IMG/VR virus record: IMGVR_UViG_3300021289_000002
Span: 1-58,325 of that record
Length of the DNA stretch: 58,325 nucleotides
Direction: 5' to 3' (one strand)
Source: a virus
Lineage: Duplodnaviria; Caudoviricetes
How positions within the stretch are numbered: the first letter of the stretch is position 1; every line of letters starts with the position of its first letter. This document shows positions 1 through 58,325 of this stretch, one piece after another. The translations under genes and the position numbers were made by a program. A model generated the notes under the pieces. The model made no database searches. It was not told the DNA's origin and worked only from the letters and a program-made list of their open reading frames with translations.

Positions 1-226
1 AGTGATTCGGCATGTGGCGGAAAGTGCTATGGGCCTGGCACGGTGGCGACGCCCAAACAAAATCAAACCCTGACAGGTCCGCATCGAGCGCGTTTCCAAG
101 ATGGAATTTGAACGGGTAGCGCGGCTGCGCCTCAATGTCCCAGCCTTCGATTTCAAAACCGGCGCGGTGCAGTCCCATGGCAGAGCCACCGGCACAACAG
201 AAGAGATCGGCGCAGCGAAATTTCAC
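1..226 (-). CDS. DNA cytosine-C5 methyltransferase, N-terminal part (runs off left end)
   Basis: Manual translation from GTG at 226 (overlaps TGA of upstream gene): MKFRCADLFCCAGGSAMGLHRAGFEIEGWDIEAQPRYPF...FDFVWASPPCQAHS, containing motif I (DLFxxAGG) and catalytic motif IV (SPPCQ); absent from the ORF track. Confidence 0.88.
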   Translation of the reverse strand, partial: MKFRCADLFCCAGGSAMGLHRAGFEIEGWDIEAQPRYPFKFHLGNALDADLSGFDFVWASPPCQAHSTFRHMPNH

Positions 227-579
227 GGCAAAACGGAAACAACCCTGCCGTCTGCTTTGCGGCGAACGATGCTCACTCGAGGAAGCTGGTTGCGATAAAA
301 GCGCATCCAACACGCCTGGACGGTGATCCCAAGCGCTTTGGCTTGAGACTCGATCCATTTTCGGATAGGAATCTCGCGCGGGTCCTTGGGCGAAAGCAGA
401 CACTGGCTAACTGCGGAAGGATCGACGGCAATCGCTCGACCGGCAGGGCCGCGGCGGATGCCCACGCGCGGCAATTTCACAACGCCAGTGCTCACCGCCT
501 CGTAAAATTGGGTCCGCGTCATTCCGAATCGAGCGCCCTCGCGCAAGGCCCATTCTTTGTAGGGGATTTCGGCGCTCAT
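223..579 (-). CDS. Putative DNA-binding protein with two tandem HTH/wing-like repeats
   Basis: ATG at 579 overlaps upstream stop (ATGA); two similar halves EIP.k.W....a...G.T....y......LPRV.I.R...GR...V.P. Confidence 0.6.
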   Translation of the reverse strand: MSAEIPYKEWALREGARFGMTRTQFYEAVSTGVVKLPRVGIRRGPAGRAIAVDPSAVSQCLLSPKDPREIPIRKWIESQAKALGITVQACWMRFYRNQLPRVSIVRRKADGRVVSVLP

Positions 580-785
580 TCCGGTAAGCTGGCGATCATG
601 TGGAGGAACAGATCCGCGGCTTCCTGTGGCGTCTTGCCGGCCTGCCACCAATCGGACCATTGATCGAAGTTGGGGTAATGATACTCAATGGATTTGACCA
701 AAATTCGGTGAACATCGGCCAGCCAATCGGTAAAGTCGCGTGCAACAGAGGTCATTGGGTCCCGATTAATGCACAATGCCGGCAA
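576..785 (-). CDS. Hypothetical phage protein
   Basis: Coupled to next gene; FTDWL...WSDWWQAGKTPQEAA resembles small phage proteins; start uncertain. Confidence 0.55.
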   Translation of the reverse strand: MPALCINRDPMTSVARDFTDWLADVHRILVKSIEYHYPNFDQWSDWWQAGKTPQEAADLFLHMIASLPE

Positions 786-792
786 TTCTGTC

Positions 793-852
793 CAGAAAAT
801 TCATTCAGAAAATTGTTGCAACTTGTCCGACAACTGTGCTAATGGTTGTCGG
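793..852. promoter_or_regulatory. Divergent control region with operator-like repeats
   Basis: Direct repeat CAGAAAATT (793-801, 806-814), palindrome TTGTC-C-GACAA (823-833) and inverted repeat CCGACAAC/GTTGTCGG (827-834/845-852), directly upstream of an RHH gene. Confidence 0.55.
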
Positions 853-853
853 C

Positions 854-1027
854 ATGGCAAAAAACACTCGACGGAGGATTTCAGTCCAAATTAGCGACAA
901 GCTTGAAAAACGGCTTGAATCAGTGTGCAAACGGCACGCCAAAACCATTGGATCTATCGTGCGTTACTGCCTCGTGAGTCAACTTCCCGCTATTGAAAAA
1001 GCGCAAAACCTGTCCGAATTGATATGA
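854..1027 (+). CDS. Ribbon-helix-helix (CopG/Arc-like) transcriptional regulator
   Basis: MAKNTRRRISVQISDKLEKRLESVCKRHAKTIGSIVRYCL fits the strand-helix-helix RHH pattern; first gene of the rightward operon. Confidence 0.7.
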   Translation: MAKNTRRRISVQISDKLEKRLESVCKRHAKTIGSIVRYCLVSQLPAIEKAQNLSELI

Positions 1028-2415
1028 CCATCCTGGAACTACGATCAGAAAACGTTAAGAAGATTTCCGTTGTCGAAATCAAGCCCACGCCCACCGGGCT
1101 TGTCATCGTCAGCGGCAAAAACGGCGCGGGCAAATCATCGGTGATCGATACCATCGAAATGACGCTCGGCGGCGCCGATCACATTCCATCGAAGCCGGTG
1201 CGGAAAGGCCAGGACAAGGCCACCGGCGAACTAAACCTGGGGGACTTCACGGTAAAGCGGGTCATCACGGCAGCGGGCGGCAGCTCGCTAATCGTCCGTA
1301 ACAAGGACGGGATCAAAATGGAGTCGCCGCAGACTCTGCTCGATGGATTTTACCGGTCGCTAACGTTTGACCCGTTGGAATTCGCGCGGCAAAAGCCGGC
1401 TGATCGCAGCAAAACTCTGCGGGAATTGCTCGGGCTCGATTTCACGAAGCTGGAGGCCGAATACAGAGTCTTGTACGACCAGAGAACCGAGATCAACCGG
1501 GTGGCAAAGGCCAAAGAGGCAATGCTTGGGGCGAACCCGCGTTACAAGGACGTGCCCGCGGAAGAGCAATCGACCGCCGAAATTCTCGAGAAGCAGCGCC
1601 AGGCAATGGAGCGGGGCCACGCAGCGATAAGGCTAACTAGCGAAGCCAAGGCATTAAAAGACGCTGTATCCGTGGGAGAAACTCGAATTGAGCGCCTGTC
1701 TAAAACCCTCGTTGAGATTGAAGCGGAGATCGCACGATTGACAAAAAAACGTGTCGAGGTGCTTGAAGAGAGAACCGATGTAAGATCGGAGGTTGACGCC
1801 CAACGCCAACAACTTCATGACGCGGAAGCCAAAGCCAAAAGTGCCGTTGTGCCCGCTACTGAAAATTTTGTGGCCGAGCTAAACCGGATCGAGGCAATTA
1901 ACGCCAAGGTGCGCAAAAACCGTGTCGTTGACGAAATTGCGGCCGAGTTCAAGGCCCGGACTAAAGAGAGCGAGGCCCTGACCAAGAAAATGGAGGCAAT
2001 CGAGCGCCAGAAGCGCGATGCCATTGCCAATGCCAAGTTTCCAGTGCCTGGGCTCGGGCTCAGTGATTCGAACGAGGTCACGTTTGACGGTATCCCGTTC
2101 GACAATGCCTCAACTGCCGAACAGTTGAAAATCTCGGTGGCGATGGGACTGGCCATGAATCCCAAGCTGCGTGTGCTGCTCATTCGGCAGGGAAACGACC
2201 TGGATGCCGACAACCTCAAGCTGATCGCGGATATGGCCACCGCGGCCAATGCGCAGATTTGGCTCGAGAAAGTTGACGTGGTTAATGGCGTGTCGGTGAT
2301 CATCGAGGATGGGCACGTAAAACCGTGGCGCCATGCGGATCTCAAAGAAGAGGCCGGCGGAGAAGCTGTCACCAATAGTCCGGCTGAGACGCCCATCGAA
2401 GGGAGGCTTATTTGA
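1024..2415 (+). CDS. Rad50/SbcC/SMC-like ATPase with coiled coil
   Basis: Walker A GKNGAGKS near N-terminus, long coiled coil, C-terminal signature-like ASTAEQ and degenerate Walker B (VLLIRQG..LD). Confidence 0.85.
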   Translation: MTILELRSENVKKISVVEIKPTPTGLVIVSGKNGAGKSSVIDTIEMTLGGADHIPSKPVRKGQDKATGELNLGDFTVKRVITAAGGSSLIVRNKDGIKMESPQTLLDGFYRSLTFDPLEFARQKPADRSKTLRELLGLDFTKLEAEYRVLYDQRTEINRVAKAKEAMLGANPRYKDVPAEEQSTAEILEKQRQAMERGHAAIRLTSEAKALKDAVSVGETRIERLSKTLVEIEAEIARLTKKRVEVLEERTDVRSEVDAQRQQLHDAEAKAKSAVVPATENFVAELNRIEAINAKVRKNRVVDEIAAEFKARTKESEALTKKMEAIERQKRDAIANAKFPVPGLGLSDSNEVTFDGIPFDNASTAEQLKISVAMGLAMNPKLRVLLIRQGNDLDADNLKLIADMATAANAQIWLEKVDVVNGVSVIIEDGHVKPWRHADLKEEAGGEAVTNSPAETPIEGRLI

Positions 2416-3251
2416 ACGAATCCAAAGAAATGGAGTTGGTTGCTCCGTCCGAATCCGCTTTGGCGATGGTTCAGAACCCACTCGCCGGCCTAGCGCAAAT
2501 GATGCACGCGGCCATGGAAAAGGGCTTAACCACTGAGAACGTGGCGGTCATGAAGGAAATGCTCGCGATGTTCGAGCGCATGGACGCTAAGGCCGCAGAA
2601 AAGGAGTTCAACGCTTCCCTGGCGCGGGTCCAGGCTTACTGCCGGGGAAAGATTCAGGCGACCAAACCGGTCCCGAATAATGACGGCACGGTGCGGTACC
2701 GGTACGCGCCGCTCGATGAAATCATGCAAACGCTGCAACCGGTCTTGAATGCCGAGGGCATGGCGGTTTCGTTCGATGTGACCTACGATAACAATCGAGT
2801 GTTTGCGATTTGCGAGCTTTCTCACAAATACGGCCATAAGGCCAGCAAACGCTACGGAGTGCTGCTGAGCGCTCCGCCCAAAGCCAGTGCAACCCAAGGG
2901 GACGGCAGTTCGATCACCTACGCCAAGCGCGGCGCGATCTGCAACTGGTTCAATATTGTTGCCGGCAAAGACAACGACGGCGCCGGCGACGATGACAACG
3001 ACGCTCGAAACATCGGCGAGTTGATTACCGCAGAGCAAGCCAGGGACTTGGAAAAACGGGTCAAGGCTACCGGCAGCAACCATGACAAATTTTTGAAATT
3101 TGCGGGCGTGGGCGATCTGCCAGATACCGCGACGCCTGAGCAGGTTTCGCATGGCTACGAACAGATCGCCAAGAATCGATACGAGGCACTGGATGCGATG
3201 CTAAAGCGCAAAGAGAAAGAGATGGGCACAGCGACTCAAGCGAAAGCGTAA
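2412..3251 (+). CDS. erf: ERF-family single-strand annealing protein
   Basis: YRYAPLDEI and GSSITYAKR motifs; adjacent to exonuclease. Confidence 0.85.
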   Translation: MNESKEMELVAPSESALAMVQNPLAGLAQMMHAAMEKGLTTENVAVMKEMLAMFERMDAKAAEKEFNASLARVQAYCRGKIQATKPVPNNDGTVRYRYAPLDEIMQTLQPVLNAEGMAVSFDVTYDNNRVFAICELSHKYGHKASKRYGVLLSAPPKASATQGDGSSITYAKRGAICNWFNIVAGKDNDGAGDDDNDARNIGELITAEQARDLEKRVKATGSNHDKFLKFAGVGDLPDTATPEQVSHGYEQIAKNRYEALDAMLKRKEKEMGTATQAKA

Positions 3252-3953
3252 GTGAAAATCGTTGACGTAGCGCAAGGGTCGGTCGAGTGGCTCGAGGCGA
3301 GGGCCGGAATTCCTACTGCCAGCGAATTCGACGCCCTGATAACACCAAAAGGTGAGCCGCGACGGGGCGAGGGTGTGAAGTCCTACCTCGCGCTCAAATT
3401 GGCCGAGCGCTGGTGTGGTCCGCTCCTTGGCGGCGGCAATAGCTTCGCCACCGAACAGGGCAAGATCCTCGAGGGCGAATGCTTCCCCTGGTTGGAATTC
3501 GAATTCGGATGGAAGCTCTCGCGCGTGGGATTCATTACTACGGATGATGGCCAGGTAGGTTGCTCTCCAGACGGGTTAATCGATCCCGATGGCGGTTGCG
3601 AAATCAAAGCTCCGGAGGCAAAAACGCACATCAAATATCTCCTCGATGGTAAGGTACCGGCCGAGTACATCGCGCAGATCCAGGGCTCGCTATTTGTCAC
3701 TCAACGATCGTTTTGGCGGTTCATCAGTTACCGCCGGCACTTCCCGCCAGTGATGATCAACGTTTATCCGGATGCCGCCTTTCAAAAGTCGTTGGCCGAA
3801 ACGCTATCGATTTTCCTGGATACACTCGACCGATCGTACGCTTACCTGGTTGAGAAGAATGGCGGTCCTCCCCCCAGGCGCGTGAAGATGGCTTTCGCGG
3901 ATGACATTGCCGCCGGCAGAGCAGAAGAACACTACGAAGGGATCATTCCATGA
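3252..3953 (+). CDS. YqaJ/lambda-exonuclease family recombination nuclease
   Basis: QGSVEWLEARAG..TAS, CSPDG, EIKAP and Y.AQIQG motifs. Confidence 0.9.
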   Translation: MKIVDVAQGSVEWLEARAGIPTASEFDALITPKGEPRRGEGVKSYLALKLAERWCGPLLGGGNSFATEQGKILEGECFPWLEFEFGWKLSRVGFITTDDGQVGCSPDGLIDPDGGCEIKAPEAKTHIKYLLDGKVPAEYIAQIQGSLFVTQRSFWRFISYRRHFPPVMINVYPDAAFQKSLAETLSIFLDTLDRSYAYLVEKNGGPPPRRVKMAFADDIAAGRAEEHYEGIIP

Positions 3954-4210
3954 GCATGCCAAACTTGAAATTGAAACCGGAGACCGAAAAGGCAATGACA
4001 CGCCCCTTCATCCTCAACACTGACGTGCTGACAGCGTTTACTATGCTGGGAGCACTGCAGTTGGCCTTACGCCATCCAAAATTCAAAGGAACCAGTAGCG
4101 GCCAACACATGACCAAAGTCGCAAGGGACATTCAGCGCGTTTTGGAGCGAGCGATACCCGAATGCAAGTTTCTTATGGAGGCCGGCTGGAACGAAAGGTT
4201 TGACCGGTGA
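3950..4210 (+). CDS. Hypothetical protein
   Basis: Start/stop overlaps with neighbours; LGALQLALRHP phage-type motif. Confidence 0.65.
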   Translation: MSMPNLKLKPETEKAMTRPFILNTDVLTAFTMLGALQLALRHPKFKGTSSGQHMTKVARDIQRVLERAIPECKFLMEAGWNERFDR

Positions 4211-4485
4211 CCACCTCGCTCAGATACCGGGGCAACAATTGGGCGCTAGACGATATGAAGTTGAAGGATTTTTCCTTTGCCATACTGCGCAAGGACCTGA
4301 GAGGCAGCATGCTCGGGCTTCTTTGGCGCCAAGGGACCGAAGTAAAGGCCCGTCGGTCCATTGTCGGGCGGTCATGGATAATCGAGCGCGTGAAGTTTAA
4401 GCGTCCGTTCCTGCCTCTGAGAGATCAGCTTTGCAACGTGCCGAAAACTGCGCTTGAATTTCTGCCGGTCAAACCCAAGCCATGA
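4207..4485 (+). CDS. Hypothetical protein
   Basis: Fills operon with start/stop overlaps; start may be the ATG at 4255. Confidence 0.5.
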   Translation: MTTSLRYRGNNWALDDMKLKDFSFAILRKDLRGSMLGLLWRQGTEVKARRSIVGRSWIIERVKFKRPFLPLRDQLCNVPKTALEFLPVKPKP

Positions 4486-4748
4486 ATATTGTTCACATCT
4501 ACACCGATCCGAAGTCAATTCCCGTTGATGAAAAGTTGCGCCGCCAACGACAAGAGGCCGTCCGCGTCAATGCGGAATGCACTTTCGTTCGAATTCCCAA
4601 AGGCACTACCAGCGGCAATAGTAGCGTAGCTATCATTTGCGATTTGCCAGGCAACAAGCATCTCTTTTTAGAAATCACGATGGCCAATTTTGAAGCCGTT
4701 GCCGCTATCTTTAGGGGCGCCGAGCAAAGACAAAGGGAGGGCAATTGA
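4482..4748 (+). CDS. Hypothetical protein
   Basis: ATGA-coupled ORF in operon. Confidence 0.65.
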   Translation: MNIVHIYTDPKSIPVDEKLRRQRQEAVRVNAECTFVRIPKGTTSGNSSVAIICDLPGNKHLFLEITMANFEAVAAIFRGAEQRQREGN

Positions 4749-5083
4749 CCACGTTCCTGGATGGACCAGCCGAGGGCAAAACGCTCATGCTAAGGAGTGC
4801 GGTCGTTTTTCTGCGGGTCACTGAGGTAAAGGGCGACTTTGATGCGCTGGATCAGCCAGACGATACCCCGGACCCAAACGAGACGCTTTACGCCTACCAG
4901 ATCGCCGCGCATCACGGCAATTGCCACATCAGATCCGGGACTAAAGGCGCCAGCGGCTTCTACGCAATAGCCTCCTATCGACTCTGTCCGGAGCAGCCCA
5001 CCGATGAAATCATGCGCGACAACGTTGCGTGGCGGCAGTGGGTATTCAGACAGCCAATTCCGAAGTATGAGCGCCCTCAATGA
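4745..5083 (+). CDS. Hypothetical protein
   Basis: TTG start after GGGAGG SD; FLDGPAEG start motif common in small phage proteins. Confidence 0.65.
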   Translation: MTTFLDGPAEGKTLMLRSAVVFLRVTEVKGDFDALDQPDDTPDPNETLYAYQIAAHHGNCHIRSGTKGASGFYAIASYRLCPEQPTDEIMRDNVAWRQWVFRQPIPKYERPQ

Positions 5084-5337
5084 GCTTGTTAAATGTTACA
5101 TGGGTTGACAGCGGTCGTGAGGCTCAGTGTCCATCCGATCCAAGGTTTCCTCATGGCATGGACGTTGACGTCTCAGGCAGAGCGATAGAAACGTGCCAAA
5201 CCGATTTGCCATATCCGGCAGATCGGTGCGGGTACTTTGTGGTGAAGTGCGCTAAATGCTACCAAACGGTACTCATGACTACGGCAGGCAGGGCGGATGA
5301 TCCAAGGTCAATTAAACTCGCATGCAAATATAAATGA
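5080..5337 (+). CDS. Hypothetical Cys-rich (possible Zn-binding) protein
   Basis: CxxC plus further Cys; coupled ORF. Confidence 0.6.
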   Translation: MSLLNVTWVDSGREAQCPSDPRFPHGMDVDVSGRAIETCQTDLPYPADRCGYFVVKCAKCYQTVLMTTAGRADDPRSIKLACKYK

Positions 5338-6317
5338 AAACCATAGCTATCTACCATTCGGCTGATTTTGACGGTCTCTTTTGCCGTGAGATCGCTCGCA
5401 AGTTTCTACCTGATGCGGAATTGATCGGGTGGGATTTTGGAAATAAACCACTCGATGACGCGCTACTCGCTGAGCGATTGTACGTTCTCGATTTGCCGCT
5501 GGATCGGCCTTTTGGGCTTGAGTTCAAAAATGGATGGATTTGGAAAAACGGAGAGGAGTGCCATCCAGTGGACAGGTGGGACTCTGGAAACATTACGTGG
5601 ATTGACCATCACGCTACCAGTATCGCATCACACCCCGCCGATATTCCCGGCTACCGCATTGACGGTGTGGCTGCGTGTAGGTTGGCATGGCAGTGGTTCA
5701 CGTCGAGGCTCTATTTGGAATCTGGCGCGCCGCGTGGCGACAATCCAATCCAAGATTTGCCGATTAAAAGTGATTACGTCGAGCGTCGAGTCACCGAGCC
5801 TCTCGCCGTCCGTCTCGCTGGCGAATACGACATTTGGGACCGGCGCGATCCAAACGCGGAGTTGTTCCAACACGGCCTGAGATCAAAGGACCTAACGGAG
5901 GAAGATTGGAAATGGCTGCTTACGGTAAAGGACCCAAACACGCAAGGACAGTATGCGCTTGGGATGACCAACGTTACAGTTATTCAACTTCTACAAAATG
6001 GCCGGTTGCTTCAATATGCAAAGACCCGCGAGAACGAATCAATCATCAAGCACAACGGTTTCACCATTCAGTTTGAGGGATTGACTTTCCTCGCTTGCAA
6101 CGCCGCACGATACAACTCGCACCTGTTCACTGCTGGGCTAAAGCCAGAGCACGATGCCTGCTTCGGGTTCAACTGGGATGGTGAGCAGTGGAAAGTTTCG
6201 CTCTATCACGCCCCAGGCAAAGAGCATCACGACTTGAGTAAGATTGCGCTCAAGCATGGCGGCGGAGGCCATAAAGGAGCTTGCGGATTCAGCGCCAACA
6301 AACTGCCGTTTATCTAG
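5334..6317 (+). CDS. DHH-family phosphoesterase (DHH/DHHA1)
   Basis: YHSADFDG, WIDHH, YDIW and C-terminal GGGGHKGACGF motifs. Confidence 0.9.
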   Translation: MKTIAIYHSADFDGLFCREIARKFLPDAELIGWDFGNKPLDDALLAERLYVLDLPLDRPFGLEFKNGWIWKNGEECHPVDRWDSGNITWIDHHATSIASHPADIPGYRIDGVAACRLAWQWFTSRLYLESGAPRGDNPIQDLPIKSDYVERRVTEPLAVRLAGEYDIWDRRDPNAELFQHGLRSKDLTEEDWKWLLTVKDPNTQGQYALGMTNVTVIQLLQNGRLLQYAKTRENESIIKHNGFTIQFEGLTFLACNAARYNSHLFTAGLKPEHDACFGFNWDGEQWKVSLYHAPGKEHHDLSKIALKHGGGGHKGACGFSANKLPFI

Positions 6318-6332
6318 AAACGATCGAAAACT

Positions 6333-6392
6333 ATGGACTACCTCATAATCGATGCGCTTTTCATCATTTGGCTGTGGCTGATGATGGACTAA
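6333..6392 (+). CDS. Putative 19-aa hydrophobic micro-protein
   Basis: MDYLIIDALFIIWLWLMMD*, occupies most of the gap between two operon genes. Confidence 0.35.
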   Translation: MDYLIIDALFIIWLWLMMD

Positions 6393-6398
6393 CCAACA

Positions 6399-6740
6399 AT
6401 GATGACCGAACAAGAACAAAACTTTGCATTGCTGGAAGCGTGCGGCAAAAAGGTTTGCACCCACGGGCCGACCGACTGGCAGCATCGAGGGCCGGAAGGA
6501 GACAGGGAATTATTCTGCATCAAGTGCGCGAACTATCTTTCGCATATGCGAGTGCCCGACATCGACTTGGATTTCATGCACGAGGCTGAGAAGCAGTTTT
6601 GGCCAGTTGGGTCCCGTTCATGGAACAGATACATTGATCGATTAGTAGAGGCGACCAACGGAAGCGAGGAAAATCCTACATGCGCCACTGTCGCCCAGCG
6701 CCGCGAAGCTTTCCTACTCGCAAAGTGGCTGTGGCGTTAA
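6399..6740 (+). CDS. Hypothetical protein
   Basis: DLDFMHEAEK and ATVAQRREAFL resemble a common small phage family; CxxC. Confidence 0.65.
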   Translation: MMTEQEQNFALLEACGKKVCTHGPTDWQHRGPEGDRELFCIKCANYLSHMRVPDIDLDFMHEAEKQFWPVGSRSWNRYIDRLVEATNGSEENPTCATVAQRREAFLLAKWLWR

Positions 6741-6746
6741 GTTCCC

Positions 6747-6944
6747 ATGACACTCGATCAACTAGATGACGCGCTGAATCGGTTCGAGATAGAGAAGAAT
6801 TACGAGCCGGCAGACTTTCTAAGGCTCCTGAACATGATCCAAATTTTGGTACACGAGATCCAGCAAGCCAAAGCGCGCATCGCTAAACTTGAAAATAAAT
6901 TTCCTCCCTCGGGCGGCGCTGCGAACGGTGGATTCGCAGAGTAG
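6747..6944 (+). CDS. Hypothetical coiled-coil protein
   Basis: ORF in operon orientation. Confidence 0.55.
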   Translation: MTLDQLDDALNRFEIEKNYEPADFLRLLNMIQILVHEIQQAKARIAKLENKFPPSGGAANGGFAE

Positions 6945-7010
6945 CATCTAAACTATACGTATTCGCCTTCTATGCCCTGTCGGCATAGACCGGGGGAGGG
7001 ATCAAATTTT

Positions 7011-7388
7011 ATGAAAAAAACAGAATACTTAGGGGTGCCCGTGCAAAAGGCTCGAGAAATCGCGCGTGAGTTCGACAAACAAATTGTGATTATAGCCGCT
7101 TGGAACCATGCACACAAACGCCTCCATACGACGACCTACGGGGTTAATCCTACTGACAAAATAAGCGCTGCAAACGGCGGTGAGATGGTCGCTAAGGCCC
7201 TCGGCATGGATCTTGGCAAGGGTGAGATCAATGAGGACTTCCGCACGGTAAGCGCTGCAAAAAATGCGCAGTTACGCGAGATGGCAGATCGCATTATCGG
7301 TGTGCTGCGAAGTTACCAGGCGGTAGCGGAATTTCCAAACCCGGCCAAGGACTTGGCGGATGAAATAGAAGCTGTAATTAAAGCATGA
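7011..7388 (+). CDS. Hypothetical protein
   Basis: ATG 7011 after GGAGGG SD; stop abuts convergent giant gene. Confidence 0.65.
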   Translation: MKKTEYLGVPVQKAREIAREFDKQIVIIAAWNHAHKRLHTTTYGVNPTDKISAANGGEMVAKALGMDLGKGEINEDFRTVSAAKNAQLREMADRIIGVLRSYQAVAEFPNPAKDLADEIEAVIKA

Positions 7389-10300
7389 TCAAAAGCCTGC
7401 CCCGGACTCGATCTCTTTGCGCAGGCGAATAGCGTAGGCCCGCAACTCAGCCGCTCTCCTGGACCGCGCGCCAATGTCCTTGGTGTCGTAGATTGCTTTG
7501 CGCATGTCCTGCAACTCGCGGATCTCTTTCGTGGACGTTTTGCCGTGGTGGCGAGCCCAATCGATGACCCATTGCACATCACGCGCGCTACTGCCTGGAG
7601 GCTCGACGACGTAACCGGTTCCTTTGAGCGCGGCCGTACCCGTCGAAGCATCCTTGCGGGTCAGGTCCGTCAAGCTCTGGCCCAATCCACCGTAGGACTG
7701 CAAAATGTAGTCCATTTGGCGCGGATCGACCGTCATCCCGGTGAGGTTGATTGCGTGGGCGATACCCTGGCCGGCCTTGCTGGCGTGGACCGTGCCTTTG
7801 CGCAGGTCCAGGTTAAGATCCCGTTCCCAAATCGGGACAATGTCACGATCGCGGAAGGTGTCGCGATTGAGGTAGAGCTCGATGCCTGTTTTCAGTGGCC
7901 CCGTGCCCTCGACTGGGTTTTGAATGGGCAAAGCGGCTGAGGCTGCCGAGCCGCCATAGCCTTCGAGAGCCTTCTTATCGCCCATCATGCGATCAATGGC
8001 GCGTTCAACACCTCCGGCCATTACGCCCAACTCGTGAGGCTTTGGCACGCGCAGCCAGTATGGACCCACTTTGAATGACCAGAAGAAATCCCGGAGGTAA
8101 GCCGGCTGTTGCTGGTATTCCTCCCAGGTCTTTTTGTCGCGCCGGTTCCACATCATCACGGCAAGCGTGGGCGCCAGGACAAACATGCCCCATCGCATAG
8201 CGAAGCGGGCTGGGTTCTCGCGCGCGGCAAAGGTAGCTCGAGCCAGACCGCGCAGGCGAGCGTTTGAGAATGGGATCAGCCGGTTAATGACCCGCATTAC
8301 GGTCCCGGCCTTGGCGAAATCAAGCAGGCCGCGGGCTTCGCCGGCAGCGTACAGCGCCGCGTTGTAATCGTCGTAGCCTTTGGCTTTGCCGGCATCGAAT
8401 GCGCGTCGGAACTCAGCCACGCGCCCAAGCTTTTCGCTCTTTTCGGCTAATTGCTCCCAGGCGTGTTTGAGCTTCAACGGCGAAAGCAAGATGTTGGTCG
8501 GGTCCTTGGTCAATTCGCGAACCGTGCGCTTTAGCTCGCGGTTCCACACGTGCTTATCAACGATGTAGTTTCCAAACTGACCGCCGCCGAATACTTCATA
8601 GCGGGAAAGGTCTTCCTGCGTGTAACCCTGCAAAATGTCCCAAGGCTTCGAGGCGTTGCGGCTGTTCACTGAGCGCTCAAAGGTATCGCGCACGGGATTG
8701 CGCAGCATGAATTGCGGCCCGTGAGTGATCATGTAGCGAGCGAACCTGGATGGCATGGCCGCAATGTCGATAAAAGCGTGCGTTCCCATTTCCCCCAGCC
8801 CTTTTAGGGACTCGTAAATGTCGGGCTCGAATTTCCAATGTTCGAGGTGCCCACCGTTGTAAACCTTGATGGTGTTGCGGTCGGCGCTGGTCGCCAGCGT
8901 GCCAAACTGATCGAAGTCGCGCAGGTCCGGACCATAGAGCTTCCGCAGGTTGCGCAAGCCATCGACAAAAGTGTTCATCACAACGTTGCGATGCGCCTCT
9001 TTCTGAATTGAGTCAGTCTGCTCCAAAAGGTTGCTGTAAACGTTGTTGATCTCGAGAGAGCTGCCGATCATCCGCTTCAATTTGTCGCGGGAAGTGCCAA
9101 TTTTGACCCCGCGCTGAGCCCGGTTTCCCGTTTCGAAATCTGACGATAACCGGTGCATGTCCACGTAGTATTCATTGCTCTGCCGAATCCTGGCTGCTGC
9201 GTCCGGAGTGATCCGCCCAGCATCGACCAGCATTTGAATATTTTTGTCTGCCCAGAGCCGATAGCGCCGCGCAGCCTCTTTGAGCCTTGCATAACGCGCC
9301 GGCTGTTGCTCGAGCCGATCAATCAATTCCGCCGCAGCCTGCACGTCGGTCATAATGCCGGCGCCGATGCCTGAAATATTCGACTTGCGACCAAGCTGCT
9401 TCGATTTCTCGAGCGTGCGCTGTGCTACCATGAGCGCCGAGGCGTCGCGCATATCGCTTTCCATGTTGTGCTTGCTGAGATCATCCAACGAGCCTAGCAG
9501 CCATTTCATGGACATTGGCTGTTTGGTCACCGGATCGATTAAACGCTCAACTTCGAGCCGGCCTTTGGCGTTGCGGACCTGCTTCGGCCGCATTGGGACC
9601 AAACCGCGCTCGAATTGGTCACTCATGCGCGAGTCGTGAGTGGAGAGTAGCCGCGCGACCAATTCGAAATTCTGCTCTGGCTTTAATGGTAGCCCTCCAC
9701 GGATCTGCTGAACTTGTCGGAATGCCTTCATGGCATAGTGGTAAGGGTCATCAAACCATTGGCGAAGTTGGTCGATTTTATTCACTTCAAAACCGAATCC
9801 GCGGCCGCGAATCCCGTTCCAAAGGCGCTCGGTGAGCGTGGGCGGTTCCATCCGGATACTGAGCCCGGCGCGTACGATCGGGTCTTCACCGGCCCACGTG
9901 CGCACATCTTTGCTGAAAGCCTCAATGGCGCTCAGCGCTTCGGGCGGCAGAGTCTTTTTGAAGTAGGCCGCAAACTTCGGCGCGTCGGCAACTGCCTGCT
10001 TCGGATTGACGACGTAGGCGCGGATGAATTCGGCAATCCCTTCGGCACGCCGGTACCAAAGCGGGCTTCGGGGAGTGACTGAGCCATGAATCCAAAACTT
10101 GGCCAACTCCGCATCGTAGGGTGAGGCCGTGCGCGGTTTGATCCAGGGCTTGCCAATCCCGTACTTGTCGTCGGTCCAATGGCCGGCCAATTCGTGAGCG
10201 GCAGTGTCCAGGTCGCCTGCGAAGCGCTCGGCAACTCCGGTAGTGCCTGGCCGATACGTTCCCAATACACCCGGCTTCATGCGCATTACGCGGATGGCCT

Positions 10301-13300
10301 TGCCGATGGCTTTTGAAAAGTCCTCGATGATCTTGTAGGGCGATTTGGCCCCGCCTCCAGGCAGCGGATCGACCGCAATGCGCTGGGGCGGCGGCGCCGG
10401 TGGCTTGGGAGGAGGCTTTGGCGGCGGCGCGCTGGCTCCTGGTCGTGGCCCGGTTCCCGCGCCTCCAGGACGCGGCCCCGGCCCTGGTCCCGGCCTTGGT
10501 CCGGGGCGAGGGGGCGGCGGCGCGCTGGCCTTCGGCGGCGGCTTTTGTGGCCGCGGTATCGCGTCATCCGGTCGCGTACCATTGAAGACGTGACGAAACC
10601 ATTCCACCTTTTTGGCCGCAACCGCATCCCCTTCGGACTGTTTGCGGAAAACCTCCTTCATAAAGGGTTTCCACACGCTGACGTCACTGGTGGCTTTGAT
10701 GGCGTCGAGGATGGTGTCAAAATCTCGAGCTGCGAACGCCTTATTGAACATCTCGACGAAAGCTTTAGGCGTGAAAATCTGATTTGGGTTAGGGCGCCCA
10801 ATCTCCAATTCCTCGGGCTCGGGATAGGTGTTGCGTAGCTGTTCGTCCAGGTCGTCAAACGCAGCATCCTCACCGCGGCGGGCGCGCTCGAAAGCGTCAG
10901 TGGAGCGCGAGGTGCGAAACATTTCATCCTGGCCGGCCAGCCGCGTCAAATGGTCGTACCGTGCTGCTTCGACGGCAGTCAACGGAGGTCCTCCCTTCTC
11001 ACGGTTGGCCCGTGCTTTCTCGCTGAGCTTCACAAACTCGCGCTGCTCTGGCTTGGTCAGCGGCCGCGGCTCGACCTTGGTCTTTTCCGCCGGCGCTTCG
11101 GCAGGCTTCGGCTCGGGCGTTTCGGGCTCAGGCTCACCAAACAAATCGCCCTGAGTTGTTTTAGGCTTCGGTGGCCGCGCGGCCTGCGCGGTTTCCTGGA
11201 TCAAGGTAAACGGTGGCTCTTCGGGTGGCTTAGGCTTTGTGGCCTCCTCGTCAGGCGGAAGGAAGTCGCCGCCTTCGGGCGCGCGTTCGAGCTTATCGAC
11301 GTGGATAGTCTGATCGTCCTCGAGCAACTGCTTTCCGAACCGTTTACCGCCCTGCACGGTCACTTGCCCGGTGTCAGGATCAACGGCGGTAACTTTCAAC
11401 TGCTCGCCCCCAGCCTCCAGTAAATCTCCGACACTTAGCGTATTGACGACGACCGGGACCTTGCCTTGCTTGGTGGTTTCCTGCCAGTCCTCGAGCATTT
11501 TGATTTGGTCATCCATTATCCTTTGATCGCGGGCGATGCGCTCAAAGGTGGCCCCGCGGGCTTTGCTGGCTTTTTGGATCTCTTGCCAAAGTAGATTGAC
11601 GCTCGGCTCGCTTAATTGGCCGGCGCGGTAGGCCGCATCGGCAATCACGTCGGGACCACTCCCGGCCGGGCTGTATATGGCCATGCCGTGATGAGGCTTG
11701 CTGAGCTTAACCGAGTCATCCCAAAGCGAAGCGTTGAGCTTGAACTTGTCTTTGCCCCATTTGCGCCGTGCTGCTGACTTCGAGAGCATGCGCATGTTGT
11801 CTTTCATCCATGAGAGAATGTCCGGGCCGTTCGCCTCGGTCTCCTTATCGAACATTTTCTGAGATAACGTCTTTGCGGCCTTGGGAGGCTCGGATTCTTC
11901 CAAGGGGGGCTCAGGCGCCTTGGCCGGCTCGGGCGGAGCTTCGGTCTTAGGCTTGATTTTTGCCTTCTCGGCAAACTTCTCGAGCTCGTCAGGCAAAATA
12001 CCAGGGGCCTTAGCCGCTTCGGCAAATGACTTTCCAGCCTTCACATTGTCGAGAGCTGTCAGCATTCGCAACGCCTCGTTGAAATACTGCTTTTTGGCGT
12101 TAAGGATCTGCGATTGCTTGAAGAGCCTGGATTGCTCTTCTGGCGTGGTCGGTAATTCACCTTCTTTCTTTACCCGAAAAGCTTCCGCCATTTTGGGCCG
12201 CAACGCCTCTTGCTCGGCGACAATTGCCTTTTCGGCATCGACCAATTTGCTGCGGTCAGCATCGACACCCATTCGAACCGCCAGATCGTAGGCTTTAGCT
12301 GTCGCCGTCCCGGTCGGAGAGAATTTCTCGAATTCCTCGGGAGACATTTTGGCCACGCGCTCAGCCTCAGCCTGCGGTGTTTCAGCTTCCGGAGATTTCG
12401 TCTCGGCTTCGGGCGTTTCCGTCTCACCCAGTGGCGTCGAATCGGCAAACTCTGCCAATTTCGATTCAGCTTTGGCTTTGACCTCCTCGGGCGTGGACCC
12501 CTTCTTAACCGAGAACCGGATCGGTTGGCCGTCTTTGGGGTCTCGAACGTCAAACTCCCAAAGACCTGTTGCGTTCTCTTTGCCTCCCACTAGCCCCAGG
12601 TCCTTGGCGATCTTATCAGGCGTTAGTAGTACCTCGGGTTTAGTTTCTTCCGGTCCAGGTGTGCGAATTCCTTCTGCCTTTCGTTTTTCAAGAGTAGCCC
12701 TTGCCGCGGCTGCTACTGCGCTTGGATCTTTCATGCCCTCTTGCAGGGCATTGAGGTCAGTAACACCAAGTTTTTCTCCGAAAGGTTGTGAGATTAGACC
12801 CTTACGATCAGTTTTCGACTTTCCTCGCGAAATTCTCTCAGCTTCAAGATCGGCATAATCTGCCAATTGTTCCAAGTGCTCATCGGTGAGAGATCCAAAC
12901 ATTTCTGCCGATTGGTTTGGTCTGGCTTTTGGCGCCTCTGGCTTCACTTCAGGCGCTGGCGTTTTACGCGCCTCAGCTTCCGGAATCATCACGCCATCGA
13001 CATTGATGAAGCCGGGGAATTTGGGTGGTTGCTCCACGATGGGTTTTCCGCCGGCCGCGGCGGCGCGCTCGATGGCGGCTGCCTCAGCCGATGGGGGCGT
13101 AGGTCCTTTTGCTCCAGGCACGGCATGCGCAGAAATAGCGGCAGTCATGCCAAAATTGGTCAGGTAGTCTGCCGCGGCCTTGGCTGCCTCAGCCTTGGAC
13201 ACCGTTGGATCGGTCAATGCCTCAGTAGCGCGCTTAGCGGCTTCGGGTACGCCTGGCAGCATTTCTGCGCCAAGGAGCGTTCGGCCCAACGTGGTCGCCA

Positions 13301-13823
13301 CCGGCGCCGCGGCGGATGCTCCAGGCCCGAACAGCGGCAGCAAAGCGAGTGAGCGCGGCTCGACCAAACCGGCGGCGGTTTGCTCTGCCGATTCGGCTAC
13401 ACCTCCCACGGGTGACTCAGGGCCGCTCAAAGCTCCAGGCGGCAGCCGTAATCCCTCTTCCATGATTTGAAGGGGAGTTTTCGTGATGCCTTCCAAATCC
13501 ACGCCCTTGTACTCGGAAGCAATCTGCGGACCACCAGCGGCTCGACTGGCCGCGTTGAGGGGCACGGCCACTGTCCGGGTGAGCGCGCCGATCGGGTTGG
13601 CGGCAATCTCGGCCGTATTCTGCAGGGCGGTGACGACGTTTTGACCAAACTCGCCCATTGCGCCCTCGCGCCGGGCTGATTGCATTTGCTTCTTTAGATC
13701 GGCGCGGATCTCGTCCCGGGCGCGCTTGGCGGCTATTTGGGACGGCGTAGGACCGAAATCGTCTTCGGTGAAATCCTGTGGATCTTTGAAATCCTCTTCC
13801 GTGAAGTCATCAAGTGTCGGCAT
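7389..13823 (-). CDS. Large internal virion/ejection protein with zincin-like motif and C-terminal LPD38-like domain
   Basis: 2144 aa, last gene of tail module; HELAGH...AEGIAEF (HELAGH at 10179-10196); QQPAYLRDFFW..YWLRVPKPHELG and IELYLNRDTFRDRDIVP resemble LPD38; polyproline linker. Confidence 0.75.
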   Translation of the reverse strand: MPTLDDFTEEDFKDPQDFTEDDFGPTPSQIAAKRARDEIRADLKKQMQSARREGAMGEFGQNVVTALQNTAEIAANPIGALTRTVAVPLNAASRAAGGPQIASEYKGVDLEGITKTPLQIMEEGLRLPPGALSGPESPVGGVAESAEQTAAGLVEPRSLALLPLFGPGASAAAPVATTLGRTLLGAEMLPGVPEAAKRATEALTDPTVSKAEAAKAAADYLTNFGMTAAISAHAVPGAKGPTPPSAEAAAIERAAAAGGKPIVEQPPKFPGFINVDGVMIPEAEARKTPAPEVKPEAPKARPNQSAEMFGSLTDEHLEQLADYADLEAERISRGKSKTDRKGLISQPFGEKLGVTDLNALQEGMKDPSAVAAAARATLEKRKAEGIRTPGPEETKPEVLLTPDKIAKDLGLVGGKENATGLWEFDVRDPKDGQPIRFSVKKGSTPEEVKAKAESKLAEFADSTPLGETETPEAETKSPEAETPQAEAERVAKMSPEEFEKFSPTGTATAKAYDLAVRMGVDADRSKLVDAEKAIVAEQEALRPKMAEAFRVKKEGELPTTPEEQSRLFKQSQILNAKKQYFNEALRMLTALDNVKAGKSFAEAAKAPGILPDELEKFAEKAKIKPKTEAPPEPAKAPEPPLEESEPPKAAKTLSQKMFDKETEANGPDILSWMKDNMRMLSKSAARRKWGKDKFKLNASLWDDSVKLSKPHHGMAIYSPAGSGPDVIADAAYRAGQLSEPSVNLLWQEIQKASKARGATFERIARDQRIMDDQIKMLEDWQETTKQGKVPVVVNTLSVGDLLEAGGEQLKVTAVDPDTGQVTVQGGKRFGKQLLEDDQTIHVDKLERAPEGGDFLPPDEEATKPKPPEEPPFTLIQETAQAARPPKPKTTQGDLFGEPEPETPEPKPAEAPAEKTKVEPRPLTKPEQREFVKLSEKARANREKGGPPLTAVEAARYDHLTRLAGQDEMFRTSRSTDAFERARRGEDAAFDDLDEQLRNTYPEPEELEIGRPNPNQIFTPKAFVEMFNKAFAARDFDTILDAIKATSDVSVWKPFMKEVFRKQSEGDAVAAKKVEWFRHVFNGTRPDDAIPRPQKPPPKASAPPPPRPGPRPGPGPGPRPGGAGTGPRPGASAPPPKPPPKPPAPPPQRIAVDPLPGGGAKSPYKIIEDFSKAIGKAIRVMRMKPGVLGTYRPGTTGVAERFAGDLDTAAHELAGHWTDDKYGIGKPWIKPRTASPYDAELAKFWIHGSVTPRSPLWYRRAEGIAEFIRAYVVNPKQAVADAPKFAAYFKKTLPPEALSAIEAFSKDVRTWAGEDPIVRAGLSIRMEPPTLTERLWNGIRGRGFGFEVNKIDQLRQWFDDPYHYAMKAFRQVQQIRGGLPLKPEQNFELVARLLSTHDSRMSDQFERGLVPMRPKQVRNAKGRLEVERLIDPVTKQPMSMKWLLGSLDDLSKHNMESDMRDASALMVAQRTLEKSKQLGRKSNISGIGAGIMTDVQAAAELIDRLEQQPARYARLKEAARRYRLWADKNIQMLVDAGRITPDAAARIRQSNEYYVDMHRLSSDFETGNRAQRGVKIGTSRDKLKRMIGSSLEINNVYSNLLEQTDSIQKEAHRNVVMNTFVDGLRNLRKLYGPDLRDFDQFGTLATSADRNTIKVYNGGHLEHWKFEPDIYESLKGLGEMGTHAFIDIAAMPSRFARYMITHGPQFMLRNPVRDTFERSVNSRNASKPWDILQGYTQEDLSRYEVFGGGQFGNYIVDKHVWNRELKRTVRELTKDPTNILLSPLKLKHAWEQLAEKSEKLGRVAEFRRAFDAGKAKGYDDYNAALYAAGEARGLLDFAKAGTVMRVINRLIPFSNARLRGLARATFAARENPARFAMRWGMFVLAPTLAVMMWNRRDKKTWEEYQQQPAYLRDFFWSFKVGPYWLRVPKPHELGVMAGGVERAIDRMMGDKKALEGYGGSAASAALPIQNPVEGTGPLKTGIELYLNRDTFRDRDIVPIWERDLNLDLRKGTVHASKAGQGIAHAINLTGMTVDPRQMDYILQSYGGLGQSLTDLTRKDASTGTAALKGTGYVVEPPGSSARDVQWVIDWARHHGKTSTKEIRELQDMRKAIYDTKDIGARSRRAAELRAYAIRLRKEIESGAGF

Positions 13824-13858
13824 TCCAGGCTCTCAATACGCTCGACCTGCCGCTTAGT

Positions 13859-14845
13859 CTAGCGGGATTCTTGCTCGGAAAATTCCTGCTTCACTGCGTC
13901 GATGATCTTTTCGCGGGACCAATCGGGGTGTTCAGCCTTCAATTCGCGGGCTCGTTCCACCTTGCTTTTGGGCATGGCAACGTCGCGCTCTGCCATCTGC
14001 TTAGCGCCCATCACGGGCATAAGTTTCGGCTTGTTGTAGATCATATCCAGCGCTGATTTAGCCTCGTTGAACTCACGCCTTTTGGCTTCCAACTTGGCTA
14101 CTTTCGACTTGCCGGCATCCGTCTCGAGCTCGTCTTTGCTGAGCTTGTCCACGGCATCAGTGAGCTTGCCGATGGATGAGTCCAGCCTCTTAGCCTGCGA
14201 CTTGATCAAGCCGGCCTGCGCTGTCTCTGCCGGGGTGAGTTTGACCGCCGCGGTCTTTGGCTTCGGGACATATTGCCAATGGGAACTGCCTGGACGTGAA
14301 ATGACGGTACCGCCCTCGATTTCCTCCGTGCGAGTTGGACCCTCGTAATCCTGCGCTGGATTGAGAGCTCGAGCTAATCCTTTGCCACGTGGAAACTTCA
14401 TCAAACCGGTGGCCAAATCTCCCCCGGCCGCTATGTGCTGGGCCAGGGCCGATTCTTGGGCGAAAGTCATCGCGGCTTCTTTGGCCTTTTCGTCGGCTAA
14501 AGCTCGTTGCTGGTCGATCCTCGCTTTGCCCAATCCAATCTCGGCTTGGTGGTAAGCGTTTTGGATTAGCATTTGCTGGTCTTCGCGCAACCGATTCTGT
14601 TCGGCAATTTCCTTGCGCGCCTGCATTTCCATTTGGGCGATGTGCTCTTGCTGCGAGAGGTGGGCCGCGTCGCTCTGCGCCTTCTGGGCCAAAGCATCAG
14701 CCTCAAGCCCTAACCGGGCGGCATCCGACTGGGCAGACTGCCGCAGACGCGCGACACCTAAGCCCGCCTCGGCGCCTTCCTGGCCAGCACGAACGAATTG
14801 GCTAGGGTTAACGTCGAGCCATGGGGGTATCTGTCCGATTGCCAT
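13859..14845 (-). CDS. Putative internal virion (ejection) protein
   Basis: Helical Q/A/E/K-rich protein directly upstream of the giant gene, the usual podovirus ejectosome position. Confidence 0.55.
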   Translation of the reverse strand: MAIGQIPPWLDVNPSQFVRAGQEGAEAGLGVARLRQSAQSDAARLGLEADALAQKAQSDAAHLSQQEHIAQMEMQARKEIAEQNRLREDQQMLIQNAYHQAEIGLGKARIDQQRALADEKAKEAAMTFAQESALAQHIAAGGDLATGLMKFPRGKGLARALNPAQDYEGPTRTEEIEGGTVISRPGSSHWQYVPKPKTAAVKLTPAETAQAGLIKSQAKRLDSSIGKLTDAVDKLSKDELETDAGKSKVAKLEAKRREFNEAKSALDMIYNKPKLMPVMGAKQMAERDVAMPKSKVERARELKAEHPDWSREKIIDAVKQEFSEQESR

Positions 14846-14848
14846 AGG

Positions 14849-15499
14849 TTAAACTTTGGGAATGTGCTCAGTCCCCGGCGATTGGCCTGCGGGAAAATGC
14901 TCGGTGAGTGGCGTTTGGTACCAGGCGCCACGACCGCCGCCGTATGAGCCAGTGCCGGCGCCGGGACCACCCGCAATGTTGTTGGTCAATTGGAACTTGG
15001 CCAGCCATTCGGCCAACTGCCGTTCGGCAGCTTTCTGCGGGTCGGGCGCGGCCTCCATCGTGGCATTGCGTGAGGCAACTTCGGTGGCCAACCCTGGATC
15101 GGTCATCGTGTGGCCCAGGCCGCCCAGCGTAGCCAAATAATCCTGCAAGCCTTGGCGTTGCCGGTTCTCGGAAAAGCCCGCGATATTGGCGAAGAGGGAG
15201 TTTTGCGCCAGGCCGCTGCCAGGCCCCATGCCGCTCGTGACACCGAAAGTTGCCGCGGCATTTTGCAGCGCCTTCATGGTGGCCGGCGATACCTGCCCGG
15301 AAATCTCGCTGCCAATGACGTCGCTCGCGCCGGAGGTGAGCGCGCCAAAATTTGGCAGTGCGCCGCCAACCTGAGTGAACACGTTCGGAGCCACATTGAT
15401 CGGGGCCGGTACGCCACCAAAGGCGCTATGCCCGCCGCCGCCGCCTCCGCCTCCAACCAGGGCGTTGATATTTAAAGGAGAATTGCTACGTGCTGCCAT
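14849..15499 (-). CDS. Putative small internal virion (ejection) protein, Gly/Ala-rich
   Basis: Gly/Ala/Ser-rich, first of three ejection-type genes. Confidence 0.55.
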   Translation of the reverse strand: MAARSNSPLNINALVGGGGGGGGHSAFGGVPAPINVAPNVFTQVGGALPNFGALTSGASDVIGSEISGQVSPATMKALQNAAATFGVTSGMGPGSGLAQNSLFANIAGFSENRQRQGLQDYLATLGGLGHTMTDPGLATEVASRNATMEAAPDPQKAAERQLAEWLAKFQLTNNIAGGPGAGTGSYGGGRGAWYQTPLTEHFPAGQSPGTEHIPKV

Positions 15500-15508
15500 A
15501 AAATGAGT

Positions 15509-16519
15509 TTAGGTCATTCGCCCGATCCTTTGACGATTCAAAGAGGCGGTGCCGAACGGCTTAAAATTGACTGGCGTGCTGTCCAGGGGGAGGCGGTCGC
15601 GAAGCTCAGCGTTAAGGTCGGATATCGCGAGCGCTTGCTGCTTCTGGAATTCTTCGGCGCTGTAGGAATCGCTCTGCTTGATGGCCTGCATCATCATTGC
15701 CAGCGCATCGACGTTTTCAATCCCAAGGAGATCGTCGTTAAACATCACAGGAACGAAAGCCAGCTTCACAAGCCCGGTGATTTGCGCAGAGCAACAGGCT
15801 CGATTGTTGACAGCGCAGCCGCTGAGAATCGAGCTCTGTAAATAGTCCGGCGCGGTCTCCGCAGCGTCATAGCTGGCCAAATCGTACAGCGTGGCGCCAT
15901 CAAACTGATAGCCGCGGACTGGTCCATCGGTTTGATCCTTTAGAATTCGGTCCACGCGCCGAACTAAAAAGGAGGTTTGGACGTAAGGGATCGCTAAGGG
16001 CAAGACAACGCCATCCTGGAAAGTGTTATCGGAGCGCTGGCTGCGAATGGTCTGCCCATTGCCATCGATACCAAATATCGTGATGGTTCTACCGGCAGCA
16101 ACATCGGTTGGCTGGCTGGGATAGAACCGTAGGTAGCGATCGTTGAGGCAGGGGATCTGATTGAAAACGCTGCTTGTGCCGTTCTCGCGAATGGCCACGT
16201 TACCCCAGCAACGATCCCCGCAGCGCCCTTGGCCAAGTACGTCTTCGGGCAGGACTGCGGAAAAGCCGTACCAATGGTTGCGCGGGGGGATGGAATTGCC
16301 GCAAGAGTTGACGGCCAAGATCGTGCCCACGTAACGCGGCCAGGTAATGCAACTCTGATAAATGCAACCGTGCATGCGCTGGACAGTGGCCCAAAAGTTG
16401 CCGCGCTTCATCAACATGCGCGTGGCATCATTAACGAGCTCGAGGAATTCCGGGCTATCGGGACAGACGCCGGCAATTCGACGTAACCGGCTGTTTTTCG
16501 CTTCGCCCAGGGTCAGCAT
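15509..16519 (-). CDS. Putative head-tail adaptor (tail tubular protein A-like)
   Basis: N-terminal TL.E......G.......LVNDA...L...G.FW pattern typical of adaptors; position in tail module. Confidence 0.5.
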   Translation of the reverse strand: MLTLGEAKNSRLRRIAGVCPDSPEFLELVNDATRMLMKRGNFWATVQRMHGCIYQSCITWPRYVGTILAVNSCGNSIPPRNHWYGFSAVLPEDVLGQGRCGDRCWGNVAIRENGTSSVFNQIPCLNDRYLRFYPSQPTDVAAGRTITIFGIDGNGQTIRSQRSDNTFQDGVVLPLAIPYVQTSFLVRRVDRILKDQTDGPVRGYQFDGATLYDLASYDAAETAPDYLQSSILSGCAVNNRACCSAQITGLVKLAFVPVMFNDDLLGIENVDALAMMMQAIKQSDSYSAEEFQKQQALAISDLNAELRDRLPLDSTPVNFKPFGTASLNRQRIGRMT

Positions 16520-16548
16520 TTGCCCTTGCCATACACCCGAGTTGGGGT

Positions 16549-17316
16549 TTAGTCGAGCGCTTTTACCAAACCGGCAAGGCTTTGCGTGTGCGTAACACCG
16601 GACTCGCAGTAAACGGAAGTGGTCGCTTCGATTTGATAAACCAGCGGGGAAGTGCCTGGCGAAGTGAAATCAAAACTAAAATCGAAGGTGCCTAATCCTG
16701 GCGCGCCCGCGTGCGTTTCGCTGAACAAAGTCAGCAACGCGCCATAGTTAGGTCCACTCTTCAGAGCAATTTGGCTGCTGAAAACTCCGCTGCCGGCGCC
16801 TGTCTGAGCATTGATGAAGCGCCCGCTAATGTTGTGGTTAGTGACCACTCCGGGCTTATAGGTGAACGTGATTTTTCCAATCACTTGCACGCCCAGGCTG
16901 CCGCCGCCTGGATTCTGGCCGGGGCTGCTGGCGTTGACGCTGAAATCTCCCGCGCTGGCTGAATCGCCAACAAGAGCGCCCGTGTGCGGCAATTGAATGT
17001 TTACCGCGCCTGACGTCCATACCAGGCCGGCCCACGCGCAATCCCCAACTTGCGCCTGCGCCTGCGCCAAGGCCATATCATCGAGTTGCGCCTGCGCTAC
17101 CGCCAAGCTTGTGGGCGTAGGATTGAAAACGACGGTGCAGAAAGTGCCGGCGGGTACCGTCTGCGTCTGGCTGCCATCCGGGCAAGAGGCGGTCTGCTCG
17201 GTGTTGCAAACCCGCTGCCGCGTCGGGATCGGCGGGACCACATCGCCACCGCTAAAGTCATCCGGGCACGGGTAAGGGGGAACCAGCTCGAGACATGGAC
17301 GGCAAATAACGCTCAT
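16549..17316 (-). CDS. Putative tail accessory protein, Cys-rich N-terminus and beta-rich C-terminus
   Basis: ATG 17316 overlaps nozzle stop; CNTEQTASCPDG..TVPAGTFC..AQLDDMALAQA. Confidence 0.5.
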   Translation of the reverse strand: MSVICRPCLELVPPYPCPDDFSGGDVVPPIPTRQRVCNTEQTASCPDGSQTQTVPAGTFCTVVFNPTPTSLAVAQAQLDDMALAQAQAQVGDCAWAGLVWTSGAVNIQLPHTGALVGDSASAGDFSVNASSPGQNPGGGSLGVQVIGKITFTYKPGVVTNHNISGRFINAQTGAGSGVFSSQIALKSGPNYGALLTLFSETHAGAPGLGTFDFSFDFTSPGTSPLVYQIEATTSVYCESGVTHTQSLAGLVKALD

Positions 17317-19364
17317 GTGCAAATCGGTTTACAATTCGGCACGCCAAACTTGGGCTCAGGAATTCCAGTGGCCAGGAAGCGCGCGCCCTTGAATCGGCAT
17401 TGCCCGGTAATCTCGATGCGGACGGCAAAGTAATACCCCTCGCGCATAGGTCGGTTTGTCGAAGGATCGCAAACATAGGGGGACGGCTCGCCCAGTGGCA
17501 ATCTTGGCCGGTACTGCGGTTTGGCATCAGTGTTCACCATTGGCGCGCATTCATCCCACTCGAGCCAAGGGGTCCAGCACGGGTAATCATCCTGGCGATA
17601 GCTCACTGCAAAGTGGACCGTGCCGATCATTTGATCAACCCAGAGCTCGCCATTGAAGAGGCGCTTGAATTTGCGCCGCGCCGGGTCGGGCTCGCGAAAC
17701 ATGACGGGGCTTTCGAAGCTCCACTTGATCGGAGTATTGCCGTTGTCGTAAATCTCGCGGGTCTTGCTCTTGAGAACTTCCCAAAGCGATATTTGCTGGG
17801 TGCCTTTGTCCAGGCAGAAAGCGAAACACCGATCCACTCCCGAAAACTCACCAGTGATCAATTGGAACGGGTTTAGTCCGGGCCAAAGCCCGTCATAGAC
17901 CGAAGGCTTTTTGCCGGCCAATCCGGAGAGCGGATCGAAATTGAGTGCGACCAAGCCACCATGGTAAACGCCTCTTGCGGACGTGGTCGGCGCGCAGCCC
18001 ATCAGCATGCGATTGTCGAATACAACCGCGGTGCCGTAAAACAAAAGGTCTTCGTCATCCCGGTCGATGATCCGCTCAACCTCGCGGCTGATAGGAACGT
18101 TGCCCCAGGTATCAAAATCGCGCCGGGCGTAGATGACCGAGCCGATGCAATTGGGCGCGCGGTAAACGACATCGCCATTCATTTGCACGGTGGAATTCTG
18201 GCCAACGCCGCCGGTACCAATGACCGTTACGGGCAGAATTGGACTTTGCAGGCTCTGCCACGTCAACCGGTCCACGGGCGATTGGCAGGTAAACACGCGG
18301 TTGGACGTATGCACCTGGACCGGACCTTGACCCAAGGCGGCATCGAGCACGTTGGTCTCGACGATGGCGCGGATCTTGCCCGCTCCGCCAGGCACGCGGA
18401 AGCTGCCGCCGCCGATCAAATACTGGTTCTCAGTGACGTTCAACACCGCATCCCGGAACTGTTCGCCAACAGTCCCGCTCGAGCCGCCTACAATATCGCT
18501 GGCGATGAAAGAAATCTCGTCGGGCAAAGCCATCCAATTGCGGCCCTGGACGTAAGCGCCCATGCGACCAGGCGGAAGCTGGGTTAGCGAGGTGACAGTC
18601 TTGGTGCCCCAAGTAAACGTAGTGCCGGCGGGTACAAGGGTTCCAGGCGGGATGAATCCCGGTGTAGGGGTGGACGCGCTCACGTTTAGCGCGTTGAAAT
18701 GGTTTGCTGATGGGGTACCAAAAGCAATCAGCAAACCATAGCCTTGGAAATTGACATTGCCACTGGTCGGAACAGTGACGCTATCCCCAGCTACAACCAC
18801 AATGTCAGTGGCGAAGTTGATCGGCGAGCTGGCCAGAGGCGGCGCGGTAAAATCGGACGTAGTTTTGGCGGTGAAAGGCGTAATGACGGTATTGGTGCCA
18901 ATCGAGCGGCTAGTAGTGGCTCCATTGAAGAATACCGGCAGCGAAACTCCATCGTTCCAAATGACCCACTTTTCAGACTGCCAAAGCCAGTGTTGCGGCG
19001 CCGCGACATTCTGCGTATTGCCGCCGGTGCGCTCATACACCACAACTGAGAGCGTGGCCGGGTTGGGCACGAATTGAAACAGCCGGCCTGAGATGGCAGC
19101 TACCAACGTCTGCGGCCCGGAGTCGGGCGCGTAGTAACAGCCTCCCTGCCATAAGCCATTGAGCACGGCAGCTTGCGCCGAGGCATCGCCCTGGAAGTCG
19201 AAAAAGTAATTGAACTTGGGTGGCCGCGGTCGAATGAAAGTGCCGCGCACGGTGGCATTGGACGCGAAGCCGAGTTGATTCTTTGGCAACAGGACTGCGG
19301 CAACCCCGGAGTTCATTCCGAGGTCAAACGCCAACAGGCCGTCAAAGAATTCTTCGGGACTCAT
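17313..19364 (-). CDS. Putative tail nozzle / packaged-DNA stabilisation protein (tubular B / P22 gp10-like)
   Basis: 683 aa beta-rich propeller-like protein; PISREV and FESP motifs; size and position. Confidence 0.55.
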   Translation of the reverse strand: MSPEEFFDGLLAFDLGMNSGVAAVLLPKNQLGFASNATVRGTFIRPRPPKFNYFFDFQGDASAQAAVLNGLWQGGCYYAPDSGPQTLVAAISGRLFQFVPNPATLSVVVYERTGGNTQNVAAPQHWLWQSEKWVIWNDGVSLPVFFNGATTSRSIGTNTVITPFTAKTTSDFTAPPLASSPINFATDIVVVAGDSVTVPTSGNVNFQGYGLLIAFGTPSANHFNALNVSASTPTPGFIPPGTLVPAGTTFTWGTKTVTSLTQLPPGRMGAYVQGRNWMALPDEISFIASDIVGGSSGTVGEQFRDAVLNVTENQYLIGGGSFRVPGGAGKIRAIVETNVLDAALGQGPVQVHTSNRVFTCQSPVDRLTWQSLQSPILPVTVIGTGGVGQNSTVQMNGDVVYRAPNCIGSVIYARRDFDTWGNVPISREVERIIDRDDEDLLFYGTAVVFDNRMLMGCAPTTSARGVYHGGLVALNFDPLSGLAGKKPSVYDGLWPGLNPFQLITGEFSGVDRCFAFCLDKGTQQISLWEVLKSKTREIYDNGNTPIKWSFESPVMFREPDPARRKFKRLFNGELWVDQMIGTVHFAVSYRQDDYPCWTPWLEWDECAPMVNTDAKPQYRPRLPLGEPSPYVCDPSTNRPMREGYYFAVRIEITGQCRFKGARFLATGIPEPKFGVPNCKPICT

Positions 19365-19571
19365 TTAGCTAAGCGAGTCCATTACAAACTCGCTCTCTGC
19401 GAAAACAATCGGTTCCGATACTTGATGCTCAGATCCGTCTCTCATTCGAATGTGAATTCCGCCGGCATTTGGTTCCATTTTCTCTATTTCGCGCGTGTCC
19501 AAGACGCGATCGGGCTGGCCGGCCAAAGCGAGTTTTCCAAACCCGCAATACACAATGCCACTTTTTTTCAT
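19365..19571 (-). CDS. Hypothetical protein
   Basis: MKKSGIVYCGFG... fits between fibre and nozzle genes. Confidence 0.5.
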   Translation of the reverse strand: MKKSGIVYCGFGKLALAGQPDRVLDTREIEKMEPNAGGIHIRMRDGSEHQVSEPIVFAESEFVMDSLS

Positions 19572-19573
19572 AT

Positions 19574-20623
19574 TTACGAAGCTGCGCGGACGGAAACCAA
19601 CAAGGCTTGCTGAGTGATGCCGCCGGCTACGGCATTGGTACCGTTCTGGCCCGTGCATTGGAGCGTCACTGCGCCGCTGAGGACTTCGGCCGCTGTTATG
19701 CGGGTTAGAAGCACGGTGGCTGCCGCGGCCCCATCAGTGGTGATGTATTCACACCAGCAAATTTGAGAGTTCACGCTGCCACGCACGATGCGGCCACGCA
19801 TCACAATAGATCCGCCGTTCAAAGCGGCATTCCCGAATTGGAGCACAGTGCTCGCGCCAAACTTGATTTTGATCGTTTTGGTAGCGACTACCGCAGTTAC
19901 CAGGACGTCAAACACGGCTTCAAACTCGATGGAATCGCCGGCATTGCGCAAGGCATTGGCGGGGATTACGAACGAAAGCAAATTGTCTTCGGTCGTATCG
20001 GGTCCAGTGGCAGCCGAGGCGATCGTGGTATTAAGGACTCGAGTAACCCCAACGAACGGCAGCACATTGGCAGGGGTAGCGTTGAATGGATCGGCAACAC
20101 GAGCCTGGCCTTGTAACCCGATGGGAACGCGAATGACGCTTGGGACCGGTGAGGTCGATCCGTCATCCATCATCGAATCGCCCTTGGTCGTCGTTGGGAA
20201 CGTCGAGCCGGCAGTGCCGTTAGCGCCAGTAGGGCCACGCTGGCCGGATGCGGTGATCTGACCACCAGCAGCGATGCTGGCCGGGTTTACTGCATCGCCT
20301 GGATAAGCCAGCGCGCGCAAGGTAGCTGTGGTTGCTGAATTGATGGTGATCACCGTGAAGTTGGCTGGCCCGGTCGCAGGCCCACCAAAATGTTGGCCGG
20401 CGATTACCGTCTGCCCGACGGTGAGCCAAAGTGTATTGTCCAAGTTAACCAGCACGTCATTGCCCACGGCGGGGATGACAAATAAGCTGGTAACGATGCT
20501 ATAAGCGGGCGCTCCGTCTGAGCCATCAGCGCCGGCGGGGCCTTGTGGACCCTGGGCGCCAGGAACGTTGACGGGTGGAACTGTCGCGCATCCGGGGGTG
20601 CAGCAATCTTGAATACTTGGCAT
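19574..20623 (-). CDS. Tail fibre-like protein with short collagen (Gly-X-Y) segments
   Basis: GAQGPQGPAGADGSDG and GQRGPTGANGTAG; TTKGD fibre motif; beta-rich C-terminus. Confidence 0.7.
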   Translation of the reverse strand: MPSIQDCCTPGCATVPPVNVPGAQGPQGPAGADGSDGAPAYSIVTSLFVIPAVGNDVLVNLDNTLWLTVGQTVIAGQHFGGPATGPANFTVITINSATTATLRALAYPGDAVNPASIAAGGQITASGQRGPTGANGTAGSTFPTTTKGDSMMDDGSTSPVPSVIRVPIGLQGQARVADPFNATPANVLPFVGVTRVLNTTIASAATGPDTTEDNLLSFVIPANALRNAGDSIEFEAVFDVLVTAVVATKTIKIKFGASTVLQFGNAALNGGSIVMRGRIVRGSVNSQICWCEYITTDGAAAATVLLTRITAAEVLSGAVTLQCTGQNGTNAVAGGITQQALLVSVRAAS

Positions 20624-20672
20624 GGCGTGACATTCCTACTGAAACCCTACAAAGTAAAGTCTTTCAAGAAAC

Positions 20673-22529
20673 ATGAGCTTCCTTAAGTACGGGCTTCGGT
20701 GGCAGGACGGAACCGACAATGCTGCCGTAGAACGGGGCATGATTCGCAGCGGTGGCAAGTGGATCGATGAGCAGGGCATCGAGCGCGGCGAGGGTTTGGA
20801 ATTCCATTTCAAGGCATATTGGGCGGCTCTTTGGGAGGATGACGCGCAAACCCGATGGACGGATCTGATTCTGAAAGAGGTCCTTGGGACCCAATACATT
20901 TCACTCGTGGCCGGCGCCAGCGCCTGGAAGTCAGGCACGATCGCCCGGATAGCGCTGATGGATTGGAGCTGCTTCCCGGAATGCACAACCGTCATGTTTT
21001 CATCGACGACCATGACCGATTTGCGCAACCGCATCTTTGGCGAGGTATCGAAGCTTTGGAAAACTGCTTCCGAGCGGTATGCCTGGTTCCCCGGTCACTA
21101 CATCGATTCAAAGTGCGTGATTACCTTTGAGGACGTGGCCGAGGACCTGTCCCGGGACATTCGCAATTCTATGGTGGGCGTGCCCTGCAAAAGCTCGACC
21201 GGCAAGTTCATGGGCCTGGGGTCCTTTGCCGGCAGAAAGAACCGGCGCGTTTGGTGTATCGGTGACGAAATGCAGTTTTGCGAGCGGTCCATCCTCGACG
21301 CGCAAAACAATCTGATCAGCAACGGCCCTAATCTCCTTCCAGGAATTATCCGGGACAAAGACTCGCCTGAATTTGGCAAGCCCATCCGCGGCTACAAAGC
21401 GATCTTCATCGGCAACACCAATCCAACGCGGCCTGACAATCCGTTGCACCTGGTTTCCGAGCCGGAAGGAGGCTGGGGCTCAATCAAGGAGGATGGCAAA
21501 ACCAAGGTCTGGGATTGCCGCAAGCTGCAGGATTACCCCATCAAATGCCGCTGCATAAACCTGGACTCGCTCGATTCGCCGAACGCGGATTACCCCATCG
21601 ATAAGCCCCGTTGGATTCACCTGGCCGGCCCTCACATGATGGCCAAATACACCGAAGGCTCAGAATCCTATTACTCACAGGGGCGCGGGATCTTCAAATT
21701 CGGTCTGGCCGCGTTCAAGATTATCACCAAAGAAATTTGCGACCAATTCCACGCATTTGACCCGCTGCTATGGAGTCAGCACGGCACAACCAAAATCGGC
21801 ATGCTGGATGCGGCCTACGGCTCAGTAGGCGGTGATCGGTGCGCGCTGGGCTGGCTCGAGTTTGGCGAGTGCGTTGATCTAAAGACCCGCATCCTGCTTC
21901 ATCCTTACTGGAATGTGCCAATCATCGCGCGTAACGACATGACGCCCGAGGAACAGATCGCGATGTACACCAAAGACAAGATGGAGGAAGCTGGAGTACC
22001 TCCCGAAAATTTCTTCTTTGATGGCCGCGGCAGCCTCGCGATGGCCATAGCGCGGGTATGGTCGGCACGGGTCAACTCGATTGAATTTGGTGGCCGGCCT
22101 ACTGAGCGGATCGTGGAAGGGGAGTTTGTCGATCTGCCGGATGGTACCCGCCGGCCAAAGAAAGCGGTCGAGCATTATTCGAAGTTTGTTTCTGAACTTT
22201 GGTGGTCATGGCGCTACGTCATCGAGGCCGATCAAATGCGCGGGCTCACCCTCGAGATTGTTTTGGACGCCTCCCCGCGCGAATGGCAAAAGGTAGGCGG
22301 CGGCAAGATTGAGATTGAAACCAAAGTGAAGATGAAAAAGCGCACGGGCGTTTCGCCGGACTGGGCGGATATGCTGGTTACGGGCATCGAGGGGGCGCGG
22401 CGCCGTGGATTTGTCATAGCCAAGCTGGCCAATCCCAAGACGGAGGAAGCGAACTGGGATTGGTGGCAACGCAAGGCCGCAGAGGCCCGCAGCGCGCGCC
22501 GGGGACACACGCTCAAGTTGACGACGTGA
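20673..22529 (+). CDS. terL: Terminase large subunit
   Basis: Walker A-like AGASAWKS, Walker B VWCIGDE, IFIGN coupling motif, LDAAYG..GGD and C-terminal SPDWAD nuclease motifs. Confidence 0.85.
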   Translation: MSFLKYGLRWQDGTDNAAVERGMIRSGGKWIDEQGIERGEGLEFHFKAYWAALWEDDAQTRWTDLILKEVLGTQYISLVAGASAWKSGTIARIALMDWSCFPECTTVMFSSTTMTDLRNRIFGEVSKLWKTASERYAWFPGHYIDSKCVITFEDVAEDLSRDIRNSMVGVPCKSSTGKFMGLGSFAGRKNRRVWCIGDEMQFCERSILDAQNNLISNGPNLLPGIIRDKDSPEFGKPIRGYKAIFIGNTNPTRPDNPLHLVSEPEGGWGSIKEDGKTKVWDCRKLQDYPIKCRCINLDSLDSPNADYPIDKPRWIHLAGPHMMAKYTEGSESYYSQGRGIFKFGLAAFKIITKEICDQFHAFDPLLWSQHGTTKIGMLDAAYGSVGGDRCALGWLEFGECVDLKTRILLHPYWNVPIIARNDMTPEEQIAMYTKDKMEEAGVPPENFFFDGRGSLAMAIARVWSARVNSIEFGGRPTERIVEGEFVDLPDGTRRPKKAVEHYSKFVSELWWSWRYVIEADQMRGLTLEIVLDASPREWQKVGGGKIEIETKVKMKKRTGVSPDWADMLVTGIEGARRRGFVIAKLANPKTEEANWDWWQRKAAEARSARRGHTLKLTT

Positions 22530-22554
22530 CAGCCACTCGGTTACAGATTAGCCA

Positions 22555-23319
22555 ATGAGCTTACGCCTCAAAAACGAGAGTACCAGCTTTCCGCCTGGGG
22601 GATTGATATTCCATCAGCGCGAGCTTGGCTGGAAAAACACCGTTAATGACCCAACTACGATGTGGAGTTGGGAGAATCTGATCGCATCGATTCAGCGGGT
22701 GCGCTCATTGAATCGATCGCTGTTCCCCGGCTTGTCCCTGGACCGGGAAACGATTCGGCGCGAGATCAGCGAACAGAACGCACGCCGGATTGCGGGCATG
22801 GCCGGCGCAGAAACCTACCTGCGGGAAGGCGGAGGACCCATGCCAAACCCTCAGTCGGCCTCGTCCGCGCTCTCCTTCCTGCCTGCTGTGGCCACTAAGC
22901 TGAAGGATCTCGCGAACGGGGCCGCAAATCTCTGGGAGTGGTGGGTTAAGGAAAACGGCATCCCGGTACCGCGCGAACGGGCCGAAGCTCGCGGCGCCGT
23001 ATGCGTTTCCTGCCCCAAAAACAACATGGAAGGCGAGTTTGCCTGGTTCACCGCGCCGGCAGCCGCTCTCATCAAAAAGAAAATGGAGGCACGCTCAGAA
23101 TTGAAACTGGAGACCAGCCATGACGACAAGCTCGGAGTATGCGAGGCGTGCCACTGCCAAAACGCCCTTGCCGTTCACGAACCGTTACCCTTGAAACTCA
23201 AGCACCTGAGCCCCGAGGCATTTGCCAAGCTTTGGGAAAAGTGCTGGGTGCATGCCGAGAAGACCCCTACCCTTAACAATGAAAATTCAACTTCCGGAAA
23301 CGACCCTCATCGCGATTGA
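22555..23319 (+). CDS. Hypothetical protein with C-terminal Cys cluster (R..xCxxCP..CxxCxC..CW)
   Basis: Zn-finger-like Cys spacing; follows terL. Confidence 0.65.
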   Translation: MSLRLKNESTSFPPGGLIFHQRELGWKNTVNDPTTMWSWENLIASIQRVRSLNRSLFPGLSLDRETIRREISEQNARRIAGMAGAETYLREGGGPMPNPQSASSALSFLPAVATKLKDLANGAANLWEWWVKENGIPVPRERAEARGAVCVSCPKNNMEGEFAWFTAPAAALIKKKMEARSELKLETSHDDKLGVCEACHCQNALAVHEPLPLKLKHLSPEAFAKLWEKCWVHAEKTPTLNNENSTSGNDPHRD

Positions 23320-24664
23320 TACGACGTCCAAAGCGCATCTTGCCCTGCGGGCAATCAAAAACAGTCTCGAGCAAGTGGACGTGGCAGCCGTCAAGCTGCT
23401 GACTCATAACTCGACCCTCAAGCACGCGGTCAGGATTGCGAAGCTCGAGGGCTTGGAAGCTTACTCACGCTTCTGCCTGCGGGACCTGGCGCGGCATGTG
23501 GACACCAAATATTGCCTGCTGGTCCAATCAGACGGCTACGTGCTAAACGGGCAAGCCTGGACTAACAAATTCCTCGAGTACGACTATGGCGGCGCGCCGT
23601 TCATCACCAATCCCAATCAAATGAATGGCGGTTTTTCGTGGCGGTCGAAGCGCCTGCTCGAAGCATGCACGAAGCTGCCGCCAGGAATGGATCACCCCGA
23701 GGATCACGCGATTAGCACGCTCTTCCGTTCCAACCTGGAGCAACAGGGTTTGCGATTCATGCCGCCGGATCTGGCGCGGCAATTTTCGTTCGAGGGGCGT
23801 GTCTATGACGGGCGGGAATGGAAGGGAACACCGAACCATTGGACTGGTCAATTTGGGTTCCATTCGTTGTTAAGCGTGCTGCCGAAAGAGAAAAAGGTTT
23901 GCGAGGTCTATTACAGCTCTGGCGAGGCGGGCGATCTGATCTACGGATTGTCCGTCGTGAAGCAATTGGGCGATGGGGTGATCTTCATGGGCGGTCCAAA
24001 TGCCTACCCTTACCCGGTTCACACTCGTTGGACGCGCTCAGGCGCCCCGTTCGAGATGGTTGATAATCTGCGGCCGCTGGTCGAAGCGCAGCCGTACGTT
24101 TGGAAGCTTCAATACACGCACGGCCTGCCTTTCTCGACGACGCGCGACCTAAATGCTTTTCGCAAGCCTTGGAAACAGCGCGGCCCTACGGATTTTATGT
24201 CCATCTTTGGGCTCTACCAGCGCGTGTTCGGCGGTCAGTGGCCCGAAGACAAGCCTTGGCTAACTGTTCCCGAGCCGCTGCCTATTCCTGAGCGCCCCAT
24301 TGTGGTTGCCCGTTCGGAGCGGTACCAAAATCCGCGCGTCAACTGGGCCGGCTTTTGCCAGCGGTACCACAAGCAAATTGTCTTTGTGGGCACGGAGCAC
24401 GAAGCCAACATTTTCCAGGGCTTTGCTGTGCCGCACAAAATTCATTGGCACCCAACCAAGAACGCCCTCGAGCTGGCGCGCGTCATTGCCGGCGGCAAAG
24501 TGCTGGTCTGCAACCAATCGTTGCCATTGGCGATCGCTCACGGGCTATGTCGCCCCGTTGTAGTCGAAGAGTGGCCGCAGAATGCCAACTGCCATTTGCT
24601 GCGTGAGCACGCGGTTTACTCGCAAGGCGGTGACCTGGAGATCCCGGAATCATGGATGCTCTAA
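23279..24664 (+). CDS. Two-domain glycosyltransferase-like protein (DUF5672-like N-terminus, GT9/heptosyltransferase-like C-terminus)
   Basis: LLVQSDG..N..AW...FLEYDYGGAP..NGGFSWRSK (DUF5672); GEAGDLIY and VLVCNQSLPLAIA (GT-B/GT9-like); ATG 23279 preferred. Confidence 0.75.
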   Translation: MKIQLPETTLIAIDTTSKAHLALRAIKNSLEQVDVAAVKLLTHNSTLKHAVRIAKLEGLEAYSRFCLRDLARHVDTKYCLLVQSDGYVLNGQAWTNKFLEYDYGGAPFITNPNQMNGGFSWRSKRLLEACTKLPPGMDHPEDHAISTLFRSNLEQQGLRFMPPDLARQFSFEGRVYDGREWKGTPNHWTGQFGFHSLLSVLPKEKKVCEVYYSSGEAGDLIYGLSVVKQLGDGVIFMGGPNAYPYPVHTRWTRSGAPFEMVDNLRPLVEAQPYVWKLQYTHGLPFSTTRDLNAFRKPWKQRGPTDFMSIFGLYQRVFGGQWPEDKPWLTVPEPLPIPERPIVVARSERYQNPRVNWAGFCQRYHKQIVFVGTEHEANIFQGFAVPHKIHWHPTKNALELARVIAGGKVLVCNQSLPLAIAHGLCRPVVVEEWPQNANCHLLREHAVYSQGGDLEIPESWML

Positions 24665-25377
24665 AGGTGGCAGTTATCTACATTTGCCCGGTGGCGAGCG
24701 AGGGGCCAGAGCACTTCCCGCTCGCCTGCCGGTTTGCGTCATCCTTCCACGCTCACCCGCCGGATTATGAGCACGATCTCTACATCGTTTCGAATGGTGG
24801 CGAGCCTGACACGATAACCGAAGTTCTGTTTGCCTCGATGAATCCAAAATTCATCGTGCGCAAGGTCAACAACGGCTGGGACGTGGGCGGGTTCCTCGAG
24901 GCGAGCCGGCAGATCAAAGCTGACATGCTTTTCTGCCTGGGTGGCCCGGCGCATTTCCGCCGGCGCGGCTGGCTAAAGCGAATTGTGGCGGCATGGGAAC
25001 AGCACGGGCCGGGAGTTTACGGCACGCTGGCCACGTTCGAAGTACGGCCGCACATCAATACGACCGGGTTTGCCTGCGTGCCCGAGCTGCTGCGCTACTA
25101 TCCGCACAAGGTTGTCACTCGCCAAGACCGCTACGACTTCGAGCATGGCCCGGATGCGCTCTATATCCGAGCGACGCAAATGGGCCTGCCGGTCAAGCTG
25201 GTAACCTGGGATGGGGTCTATGATTTGCCCGCCTGGCGTACCCCGCCGAACATCTACCGCCGCGGCGATCAGAGCAATTGCCTCACGTTCTGGACCCATA
25301 GCGATGCCTTCGAACGCGCCGATCCGACCACGCGCCAGCGAATGGCCATGCTTGCGGATAGGGTCATTACGACATAG
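24652..25377 (+). CDS. Putative glycosyltransferase (GT-A / RgpF-like)
   Basis: LYIVSNG, NNGWDVGGF (compare N.G.DIG motifs), PHINTTGF, FEHG. Confidence 0.55.
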   Translation: MDALKVAVIYICPVASEGPEHFPLACRFASSFHAHPPDYEHDLYIVSNGGEPDTITEVLFASMNPKFIVRKVNNGWDVGGFLEASRQIKADMLFCLGGPAHFRRRGWLKRIVAAWEQHGPGVYGTLATFEVRPHINTTGFACVPELLRYYPHKVVTRQDRYDFEHGPDALYIRATQMGLPVKLVTWDGVYDLPAWRTPPNIYRRGDQSNCLTFWTHSDAFERADPTTRQRMAMLADRVITT

Positions 25378-25390
25378 GGTTGCGCTCAAG

Positions 25391-27715
25391 ATGAACTTCA
25401 CTAAGGCCGGCTCGGTCGAAGCTGACGTATATGCCATGCTCCTGGCAGACCAACCGCGGGCTCAAAACCGAGCACTCGTAAATGCCCTGTTTAATGGTGA
25501 GGGACCATACAGCGAAGAGGAAATAGAGCAAAATCACGCCTCCACAAACGTTAACGACCTCTCGGCAACGGTCATTAATCAGAACGCCAGGGCTCAATTC
25601 GACAACGCCTTTTTGCTTCCGGACCCGCTGTTCACGGTCGAAGTTGACTACGGCCCACGCCATAAACGGATCGAGCTAGGGACCAAAATTACACAGAAGA
25701 TCAACCGCATCATTAAGAACTCGGCCGATTTTGCGGAACTCCAAAGCTCAGTGTTTGCGAACACGGTTTTGCACGGTCCAGGTCCTTCAATGTGGGAAGA
25801 CGAATACGCTTGGTTGCAAGAGCCGCTAGGCGTCGAGGACGTGCTCATTCCGGGCAACACCCTCCGGAGCATGCGAAACCTCGAGAAATTTGCGATCTAT
25901 CGCCAATACACTGGGGCGAAGCTTTGGCGGATGACTCACGGCCCGCGCGTTGACAAGGCTTGGAACATGCCGCTAGTCGATAAAGTTCTGGCGTGGGTCG
26001 ATGAAGAGGCAAAAAGGGGAATGGGCCAAACCTGGCCTGACGTCTGGTTTCCCGAGAAGATCCAGGAACGGTTCAAGAGTGATAGCGGCATCTATGCCGG
26101 CGACATATCCCCAACGGTCAATTGCTGGGACTTCTACTTTTGGAGTGACGAAGACAATGTTTCAGGCTGGCGCCGACGAATCATTTTGGATGCCTGGGGC
26201 CAACCGGGCGTAGGCGGAGCGCCGCTATCGGCTGAAAGAAAGGGGATTGGCGAAAAAGTCGGCAAAGACCAATTCCTATACGATCCAAAAGAGCGTTGTT
26301 ATGCCTCGAAGCTTAGCGAGATAGTTCACTTTCAATGCGGCGACGCCAGCGCGGTAGCTCCGTTCCGGTACCACTCGCAGCGGTCGCTCGGCTGGCTGCT
26401 CTATGCCGTTTGCCATTTGCAGAATCGGCTCTACTGCAAATTCACCGATTCAGTTTTTGAAAGCCTGCTCCAGTACTTCCGGGTAGCGAACCCAATGGAT
26501 ATGGAGCGGCTGACCAAAATCGATTTGATCGACAAAGGACTTTTGCCGGAAGGGCTACAATTCGTTCGCCCGGAGGAACGCTGGAAAGTGGATCAACCTT
26601 TGGTGACCGAAGCTTTCTCGATGAGCCGGCAGCGGATGAATGACATGAGTACGTCTTTCACCCAAGACCTGGACCTTGAAAGTCAAAGCGAGGAAACGGC
26701 CACGCGGACCATGGCCAAAGTGAACTCTGCCGCGGCCTTGACTGGGGCAATCCTCAATCGTGCTTACATGCGCGAAAAGTTTCGTTACGTCGAGATCTGC
26801 CGACGCTTCTGTCGCAAAGACAGCAAAAATCCCGACGTGAATAAATTTCGCGTTGAGGTGTTGGAAGAGGGCGTACCGGAAGAGGCGCTTAACGCTGATT
26901 GCTGGAATATTCAACCGACCAAGGTAATTGGCGGCGGCAACAAGGTCCTTGGGGTTGCGATGGCCGATAAGTTGATGGCCATTCGTCCCCAGCTAGGACC
27001 GGAGGCGCAGCACACCGTTGATCGGATCTACATTTCGACCAATACCAACAATTGGGACCTGGCCCAGCAACTGGTACCGCAAGAGCCGCATATCAGCGAT
27101 TCGATCCACGATGCAGAATTGGCCTTTGGCGCGCTCATGCAGGGCATTCAGATCACGCCTAAGCCGGGGCTCAATGCGGTAGAAGTGGTCGAGACCATTC
27201 TGCGGCTGATGGGCGCCAAGGTACAAGGCATCATGCAAACCGATGGCGTAGGAACTCCGCAAGACGTTCAGGGCCTTAAGCTGGCCGCCAGCTACGCGCA
27301 GGCGTTTATCAACATGCTGGCTCAGGACAAAAACGAAAAGAGCCGGGTCAAAAACTTTGGAGATGTGCTAGGCAATATCGGCAACGACGTCAAAGCGATG
27401 GCCCAGCGCCAGCAGGAGGCCGCGCAACAGGCGGCAGCCAATAACGGCAACGGAGTTGACCCGGACACGCAGGCGAAGATCGATGCTTTGCTACTCACCG
27501 CCCGGACCAAATCGCAACTGGCCGCCCAATCGCATGCGCAAAAGACGGCGCAGAAGCAAATCGCTTTCGAGCAGAAAGTTAAGCAGGACGAAGAAAAGCA
27601 CGCGCTGCAAACCTCGCACGCGATGCGTGAACATGCTGCCGAATTGGCCAAGACCGAACTGGAAGCGGCCACCGCGCTTGCCCGCAAACCTGAACCAAAG
27701 CCCAAAAAGGAATGA
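25391..27715 (+). CDS. Portal protein
   Basis: 774 aa, TATR motif and Q/A-rich helical C-terminal barrel, upstream of scaffold/MCP; ATG 25391 avoids overlap with upstream gene. Confidence 0.7.
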   Translation: MNFTKAGSVEADVYAMLLADQPRAQNRALVNALFNGEGPYSEEEIEQNHASTNVNDLSATVINQNARAQFDNAFLLPDPLFTVEVDYGPRHKRIELGTKITQKINRIIKNSADFAELQSSVFANTVLHGPGPSMWEDEYAWLQEPLGVEDVLIPGNTLRSMRNLEKFAIYRQYTGAKLWRMTHGPRVDKAWNMPLVDKVLAWVDEEAKRGMGQTWPDVWFPEKIQERFKSDSGIYAGDISPTVNCWDFYFWSDEDNVSGWRRRIILDAWGQPGVGGAPLSAERKGIGEKVGKDQFLYDPKERCYASKLSEIVHFQCGDASAVAPFRYHSQRSLGWLLYAVCHLQNRLYCKFTDSVFESLLQYFRVANPMDMERLTKIDLIDKGLLPEGLQFVRPEERWKVDQPLVTEAFSMSRQRMNDMSTSFTQDLDLESQSEETATRTMAKVNSAAALTGAILNRAYMREKFRYVEICRRFCRKDSKNPDVNKFRVEVLEEGVPEEALNADCWNIQPTKVIGGGNKVLGVAMADKLMAIRPQLGPEAQHTVDRIYISTNTNNWDLAQQLVPQEPHISDSIHDAELAFGALMQGIQITPKPGLNAVEVVETILRLMGAKVQGIMQTDGVGTPQDVQGLKLAASYAQAFINMLAQDKNEKSRVKNFGDVLGNIGNDVKAMAQRQQEAAQQAAANNGNGVDPDTQAKIDALLLTARTKSQLAAQSHAQKTAQKQIAFEQKVKQDEEKHALQTSHAMREHAAELAKTELEAATALARKPEPKPKKE

Positions 27716-27972
27716 GACAACTCGCCATTTTTATCAACATCGCCGGCCCGATTGACATGCCACCTCAAAAGGGTATGGGCGGGTTAGTTCACCAAATCGA
27801 GATGGGCGTAGCGGAGAAAGGCAACATCGATCCGCAGGCGGTGAAGCTCATCGTTCCGACGTCTGATCCAGGCAAAGCGCTCGATGCCGCTTGCAAAGCG
27901 ATGAAGGGTTTCTTACAAAAGCACTATGACCAGGGCCGAGCGCAAAGCCCGCCAAGCAAGATCCCGGCGTAA
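27712..27972 (+). CDS. Hypothetical protein
   Basis: ATGA-coupled to portal. Confidence 0.6.
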   Translation: MRQLAIFINIAGPIDMPPQKGMGGLVHQIEMGVAEKGNIDPQAVKLIVPTSDPGKALDAACKAMKGFLQKHYDQGRAQSPPSKIPA

Positions 27973-27998
27973 ATTGGTAGCCTTTTGGCTGTGGGGCT

Positions 27999-28027
27999 TT
28001 GACGGGCAACGCCCGCGTTGGTATTCA
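27999..28027 (+). promoter_or_regulatory. Putative sigma70-type promoter (near-leaderless)
   Basis: TTGACG-17 bp-TATTCA ending 4 nt before ATG 28032. Confidence 0.35.
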
Positions 28028-28031
28028 CTTT

Positions 28032-28307
28032 ATGGCTATTGACCCGCGGAAACGCTTTCGAGAGTCCCCTTATGGCAAAACCTGGCACGATGCTGTAGCT
28101 GCTGACTGGTTCCAGGAAGGGCTACAAGCGGCAATTGCCTCAATGGCCCTCGCCGGTGTCGATGTGGGGGATGGCACCCAAGCGGCGGCTGCTTACTTTC
28201 GCATGGAAGGCGCCAAAAAGCTCATCACTACAATGATGAACCTATGCGAAATTCCACCTGAGCCCAAAGCGCCGGGGATGCCGGCTAACCTCAAACGGAC
28301 CAAATGA
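28032..28307 (+). CDS. Hypothetical head-module protein
   Basis: Small helical protein between portal and scaffold, a conserved podovirus position. Confidence 0.6.
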   Translation: MAIDPRKRFRESPYGKTWHDAVAADWFQEGLQAAIASMALAGVDVGDGTQAAAAYFRMEGAKKLITTMMNLCEIPPEPKAPGMPANLKRTK

Positions 28308-28504
28308 CGACGGAGGATCTAAAGCTGCTCCGGTCCCAACTTGGTTCCATGCTCGAGGGAGAATTGTCACCAAGCCGCGATTTGACGCTCGAAGAAATGG
28401 AGCGCGAGCGTAGGATTATTCGTGACTACATGCGCAACGTCGATACCTCGGTCTGCGCCATTGTCGGTAACTATCTGATCTTCAAACGACCACCAGGAAT
28501 CTAA
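28304..28504 (+). CDS. Hypothetical protein
   Basis: ATGA-coupled. Confidence 0.5.
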   Translation: MTTEDLKLLRSQLGSMLEGELSPSRDLTLEEMERERRIIRDYMRNVDTSVCAIVGNYLIFKRPPGI

Positions 28505-28508
28505 TTTT

Positions 28509-29840
28509 ATGCCCGATGTAATTGCCCCCCCTACACCTTCCGCACCCTCAACGCCGGCAGCGCCCGCCGCCCCGGCCGCTCCTTCCGCCCCAGTCATTCC
28601 GTCTGGAGCGCGCGAGCCCGCCGGCAGTGATGCCTTTGGCGATATCGATGCCCTGGGGACTGATGACGGCAAGCCCGAGCCCGCGCAGCGGCCCGAAGCT
28701 AAAGAGGGCAACAAAGATTTTGTCCGAGGCCCGGATGGCAAGTTTGCGCCGCGAACGCCCGTCCAGGAACCGGAAAAGCCCAAGGCCGAGCTAGACAAGC
28801 CCGAACTCCCGAAGCCTGAGCTCGAGAAGGCGACCACGCCACCGGCAGAAGTCCCATCCGAAAAGATGGCGCCGAAGCAACTGCGCGAAGCTTACGAAGC
28901 GCTCAAGGCCAAGCACAAAGCGCTCGAGACCGAGCATACGACGCTCAAGACCAAGGCCAGCACACCGGCAGAAGATCCAGAAAAGAAGACTCTGGCCGAA
29001 CGCCTGGCCGCGCGCGAGAAGCGCCTCCAGGAAGTAGAAGACGAATTGAGGTTTACCGATTACAGCAAATCGGAAGAGTACAAAGAGAAGTACGAAAAGC
29101 CATTTGTCGAAGCTTACATGAATGGCCGCGCAAGAATCGCCTCGATGAAGCTGGCCGCTAAAACCAACGAGGAAACGGGGGAAATCATTCCAGGCCGGGA
29201 AGCCACGGCGGCAGACTTTGACGCGCTGATGAAGATCTCTGATGACGACGTTGCCGCAGACTGGGCCGTTGAACATTTCGGCAGTAAAGCCTCCCTTGTG
29301 CTCATTCAGCGTGAGCGCGTCCAGGAGTTGAACCAGGCCCGAAACAAAGCGCTCGAGGAATTCCGCAAGATCGGCAGCGAACGGGAAAAGACTCGCGCCA
29401 CTGAGCTTGAAACCTTCCGCAAGCGGTTCGGTGAAATCGTCGATACCAACATCAAATCGGCAGCGGAGAAATATCCGCAGTGGTTTCAACCGGACCCGGC
29501 CGATGCCAAAGGCAACGAAATGCTGGAGAAAGGCCAACACCTGGTTGCCCGCGTGGTGGCTAATGGCGCTCCGGTCAAAGAGGGAGACAAGCCGATGACC
29601 CCGGAAGAGTATGCCTCGGCAGTGGCGGCCGTACGGCAAAAAGCCGGCGCTTTCGACCGGCTGGCGCAGCGGCATCAAGCGGCTACCGCACGCATCGCAG
29701 AGTTGGAAAAAGAGCTGCAACAATACAAAGCCTCGGTACCTGGACCGGGCGACGGCAAGGGCGCTGCAGGCGTCATTGACGAAGAAACAATCGACGGCGC
29801 CATGGCCAAGCTGGAACGGGATTATGCACGGGAAGGTTGA
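28509..29840 (+). CDS. Capsid scaffolding protein
   Basis: Pro/Ala/Glu-rich N-terminus with RGPDGKFA motif, long charged coiled coil, immediately upstream of MCP. Confidence 0.7.
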   Translation: MPDVIAPPTPSAPSTPAAPAAPAAPSAPVIPSGAREPAGSDAFGDIDALGTDDGKPEPAQRPEAKEGNKDFVRGPDGKFAPRTPVQEPEKPKAELDKPELPKPELEKATTPPAEVPSEKMAPKQLREAYEALKAKHKALETEHTTLKTKASTPAEDPEKKTLAERLAAREKRLQEVEDELRFTDYSKSEEYKEKYEKPFVEAYMNGRARIASMKLAAKTNEETGEIIPGREATAADFDALMKISDDDVAADWAVEHFGSKASLVLIQRERVQELNQARNKALEEFRKIGSEREKTRATELETFRKRFGEIVDTNIKSAAEKYPQWFQPDPADAKGNEMLEKGQHLVARVVANGAPVKEGDKPMTPEEYASAVAAVRQKAGAFDRLAQRHQAATARIAELEKELQQYKASVPGPGDGKGAAGVIDEETIDGAMAKLERDYAREG

Positions 29841-29866
29841 CAAGGCCGGCTGATTCGGCGAATAGT
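29837..29866 (+). promoter_or_regulatory. Putative promoter for major capsid gene
   Basis: TTGACA (29837-42), 18 bp, AATAGT (29861-66). Confidence 0.5.
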
Positions 29867-29934
29867 CCCCATAGTTCTTAGTGTAACCGGGAGTCACTAC
29901 CCGGATCGGATTGGTCCGCGCGTGTTCATCCGAG

Positions 29935-30036
29935 CGTAAATTGGCGTTAGAGGAAATCGCCATCCCCAAGCTAAGTCTCTGTGCTGGCAATGTGCCCGCC
30001 TGGAGCAAACTAACTCTAACGCTGTGAAAATTTACG
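29935..30036 (+). promoter_or_regulatory. Structured 5' leader of major capsid gene
   Basis: Nested inverted repeats CGTAAATT/AATTTACG (29935-42/30029-36) and GCGTTAGAG/CTCTAACGC (29944-52/30014-22), ending 3 nt before the ATG. Confidence 0.55.
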
Positions 30037-30039
30037 TTT

Positions 30040-31683
30040 ATGGGCCGCATCGTTTCCTGTTCCGCTTTCACTCAATTTCTTGTCAATCAAGAGCCAGTTT
30101 TCGATAAGTACATCATCAAGGATATCCGTCCGGAGGACAGTTGGCTCGCCCACGTCACCGGCGGCACCTGGGAGGCTTGGTCTGGTACGCAGCACACGCG
30201 CGACCGATTCAACGCCGTCTTCCCGAACACTACCAAGGTTTGGACGCCCACAACCGCGGTGGGCTGCCTCGGGACCCCTTGCGATAAGAACGAGCATCAA
30301 ATCGGCTGGGGCTCGACGCGCATTACCGAATTCCTCGAAGAGCAATCCTGGCAGACGCCGCTTTTGTGCTTCGACCAAATGATGCACGTGACCCACGCCA
30401 AGGAGCAGTTCGCTTACATCATCAGCGACATTCTGCGCCCGGTGGTCAACTGGGTCCAGGGCTCGTTCATCCGCAAACGCGGAGCTCAGTACGTGGACAA
30501 CAAATTTGTGGCCAACCGCAACTTCGGATCGAGCGCCAGCAACTTCGTGTTCAACTGGGTCACCGTGGGCGACGAAGAGCGCTATATCGATACCAACACC
30601 CCGCCGACCAGCGTGTTCAAGCTCACCCCGCAAATGCTGCAACGCATGGTCGAGCCACTAATGCGGCTGGGGTACCTCGGCAAAAATCCGTTCAAGGACA
30701 AGACCCCGCCCATGCTCGAGCTGGTGACCGACACGCAAACCACCTGGGAATTGGATCGCCTCGGCGGTGCAACCGGGTTTGGATCTGCGCCTGGATCGCC
30801 GACAGTCAGCGGCAATTGGCGGTTCCTCGAGTGGGAAGCGGCCAACAAGTATTGGGCCTACGGTTTCAACGGCCAGATTGGCAACTATGCCGTGCGGACC
30901 GATCCTTTCGGCCTGCGGTTCAATTACGTTGGCATCGTCAACGGGCTGTACCGGTACCAAGTGGTGTTGCCGTATAAGAACATCGCGAGCAGCGGCGCCG
31001 GCAGCCAGCCGGGGCTTAAGTCGGTCAACAACCCCGACTTCGACAGCGCTCAATTCGCGTTCAGCTACATTTGGCACGCGCGGATCATGCAACTCCTGAC
31101 GGCTCAATCCGAGCAGGTCAATCCCGAGATGCCGTTTGCGCGCCGCAATTGGGCCGGCAAGTGGCAATTCGTCATGGACAACCTCGGCGCGGACGTCAAC
31201 GGCTGCGTGATCGAGAACAAGCGCCGCAATAAGGGGCAGTTCATTAACGACTTCAAGCAGGCCATCGCGCCCGACCACACTGAGTTTGGCGTGCTGATCT
31301 TCCACAAGCGCGAACCTTCGTGCATCTACGAGATCAACACCTGCAACAACGATCCGGGTTATCCTACTCAGGATTACAACTCGGCGCCGTCCGCTTGCGC
31401 TGACGACCACTCGGGCACTAGTCCGGACCCGGTTAACACGGTCAACACCTTCACGCCGGTTAAAGAGTCGAGCACGGGCACGTATGAAGTGCCGGCCAAC
31501 TCGGCAACTTGCGAGGGTGGTCCGCTCAGCCACGCGGCGATCACTGGATCGACCACGCTGGCCGCGCTGGTGGTTCAACTGAACCAGTACCTCGGCTTTG
31601 CCGGTACCTGGGCAGTGGCCAGCGGCACAACGATCACGCTGACTGGCAGCTGTGTCAGCTTCGGTTTGCCGTTCGCGCAATAA
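30040..31683 (+). CDS. Major capsid protein with C-terminal Ser/Thr-rich extension
   Basis: Follows scaffold and a long leader; strong C-ending codon bias; followed by hairpins. Confidence 0.7.
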   Translation: MGRIVSCSAFTQFLVNQEPVFDKYIIKDIRPEDSWLAHVTGGTWEAWSGTQHTRDRFNAVFPNTTKVWTPTTAVGCLGTPCDKNEHQIGWGSTRITEFLEEQSWQTPLLCFDQMMHVTHAKEQFAYIISDILRPVVNWVQGSFIRKRGAQYVDNKFVANRNFGSSASNFVFNWVTVGDEERYIDTNTPPTSVFKLTPQMLQRMVEPLMRLGYLGKNPFKDKTPPMLELVTDTQTTWELDRLGGATGFGSAPGSPTVSGNWRFLEWEAANKYWAYGFNGQIGNYAVRTDPFGLRFNYVGIVNGLYRYQVVLPYKNIASSGAGSQPGLKSVNNPDFDSAQFAFSYIWHARIMQLLTAQSEQVNPEMPFARRNWAGKWQFVMDNLGADVNGCVIENKRRNKGQFINDFKQAIAPDHTEFGVLIFHKREPSCIYEINTCNNDPGYPTQDYNSAPSACADDHSGTSPDPVNTVNTFTPVKESSTGTYEVPANSATCEGGPLSHAAITGSTTLAALVVQLNQYLGFAGTWAVASGTTITLTGSCVSFGLPFAQ

Positions 31684-31698
31684 AGTATCTCGCCAAAG

Positions 31699-31788
31699 CC
31701 GGGTATGAGCTTCACTCTCATACCCGGTTACCTGGCGCTGTTAGGGGCACGGGCCGCGGCGGTAAGTCTGGTCATAGCTGCCGCGGCC
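31699..31788 (+). terminator. Two stem-loops downstream of MCP (stabiliser/terminator)
   Basis: CCGGGTATGAG/CTCATACCCGG (31699-31727) and GGCCGCGGCGG/CTGCCGCGGCC (31752-31788); no clear U-tract. Confidence 0.5.
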
Positions 31789-31831
31789 TCCCCAAAATGA
31801 AACGAATAAAAGTTAACTTCACTCAAACCAT

Positions 31832-32113
31832 ATGGAAGGCGATCCCAATTATCCCGGCTCGGAAACGAGTGCCAACGGAAATTCAGAACCAGAAGGGAAG
31901 CCGCCTGGCGAGGGTGAGAAGACCGGGGAAACCTTCCTTATTCCCAAGTCAGCCTTGAAGGGGGATTACAAGGTTGGCGATACTTGCACGTTTAAGATCG
32001 TGCATGAGTATTCGGACGAACTTGAAGTTGAGGACAAAGGCGGCTCCAAGCCTGAGCCCGAGTCCATGGAATCGGCGCAGGGCGAACTCGACGACGTATC
32101 AATGCCGGCATGA
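31832..32113 (+). CDS. Small acidic protein
   Basis: Acidic, with small beta core (YKVGDTCTFKIV); coupled to next gene. Confidence 0.65.
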   Translation: MEGDPNYPGSETSANGNSEPEGKPPGEGEKTGETFLIPKSALKGDYKVGDTCTFKIVHEYSDELEVEDKGGSKPEPESMESAQGELDDVSMPA

Positions 32114-32352
32114 ACGCGACAACGGTCCAATCTCTAATGACGGCTGGCGCCTGCTATCAGTGCTACGGACCACTGACGACGTTTGAGCTTTTGCAAATCA
32201 CGTTGCTGGCTCAAATCAGCCTGGACAAAAACCCGGCTAACGACGTGAGCCCCGCAGGGCTTATGTCCCAAGCCTCTTGCCTAAGTTGCGGGCTGGGTGG
32301 GTCCACGGGTCAACTGATGATCCTGGCGCTGCTGACGCAGATCGCCTCTTGA
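32110..32352 (+). CDS. Small two-repeat structural protein (CxxC...LLxQI, twice)
   Basis: QSLMTAGACYQC..LLAQIS and AGLMSQASCLSC..LLTQIA. Confidence 0.6.
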   Translation: MNATTVQSLMTAGACYQCYGPLTTFELLQITLLAQISLDKNPANDVSPAGLMSQASCLSCGLGGSTGQLMILALLTQIAS

Positions 32353-32353
32353 A

Positions 32354-34792
32354 ATGTCGATCCCAATTCAAGCTTTGCTCGATGAAAGCGCCGGCTACCT
32401 AGGCGCTGGACTCAGCCAATCCCAAGCCCTACAAGTTGCCCTGCTGGCGCGGATTGTGGCTAACGGCGGAGTATCGCAGCCAGCCGCAAAATACGTGGTC
32501 ACCTCCGCGAGCTACGCGCCCACGGTGGGAATTCCGGTGGCAATATCGGCACAATTGGCCAGCGCCAACGGCACGGCGGTCAAAACTCCCGGCCTGGTAG
32601 TGACATGGAGTAAGACTGGAGCCGGCGGATCTTTCAGCGCGCCGACCAGCGTTACGGATGCAAACGGGATTGCGACCGTCAATTTCACGCCCAGCAATAC
32701 CGCCGGCGTGGTCTATGCCATCACGGCGACCGATACGAACGCGATGACTGGCACATCGGCCAACATCACGAGTGTTGCGGGCGCGGCCACGGCCTACGTG
32801 GTTACGTCCAACAATTATTCTCCAGCGGCCGGGGCCACCGTTGCCGCCTCCGCTCAACTGGTCGATGCCCATGGAAACAGCGTTAGCACTGCTGGCATTA
32901 CCGTTACATGGAGCAAGACCGGAGCAGGGGGAAGCTTTTCCGCGCCCACGAGCAACACAAACGGCAGCGGAGTGGCCACGGTCAATTTCACGTGCGGAAC
33001 AGTTGCCGGCGTGGTTTATGTGCTGACTGGTACGGACGGCAGCGCGCGGACTGGCTCGAGCTCCAACGTAACAGTTGGCCCGGAAGCAGCCGCCAAATAC
33101 ATCGTTACTTCTAGCGACTACGGCCCGGTTGCTGGTTCGAACATCACGATCACCGCGCAGCTAACCGACATTTACGATAATGCGGTAAGCACGGCAGGGC
33201 TCACAGTTACTTGGACCAAAACCATAACTGGAGGATCTTTTGCTTCGCCAACCAGCAACACAAATGGAAGTGGCGTTGCTACGATCGTTTTCACAACTCC
33301 GACTACGGCAGGCTTTGGTGGGCTGATCACCGGCACTGACGGCGGCGGGTTAACGGGTCACACGAGCAGTATCGAAACGGTTGCCGGCCCAGCCACAAAG
33401 TATTTGGTGACTTCGAGCAGCTATGCCCCTGTTGCCGGCGCTGATGTCACAATCACCGCGCAACTGTCCGATGCCAACAATAATGCAGTAGCAACCTCCG
33501 GTCTCACGGTGACTTGGAGTAAGACTGGCGCGGGCGGATCGTTTGGATCGCCAACCTCCAATACCAATGGCAGCGGTATCGCCACGGTCACATTTACGAC
33601 GGGCACAACTGCTGGAGTTGCCTATGTGGTGACTGGCACGGATGGCGGCGGATTGACGGGAAGCACAACGGCTATAACCAGCGTGGCCGGCGCAGCGGCC
33701 AAATACCTGGTTACCTCGAGCACGTACGCCCCAATAGCTGGCCAGGGCGTTACCATTTCAGCGCAATTGGCCGATGCCAATAACAACGCAGTGAGCACTT
33801 CGGGCCTGACCGTGACCTGGAGCAAAACGGGTACTGGTGGATCTTTCGCTTCGGGTACCAGCAACACAAACGGCAGTGGGATTGCGCAGGTAGTTTTCAC
33901 GACCAGCGTTACACCGACAACCTACACGGTGACAGGAACGGACGCAGGCGCCCTGACCGGCACAAGCTCAAACATCGTTTCGGCTTATAGCTCGATGGTA
34001 GATGACTGGGCCGCTCGGGTAATTACTAACGGCGGCGCTGCGGTATCGGCAGGAACCAAGGACGCGGTCAACAAGTTTTACCTGGGGATGGTGACCGATG
34101 GGCTCGACGCTTTGATGATCGCGGATCTGCACGTTGTGCCTGACAACCTCACGGCAGCACGAACACCGTTCTTCAAAAATGCCGGCAGTGACCCTTGGAC
34201 CAATCACAATTTTGTGGCCGGGGATCTGACGGTCAACGGCCTCGTGGGCAACGGCAGTAGCAAGTATCTCGAGACCGGGGTAAATCCAACCAGCGTTTAC
34301 GCTTCGGACAATGACGGCGGGTACACCTATTACGAATCAGCCCTTTCGGTGAGTCTGCAAAGCATGCGGCTATTGGCGGTCGATAATGTCAGCGCTCCGA
34401 ACCGGTACGATGGGCTGGACGCGCGCGCCGGCGGCGGCACTACGCTTGAAGGGGCGATCAATGCTGCCTGGACCAGCTCCTACACGCTCACCTCTGACTA
34501 TGCGAGCTTCTGCTCTGTGAACCGGACGGCTTCGAATGCCGTGGGTCTGTATCAAGCCAACTCTTCGATCGGGTTCAATACTCGAAACACTAGCAGCGCC
34601 GCGGCGGGCACGCGGGTCAATTTCCAACTGTTTGCTTTTGTCTGGAACCTGAACAACGGGACACCTTTATTTTACAGCGCAGGCCGCGCCTCATACTTTG
34701 GTATCCACAAAGGCATGAACGCAACCCAGGCGCAAAACTACTATAATCGCGTGCAACAATTGCGCGTCGATTTAGGGGGCGGCTATGCCTAA
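32354..34792 (+). CDS. Ig-like (Big-1/invasin-type) repeat fibre/decoration protein with putative lectin-like C-terminal domain
   Basis: Five 101-aa repeats (ISAQL.D..GN.V...G.TVTW......TNGSGIATV.F); C-terminal beta-rich domain. Confidence 0.8.
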   Translation: MSIPIQALLDESAGYLGAGLSQSQALQVALLARIVANGGVSQPAAKYVVTSASYAPTVGIPVAISAQLASANGTAVKTPGLVVTWSKTGAGGSFSAPTSVTDANGIATVNFTPSNTAGVVYAITATDTNAMTGTSANITSVAGAATAYVVTSNNYSPAAGATVAASAQLVDAHGNSVSTAGITVTWSKTGAGGSFSAPTSNTNGSGVATVNFTCGTVAGVVYVLTGTDGSARTGSSSNVTVGPEAAAKYIVTSSDYGPVAGSNITITAQLTDIYDNAVSTAGLTVTWTKTITGGSFASPTSNTNGSGVATIVFTTPTTAGFGGLITGTDGGGLTGHTSSIETVAGPATKYLVTSSSYAPVAGADVTITAQLSDANNNAVATSGLTVTWSKTGAGGSFGSPTSNTNGSGIATVTFTTGTTAGVAYVVTGTDGGGLTGSTTAITSVAGAAAKYLVTSSTYAPIAGQGVTISAQLADANNNAVSTSGLTVTWSKTGTGGSFASGTSNTNGSGIAQVVFTTSVTPTTYTVTGTDAGALTGTSSNIVSAYSSMVDDWAARVITNGGAAVSAGTKDAVNKFYLGMVTDGLDALMIADLHVVPDNLTAARTPFFKNAGSDPWTNHNFVAGDLTVNGLVGNGSSKYLETGVNPTSVYASDNDGGYTYYESALSVSLQSMRLLAVDNVSAPNRYDGLDARAGGGTTLEGAINAAWTSSYTLTSDYASFCSVNRTASNAVGLYQANSSIGFNTRNTSSAAAGTRVNFQLFAFVWNLNNGTPLFYSAGRASYFGIHKGMNATQAQNYYNRVQQLRVDLGGGYA
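32483..33990 (+). repeat. Five tandem 303-bp coding repeats
   Basis: Units start at 32483, 32786, 33089, 33392 and 33695 (exact 303-bp period). Confidence 0.9.
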
Positions 34793-35228
34793 TTGTATGA
34801 AAGAATGCGAAGACAAATTGGCTGAGGTCCGCGCCGCGCTGGCAACGGCCATGCGTTTGCTGACACCTCCGACTCGCGTGCTCATCGTGGAGGATGACGA
34901 TCACGACTGGTTTCATTTGGAAAAGCAGCTTGTCAAGTTCCGGTGTGTGTACACTCGCCGCGTCGATGGCGAACAGGCCGTTGAGGAAATCAAAACCGGT
35001 CAATACGACATAATTTTGCTCGATCAGAAAGTGCCCAAGCTCACCGGCAATGAGATTCTGCGGGCAACTGCCGGCTTTCGCGATAATTGCAAGGTGTTCA
35101 TGGTCACCGGCTATCCGGGATCGCCGCAAATTTCGAAGGCGCTCGAGGAAGGCGCAGTTTTGACCTTGCCTAAACCGATTACCATCGAACAACTGAGCGT
35201 GTTCCTAATGCCCTATGCAACAGAATGA
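34785..35228 (+). CDS. Stand-alone response-regulator receiver (CheY-like) domain protein
   Basis: RVLIVEDD, YDIILLD (phospho-acceptor), MVTG and KP all present. Confidence 0.88.
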   Translation: MPNCMKECEDKLAEVRAALATAMRLLTPPTRVLIVEDDDHDWFHLEKQLVKFRCVYTRRVDGEQAVEEIKTGQYDIILLDQKVPKLTGNEILRATAGFRDNCKVFMVTGYPGSPQISKALEEGAVLTLPKPITIEQLSVFLMPYATE

Positions 35229-35535
35229 ATCTGGCGAACGCAGACACGTACGACGACGCGAAGACCTGGCAGGCCGGGTTAGCGATCTCGAAATGGTTCT
35301 CGGGGGCGATATGGTAAGCGAAACCAAAGGCATCGTGCAGATCGTGAAGGATCTTGCGCAGGACATGTATGGCCCCAAAGGGTTAAGCCCGCGCGTGGCT
35401 AACTTGGAAGAATTCAAGCTGCGCGGTGAGGAACGGGCCAAAGGCGCTATTTGGGCCACACGCATCTTTTGGGGCATTCTTTCCACCTCGTTTGGCGCGG
35501 CGATTGGCTTTGCGCTCAAGACCTGGATTAAATGA
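35215..35535 (+). CDS. Holin/antiholin-like protein (coiled coil plus C-terminal TM)
   Basis: RV..LE repeats followed by a single hydrophobic C-terminal helix. Confidence 0.5.
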   Translation: MQQNESGERRHVRRREDLAGRVSDLEMVLGGDMVSETKGIVQIVKDLAQDMYGPKGLSPRVANLEEFKLRGEERAKGAIWATRIFWGILSTSFGAAIGFALKTWIK

Positions 35536-35795
35536 GGCGACGGCGCTCCTGGAAGACTTCCCTTGGTGGCGGCATTACCGCCGCCGGCTCAATCCTGATT
35601 GGCATTCCGCTCGCCTCGGGCATTGCTGGCGCGTCCATTCCCTCGCATGTTTTGGCCAAGGTAGTGCTGGCCGGCTTTCTTTTGCAGGCAGTAGGCGCCA
35701 TCGTCAACGGATTCTATGGGCGGGACAATAACCGGACGTCGGAGGACGTCGGCGCCGGCGCTCCGCCAGCCAAACCAACTCCCCCAACATGTTGA
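35532..35795 (+). CDS. Putative holin (2 TM)
   Basis: SWKTSLGG start, two hydrophobic helices, GRDNNRTSEDVGA tail. Confidence 0.6.
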   Translation: MRRRRSWKTSLGGGITAAGSILIGIPLASGIAGASIPSHVLAKVVLAGFLLQAVGAIVNGFYGRDNNRTSEDVGAGAPPAKPTPPTC

Positions 35796-35866
35796 AATTT
35801 GCCATTGGCCTTGTGCTCGGTTTAATCGTTGGCTGGTTTGCTCGCAAGTTTCGTGATAGCCTTTAG
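35789..35866 (+). CDS. Putative 25-aa single-TM peptide
   Basis: MLKFAIGLVLGLIVGWFARKFRDSL*, fills gap between holin and next gene. Confidence 0.5.
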   Translation: MLKFAIGLVLGLIVGWFARKFRDSL

Positions 35867-35869
35867 GGC

Positions 35870-36520
35870 ATGCGAACAACTATGACCATAGGGGTCGCTC
35901 TGCTCGCCCTGGCAGCCAGCGCCCAAAACTTTGCCACTTCTAACATTGTCCGCGTGGACACCCCCGTTAAGCACGTGGACGCGATGAGCCCGCCGATCTG
36001 CGTAATGGACGGTCTCAAAATGCGGCCGGCTCGGACCAACTTCGATTTGGCGATTGCGGCCCTCGGTGGTTACACCCGCAGCAACTCGATTGTTTACACG
36101 TGCTCGGAGTGCAAGATTGCGATCACCAATTACGCTACAGCCTGGGTGAGCGAAGCGCAGGCCAGCGATCTGGTCCGCTTCCGGACGTTGCGCTTGCCGG
36201 TACCGGAATGGCCACCTTACCCGGTCTGGCCGGACCATACCAACGCGCCGATCGTACTGATCCCGATGCTCACGCTATTGTCTGCCGGCGGAGTGGCGAC
36301 CAACTTAACGCCAACTGATTTTGGGCTGATCGTGACTCAATGCGTCACGGGCATACAATTTCAGTGGCAGAGCGAGACGGGCAAAGTTTACACGGTTGAA
36401 AGCTCGACCAACTTTCTGAACTGGCAGCCAGTGACCAAACTCACGGGCTGGGGCGGCATGCTCGGCTACTCGGATTATGGCCCGGGCCAAAAGTGGTTTC
36501 GTGTTAGTGTTCCCCAGTGA
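35870..36520 (+). CDS. Secreted protein with Verrucomicrobia-type C-terminal domain
   Basis: Signal peptide (VALLALAASA|Q); C-terminal W.SETGKVYTVESSTNFLNW...KWFRV. Confidence 0.65.
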   Translation: MRTTMTIGVALLALAASAQNFATSNIVRVDTPVKHVDAMSPPICVMDGLKMRPARTNFDLAIAALGGYTRSNSIVYTCSECKIAITNYATAWVSEAQASDLVRFRTLRLPVPEWPPYPVWPDHTNAPIVLIPMLTLLSAGGVATNLTPTDFGLIVTQCVTGIQFQWQSETGKVYTVESSTNFLNWQPVTKLTGWGGMLGYSDYGPGQKWFRVSVPQ

Positions 36521-37023
36521 GTCTATTTATGAAAATCAAAAAAGCGCTCAATAAGGCTCTTAAAAAATTTGCCGCGGCTCTCACGGCAAAGTACAACAAC
36601 AAAAAGGTTCTGCTCTGGCTTTGCCTGGTCGGCGAGGTTAGTGACGAGCCAATCACGAAAGGTATCAGCATGGACATAACATTGAAGAAACCGATCAAGC
36701 CGGGATACAAACGCAGCCTGGAGCTTGTTCCGGATGAAGACATCGACCAGGGCGCAGACGGTAGTTTTGCGCGTACTGAAGTTGTCGAGGGCGACTCGAG
36801 CGCTCCACAAGTGCGCACGGAGAGCACGGCAAAGTCTCTCAAGCTGTGGATCATGGGCGATGGCTCACTTGGCAACAAAAAGGTGAAAGTCACCTCCGAT
36901 GCTCACGTTGGCCCCGATGAAGTCCCCTTGGCGGTCAACGTCAATTATGAGGTTGCGCACAAAGACGCGACCGAATTCAGCGGCGTCAACGAAGGCGATC
37001 CTTCCACTGACGAACCGATCTGA
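36517..37023 (+). CDS. Hypothetical beta-rich protein (alternative start 36670)
   Basis: GTGA overlap; internal AAAGG SD before ATG 36670. Confidence 0.55.
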   Translation: MSLFMKIKKALNKALKKFAAALTAKYNNKKVLLWLCLVGEVSDEPITKGISMDITLKKPIKPGYKRSLELVPDEDIDQGADGSFARTEVVEGDSSAPQVRTESTAKSLKLWIMGDGSLGNKKVKVTSDAHVGPDEVPLAVNVNYEVAHKDATEFSGVNEGDPSTDEPI

Positions 37024-37037
37024 TCTCTCCCTAGGTA

Positions 37038-37069
37038 CCCTGCGCCGGTTACGTTTGGCCGGCGCAGGG
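37038..37069. other. Intergenic stem-loop
   Basis: CCCTGCGCCGG/CCGGCGCAGGG perfect 11-bp stem, no U-tract. Confidence 0.5.
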
Positions 37070-37096
37070 AATTCCAAAACTCAAAAACTAATCTAA

Positions 37097-37369
37097 ATGA
37101 AATGTATCTTTGCAATTACTCTGCTGTGCCTGCTTGCAGCTTGCGCTACTACTCCGCCGCCGGCCGAACCGGTCAACTCAACCGCTTCCCCGGCTCTGGT
37201 TCAGGCAATGCAGGAAGCGCCTACGCCTCCCAAATTGCCATGCCCACGTTGTGCTACTCTGGTCGAGCGAGCTTCGGGCGTACCCAGCACGGCGGATGGT
37301 GACTGGTTAATTTTGAAGTGCCCAACGTGCAAATCGGACTTCTCAACTCGATTAAGAAAAGAAAAGTAA
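37097..37369 (+). CDS. Lipoprotein with C-terminal Zn-ribbon
   Basis: Lipobox LLAAC, Pro-rich linker, CPRC...CPTC. Confidence 0.65.
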   Translation: MKCIFAITLLCLLAACATTPPPAEPVNSTASPALVQAMQEAPTPPKLPCPRCATLVERASGVPSTADGDWLILKCPTCKSDFSTRLRKEK

Positions 37370-37926
37370 TCGAGGTTCTACGCCTGGAGCAAAACCGCAG
37401 GACGGCGGCGCGCGTTCTCGGGATCGCGCGCAACACCATTTGGGAGATGATCGACCGGTGGGACATTGGCGATCACGAGTGGAAGGAAAGTTTGAAATCG
37501 GAGTGGCGCCCTTTGGACCATTACTTGCCCGATTCAATCTGGTATCGGCTGCAGCTAGGCGGACACGGGCCACCGATCCCGGTGGAACGATTGGAGCAAC
37601 CTTTCAAGCGGCCAGCGCAACCGCAGCGGCCACCGATTGTTTTCCCAACCTACACGCAAAGCCGGAAGCGCGTGCGCCTGGCGGCCGCGGCCCTCGGGCT
37701 GCCGCCGATTATCGACGTGAACCGCATGAACCCGTTTCAGGTCCGGGACCTGCTAACCTGCGCGCATCTTTGCTTCCGGAAGTATGCGGTAACACATCAC
37801 CCGGACAAAGGCGGCGACCAGGAATCGTTCAAAGCCTTGAATTTGAGCTTTCAAACGATCAAGGATTACGCAGAGCATCGCGGAGTCAGTCTGGATTTGC
37901 CGAACGGCAGTGTTGCTACGCAGTGA
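37318..37926 (+). CDS. Fis-type HTH plus J-domain fusion protein
   Basis: NRRTAARVLGIARNTIW (HTH_8) and FRKYAVTHHPDKGGDQESFKALN (J-domain HPD). Confidence 0.7.
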   Translation: MPNVQIGLLNSIKKRKVIEVLRLEQNRRTAARVLGIARNTIWEMIDRWDIGDHEWKESLKSEWRPLDHYLPDSIWYRLQLGGHGPPIPVERLEQPFKRPAQPQRPPIVFPTYTQSRKRVRLAAAALGLPPIIDVNRMNPFQVRDLLTCAHLCFRKYAVTHHPDKGGDQESFKALNLSFQTIKDYAEHRGVSLDLPNGSVATQ

Positions 37927-38121
37927 AATAACACAACAATGGCCCCGGCCCTTCCGGGACCGAATTCAGTGGTTAAGCGTTTGAAAGAATCGTTCCCTTT
38001 CAACTGCACTGGCTGCCTCGCCATTTCGACGCAGCGCAACCTTTCGGCGCAGCCTCCCTCTGGTTCATACCGGGGGAGTGCCTCTTGACTTTCAAACGGG
38101 GGCGCACCATGGTTGCGGCAT

Positions 38122-38337
38122 ATGACATTCCTAATGATTCTGGGGTATATCTTCTTTGTCCTTCTGCTGGTTAGCTTGTTCGTGAAGCCAGAAAGCTTCC
38201 CGGCCATCGATCGGGCGCGGCTGATCATCCTCCTGATTATCATCGCGATCCTGCTCTACGGTGTCTTTGGCAACCCGGTCAGCGGGGATCGGCCGGTACG
38301 GCACGGCAGCACTCAACCGCACTATCTCACCGCCTAA
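38122..38337 (+). CDS. Small 2-TM membrane protein
   Basis: Two strongly hydrophobic helices. Confidence 0.6.
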   Translation: MTFLMILGYIFFVLLLVSLFVKPESFPAIDRARLIILLIIIAILLYGVFGNPVSGDRPVRHGSTQPHYLTA

Positions 38338-38369
38338 AACCAAACCAAAAAAATGGACCCAACCCTTAA

Positions 38370-38741
38370 ATGAATATGCGAATCCTCAAAGCTCTTACTA
38401 TCAGCACGGCGATCATGCTCGCCCTGCTGGTTGGCGTTTTGCCCGTGGGCCTTGTCGGCGGCTGTCACAATCCATCGGTGCAGAGCATCGGCGTCAAAAC
38501 GCTGGGCTCGGTCCACGAAACCGCGGATGCGGCCTACAAGTCTTACATGAGCGCCGTTTTCGATCATGTGGCGCCTACCAACGACGTGCCGGCAGTGACG
38601 CGGGCATACGTCGAATTCCAAACAGCTTTTTCCCTGGCAGTGGTAGCGGTCCAGGGAAACACCAATGCCCCGGTACCGCAGGCGTTCTACGATTCGGCGG
38701 CGAGGCTAACAACCGCAATTCAGTCAGCGAAAGGAAAGTAA
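38370..38741 (+). CDS. Lipoprotein
   Basis: Hydrophobic signal ending LVGGC; helical mature part. Confidence 0.65.
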   Translation: MNMRILKALTISTAIMLALLVGVLPVGLVGGCHNPSVQSIGVKTLGSVHETADAAYKSYMSAVFDHVAPTNDVPAVTRAYVEFQTAFSLAVVAVQGNTNAPVPQAFYDSAARLTTAIQSAKGK

Positions 38742-38999
38742 ATGGAACCCATTTCCTGGTCGGTCATTGCCGGCCTGATACTTCAATACGGCATACCGTT
38801 TGCAGAGCGGGTTTATCAAAAGTGGTCGAGCGGCACACCGCCAACCCAAGCCGATTTCGAAGAGTTGAAACAGATGGCAGCGGAAACTCCGCAAAATCTT
38901 TTCAACCAGATGCTGATCGCGCGCAACGCTGATCCAAACAGCGCGTGGGCGCAGGAATTGAAACGGCTAATTGACTCTGGATCTTCGGCGAAGACCTGA
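38742..38999 (+). CDS. Hypothetical protein with N-terminal amphipathic/hydrophobic helix
   Basis: AAGGA SD, adjacent to lipoprotein stop. Confidence 0.6.
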   Translation: MEPISWSVIAGLILQYGIPFAERVYQKWSSGTPPTQADFEELKQMAAETPQNLFNQMLIARNADPNSAWAQELKRLIDSGSSAKT

Positions 39000-39281
39000 T
39001 AGATTAGCGGCTGAGGACCTTTGATTGATCCCGCCTGGGCGAAAGCTCGGGCGGGTTTTTCTTATTTTGATAGGAACGGCCTCTATGATTTTGATGCCGC
39101 TTGCTAAACATTCTGCCCAGCACTCTTTGCAAGCCGGAAGTGTTTTGCGCTTTCGTTTCTCAATAAAACTCAGCAACACGATTCCGTCATTTTCACACTG
39201 CTTCCAGGAGACCGGCCCAAGGCTGAACGCGCCGCCATATCTACGCCAACCCTCGCAACGATTTTGTTTCTTTTTTTTCAT
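38967..39281 (-). CDS. Hypothetical Cys-containing protein
   Basis: Coupled leftward operon; CKEC; 3' end runs through the terminator. Confidence 0.5.
   Translation of the reverse strand: MKKKKQNRCEGWRRYGGAFSLGPVSWKQCENDGIVLLSFIEKRKRKTLPACKECWAECLASGIKIIEAVPIKIRKTRPSFRPGGINQRSSAANLSGLRRRSRVN
39030..39061 (+). terminator. Rho-independent terminator ending the late operon
   Basis: CCCGCCTGGGC-GAAA-GCTCGGGCGGG followed by a T-run. Confidence 0.8.
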
Positions 39282-39508
39282 TCGTCAACTAAGCCAGCGC
39301 AGTAGCCTAAAATTCTTCCAGCCAATTCAAAGACATCTTTGGGGGCTTTTCTTTCTCCGTTCCGTTTCTTCTCATAAGCATAGTCCGGAGCTTCATCCAG
39401 TAGCAGTTCCGCAGATCTGAGCCATTCCATATCCCTTGGCCTAACTAAAACCCGAAAGGCTTGTTTGGCGTAAGCTTCATCTAATCCACTGAGTTTAGGT
39501 GCATTCAT
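39278..39508 (-). CDS. Hypothetical protein
   Basis: ATGA-coupled on both sides. Confidence 0.55.
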   Translation of the reverse strand: MNAPKLSGLDEAYAKQAFRVLVRPRDMEWLRSAELLLDEAPDYAYEKKRNGERKAPKDVFELAGRILGYCAGLVDE

Positions 39509-39813
39509 TGATCGTATCCTCTGCCGATGTCGCGGCGCAGCGTGTTAATTTGGTCGAACAGTTCTTTCTCCTGCTCCTCGGTAAGCTTGGGACCGCGATA
39601 GGCCGTGAAATCAAGCTTTTGGTCTCGAGTCAAACGTGCTTCGAAGTCTTCGCGAAGAGCGCGCAATTGTTTCTCGAGCTGGTAGATCTCAAACCAGAGC
39701 CACGCCAACCCGGCCAGAAACCCGGCGACCGATAAAACGAGCACAAGCTCAATCATAGTTTTTCGATGTCGGGTCCAGGGTTTGATCCTCCTGGCAATCG
39801 GCGCAGCGCTCAC
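39505..39813 (-). CDS. Membrane-anchored coiled-coil protein
   Basis: TM helix followed by coiled coil; start may be the internal MIELV. Confidence 0.55.
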   Translation of the reverse strand: MSAAPIARRIKPWTRHRKTMIELVLVLSVAGFLAGLAWLWFEIYQLEKQLRALREDFEARLTRDQKLDFTAYRGPKLTEEQEKELFDQINTLRRDIGRGYDQ

Positions 39814-39867
39814 CGTAAGGGCTCGGTCGGCCGCAGTCAGGGCACAAGCGTTCTTCGGTTTCCTCGG

Positions 39868-40242
39868 TCATAGGACAGAAAAGTAAGGCATTCCACCTGG
39901 AAAAAGATTCCACCTTTCGCGGGCTATTAGGATTTTTGCATCATTTAGCGCAATGCCCAACGCGAGAAGTTTTTCTATGCTGTGATGCTCGCCCCATTGA
40001 TTGCCGTCCTTATCCATGCAGGCATTCAAAAAGCTCCATCCGCCGCCGCCCGATGAATGAAACTCATTCGGCAAATCGGCGAGCATATTCCGGACATCTT
40101 GTCGATGTGACTCGAGCCGGTCAGGGTGAAAGCCGAATTTGTGAAGTACGCACTCGATCAGTTTGGCGTTGGACTTATCCTCGTGATCGCGGAATAAGCA
40201 GTCCGCAAATACCGATTCAACGTTTGAGGCTGTTAATTTCAT
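39868..40242 (-). CDS. Conserved hypothetical phage protein
   Basis: FGFHPDRLE...GGGWSFLNACMDKDGNQWGEH...PGGMPY. Confidence 0.7.
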   Translation of the reverse strand: MKLTASNVESVFADCLFRDHEDKSNAKLIECVLHKFGFHPDRLESHRQDVRNMLADLPNEFHSSGGGGWSFLNACMDKDGNQWGEHHSIEKLLALGIALNDAKILIARERWNLFPGGMPYFSVL

Positions 40243-40249
40243 TTGTTTT

Positions 40250-40477
40250 CTATGGTGGGTTGGCCCAGATGATTTGAGGCGGCGCACTGTTCAACGTGGT
40301 CGAGCGCACCTTTGCCATATCCCGGCGCATCGCTTCGAGAATGATAGTCAGGGCAACCTCGCTCGGCGTGCTGCCGTGCGCTCCGAGTTGGACCAACGAT
40401 TCCAGGTAGTGTTTGACTGGCTCGGTAGTGGTTACGGTGATCCTAATCGAGCGCTGCTTGTTGGCTGGTCGGCTCAT
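40250..40477 (-). CDS. Putative RHH-like regulator
   Basis: MSRP....IRITVT.....YLESLVQLG.HG.TPSEVA. Confidence 0.55.
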   Translation of the reverse strand: MSRPANKQRSIRITVTTTEPVKHYLESLVQLGAHGSTPSEVALTIILEAMRRDMAKVRSTTLNSAPPQIIWANPP

Positions 40478-40495
40478 AGCGAGAGCATTGTTATT

Positions 40496-40705
40496 TTACT
40501 GAAACCGAATCAGGCGGCGCAAAAAATCTTTGCCCGTAGGGGTTCGGCGCAACCTTTTGAGACGCGCGGCCTGCTCCTGGCGCGCAGATCCAGCAAGCGC
40601 ATAGCTGCGCGTGATGTAATTAATCCGTGCAATTAAAACTTCGGCACGCAGCGGAGCGCCAGCCGCTGGCGATGTTTGGTGAGGCGAATAATTGTGATAG
40701 GTCAT
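40496..40705 (-). CDS. Hypothetical basic protein
   Basis: ATG 40705 with AGGGG SD, downstream of leftward TTGACT promoter. Confidence 0.5.
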   Translation of the reverse strand: MTYHNYSPHQTSPAAGAPLRAEVLIARINYITRSYALAGSARQEQAARLKRLRRTPTGKDFLRRLIRFQ

Positions 40706-40753
40706 AAAAAACTTTCCCCTTTTTACCATGACGGCTTGCGGTGAGTCAAATAA

Positions 40754-40795
40754 ATAAACTAATCCATTGACTAATATTCGGGACTGTGATTTACT
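40754..40795 (+). promoter_or_regulatory. Early promoter, copy 1
   Basis: ATAAACTAATCCA-TTGACT-17 bp-TTTACT with TG extension; closely resembles 42462-42503. Confidence 0.7.
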
Positions 40796-40926
40796 TCTCA
40801 CTGTCAACGTGAAAACTGACACAATCAAAACCTCAATTCGATTTGGCCGGTGGTTCCGCGGTTTGCTCGTATCTCTTTGCGGGCAGTTTTCACCCGTGGG
40901 CCACCGGCCTTTCTGAAAGTTCTCTT

Positions 40927-41103
40927 ATGCAAGTCCAAATCAAAGGTGACAAGCTCGTGATCGAAATTCCCTTGGAACAGCCTAAGCCCAGCTCGAGCGG
41001 AAAAACAATGGTGGTTGCCAGCTCGCACGGCAATCAAGTTACACAGGCCACTATCGACGGCAAGCCGGTGATCGTTGGGTTAAATGCCTACATCAAAAGG
41101 TAA
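40927..41103 (+). CDS. Small conserved protein (SSSGKT..VASS.GN motif)
   Basis: Recognisable small beta protein, first early gene. Confidence 0.7.
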   Translation: MQVQIKGDKLVIEIPLEQPKPSSSGKTMVVASSHGNQVTQATIDGKPVIVGLNAYIKR

Positions 41104-41107
41104 GCCT

Positions 41108-41296
41108 ATGTCGTCACCCGAAAATTGGGCGGAGCTTACCCGCCAGGAATTGGAATGGTTTGCGGCCAATGGCGACCACGATCAACGGGCCAACGCCAAC
41201 CGCGAGCTGGACGCCTTGCGCACTTACAAAACGGGCGATCTGTTCTCCGGGCAGGACATGCCTTTTAGTCTCAGCCTGAAAAGGGGGAAAGCATGA
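41108..41296 (+). CDS. Hypothetical protein
   Basis: AAGG SD; coupled to next gene. Confidence 0.55.
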   Translation: MSSPENWAELTRQELEWFAANGDHDQRANANRELDALRTYKTGDLFSGQDMPFSLSLKRGKA

Positions 41297-41511
41297 AAAC
41301 TCTAACTGACATTGTCGATCAGGTTGTCAATGGGCTGCTGGTAAAGCATCAAAACGACGCTCCATTGATCCGGCAAAGCTTAAATGACGCTCTGGTTGCC
41401 GCCGTGGCAAGGGGCGAGATTAGCGTACGGAAAGCTCATAGCTGCAACCGCGCTTACACGGTCAAACGGATTCAAGCCATGCTCAAATTCCGGGAAAGGG
41501 GGGAGGAATGA
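41293..41511 (+). CDS. Hypothetical protein
   Basis: ATGA-coupled. Confidence 0.55.
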   Translation: MKTLTDIVDQVVNGLLVKHQNDAPLIRQSLNDALVAAVARGEISVRKAHSCNRAYTVKRIQAMLKFRERGEE

Positions 41512-41981
41512 AAATGATCACCCTTGGCGAATTCAAAGTGGTTAGCCTGCGCGAGACCGCACCCGACCACCTTTGCGATACTCCCGAACGTGCGGCGGAT
41601 TATTGGCGCAAACATGTAGTGAACGATCCCCGGTTTAACCCTGATGTGGAGTGCTTCGTTTGTTTGGCGCTCAACACCCGGCGGCGCATCCTGGGCCATT
41701 ACCTGGTTGCCACCGGTACCCTGGACACAATCTTGTGTCACCCGCGCGAAGTGTATCGCGGCGCCATCGTGGCGAGCGCTGGCGCAATTATCGCCATGCA
41801 CAATCACCCCAGCGGAGATCCAACGCCCTCGGAAGGGGACTTGAAAGCAACGCGCGACCTTATTCGAGCCGGGCAACTGCTCAAAATCGATCTGATCGAT
41901 CACGTCATCATGGGCCAACCAACGCAGGACAATCCAACCGGCTACATTTCATTGCGCGAGCTTGGATACTTCTACGCATGA
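41508..41981 (+). CDS. radC: RadC-like JAB domain protein
   Basis: E.F..L.LNTR, GTLD..L.HPREV, HNHPSGDPTPSEGD and IDHVI motifs. Confidence 0.92.
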   Translation: MKMITLGEFKVVSLRETAPDHLCDTPERAADYWRKHVVNDPRFNPDVECFVCLALNTRRRILGHYLVATGTLDTILCHPREVYRGAIVASAGAIIAMHNHPSGDPTPSEGDLKATRDLIRAGQLLKIDLIDHVIMGQPTQDNPTGYISLRELGYFYA

Positions 41982-42202
41982 AAGCCCGCTACATGGTTAC
42001 AAATCATCCGGGCGTCGTTGTTGTGCTCCGCGTCGAGCTCGACAACGGCGAAACGGCTTCGACCACGCACGGCTTTCAAACGGTGTTCGAGGCCAATGAA
42101 TATTGCCGGCGCAATTTAGCGGATCGCGGCATCACTGAGCCACCGGCGCAAACTTGGGAAAACGGTTGCCCGACCTGGGCCTATCCTTGGGTGCAACTAT
42201 GA
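41978..42202 (+). CDS. Hypothetical protein
   Basis: ATGA-coupled to radC. Confidence 0.55.
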   Translation: MKARYMVTNHPGVVVVLRVELDNGETASTTHGFQTVFEANEYCRRNLADRGITEPPAQTWENGCPTWAYPWVQL

Positions 42203-42465
42203 TCGAAGCGTGCCCGCCAACAAACGATCCGGTGATTAAAGACCTGTGTGCCCATCTCAACCGGATCATCAAAGCCAAGTTTTATATTGGCCTTTTGAAC
42301 GATGAAGCGGCATCGGGATTCTACAGCCACGCCCAAAGCGTTAAGGAGTGCAGACGCGAAGCGCTGGCGCACCTCAGAAAATATCCTACCTGGAGAACGG
42401 CCACAGTGTCTGACGCTGCCTCTGGCGTAATCATTTTGCGCCGGGCAGTAATTCGCAACGGATAA
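42199..42465 (+). CDS. Hypothetical protein
   Basis: ATGA-coupled. Confidence 0.5.
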   Translation: MIEACPPTNDPVIKDLCAHLNRIIKAKFYIGLLNDEAASGFYSHAQSVKECRREALAHLRKYPTWRTATVSDAASGVIILRRAVIRNG

Positions 42466-42503
42466 ACTAATTCGTTGACTAATCTGGCGGAGTATGATTT
42501 AAT
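42462..42503 (+). promoter_or_regulatory. Early promoter, copy 2
   Basis: ATAAACTAATTCG-TTGACT-17 bp-TTTAAT with TG extension. Confidence 0.75.
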
Positions 42504-42594
42504 CCTTGTGCCGGTGAATCAGATCGCTCCGTGCGGAGCGGCAGAATTCAACCGGGCCGGTTACTGGCTAAGTGACAAAATGAAAGGTCCTCAA

Positions 42595-43734
42595 ATGTCG
42601 GTTAACCTCTTCCAAGCTCATAATCAATGGGCAACCCGTCCCTCAGATCAACGGTTCCAAAGCCTGGATGCTTTGGCCGCGTCTGTAAACTCCCGCCGGT
42701 TGCGCTCGCGCTCTGTCGATGTGGATGTGTCAAAAGTCAGCGCCAAGGTTGAGAACGAAACAATCGTTTTCAACCGTGGCTTTCAGTCGGTCGAACCCTC
42801 GCACTGGTCATTTGGGCAAATGGCCGGTTGGCTCAAAGCACCCGCAAGCTACCTCCGAACGATCCCAACGGATCTTGCGGTTCAGTGCCTCAATCACGGG
42901 ATCACCGCGCAAGCCAAGGATCTTGGCGCGCTTAAATTCATGGCTATCACTTCCGAGGATGATAGCCTTAACACCCTGCAGGCGGTGACCTCGACAACCT
43001 ACGGCCGCATTTGGGATGCGGACGTTGTGTCCGCAGTTCAGCGCCTAGTCGAGCGCTCTGGCGGTCGCTTCCATAACCCGTTGGCCTATGCCCACAAGGG
43101 CGATCAGCCGGACGGTTTCAAAACCCTGGACTCTTCGCGCTCTGTCCCGAGTGGCTTGTATGCCAGCGATCGCGATGTCTTCATGTTTTTGATCGATGGC
43201 GGGTCAATCTTGGAAGCTGGACCACGCGCAAAGCTCAATCGCGGGTTCTTTTGCTGGAACTCGGAAGTCGGTAGCCGCACGTTCGGCTTGACTACATTCC
43301 TGTTCAATGTCGTTTGCGGCAATAACATCGTTTGGGGTGCGCAGGACATTAACGAAGTGATCATTCAACACCGGGCCAATGGTCCCGCCCGGTTTGACGC
43401 CGAGGCAATGCCCGCGCTTCTCAACTACGTGAACGCCAGCGCCCAACCCATCGAATCAGCGATCCGCAAAGCGCAGGATTTCATGATCCCGCGCGCCGGT
43501 GGTTTCATCCTTCCTTCCGACATTTCGGACTTTGCCAACCGTCACGGCAAATTCACCAAAGCCGAAATCAAGAGCGCGATTGACTTCGCCAAGGCCGAAG
43601 AAGGGGACTGCGTTACGCTCTGGCAGCTTGTGCAGGGTTTCACCGCCTACGCTCGGGGCCTGGATTGGATTGACGCCAGGATCGACCTGGAAACCCGCGC
43701 GGGACGGTTGCTCGACACTGTTTCCGGCCTTTGA
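42595..43734 (+). CDS. DUF932-like protein
   Basis: YGRIWDADVV, LYASDRD.F, RGFF.WNSEVG and VCGN motifs; GAAAGG SD. Confidence 0.75.
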   Translation: MSVNLFQAHNQWATRPSDQRFQSLDALAASVNSRRLRSRSVDVDVSKVSAKVENETIVFNRGFQSVEPSHWSFGQMAGWLKAPASYLRTIPTDLAVQCLNHGITAQAKDLGALKFMAITSEDDSLNTLQAVTSTTYGRIWDADVVSAVQRLVERSGGRFHNPLAYAHKGDQPDGFKTLDSSRSVPSGLYASDRDVFMFLIDGGSILEAGPRAKLNRGFFCWNSEVGSRTFGLTTFLFNVVCGNNIVWGAQDINEVIIQHRANGPARFDAEAMPALLNYVNASAQPIESAIRKAQDFMIPRAGGFILPSDISDFANRHGKFTKAEIKSAIDFAKAEEGDCVTLWQLVQGFTAYARGLDWIDARIDLETRAGRLLDTVSGL

Positions 43735-43747
43735 AATCAAGGTGTTT

Positions 43748-43963
43748 ATGCCGAAGCCGTATTGCATCATTGCCGTCTCGCCCAATTACTGGGGACGCGG
43801 CCAGACGATCAAGACCGCGCTCGCCAACCTGGTCAAAGCCGGTGGCAAGCGCAAAGGGGCGCAAATGCGCTTTGTTTGCGGTGACGACAAGGCATTTGTG
43901 TCCTCCATGGGCGATCTGATAATCGCTCGCGGATCTGAGTCCTTTCGGCTCACCGAAAAGTAA
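43748..43963 (+). CDS. Hypothetical protein
   Basis: AAGG SD; YWGRG.T...A motif; ends before terminator. Confidence 0.6.
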   Translation: MPKPYCIIAVSPNYWGRGQTIKTALANLVKAGGKRKGAQMRFVCGDDKAFVSSMGDLIIARGSESFRLTEK

Positions 43964-43971
43964 CAACCCTT

Positions 43972-44005
43972 GGCCCCGGCGGGCAATCCCTGCCGGGGCC
44001 TTTTT
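43972..44005 (+). terminator. Rho-independent terminator
   Basis: GGCCCCGGC...GCCGGGGCC stem followed by TTTTT. Confidence 0.8.
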
Positions 44006-44018
44006 CCTTCCAAAAATT

Positions 44019-44519
44019 ATGAGTGAAATTGACACCTTGAAAGCTCGACTATTGCAGCTCGAGACCACGCTCGCCCGCATCCGTGCCTGTCCCGAGGCCG
44101 AGATTGTCCACAATCTGATCGACGCCTGCGCCACTACGCCAGCGCCCACAGCGCCAGCCGATCCGGATAATTGGTGGCTGATGACCTACGCCTACGATAT
44201 TCCCTGTTTCTTTGACTTCGCCGTGCAGGCCGACAGCGAAGCGGAAGCGCTCGCCAAAATGCAGGCCGCGCTCGCTGCCGGTCTGTTCTCAGGAGTTACG
44301 GGCAAGCCGGACCATTCCGAGCCACGCGGGGATCGGGTCTTTTCTGGCGGAGCCATTGACGCCGAAGAGGCGCCCTTGTACCAGCCATTGGCTGAACTCC
44401 TCGACAGCGCGCCAAAGCCGATGACCGCTCACGATTGGAGCATTGCCAGCGCGGCCTTGACATTGTCTGAACTCCTCGACAATGCGCCAAAGCCGACAGC
44501 CGGAGGAAAGGCCACATGA
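44019..44519 (+). CDS. Hypothetical protein (V.A.SE.EA motif)
   Basis: Clean ORF coupled to next gene; contains a 36-bp internal duplication. Confidence 0.6.
   Translation: MSEIDTLKARLLQLETTLARIRACPEAEIVHNLIDACATTPAPTAPADPDNWWLMTYAYDIPCFFDFAVQADSEAEALAKMQAALAAGLFSGVTGKPDHSEPRGDRVFSGGAIDAEEAPLYQPLAELLDSAPKPMTAHDWSIASAALTLSELLDNAPKPTAGGKAT
44386..44496 (+). repeat. 36-bp imperfect direct repeat, 75-bp period
   Basis: 44386-44421 vs 44461-44496, 33/36 identical. Confidence 0.85.
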
Positions 44520-44821
44520 CCAAAACCAAAGCACCCAAGAAAGCACCCAAGCCGGTCAAGCCAAAGCGCTTCCGCTTCCGGCCTAACAAGGACATCGATG
44601 GCAACGGCAACACAAACGACATTCGCGCCGACCGGGGCCTGGAAGCTGCCCAGATCTACGCCATGGCTGCCGGGTATCGACGGATAGATGCCGTTAAATA
44701 TGGCCTCGAAGCGGTGATCCAAGACCTGGTTTGCGACCTTGGCCACTTGTGCGACCGCGAAGGGCTGGACATCGAAGCCATCGCCGCCAACGGGATCGGC
44801 TGCTGGAAGGAGGAAAGATAA
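44516..44821 (+). CDS. Hypothetical protein
   Basis: N..RA...A...DL..DL.HLCD...W.EE small helical phage family. Confidence 0.7.
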   Translation: MTKTKAPKKAPKPVKPKRFRFRPNKDIDGNGNTNDIRADRGLEAAQIYAMAAGYRRIDAVKYGLEAVIQDLVCDLGHLCDREGLDIEAIAANGIGCWKEER

Positions 44822-45051
44822 TGGACTCCCAAGTCAAAGCCGTGGCCAGCCATATCCGCGACCTGGACCGGAAGATCCGCCGCCTGGAAAACGCCCTCGA
44901 ACAAATCGCCAATACCGTCGAAAGCGCCCACGCCATGAAAGGCCAACTCTCGATCTACGAACAAGCCATTGCCCGCATCCTGCGCCGAGCTTGGCAAGTC
45001 CGCACCCATCGGCCAACGCCAGCGCCTGGGGGATCTCCCAAAGCCAAATAA
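44821..45051 (+). CDS. Hypothetical coiled-coil protein
   Basis: TAATG overlap, GGAGG SD. Confidence 0.55.
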   Translation: MDSQVKAVASHIRDLDRKIRRLENALEQIANTVESAHAMKGQLSIYEQAIARILRRAWQVRTHRPTPAPGGSPKAK

Positions 45052-45531
45052 TCGCCCGTTCCTTTTCACCGCCCCGGCCTGGTTCACCCCCAAGCCGGGG
45101 CGTTTTGCTTGCCTGCCCGTCCCTGACAATTCCCCCATGCCTTGCCCTGCGCCTTTAGCCACCGCAGGCGATGAGCGCCCGCCGGGTATCTGGATACCCC
45201 TCAAATCGTCCTGGACCGTTTTACGCGCTTCCCCACTTCCCCCTTGTGCCCCGATTCTCACGCCTGAGAAAAACATAAACCCTTGTAGCCATCGCCTTTT
45301 CACCGAAAAACCGCTTACCTGGTAAACACCCCTGCCCGCCTGGTTAACACCCGGACAACACCTTTCGACCCGGCAGAATCGCCCATATCGCCGCCCAGCG
45401 CCGCCTTTTGACCTCGTTTTGACCCGGTCAAACCATCACGCCACGCCCATCTTTGCAGGCCAATCCCCACTTTCCCCCGCCACCCGTTTTGACCCCTTGA
45501 CCACGCCCGCCAGCCGATCCTACCTTCCCCC

Positions 45532-46077
45532 ATGACCGAAATACTCACCCCGCCCACTTCCAAATTCCCCGCTCCTGCCACTTCACCCAAATTCGGCGCA
45601 ACCGACCTAACCCCTTCCCAAGCCGGTATCAAATCCGGCATCTCCCGCCGACAACACCGCGTCCGCCTCGCTACCATCGACCGCCTGACCGCTGAACTCC
45701 TCCCCGCAGTAGAACGGCTCGTTGCAGAACCTAAAACCACCATCGCCCCGGAACATGCACGCTCTTTGCAGCGGATTCAGGGCCATTTGGACCGCATCGA
45801 TGAGGCAATGGATACCTGCAAAACTGCCGCAGAATGGCGGGATTTGAGCGCTGCCCGTGCGAAGCTCTTCGAATCGTGGGCCTGGCTGGCGGGAATTCCC
45901 AAGCCCATCGACCATCACAAGCCGGGGAAAGGTCGCGGACCTCGAGCCCTGCCTGCAATGCCCGTCGCGGATCTTCCCGAGCCCGAGGTTATCGAAGCGC
46001 AGGAAACCCCGCCGGAAGCGCCGCTTTCCTTGCCCGAGACCACAACGGGCAGCGTACCGGAATGCGGCGAAACATAA
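45532..46077 (+). CDS. Possible terminase small subunit
   Basis: F......SQAGIKSGISRR N-terminal motif and helical core, next to the skew switch; no terS adjacent to terL. Confidence 0.35.
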   Translation: MTEILTPPTSKFPAPATSPKFGATDLTPSQAGIKSGISRRQHRVRLATIDRLTAELLPAVERLVAEPKTTIAPEHARSLQRIQGHLDRIDEAMDTCKTAAEWRDLSAARAKLFESWAWLAGIPKPIDHHKPGKGRGPRALPAMPVADLPEPEVIEAQETPPEAPLSLPETTTGSVPECGET

Positions 46078-46415
46078 GTGCCTGCGGTTGCGCGTACTTC
46101 GTTGCGCACAATATACAGATCCTTTAATTGGGCCACTCGACCGGCAAACGCTCGCCTGGACGCTGGGGGGAAAGCATGCTTAAGGAATCTCTTATTTCCT
46201 GGACCGTCCCGGCACCCCCACGCCCGCACCCCGCGCGGCTGGCCGGCGCGCGCCCCTGACACCCCTTACTTTTTTCACACGGTTTTTTGGGATGGACCGC
46301 GGTAACGCGAATGTTCCATGCGGAACTTTTTGGGTTTGATGAAGGCGCCCGTTCCCCCTGTACCCCCTATGTATCTGTATCTGTATGTGTAAATCTCTCA
46401 GACTCGCATAGACAG

Positions 46416-46445
46416 TTGACTTCGTTTACGTAAACTTGTTACCAT
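46416..46445 (+). promoter_or_regulatory. Promoter with palindromic operator
   Basis: TTGACT-18 bp-TACCAT, perfect palindrome GTTTACGTAAAC (46424-35) in spacer, ATG 8 nt downstream. Confidence 0.55.
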
Positions 46446-46453
46446 TCTTGTAA

Positions 46454-46900
46454 ATGGATACCTACGTAAAAGTGTTTCAAAGCATCCTTGATTCAACCAT
46501 TTGGCAGGAGGATTTGCCGACAAAAGTTGTGTGGATCACGCTCTTGGCGATGAAGGATCGGCATGGGTATGTTGGGGCGAGCGTGCCTGGCTTGGCGCGT
46601 CGGGCTGGGGTAACGCTTGAGCAATGCGAGGCGGCGCTGACCAAGTTCAAATCACCGGACCCGTATTCGAGAACGAAGGCGCATGATGGCCGGCGGATCG
46701 AGGATGCCGAATCGGGATGGACAATTTTGAATCACCATTTTTACCGGGACAAAATGAATCCGGAGGACCGGCGCGAGTATCAACGGATCAAGCAGGCGGA
46801 GTATCGCCGACGGCGCAAGGAGCGTCGTAACGAGGCTGCCTGCAGCGGGGCGCAACAGGCCATTGTTGAGGGGTTGAACGAAGCCAATGGGCACGCATGA
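46454..46900 (+). CDS. Replication-initiator-like N-terminal wHTH protein
   Basis: YVKVFQSILDSTIW..VWITLLAM.DRHG.V.ASVPGLARRA..PDP.SR...GRRIE...GW.ILNH..YR phage replisome-organiser-type pattern. Confidence 0.65.
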   Translation: MDTYVKVFQSILDSTIWQEDLPTKVVWITLLAMKDRHGYVGASVPGLARRAGVTLEQCEAALTKFKSPDPYSRTKAHDGRRIEDAESGWTILNHHFYRDKMNPEDRREYQRIKQAEYRRRRKERRNEAACSGAQQAIVEGLNEANGHA

Positions 46901-47166
46901 TTTTCAATCCTCGGAAGTGGAACGCGGCGCACCCGGAATTCAACCGGCGGGTATCAAAACCGGTGTATGCGGCAGGGGCCCGGCGGAAGTTGCTGGCGCG
47001 GAATGAATTTTCGGCCGGGTCGGCGATCTTTACTCGGGTCGATGGGATTTGGCGTTGCACGGAGGCGGAGCCGGCGCTCAAATTTTTGCTCAGGCTCGAG
47101 CCGATTGCGGCCAAGATGGATTTGATTAAGCGCGGTTTTAGCTGGGAGTGGCAGGCGGCTTCATAA
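46897..47166 (+). CDS. Hypothetical protein
   Basis: ATGA-coupled. Confidence 0.55.
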   Translation: MIFNPRKWNAAHPEFNRRVSKPVYAAGARRKLLARNEFSAGSAIFTRVDGIWRCTEAEPALKFLLRLEPIAAKMDLIKRGFSWEWQAAS

Positions 47167-47658
47167 TTTTTTCGGGAGTGGCCACGGCTCGGGGATGGTT
47201 GAGCCTCGCAAATAGAGCGGATGGGCCGGCGTGCCGTCGCCGTTTATGGCAAAAGCGTGCAGGTTGGGAATCATTGTCCGTACGACGTCGCCGCGGTTCA
47301 AATACCAGCCATGGACGCCCCAACAGGCGACCACCAAGTCAGCTTTGAGGGCGATCTCGCGCAAGTATTTGTCGTTTTCCGGGCCGATAGGGTCCGGTTC
47401 CTTGAGTACGATCATCGGGTCCGTGGCGCGGTAGGCAAAAAGGTTGGTCATCCACATCGTAGTAAAGCCCCAGGCGCGCGCGAAGCTCATGAGCCGGCGG
47501 ATCGTCGGGTCATCTCGTTTTTCATCGGCCGTACTGGGGTTCAAACCGATGAACTGGACGGTCGAGCCGGAGAATGGGCGCCAGAAACCGAAGCTTGGCG
47601 GCAGCATGCGCAAGAGCGTGTACCGGTACCGCCGGTCGGGTGAGAAGTGGCAAATCAT
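47161..47658 (-). CDS. DUF1643 family protein
   Basis: YRY.L.R, FIGLNPSTAD...DDPTIRR, NLFAYRATDP and HPLY motifs. Confidence 0.9.
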   Translation of the reverse strand: MICHFSPDRRYRYTLLRMLPPSFGFWRPFSGSTVQFIGLNPSTADEKRDDPTIRRLMSFARAWGFTTMWMTNLFAYRATDPMIVLKEPDPIGPENDKYLREIALKADLVVACWGVHGWYLNRGDVVRTMIPNLHAFAINGDGTPAHPLYLRGSTIPEPWPLPKKL

Positions 47659-47747
47659 TTGGGCAACTTACTGAGCAATTTTGAAAAGCGCGCGGCGAAG
47701 CTCCTTTTAGGATCGTAGCGCTCGAGCGGTGCAAAGCGCAATCTCAT
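47655..47747 (-). CDS. Putative 30-aa basic micro-protein
   Basis: MRLRFAPLERYDPKRSFAARFSKLLSKLPK*; starts right after upstream stop, and its stop overlaps the DUF1643 start. Confidence 0.4.
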   Translation of the reverse strand: MRLRFAPLERYDPKRSFAARFSKLLSKLPK

Positions 47748-48077
47748 TTAGGCACTATCGTCAACAAATCCGGGCATGTTTTCGTACGGTCTCGGCTCGG
47801 CTTTGTCCGCGATCTGCGGAAGCTCAAATCGGCTCACGGGCACGTTGCGGTAGCGCTCCATTAGGCCGCGGGCGATCTCTTCGCTCACCGGACTAATCGA
47901 GTAGATCGAGCCCGGAGAATAGAAGCGCGTAAAGCCGGGCTCGCCATTGAGCGGGGGGACGTCCACGCGCAGGAACGCGCCGCCGGCAAGCGTCGCTTCG
48001 GTTGCTTTGCCGCAGATTTTTTGATGGCCCATTAGCTCAACGAGCGCCCAAGTATCTAAGGTCTGTCCAGCTTCCAT
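47748..48077 (-). CDS. Conserved hypothetical phage protein
   Basis: WALVELMGH..I.G...FLRVDVP...FTRFY...SIY motif. Confidence 0.75.
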   Translation of the reverse strand: MEAGQTLDTWALVELMGHQKICGKATEATLAGGAFLRVDVPPLNGEPGFTRFYSPGSIYSISPVSEEIARGLMERYRNVPVSRFELPQIADKAEPRPYENMPGFVDDSA

Positions 48078-48562
48078 GCTTTTCCTTTATTGATCCGACA
48101 TATCATTTGCTGAGTAACGCCAAATGCCTTGGCAATTTTGCTCTGAGAGATTCGGTCAACGATCATGCTTCGTATTGACTCAACATCAGCAGCACTCAGT
48201 TTGGCACATTGGTGTACCTCGCCACACAGGTAAGTCCCATGCTGGCGTCTATGTGACTGGTTAACCGTCGGCGTTACCCAGTCCAAATTTTTTAGGTTAT
48301 TATTCCACTTATCTCCGTCCAGGTGCGCCCCTTCGTAGCCGTCGGGGCAAGGACCAACAAATGCAGAAAGCACCATGCAATGAGGTCGTCGGTAAAACGT
48401 TTTTCCGTCGCGCCTCAGCGAGAAATGAGGGTATTTACCAAACCTGTTAGGCTTGAGTATTTTGGGAGACTTGCCGATCAGACTGCGAACAGTGCCAGCG
48501 CTGGACACTTCGTACAGTCCTTCAAATCCAACGACTGGACGCCACTCGATTTCATTGCTCAT
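48056..48562 (-). CDS. NUMOD4-HNH homing endonuclease
   Basis: EWRPVVGFEGLYEVSSAG.VRS (NUMOD4), HLDGDKWNNNLKNL (HNH), C-terminal HTH. Confidence 0.9.
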   Translation of the reverse strand: MSNEIEWRPVVGFEGLYEVSSAGTVRSLIGKSPKILKPNRFGKYPHFSLRRDGKTFYRRPHCMVLSAFVGPCPDGYEGAHLDGDKWNNNLKNLDWVTPTVNQSHRRQHGTYLCGEVHQCAKLSAADVESIRSMIVDRISQSKIAKAFGVTQQMICRINKGKAWKLDRP

Positions 48563-48810
48563 ATGTTCAAAACTCCGCCGGTGGATTCGAAATCTTTTCG
48601 CTGCGTGGCGCCTGGCCGGCTAAAGCGCGGATGCGGGCCACGAAATTTGATGTTGGTCGGCATGCGGTCGTAGATCGATGGCAGGCTGCTGGGGCGAAAG
48701 CCATCGTGAAAGTGGAGCGCCCGCGGCCGCTGGCAACAGGCGCAAAGGAAGTCGTCGGATTTGCTTGGCAAAAAGACGTGGTTCTCGAGCGGGAACGGCA
48801 GCTTGCTCAT
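48559..48810 (-). CDS. Hypothetical protein
   Basis: Coupled; H.F...C..C...H motif. Confidence 0.5.
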   Translation of the reverse strand: MSKLPFPLENHVFLPSKSDDFLCACCQRPRALHFHDGFRPSSLPSIYDRMPTNIKFRGPHPRFSRPGATQRKDFESTGGVLNI

Positions 48811-49403
48811 GGAGTGATGCGCTTAAACGAGATTACGTAAACCCAAGGGTTGGAAATCCAGGGGTGAGCCTTGAAGTTGATCGAGTCCCAAAGCTCCGCA
48901 AATACATCGACGCTCGAAAGGCAGCGTTTCTTATCCACATCGCAACCCTCTTCGATAGCATTCATGGTGGTTATGTTTCTTAGCCGCTCGATGCGGACAG
49001 ATTGAACCTCAAGCGTGATGCGGCTGGCACGTCGCGGCATGAAGATCGACGGCTTCCACGGCAAACCGTATTCTTTCCAATGTGCCGGCTCACCGTCGGC
49101 TCGATAGACTATTTTCCAAAGTGGAGAGTCTGGATCGGGGTCCAGGTTTTGAAGCAGTCCCTCATGCACGCGCGCGAAAGTCTCTTTGACCCAAAGCCGA
49201 TCACCCTTGCGGCCGTACGGCGTGCCATCGTGAACCAGCGCGGCGATCGCTTCATCGCATTGCGATTGCATGAGGTGCGGACAATCCCCGGTGAAGCAGC
49301 CGAAATATTCCGGGTGTTTTATGACGCGGCGGGTCTGCGTCTTGCGGTCCTCGAGTATGGCGCGAACCATCTCGCCACGAAACAGGGCAGGAAGCTCTTT
49401 CAC
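48807..49403 (-). CDS. Conserved phage ASCH/PUA-like protein
   Basis: GTG 49403 overlaps upstream stop; MVRAIL..RKTQTRR, PYG..GDRLWVKET, WKPSIFMPR.ASRITLE and NPWV motifs. Confidence 0.8.
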   Translation of the reverse strand: MKELPALFRGEMVRAILEDRKTQTRRVIKHPEYFGCFTGDCPHLMQSQCDEAIAALVHDGTPYGRKGDRLWVKETFARVHEGLLQNLDPDPDSPLWKIVYRADGEPAHWKEYGLPWKPSIFMPRRASRITLEVQSVRIERLRNITTMNAIEEGCDVDKKRCLSSVDVFAELWDSINFKAHPWISNPWVYVISFKRITP

Positions 49404-50350
49404 TGCGGAAATTCCCTTACGCGCAGATCTTCTGGCCACTCCGCGGGATCGCCGCCCTTGGGATGCTTTATCCTGCAAACCCATCTCTCGTCTTCGTTGC
49501 CTACGACATTGGCGCCCATTTGCTTAACGAAGCATTTGACGCCCGCGGCCTGGCACTGATGAAGGATCAAGCGAATCCAATCGACGCGGCAAGGCCGAGC
49601 GCCGGCGCCGGACTCGCCGCCAACGATCACCCAATCAACCCGCGCGCCATCGGCAAGCCCGCGAATCAGCGGATTTCCGATACCGGCATTCCCACAGAGA
49701 TCCACCGGTCCAAGCAACGGCTCGACGCTGAGGAACCGGACGCGGGCCGGAATATCGAGCAGCTTCGGAATGCGCTTGTCGGCTTGCTCCTGGTTCTCGA
49801 CCGACGTGCCAACCCACACGTTGGCCGGCGGGCTCCCATTAAGCCAATTCTTCACCATTGGCCGCGCGCAAAGTCCCTCGTTGAATCCGTCCTGCAGCCG
49901 CTTGATGCAATTCTCAGGCCGCTTGGTTAGCAGCAGCCAGAAAAGATTTGGGGTGTCGTCGATCAAATTCATAAACCGCGCGAACACGCACAACGGATCT
50001 TCGCGCTTCCCTTTTTGGTCGATGATGCCCGCCGGCATTTCGTCCAGCCAATCGATCATCGACGGGAACCAGCGGCCGACCGTGCCTTTTTTCGCATGCT
50101 CCTTGTTGAGCCTGACGGCATCATTCCAAAAACCCTTCGACAAAACGCGCGTGGCCTTATCGCCCCAAACAGGCCGGCTCCGCCAATCCTCAAACCCGGC
50201 CGATTTGTAAGCGGTTCGAAAAATGTGCTCGAGCCGGCTTTGTGCTAACTCCATCGCGTAGCAGTGCGTGCAACCTGGTGAGACCATGGAGCATCCCAGG
50301 TAAGGACCGCCCGTATGGTTGGCCCATTGAATTTCAGTCGTGTCGCTCAT
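49400..50350 (-). CDS. DUF5131 (phage Gp37/Gp68) radical-SAM-like protein
   Basis: GCSMVSPGCTHCYA, LLLTKRP, FLSVEPLLG, WVIVGGESG and FVKQMG motifs. Confidence 0.92.
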   Translation of the reverse strand: MSDTTEIQWANHTGGPYLGCSMVSPGCTHCYAMELAQSRLEHIFRTAYKSAGFEDWRSRPVWGDKATRVLSKGFWNDAVRLNKEHAKKGTVGRWFPSMIDWLDEMPAGIIDQKGKREDPLCVFARFMNLIDDTPNLFWLLLTKRPENCIKRLQDGFNEGLCARPMVKNWLNGSPPANVWVGTSVENQEQADKRIPKLLDIPARVRFLSVEPLLGPVDLCGNAGIGNPLIRGLADGARVDWVIVGGESGAGARPCRVDWIRLILHQCQAAGVKCFVKQMGANVVGNEDERWVCRIKHPKGGDPAEWPEDLRVREFPQ

Positions 50351-50580
50351 CGTTCTATCTCGGGTTTGATTGGTTGTGGGTTAGGTTTGTCTCGACGTTT
50401 CAAAAGCCAAACCAGAAAGAATTCAATCAGCGGAAACGCGAAGACTATTACGACGATTGCACGCAGCAGCTTCCGCAATTGCTCGATTCGTTTCATCCGG
50501 GCAAGGTGGTCCGATTCGATGCGGTCTAGCTCGGCTTTGAATTGCTCGGTTATCTGGTCGGCTTCATCTTGAGGGGTCAT
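50347..50580 (-). CDS. Small membrane-anchored protein
   Basis: Coiled coil plus TM helix; coupled to DUF5131. Confidence 0.5.
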   Translation of the reverse strand: MTPQDEADQITEQFKAELDRIESDHLARMKRIEQLRKLLRAIVVIVFAFPLIEFFLVWLLKRRDKPNPQPIKPEIER

Positions 50581-50585
50581 AGGTT

Positions 50586-50789
50586 CTAAGGGCGTGGCTT
50601 CTCGCTCGCAATCGCTTCCATGCATCGCTTGATCTCAAGTAGCGCTACGGAGGTTACGGCCTGGATATTTCCGATGTGTTGCTCGTTGGATGGAATTTTC
50701 ATCAACACGTCAGCGTGGATTTCAATATTCTTTAGACACTCTACGATTTTATCGGTCATAAGAGTTTGGTCAGAAAGGGACTGGTTCAT
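50586..50789 (-). CDS. Hypothetical protein
   Basis: ORF in operon orientation. Confidence 0.5.
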   Translation of the reverse strand: MNQSLSDQTLMTDKIVECLKNIEIHADVLMKIPSNEQHIGNIQAVTSVALLEIKRCMEAIASEKPRP

Positions 50790-51249
50790 CCTCGGGAACT
50801 ACAGGCGCTCGATCACGATCGTGGCGCCCTCGTTTCCACTTTCGCACAGCTCGCATTTTACGAAGTGCTCGGGGATCGCCGTCCAACAGTCGTCGGGCGG
50901 TAATGAGGCAATCAAAGAGCGTAGAGACGCATCCATCGGCGTCGCACCGGTGGCGATCTGAAAAGCGGAGCGTAATTGTGATTCGAAAAGTCGGGCTGCT
51001 TTTTGCATCCACTCCCGATGCTCGGGCAACGTGATGGGTCGGGCCATTATCTTTCCGGTTTTCTTGTCCATCCACGCGAACGCCCGCTTCGCGTTCTTGA
51101 ACGATGGCACTTTTCCCAGCCCCTTGATCTCCAGGACTATTTTGGGACTGGGCGGCGAGGGCAGTAGCTCGAGCTGCGTCTTCGGCTTGCAGTTGGGATT
51201 TGATTCGCTCGGCAAGTTTGGGGTCGTCGATTTCATGAAGTCGGATCAT
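50770..51249 (-). CDS. RusA-like protein, frame B (central catalytic segment)
   Basis: ATGA-coupled to J-domain gene; FRITITLRFSDRHRCDADG..TLFDCLITA matches RusA [17 protein letters not shown]. Confidence 0.55.
   Translation of the reverse strand: MIRLHEIDDPKLAERIKSQLQAEDAARATALAAQSQNSPGDQGAGKSAIVQEREAGVRVDGQENRKDNGPTHHVARASGVDAKSSPTFRITITLRFSDRHRCDADGCVSTLFDCLITARRLLDGDPRALRKMRAVRKWKRGRHDRDRAPVVPEDEPVPF
50799..51236 (-). CDS. RusA-like protein, frame A (N-terminal strand/helix and C-terminal DD/strands)
   Basis: IVLEIKGLGKVPSFKN...REWMQKAA...PPDDCW...GATIVIERL. Confidence 0.6.
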   Translation of the reverse strand: MKSTTPNLPSESNPNCKPKTQLELLPSPPSPKIVLEIKGLGKVPSFKNAKRAFAWMDKKTGKIMARPITLPEHREWMQKAARLFESQLRSAFQIATGATPMDASLRSLIASLPPDDCWTAIPEHFVKCELCESGNEGATIVIERL

Positions 51250-51848
51250 TTTATTTGTGCCTCGAATTGCTGCCAGGCGAGCCGAACCAGGTGGAACTTT
51301 TCAACGTCCCCGTTTTTGTCCGGATGATGCTCTTTGACCATGCGCAGGTAAGCAGCTTTTACATGGTCGGCAGGGGCGTTGATAGGCACTCCAAGGACCT
51401 CCCACCATTTAAACCCGGAGCTTTCGCCAATGCCAGGCAGCGCCATGTAGCCGCGAAAGGCTTGCTCGATGGTGCCAATTCCCCAGCGCTCTTGCCCTCT
51501 CAGCGCTTCGATATGTTTGGCCAGCGCCCAAATGTTATCCTCAACGTGAATCCACTTGTCGCCCGCCAGTGAGACGGGCCTGTCCTTGATTTTGAAGTAA
51601 ACGGCTACGCCAGGATCGGCCAATGTGGCCACATTCGACAACGGTGCTTGGCTTACTTTGGACCGGGGAATATTGCTGCTCATTAGCCAGTTGCCATCGC
51701 CAACCAGCCGGCGCATTTCCAGCAATAGAGCGTTCCACGCCACGGCAACGGACCTCGCCTCGAACCGGCTTACTTGCCGATGGTGCGGCGCCGTGCGGGG
51801 CCACTGTTCCGGCCAGCAAAGAGGATACTTTGAAACTTCCTCGTTCAT
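51246..51848 (-). CDS. Phage J-domain (DnaJ-like) protein
   Basis: YPLCWP..WPRT, DPGVAVYF, ERWG and WWEVLGV...HHPDKNG motifs. Confidence 0.88.
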   Translation of the reverse strand: MNEEVSKYPLCWPEQWPRTAPHHRQVSRFEARSVAVAWNALLLEMRRLVGDGNWLMSSNIPRSKVSQAPLSNVATLADPGVAVYFKIKDRPVSLAGDKWIHVEDNIWALAKHIEALRGQERWGIGTIEQAFRGYMALPGIGESSGFKWWEVLGVPINAPADHVKAAYLRMVKEHHPDKNGDVEKFHLVRLAWQQFEAQIK

Positions 51849-52141
51849 TGAAGCGTGCCGACTTCTTGGGCGTAGTTCAGGAACTTCTTAATTTTCTTAA
51901 TTTTGGCTTCGGTTTTTTCCTCGCTTAGCCAGTTGTCAGGAAGAGTGCCGTTTTGGATCAGCAAACAAACAACAGCCATAAAATCATTAAGCTCATCGAT
52001 CAGACGCTGGCGGTTAGTAGGGCCGGATGGATAAAGTATGTTTACATCGTCTATTCCAAATCGAAGGGCTTTACTGCAATCCTTTGCCACCTCGTTAGCT
52101 TCTTCGGAAAGACAAACCAGTAAGTGTTCTTTTGAATTCAT
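51845..52141 (-). CDS. MazG-like nucleotide pyrophosphohydrolase
   Basis: EEANEV....SKALRFG...ELND acidic helical motif. Confidence 0.65.
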   Translation of the reverse strand: MNSKEHLLVCLSEEANEVAKDCSKALRFGIDDVNILYPSGPTNRQRLIDELNDFMAVVCLLIQNGTLPDNWLSEEKTEAKIKKIKKFLNYAQEVGTLQ

Positions 52142-52377
52142 AGGGGCGACAAGCTGATGTTGTAACCCCCTTTGCCGTTGGGCTTGGAAATCAGCTTCCG
52201 CTTAATGACCCCGGCGCTGTGAAGAATCTTGCCCACGCGCGAGGCGTAACCGCGCTCGATGGCGCTGCTAACGGTGATCACTTCGCCAGGTTTAAGGTGC
52301 CGAATTCTCACTGCCAAATCGCGTTCGCCTGATTTTCCATTGCTCCTGGAGGTTAGTTTTTTCATTGGTGTTGACAT
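52138..52377 (-). CDS. Hypothetical basic protein
   Basis: Coupled to MazG-like gene; start uncertain. Confidence 0.5.
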   Translation of the reverse strand: MSTPMKKLTSRSNGKSGERDLAVRIRHLKPGEVITVSSAIERGYASRVGKILHSAGVIKRKLISKPNGKGGYNISLSPL

Positions 52378-52404
52378 TAACTTTCGTATGGAAAAATGCA
52401 ATAG

Positions 52405-52923
52405 TTATTTTTGCCAGCGCCAGGGACCGTAGCCAATACCGGCGAGATTGAACACCGAGAGCGCCAAAGGCTTTGGAAACGGATCGTCAGCGCCGTCAAA
52501 CTGGATGCGCGGCGAAAGGAAATCCACCCAGGCTCTGCCGTGAATGAAATTCGACCACCAATTAGCATCGACGCTGGCCGGCGTGAGCAAAAGAATTTGT
52601 GCGCCCTTGACCGCTTCCATGGCGCATTTCTCCGCCCAAGGGGCGATGCTGCCAAAGGGAGGATTGAGCCATAGCAGGCCGTTCAAACCGTGCCACAAGA
52701 AATCTGAGCGCAGAGAGTCAGTCGCTTCGGTGACCCATCCGGGCGCTTTTTTGTTTTCGAACGTGCAAGCCAGGTCGGTAGCCAGCGGGCCGTAGCGCGC
52801 CTCAACGGCTCGAATGAATTTCCACGGCGTTTCATACGCTTGGTTGGAACTGTGGCGGTTATTGCTGGCCCCGGTTTTCTTCGGGCGATCTACCGAGAAC
52901 ATTTCACTTTGAGATTTGGTCAT
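52405..52923 (-). CDS. Phage DNA N6-adenine methyltransferase (Dam-like)
   Basis: YETP..F, DLAC, WLNPPF and LLTPAS..ANW motifs. Confidence 0.85.
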   Translation of the reverse strand: MTKSQSEMFSVDRPKKTGASNNRHSSNQAYETPWKFIRAVEARYGPLATDLACTFENKKAPGWVTEATDSLRSDFLWHGLNGLLWLNPPFGSIAPWAEKCAMEAVKGAQILLLTPASVDANWWSNFIHGRAWVDFLSPRIQFDGADDPFPKPLALSVFNLAGIGYGPWRWQK

Positions 52924-53044
52924 AAAAAAAGCTTCCCCTCGCCAGCCGGTTTCCGCAAAGCGGAACCAGGGCGCGTGTTTGTTATGTTGCTTCGTCTAGC
53001 TCTGCTCACTAAGCGCGCCGCCAGCAGGCCGCCGGCGAGGGGAA
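52924..53044 (-). promoter_or_regulatory. Branched RNA structure followed by U7 directly before the MTase start
   Basis: 11-bp closing stem 52933-43/53034-44, two internal stems, A7 at 52924-30 on the plus strand. Confidence 0.5.
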
Positions 53045-53055
53045 AATGGTTTGGT

Positions 53056-53328
53056 TCAATCTGCGTCGTCTTCCGGTCCTTCAAGCTTCTCGACCTTCAC
53101 GCCATTTTTGACCACGACCTTGCGATCATCGTCAAACTGGTATTCCTCGAGCTGATGCTGTTTCATCAAGGCAAGGACCGCGTCTCGTTTCTCAACTTCG
53201 GTCTTGGTGAGCTTCATCCGTTTCTCTTTTACGCTGTTCCAAGCGTCGATTGCTTCCTCGAGCGCCTTGATTTTGGGCCGGGACACGCCCTCTCCCTCGA
53301 TAGGGAGATCGGTTTGATTTCTGGCCAT
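53056..53328 (-). CDS. Hypothetical protein
   Basis: MARNQTDLPIEG.. helical, charged. Confidence 0.65.
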   Translation of the reverse strand: MARNQTDLPIEGEGVSRPKIKALEEAIDAWNSVKEKRMKLTKTEVEKRDAVLALMKQHQLEEYQFDDDRKVVVKNGVKVEKLEGPEDDAD

Positions 53329-53377
53329 AGGTATTTTTTCTTTCTGTGTTTCTGCGTTTTTGTTTTGCGGTGTTTGG

Positions 53378-54955
53378 CTACAAAATGGCAAGGGCGCCTT
53401 GCGAGTCGCGGACGCGCGCGGCTTCGAACGATTCAGGGTTAAGCTCCGAGACAATCGAGTGCCGCCCCAGGCCGGTGGCGGCCATCGCCGTCGTGGACGT
53501 GCCTCCGAACGGGTCCAGGATCGTGCAAGGTTTGACCGGATGATCGGCCAGGGCAAGCGGCGAAGAGTACAGCCAATCGTTTACCTCCCGCGGCTGCGTC
53601 GCGTTGCGGATGATACGGGCCTTGATGGCGCTGGCATCCTGCACATTGTTGCCGGCATAGTCCTTGGTCGGCTTGCCGAAATACTCGCCGTTGGAGTCCG
53701 CGCCCCAGGCGCTAACTTCCTCCTTGGTCAACCGCGGCGCGAGCATCACCTTGACGCGCGTAAGCTTCCCGTGGCATTCGCAACCGGGCTGCCAGCCGGC
53801 CGTAATGGTCACTCCGGGCTCATAAGGGAAGCCAAAACCTTGATGCGTCCGGCGTTCCTCGTTGCCGCCATGCTCATCACGAAATTTGCGCTCTTTGTTT
53901 CCCGAGCTTCGCCCGATGGCTGGCTGCCGCGCTGAAAGCATCCGTTCCCAGGGCTTGCCGCACGTCGCGCAGCAGCCGCGCTCTGACGTCCCGCCGATAA
54001 TGAACGGCTGAACCAGCTTTTCGGGATAGGTGGCGAAATGGTCGATGCTGGTTCCTTTGGGATTGACGATCAGCGCCAGCGGTTGGCCATTTTCGTCGAG
54101 CAGCAATCCTTGGAAGGACTCGAGCAGCCAATCGCTGTTGCGCCGGTTCCGTTGGCCAACGATGTATTGCGAGCAGCCGGCAGACCAGGAAGGGTTTTGT
54201 TTGTTGCCCTCTTCGGAACGTTGAGCCTTGGGATTCACGGCGCGGCTGCGCAAGGTTTCGTCGGTGACCTGATTGCCCCTAAACGAGCCGTCGCGGCCGC
54301 GCCGGGGATGGGTGTTATCGCTGGATTGCATCATTACCGCATGCCGGTCCCAAAAATAGGTTTCGCTCTTTGAGAACATGAAGACGTATTCGACGGCGCT
54401 CGCGGGCCGGTCAGTGACGCTCTCGGGCATCGCGCTCTTTTTGAGCCATGGAATCATCGAGCGCAGGTACCAGCCATCCGCCTGCAGCGCCAGGGCCACG
54501 CGCGCCGACATCATGATCAAGTCTTTGGGCTTGAGCCCCGGCAACGTCTTTAGCTTCGGCTGGCCTTCGGCGCCGTCACGTTTCGGATCGCAATCGCCAT
54601 TGCGCCTTACTCGCTGGCCCTGATAACCACCTTCCGCAGACGTGTAGTTTTTGCCACCAGAAGAGCCGCCCCATTTCGTATCATTCGAGTAGGCGTCTCC
54701 CATGTTCACAAACAAGGTCCCGTCGTCACGAAGCACGCGCCGAACCTCCCGAAACACCTCGAGCAAATGCTCGAGATAAAGCTCGAAATTGGGCTCGCAA
54801 CCAATCTCCAACGCTTTCAATGGATGGTCCTTCGGCAGGTACGATCGCAAGCCCCAGTAGGGCGGCGAGGTGATACAACACTGAACGGATTTCTCGGGTA
54901 GTACTTTCAACGTCTGGCGCGAATCGCCCAGGAGCTTTTGAGGGATGATAGTCAT
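53378..54955 (-). CDS. DNA N4-cytosine/N6-adenine methyltransferase (beta class) with insertions
   Basis: TSPPYWGLR, HFATYP and LDPFGG motifs; CxxC..CxC insert. Confidence 0.9.
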   Translation of the reverse strand: MTIIPQKLLGDSRQTLKVLPEKSVQCCITSPPYWGLRSYLPKDHPLKALEIGCEPNFELYLEHLLEVFREVRRVLRDDGTLFVNMGDAYSNDTKWGGSSGGKNYTSAEGGYQGQRVRRNGDCDPKRDGAEGQPKLKTLPGLKPKDLIMMSARVALALQADGWYLRSMIPWLKKSAMPESVTDRPASAVEYVFMFSKSETYFWDRHAVMMQSSDNTHPRRGRDGSFRGNQVTDETLRSRAVNPKAQRSEEGNKQNPSWSAGCSQYIVGQRNRRNSDWLLESFQGLLLDENGQPLALIVNPKGTSIDHFATYPEKLVQPFIIGGTSERGCCATCGKPWERMLSARQPAIGRSSGNKERKFRDEHGGNEERRTHQGFGFPYEPGVTITAGWQPGCECHGKLTRVKVMLAPRLTKEEVSAWGADSNGEYFGKPTKDYAGNNVQDASAIKARIIRNATQPREVNDWLYSSPLALADHPVKPCTILDPFGGTSTTAMAATGLGRHSIVSELNPESFEAARVRDSQGALAIL

Positions 54956-54957
54956 AG

Positions 54958-56370
54958 CTAATCGGCGTAGGGCTGTTTGTAGGGCTGGCTCGGCGGCAAA
55001 TCTTCTTGGGCAATTTTGGCCGCGCTTTCGAAGCGGGTATAGCCCTTCAAAAAAGTAAGCTTCACATCGTCGGTGGGTCCGTTGCGCTGTTTGGCCACAA
55101 TCAAATTCACCGCCTCGGCCTCGTTGTGCTCGCCATCCTCTTCGTTGCGCGGTTTGTAGAGCAACCCGACAAGATCCGCGTCGGCCTCGATGGCGCCAGA
55201 CTCGCGCAAGTCGGATAGGCGCGGGCGGCGATTCTTCTCTTTCTCCAGATCTCGATTGAGCTGGCTCAACACCATTACGGGCACATGCAATTCTTTGGCC
55301 AGCCCCTTGATGCCCGAGCTCACGTCGGCAACCTCTTGCTGCCGGCTTTCCTGACGCCGGCGGTCATTCGCGGCATGGAGCAATTGCAGGTAATCGATGA
55401 TAAAGAGCCTGATCCCGTGTTGCTGATGCATGCGCCGAGCCTTCGCGCGCAACTGCATAATCGTCAACCCGCTACTGTCGTCGATATGGATCGGGGACTT
55501 CGCCACCGCGCCGGCGGCAGCGGTGAGCTTGGGAAAGTCGCGCTCCGCCAAAAACCCCTCGCGCACAGTGCGCAGGTTAACGCGAGCCCGCGAGCAAATC
55601 ATCCGCATGATCAAGCTCTCGGCGGTCATTTCCAGGCTGAACACTCCGACCGGAATCTTGTTGGTAACGGCAACGTGCTCCGCAATGTTCATCGCCAAAC
55701 TGGTTTTGCCCTGCGAGGGCCGGGCGGCGATCACAATCATTTCGCCGTTTTGCAATCCGAGCGTGAGGTTATCGAAGTCGAAAAATCCCGTGGCGAGCCC
55801 GGTTAATGCGCCCCGATTTTGGTGCATGTCCTCAATGTCGCAAATCGCCTTCCTAACCAGCGTCATGGGGTCCTTGGTCCCGCCAACCATCCGAGCATCA
55901 CGACGGACGTTCAAAATCTCCTTCTCGATCCCATCGATGATTTGCTCAATGTCCGAGCCCTGATAGTCGTAAATTGATGCTACCGCCTCCGTGCAAGCGC
56001 GGGTCATCGAGCGCATCAAATGCTTTTGCCTAACCGTGTCCAGGTAGGCGGGCAACGCCAACGAGGAGTGAACCGTATCGGGCAAATTCGCCAGGAACGA
56101 GATCCCGCCAACCTCATCGAGCGTGCCTCGGTCTCGGAGATGGCTCTGTAACGTGATGACGTCCACGACCTTGCGCCCCTCGAACAAATGAATTGCGGCC
56201 GAGTAAATCGTTTGGTGCCGAAGATCATAAAAGGTTTCCGGTCCAGCCCGCAAATGCTCCATGCACTGAGGCAAACAACCGTTGGGGTCCAGAAGGATGC
56301 AACCCAAGATCGCTTGCTCCGCCTGGGGATCGTGAGGCGGCAGCCGCTCGTATCCGTTTACGCGGCTCAT
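54958..56370 (-). CDS. dnaB: Replicative DNA helicase
   Basis: LPPHD..AEQ..LG, AARPSQGKT, IIDYLQL, LSQLNR, SDLRESGAIE and KQRNGP motifs; ATG 56370 coupled to loader stop. Confidence 0.97.
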   Translation of the reverse strand: MSRVNGYERLPPHDPQAEQAILGCILLDPNGCLPQCMEHLRAGPETFYDLRHQTIYSAAIHLFEGRKVVDVITLQSHLRDRGTLDEVGGISFLANLPDTVHSSLALPAYLDTVRQKHLMRSMTRACTEAVASIYDYQGSDIEQIIDGIEKEILNVRRDARMVGGTKDPMTLVRKAICDIEDMHQNRGALTGLATGFFDFDNLTLGLQNGEMIVIAARPSQGKTSLAMNIAEHVAVTNKIPVGVFSLEMTAESLIMRMICSRARVNLRTVREGFLAERDFPKLTAAAGAVAKSPIHIDDSSGLTIMQLRAKARRMHQQHGIRLFIIDYLQLLHAANDRRRQESRQQEVADVSSGIKGLAKELHVPVMVLSQLNRDLEKEKNRRPRLSDLRESGAIEADADLVGLLYKPRNEEDGEHNEAEAVNLIVAKQRNGPTDDVKLTFLKGYTRFESAAKIAQEDLPPSQPYKQPYAD

Positions 56371-57008
56371 CGGAAGGAGGGCCAATTGCACTCGATGATT
56401 CCGCCGGCCTCATTCATTCGGCTGGCCAGCGAAGGACCAATTAAGGAGATGAACTCTGCTTTTGGCCGATTATCGATCAAAATGGTGTCGCTCATATCCT
56501 CGTAACGCTTGTTTAGCAGCTCAAAAAACAGGTTGTTATGCCAGTCGCTTTCTGCCCGCTTTCCAATTTCATCAACGACCAACAAGTTGAATTCCCGATA
56601 TTTTTTCACGATCCCCAATTCGGTTTCGCCTGAGCCTTCCACGAAAGTGCTTTTTATTTTGAGGAAAAACTCCATGGCGGTGCAAAAGTAAGCGGTTTTT
56701 GTTTTAACAGCGCCACGGATAAGCTCGACCGCTAGTTGTGTCTTACCGCAGCCTCGGGAACCGACCAAGGCTATCGTGACACCAGTTCCGAGCTTGGACT
56801 GAATCGAATTGAATTTGTCCCACCATGGGGAGACAGCGGCCGTAACGCACGTCTGTCTATGCCGCGCCGGAATGTTGGTTGCCCTAATCTGGCGCTCAGC
56901 TTCGCGAACGGCAAAGCGCTCTCTTTCAAGGCGAGCCTCTTCAGCCCAATCAGTTTTTTGGGCCGGCGTGGGCTCTGTGTAATTTTTAAGGACAGGCAGA
57001 ATGTTCAT
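56367..57008 (-). CDS. DnaC/IstB-like helicase loader ATPase
   Basis: GSRGCGKT, LLVVDEIG, LLNKRY and SRM motifs. Confidence 0.88.
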   Translation of the reverse strand: MNILPVLKNYTEPTPAQKTDWAEEARLERERFAVREAERQIRATNIPARHRQTCVTAAVSPWWDKFNSIQSKLGTGVTIALVGSRGCGKTQLAVELIRGAVKTKTAYFCTAMEFFLKIKSTFVEGSGETELGIVKKYREFNLLVVDEIGKRAESDWHNNLFFELLNKRYEDMSDTILIDNRPKAEFISLIGPSLASRMNEAGGIIECNWPSFR

Positions 57009-57784
57009 AGGCTTTTAACGTCGATTTTTTCTTGAATGGATTTGGCCTCGAATACGAACCCGATTTGGTTAGCCAATTCCGAGTTGATCTCGTTTAGCTT
57101 TTCAGCAAAGCCGGCCAGGCTCTTGCTTCGGTTGCAGCAATTCCAATGCGTTTTGGGATCGGTCTTACTCCAAGCGGTTGTGGCCAACTTGGCAAGATCC
57201 TCCGGAGTCAGGCCGGCGGAAAGAAGGGTTTTAATTGCCTTACCGTCTCGGGACCCGTTGAAAGAGTAAGCTGCTCCAAACCGTTCTTTGAAAGCTTTAC
57301 ACCATAACTCTGCCGCCCGCCGGTGATCCCCAGTTCCCTTCCCTTCTGTTCCATCCTTTCCATCCTTTCCATTCCCTTCCGCGCGCGCGCGCGAGGCGCA
57401 GTCTCCTGTCAGTCGGGTGTCAGTTGCCTGACAGTCTCCTGCAACCTGTTGATAATCAAGCCAATCCGTGTTCTCGACCAGATAGTCAATTGCTTTTTCA
57501 AACCATTCTTGCGGAGCACGGGTTTTGAGGGAGAGGGAGAGGGGGGTATGGGGGGTTTTGTTGTCTCGAATAAGCGTCCCCCGAGGGTCACATTTGGATG
57601 CGACTTGGAGCATTAGAATCCAGGCGCTAAATATTTTTGAGCCTTCCGGATGGGTGATTATTGACGTGAAATTCTCCCCGTCGTGGCGATTTGGAATGGC
57701 TACCCAGGAGAGGGAAGAAACCGTTCGAGATCGATTGTTCTCGAAGTGCTCGGACCAATCTTTGATGACGTAAAGAAGGCTCAT
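57005..57784 (-). CDS. Phage replication initiator protein
   Basis: First gene of initiator-loader-helicase triplet; IKDW.EHFEN N-terminus, low-complexity linker, helical C-domain. Confidence 0.7.
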   Translation of the reverse strand: MSLLYVIKDWSEHFENNRSRTVSSLSWVAIPNRHDGENFTSIITHPEGSKIFSAWILMLQVASKCDPRGTLIRDNKTPHTPLSLSLKTRAPQEWFEKAIDYLVENTDWLDYQQVAGDCQATDTRLTGDCASRARAEGNGKDGKDGTEGKGTGDHRRAAELWCKAFKERFGAAYSFNGSRDGKAIKTLLSAGLTPEDLAKLATTAWSKTDPKTHWNCCNRSKSLAGFAEKLNEINSELANQIGFVFEAKSIQEKIDVKSL

Positions 57785-57945
57785 TCCAAAATCCTAAATT
57801 CACCCCGCGCTCGGTGGCTGGCGGAAAACTCGGCACCGGGCGGCGCTTTGAATCCACTTTCCGAAACGCGGAGTGAAGTTAAGATTTTGAAATTCATTTT
57901 TACAGTTTCAGCGGCCAGCCAAGGTCGCACCAAAGATTCTCGGAA
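57785..57945 (-). promoter_or_regulatory. Structured leader of replication operon
   Basis: 25-bp stem 57867-91/57785-809 abutting the ATG; upstream boxes complementary to loop sequences. Confidence 0.65.
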
Positions 57946-57992
57946 CGGCGCTACTCCATCACGTTCGAGGAAATCATGCAAGAGAAAGTTAT

Positions 57993-58325
57993 TCACAGGT
58001 TATTCACACTCCTTTGCGCCTTCAAAATTGTTAGCACTTGGCGCCCCAGGTATTCGGAGTAGGCCGGCGGAATGGCCTGCGTCATCTCGAGGCGTGTCAT
58101 CCAAATCGATTTCCATTGCCCTGGACCAAAGATCCCGGCTGTCCCCGGCTTTGCGGCCTTTACCGTAGCACCCGACAACGCGGCTTGTTTTTGAGCGACC
58201 GTGAAGAGCAGGCAAGTCGCTCGCCCATTGCCCATGCGAACATTCATGCCCCAGCAACAAAACGTTCGATTCGAAAATGCGGTGTCGCTGGACGCGCAAA
58301 CCAAAATGGGAACCGCAAAGCATTA
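57993..58325 (-). pseudogene. DNA cytosine-C5 methyltransferase, C-terminal part, with 1-nt frameshift
   Basis: LCGSHFGLRVQRHRIFESN...AMEID in one frame continues as WMTRLEMTQAIPPAYSEYLG in another; one extra base in the AAA run at 58103-58105. Confidence 0.75.

Follow-up and report, generated by a model that had tools for sequence, protein, structure and literature searches.

A phage locus with two overlapping, alternately selected reading frames that may together encode a RusA-like resolvase

Rz and Rz1 of phage lambda are an embedded gene pair whose products interact, and dnaX and prfB are read by programmed ribosomal frameshifting. In a third system, the resolvase RusA (Pfam family PF05866; E. 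coli DLP12 rusA; PDB-id 1q8r), the enzyme is normally one chain, its catalytic residues are D70, D72, K76 and D90/D91, residue R69 binds DNA and S13 contacts DNA (PMC1636454). The original prediction for the phage locus described here, made from the DNA alone, was that a RusA-like resolvase is divided between two fully overlapping reading frames, and that it is either assembled in trans from two overprinted polypeptides or rebuilt by a recoding event, the alternative being an ancestral rusA hit by two compensating deletions. Among the titles and abstract openings that were searched, no paper describes a RusA whose coding is divided over two frames. Here, we compared the two frames across related loci, aligned each of them to RusA, and predicted the binding of their products. 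The two frames are, by our measures, both under purifying selection and share the locus in alternating segments, and their products are predicted to bind each other.

The window, which is the whole stretch of DNA that was analysed, is a record of 58,325 bp that is 100% complete according to CheckV and has a G+C content of 56%. The two overlapping minus-strand open reading frames, ORF A and ORF B, are present where the original prediction had placed them, all of its motif coordinates are correct against the sequence, and the coupling of ORF B to the upstream gene that it had described corresponds to an ATGA overlap (Table 1). The third frame has 6 stops across ORF A in the window. By a codon-usage score, frame A is preferred towards either end of the locus, and no frame is preferred between them. 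Of the two ORFs, gene callers give just one, and the annotation of both is 'hypothetical'. The neighbouring genes encode a Dam methylase, a MazG-like protein, a DnaJ-domain protein and a DUF5131 protein, a set that resembles a replication and recombination module.

Table 1 Features of the locus in window coordinates.
Feature	Positions	Strand	Description
ORF B	50770-51249	minus	159 aa; -1 frame of A; overlaps the whole of A
ORF B architecture			N-terminal motif, hydrophilic linker, RusA-like strand and RRxDxDG helix, Arg-rich tail, C-terminal PF
ORF A	50799-51236	minus	145 aa; +1 frame of B
ORF A architecture			Strand 1, PSFKN, hairpin, helix 1, variable linker of fixed length, LPxDD, end strands
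ATGA overlap	51246-51249	minus	TGA of the upstream DnaJ-domain gene (51246-51848) over the ATG of ORF B
ATG of ORF A	51234-51236	minus	Formed by B codons CAT-GAA, 13 nt past the ATG of B
PSFKN of frame A	51093-51107		
DD of frame A	50889-50894		
Conserved block of frame B	50896-50994		
Segment 1	51160-51249	minus	N-terminal region of B, about residues 1-30; frame A is unconserved pre-strand sequence
Segment 2	51000-51143	minus	Frame A selected: residues 32-79, strand 1, PSFKN, hairpin, start of helix 1
Segment 3	50959-50999	minus	Doubly constrained: A helix 1 residues 80-92 (ESQLRSA) over B strand 86-97
Segment 4	50905-50958	minus	Frame B selected: residues 98-115, DRHRCDADG...STLFDCL, with D103, D105 and D113
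Segment 6	50802-50903	minus	Frame A selected: residues 112-145, LPPDD and terminal strands; frame B is an Arg-rich tail
Segment 7	50770-50781	minus	C-terminal VPF of B and its stop, beyond the stop of A

Frame A belongs to what is, judged from profile searches, a real and large single-frame family. A word-indexed search gave 44 homologues with identities of 38-65%, none of which has a Pfam domain. A full HMMER pass over 1.84 billion representatives gave 458 clusters at 50% identity with E <= 0.001, 391 of them with E <= 1e-10, and each of the best 150 clusters matched the whole profile in a single stretch. Neither A nor B had a tblastn match with E <= 0.01 in 50,697 GenBank phage records, and no cultured phage carrying the family was found among these records. 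Single-sequence scans of viral contigs found no relative, but alignment-based scans did find 33 loci. With the window added, these make 34 hits to the frame-A HMM, which were reduced to 24 distinct sequences by the removal of 10 identical duplicates. A second scan, seeded with distant members, added 12 further distinct loci, for 36 in total. These loci come from many samples, have identities of 37-65%, and share one two-frame layout throughout. Of the alignments used, A4 was made without L032, L033 and L027, the last because its B start had been misplaced, A6 was made without P0046 and P0047, which duplicate the B translations from L009 and L024, and A7 holds 132 of the 188 frame-A proteins.

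Openness of frame B in homologues, with the DxD motif kept, was one of the checks proposed in the original prediction. No stop interrupts frame B between its start and the end of the conserved block in any of the 24 loci of the first scan or the 12 of the second (open in 36/36), and the consensus of the block is R[IV]x[IV]xLRFSDxRRxDxDGxxSTxxDC. Over the same 36 loci, the third frame contains 4-17 stops per locus. Among 34 complete loci, ORF B extends beyond the stop of A in 15 and stops soon after the helix in 19, and in none does it end before the helix. Frame B is also open over the N-terminal half, where frame A is selected, in 22 of 22 complete loci. The chance of this openness for a single locus is 0.14-0.73 under a conservative null built from these regions and 0.006-0.37 under window-wide codon usage, values that are not simply multipliable because the loci are related and not independent. 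A profile of the B translations retrieved 18 database proteins called in frame B, and none of these is a one-frame fusion. The comparison of loci confirms that the two-frame arrangement is much more than chance.

Selection on each frame was measured as nucleotide entropy per codon position in a codon alignment of 22 complete loci, from which L032 and L033, both running off their contigs, were left out. By this measure, purifying selection acts on both frames and switches along the locus from A to B and back to A. In segment 2, variability is greatest at the wobble position of A in 31 of 47 columns (Wilcoxon p = 1.8e-6), and frame B is an open but unconstrained linker. In segment 4, the position that varies most is the wobble position of B, which is the second codon position of A (11 of 14 columns; p = 0.04, a modest value from a short segment), and several third positions of A are invariant. 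The linker of A, residues 91-106, has high entropy and zero indels in 188 proteins, and its AlphaFold2 pLDDT is 60-68 over segment 4. In segment 6, the wobble position of A again varies most, in 21 of 34 columns (p = 1.7e-4); the two aspartates of the LPxDD motif, D115 and D116, are kept in 98% and 100% of the 188 proteins, respectively. Along the locus, the structured parts of one protein are encoded over hydrophilic linkers of fixed length in the other.

The two ends of ORF B carry conserved motifs of their own. In segment 1, the types of the N-terminal motif of B are kept within subgroups and some columns vary most at the wobble position of B; the alignment of this segment is weak for the motif type found in the window. 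In segment 7, the terminal P and F of B, present where B is long, are conserved beyond the stop of A, with variation at the wobble position of B only; this comparison covered 13 of the 22 loci (12 with the same N-terminal motif type, and L015). The PF end is found in 14 of 21 B translations and in 15 of 18 database B proteins. Between the A-selected and the B-selected regions, in segment 3, neither wobble position dominates (7 versus 6 columns). Residues Q87 and L88 of A, kept in 93% and 96% of 188 proteins, respectively, fall here on wobble positions of B, and selection on B alone is therefore not a sufficient explanation. Double constraint covers only about 13 codons, where the end of helix 1 of A lies over the B strand, and a few codons before LPxDD. 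Both frames are thus open and, by the entropy measure, under purifying selection across relatives, as in an overlapping gene pair.

These data bear on the simplest alternative, which is that the locus is a decaying rusA with two compensating indels, or an assembly error, and that the likeness of frame B to RusA is a relic. One window by itself could not exclude this. However, all 36 distinct loci, which were drawn from many samples and have identities of 37-65%, keep the two-frame layout, the frame-A family comprises 458 clusters, and the B block is under purifying selection in its own frame. The original prediction had also named indel errors in the reads as a possible sign of this alternative, and the contig of the probable source run is identical to the window over positions 50500-51900, with no indels. 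Three other runs did not cover the locus, and as the one that does is the probable source and is identical, the reads give no independent support. No RNA run was listed as containing the locus. Given the shared layout and the selection in frame B, we regard decay or assembly error as excluded, and its probability as close to nil.

The arrangement of starts and stops was also compared among loci. The stop of the upstream gene overlaps the start of B or lies within 4 nt of it in 16 of 22 loci. The upstream genes differ among the loci, and the start of B overlaps or abuts their stop. The start of A lies 4-34 nt downstream of the start of B across loci. In all 19 loci that use the arrangement found in the window, the ATG of A is made from NAT-G codons of B, in at least six sequence contexts; in the rest of the locus, the wobble base of NAY codons is T in only 29%, compared with NAT in 19/19 at the start of A. 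No ribosome-binding site was identified for the start of A. Downstream, the start of the next gene is coupled to the stop of B (TGATG or TAATG) where B is long and to the stop of A where B is short. Each ORF has its own maintained start codon, as in an overlapping gene pair, and on these sequence features both ORFs bear signs of full-length translation.

The original prediction stated that frame B carries the DxD piece that is missing from frame A, and this was borne out. Of the 21 B translations, 16 were assigned to the PHROG family phrog_34, with E = 1.4e-4 for the best of them, and a search with it in six frames of the whole 58-kb record gave one match only, at 50851-51003 (E = 3.7e-4). The top PDB match of the B profile is E. 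coli RusA, 1q8r, residues 44-91, with an E-value of 0.075, which is not significant alone. For profile-to-profile comparison, a RusA alignment was made of distinct sequences of 95-170 aa taken from genomes, covering 72 of 80 loci. Alignment of B to these 72 RusA genes with hhalign gave a probability of 83-91% and P = 1.3e-6 to 9.5e-6, and it places B 76-118 on RusA 43-86, a region that comprises a strand, an RRRDxD motif and a helix with a conserved Asp and forms the catalytic hairpin of RusA. By these comparisons the frame-B block is RusA-like, and it is the only significantly RusA-like part of the locus.

The B block is aligned to the segment DRRRRDLDN of RusA. The counterparts of the acidic pair D70/D72 are D103 and D105 of B, which stand in the corresponding RRxDxD context after the strand, and D103 is invariant in 37 of 37 sequences. 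B also keeps the later Asp of the helix. One subfamily of B has DPTG (DPTG..ET) in place of DxDG. At the positions aligned to K76 of RusA, B has S or T, or E in the DPTG subfamily, and the Asp that B itself has at the place of D90/D91 is not conserved. The Pfam model of RusA, PF05866 (cut-off 22.8 bits), matched neither A, nor B, nor any of the 21 B translations, and it found no match in six frames of the whole record or in the +1 read-through P0327.

Frame A was said in the original prediction to carry the remaining RusA motifs. The motifs are present, and PSFKN, DD and the end strands occur in the same order as in RusA, but no method gave a significant alignment. RusA matches in PHROG were found for none of 45 frame-A sequences, and a PDB profile search with frame A returned no RusA. 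Alignment of frame A to RusA with hhalign gave P = 0.11-0.69, which is not significant; the N-terminal strand and the PS..N region gave P = 0.38-0.58, and the top local match, of the DDs to RusA 89-92, gave P = 0.13. The best of these weak registers are collinear, with A 41-72 on RusA 13-45 and the DDs on RusA 89-92. Collinear registers and element order are a lead and not a test. Among 188 proteins of the family, the PSFKN motif is conserved (P44 88%, S45 80%, K47 99% and N48 86%). The AlphaFold2 models of frame A have pLDDT of 74.8 and 82.2, with a linker of low confidence, and in Foldseek searches neither model had a match with E <= 0.001, nor was RusA among the matches listed. The ESM Atlas model of A alone has a pTM of 0.20 and gave no usable match in the ESM Atlas. 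RusA has its four-stranded sheet and two helices in one chain, and neither frame here holds all of these elements.

We predicted the binding of the two products using A 30-145 (an alignment of 132 rows) and B 72-136 (37 rows), a calculation that had been proposed with the original prediction. Binding of A and B is predicted: three runs gave ipSAE of 0.61, 0.59 and 0.65, and the best control gave 0.00. Among solved complexes, 58 of 80 reach this mark, whereas among mismatched pairs 2 of 110 do so; the counts are only rough because our own alignments were used as input. The runs share at least 82% of contacts, and the pLDDT of the partner is at least 63. The predicted interface has about 180 contacts and completes a sheet. 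The closest predicted pairs are two neighbouring strands, A 138-142 and B 90-94, and two packed helices, A 77-85 and B 111-118. The doubly constrained stretches, A 80-92 and B 86-97, are both within the predicted interface. Residues A 112-116 are also part of it, and the invariant DD adjoins B 102-123. The gap of low confidence and fixed length in A falls exactly where the elements of B would sit. The score expresses the confidence of the model itself, and it possibly reflects a memory of the RusA fold.

The predicted complex has to be weighed against a reading in which the two genes overlap and no resolvase is rebuilt. Here A would be an unrelated phage family, and B would be a RusA-derived remnant with another role, in DNA binding or partner recruitment, whether or not the two proteins bind. 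Such a reading agrees with the absence of significant RusA similarity of frame A by any method, with the missing K76 and the DPTG subfamily of B, and with the conserved N- and C-terminal motifs of B, which are extra to RusA. It does not account for a sheet-completing interface of this size, with an ipSAE far above the control, nor for the observation that A alone matches no solved fold and has its low-confidence gap at the place of the B elements. The invariant DD of A, predicted to lie beside B 102-123, and the expected collinear registers in which the weak top alignments of A to RusA fall also speak against it. We consider it the main rival, and an unlikely one.

A third reading is programmed recoding, in which a -1 slip before the B strand and a +1 slip after the B helix would produce one A-B-A chain, with full-length A and B as by-products. 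RusA is normally one chain (PMC1636454), and the three selected pieces follow one another in RusA order along the DNA. In addition, L033 differs from L021 by a deletion of 1 nt that joins DCL of B in frame with LPHDD of A; this deletion lies 14 nt from the end of the contig. However, only 3 of 22 loci have a canonical -1 slippery heptamer close to the first junction, and its place is not common to them, and RNAalifold predicts 0 pairs over the junction region of 22 sequences, so that neither a conserved slippery sequence nor a conserved stimulatory RNA structure was found. Recoding would also leave without need the upstream openness of B in 22/22 loci, its coupled start, its C-terminal PF, and the selection on Q87 and L88 of A. 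Joining the frames lowers the likeness to RusA: the +1 read-through of B into A (P0327) matches phrog_34 with E = 0.52, compared with 0.012 for B alone, and the A-B-A join has a RusA score of 29.9, compared with 39.9 for B alone, with the match over the B part only. The join would furthermore shorten helix 1 to about 10 residues. A simple splice of the frames was rejected because both joined forms scored lower, and the recoding option of the original prediction is not supported; we judge it improbable.

The reading that we prefer, with moderate confidence, is that the locus encodes two overprinted polypeptides that fold together into a RusA-like resolvase, each of them being disordered over the stretches in which the other has structure. 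Ribosomes that end the upstream gene would start ORF B at the ATGA, and further ribosomes would start ORF A at the ATG 13 nt downstream. The strand of B would insert beside the last strand of A, and the helix of B would pack on helix 1 of A. The co-folded chains would then form a RusA-like domain with a sheet and two helices, and D103 and D105 of B with D115 and D116 of A would make up a composite acidic site. Such an enzyme would resolve branched DNA in the replication and recombination module of the phage. The composite active site and the nuclease activity are inferred. Dual selection, the kept starts, the conserved C-terminus of B beyond the stop of A and the predicted binding argue for the trans assembly that the original prediction proposed; this proposal is only partly supported, because the RusA motifs of frame A are statistically unsupported and the products and the cleavage are predicted only.

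A broader proposal can be made tentatively, and we rate it slightly below an even chance. It is that a nuclease domain exists here as two interdigitated polypeptides that share the DNA in turn, with coupled initiation and a composite site, that this holds family-wide in hundreds of soil-phage lineages, that it probably came about by frame-splitting of a one-frame rusA, and that the free ends of B add recruitment functions. Both frame-splitting of a one-frame rusA and overprinting are candidates for the origin of the pair. If the preferred reading is true, one protein fold is stored in two frames at once and rebuilt after translation, which changes what counts as a gene for annotation. The locus would then be a compact natural model for co-translational assembly, for the sharing of selection between frames, and for the origin of overprinted genes. 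A likely resolvase function would also be provided for the whole family, whose protein clusters number at least 458 and lack Pfam annotation.

Compared with known systems, the locus resembles RusA itself in the block of frame B, in the order of PS..N, DD and the end strands of frame A, and in its place within a phage replication and recombination module. It differs in that no single frame encodes the fold, K76 is missing, and the Pfam model matches neither frame. RusA is a homodimer of one chain, whereas the enzyme here would comprise two different chains, and B has N-terminal and PF-terminal motifs in addition. The family phrog_1532, of unknown function and 80 profile positions, matches the strand-helix block in 6 of the 21 translations of B, at best with E = 2.1e-4, and it may represent B-like ORFs already present in sequenced phages. 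As with dnaX and prfB, a single mRNA carries segments of functional protein in two of its frames; in contrast to them, this locus has no conserved slippery site or stimulatory structure, and its second frame has its own coupled start and a conserved end. As in lambda Rz/Rz1, two ORFs lie on the same strand in different frames; here, too, both are probably functional, and their products are predicted to form a complex. However, the overlap is nearly total in this locus and selection alternates by segment, and a single small domain, instead of a union of separate folds, is what the two chains are predicted to make up.

ORF B, the minus-strand frame that carries the RusA-like strand, the RRxDxDG motif and the following helix, begins with one of at least three N-terminal motif types among the homologous viral loci L001-L033 and L116-L127, and each type is conserved within its own subgroup. 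The acidic block itself also varies. In one subfamily, which comprises the database proteins P0046-P0061 and loci L009, L024 and L125, RRDxDGCxST is replaced by RRDPTGAxET. The second Asp is lost in this subfamily, and a Glu is found four residues further on, which may be a relocated acidic residue. The PHROG family phrog_1532 (80 profile positions) matches the strand-and-helix block of frame B in 6 of 21 B translations; it also matches this block in locus L010 and protein P0049. Because of this match, sequenced phages may already hold short B-like ORFs.

The only natural one-frame join of B with ORF A, the frame nested inside it, was observed in locus L033. Segment 1440-1751 of L033 is identical to segment 1440-1850 of L021 but for a 1-nt deletion, located 14 nt from the end of the L033 contig, which brings the DCL of B into frame with the LPHDD of A. 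The deletion is probably a contig-end error. Canonical RusA genes in a single frame are common in metagenome-assembled genomes of Planctomycetota and Phycisphaerae (L079-L115); they carry PPSxN and a further ten-residue stretch, and some have a C-terminal CxxC..G extension.

Features of ORF B and of the gene downstream
Feature	Window position	Strand	Remark
N-terminal type M-x-P-D-E-L..KG[FY]V..DGxW			
N-terminal type MPxWTxE[EQ][LY]..Y			
N-terminal type M..DE[IL]...[FY]PxA..F[IL]..N			
C-terminal [VPLI]-P-F of ORF B	50770-50781	-	Conserved in long B forms, after the Arg-rich tail; same end in L001, L003, L005, L006, L008, L009, L013, L014, L016, L019, L020, L022, L024, L125
67-aa ORF downstream of B	50586-50789	-	
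In-frame ATG within the 67-aa ORF	50757-50759	-	11 nt past the stop of B

The minus-strand genes at 49400-52923 are tightly packed, with stops overlapping starts. In homologues with a long B, which runs past the stop of A, the next gene starts at the stop of B or just past it; in the window, the internal ATG may be the true start of the downstream ORF. A scan of the whole record (1-58325) with ARAGORN turned up no tRNA genes.

In the terminal Pro and Phe codons of long ORF B, variation is restricted to the wobble position of B. The IPF tip of bacterial SSB is a docking site for partner proteins. Since the [VPLI]-P-F end of ORF B resembles this tip, it may be a recruitment motif.
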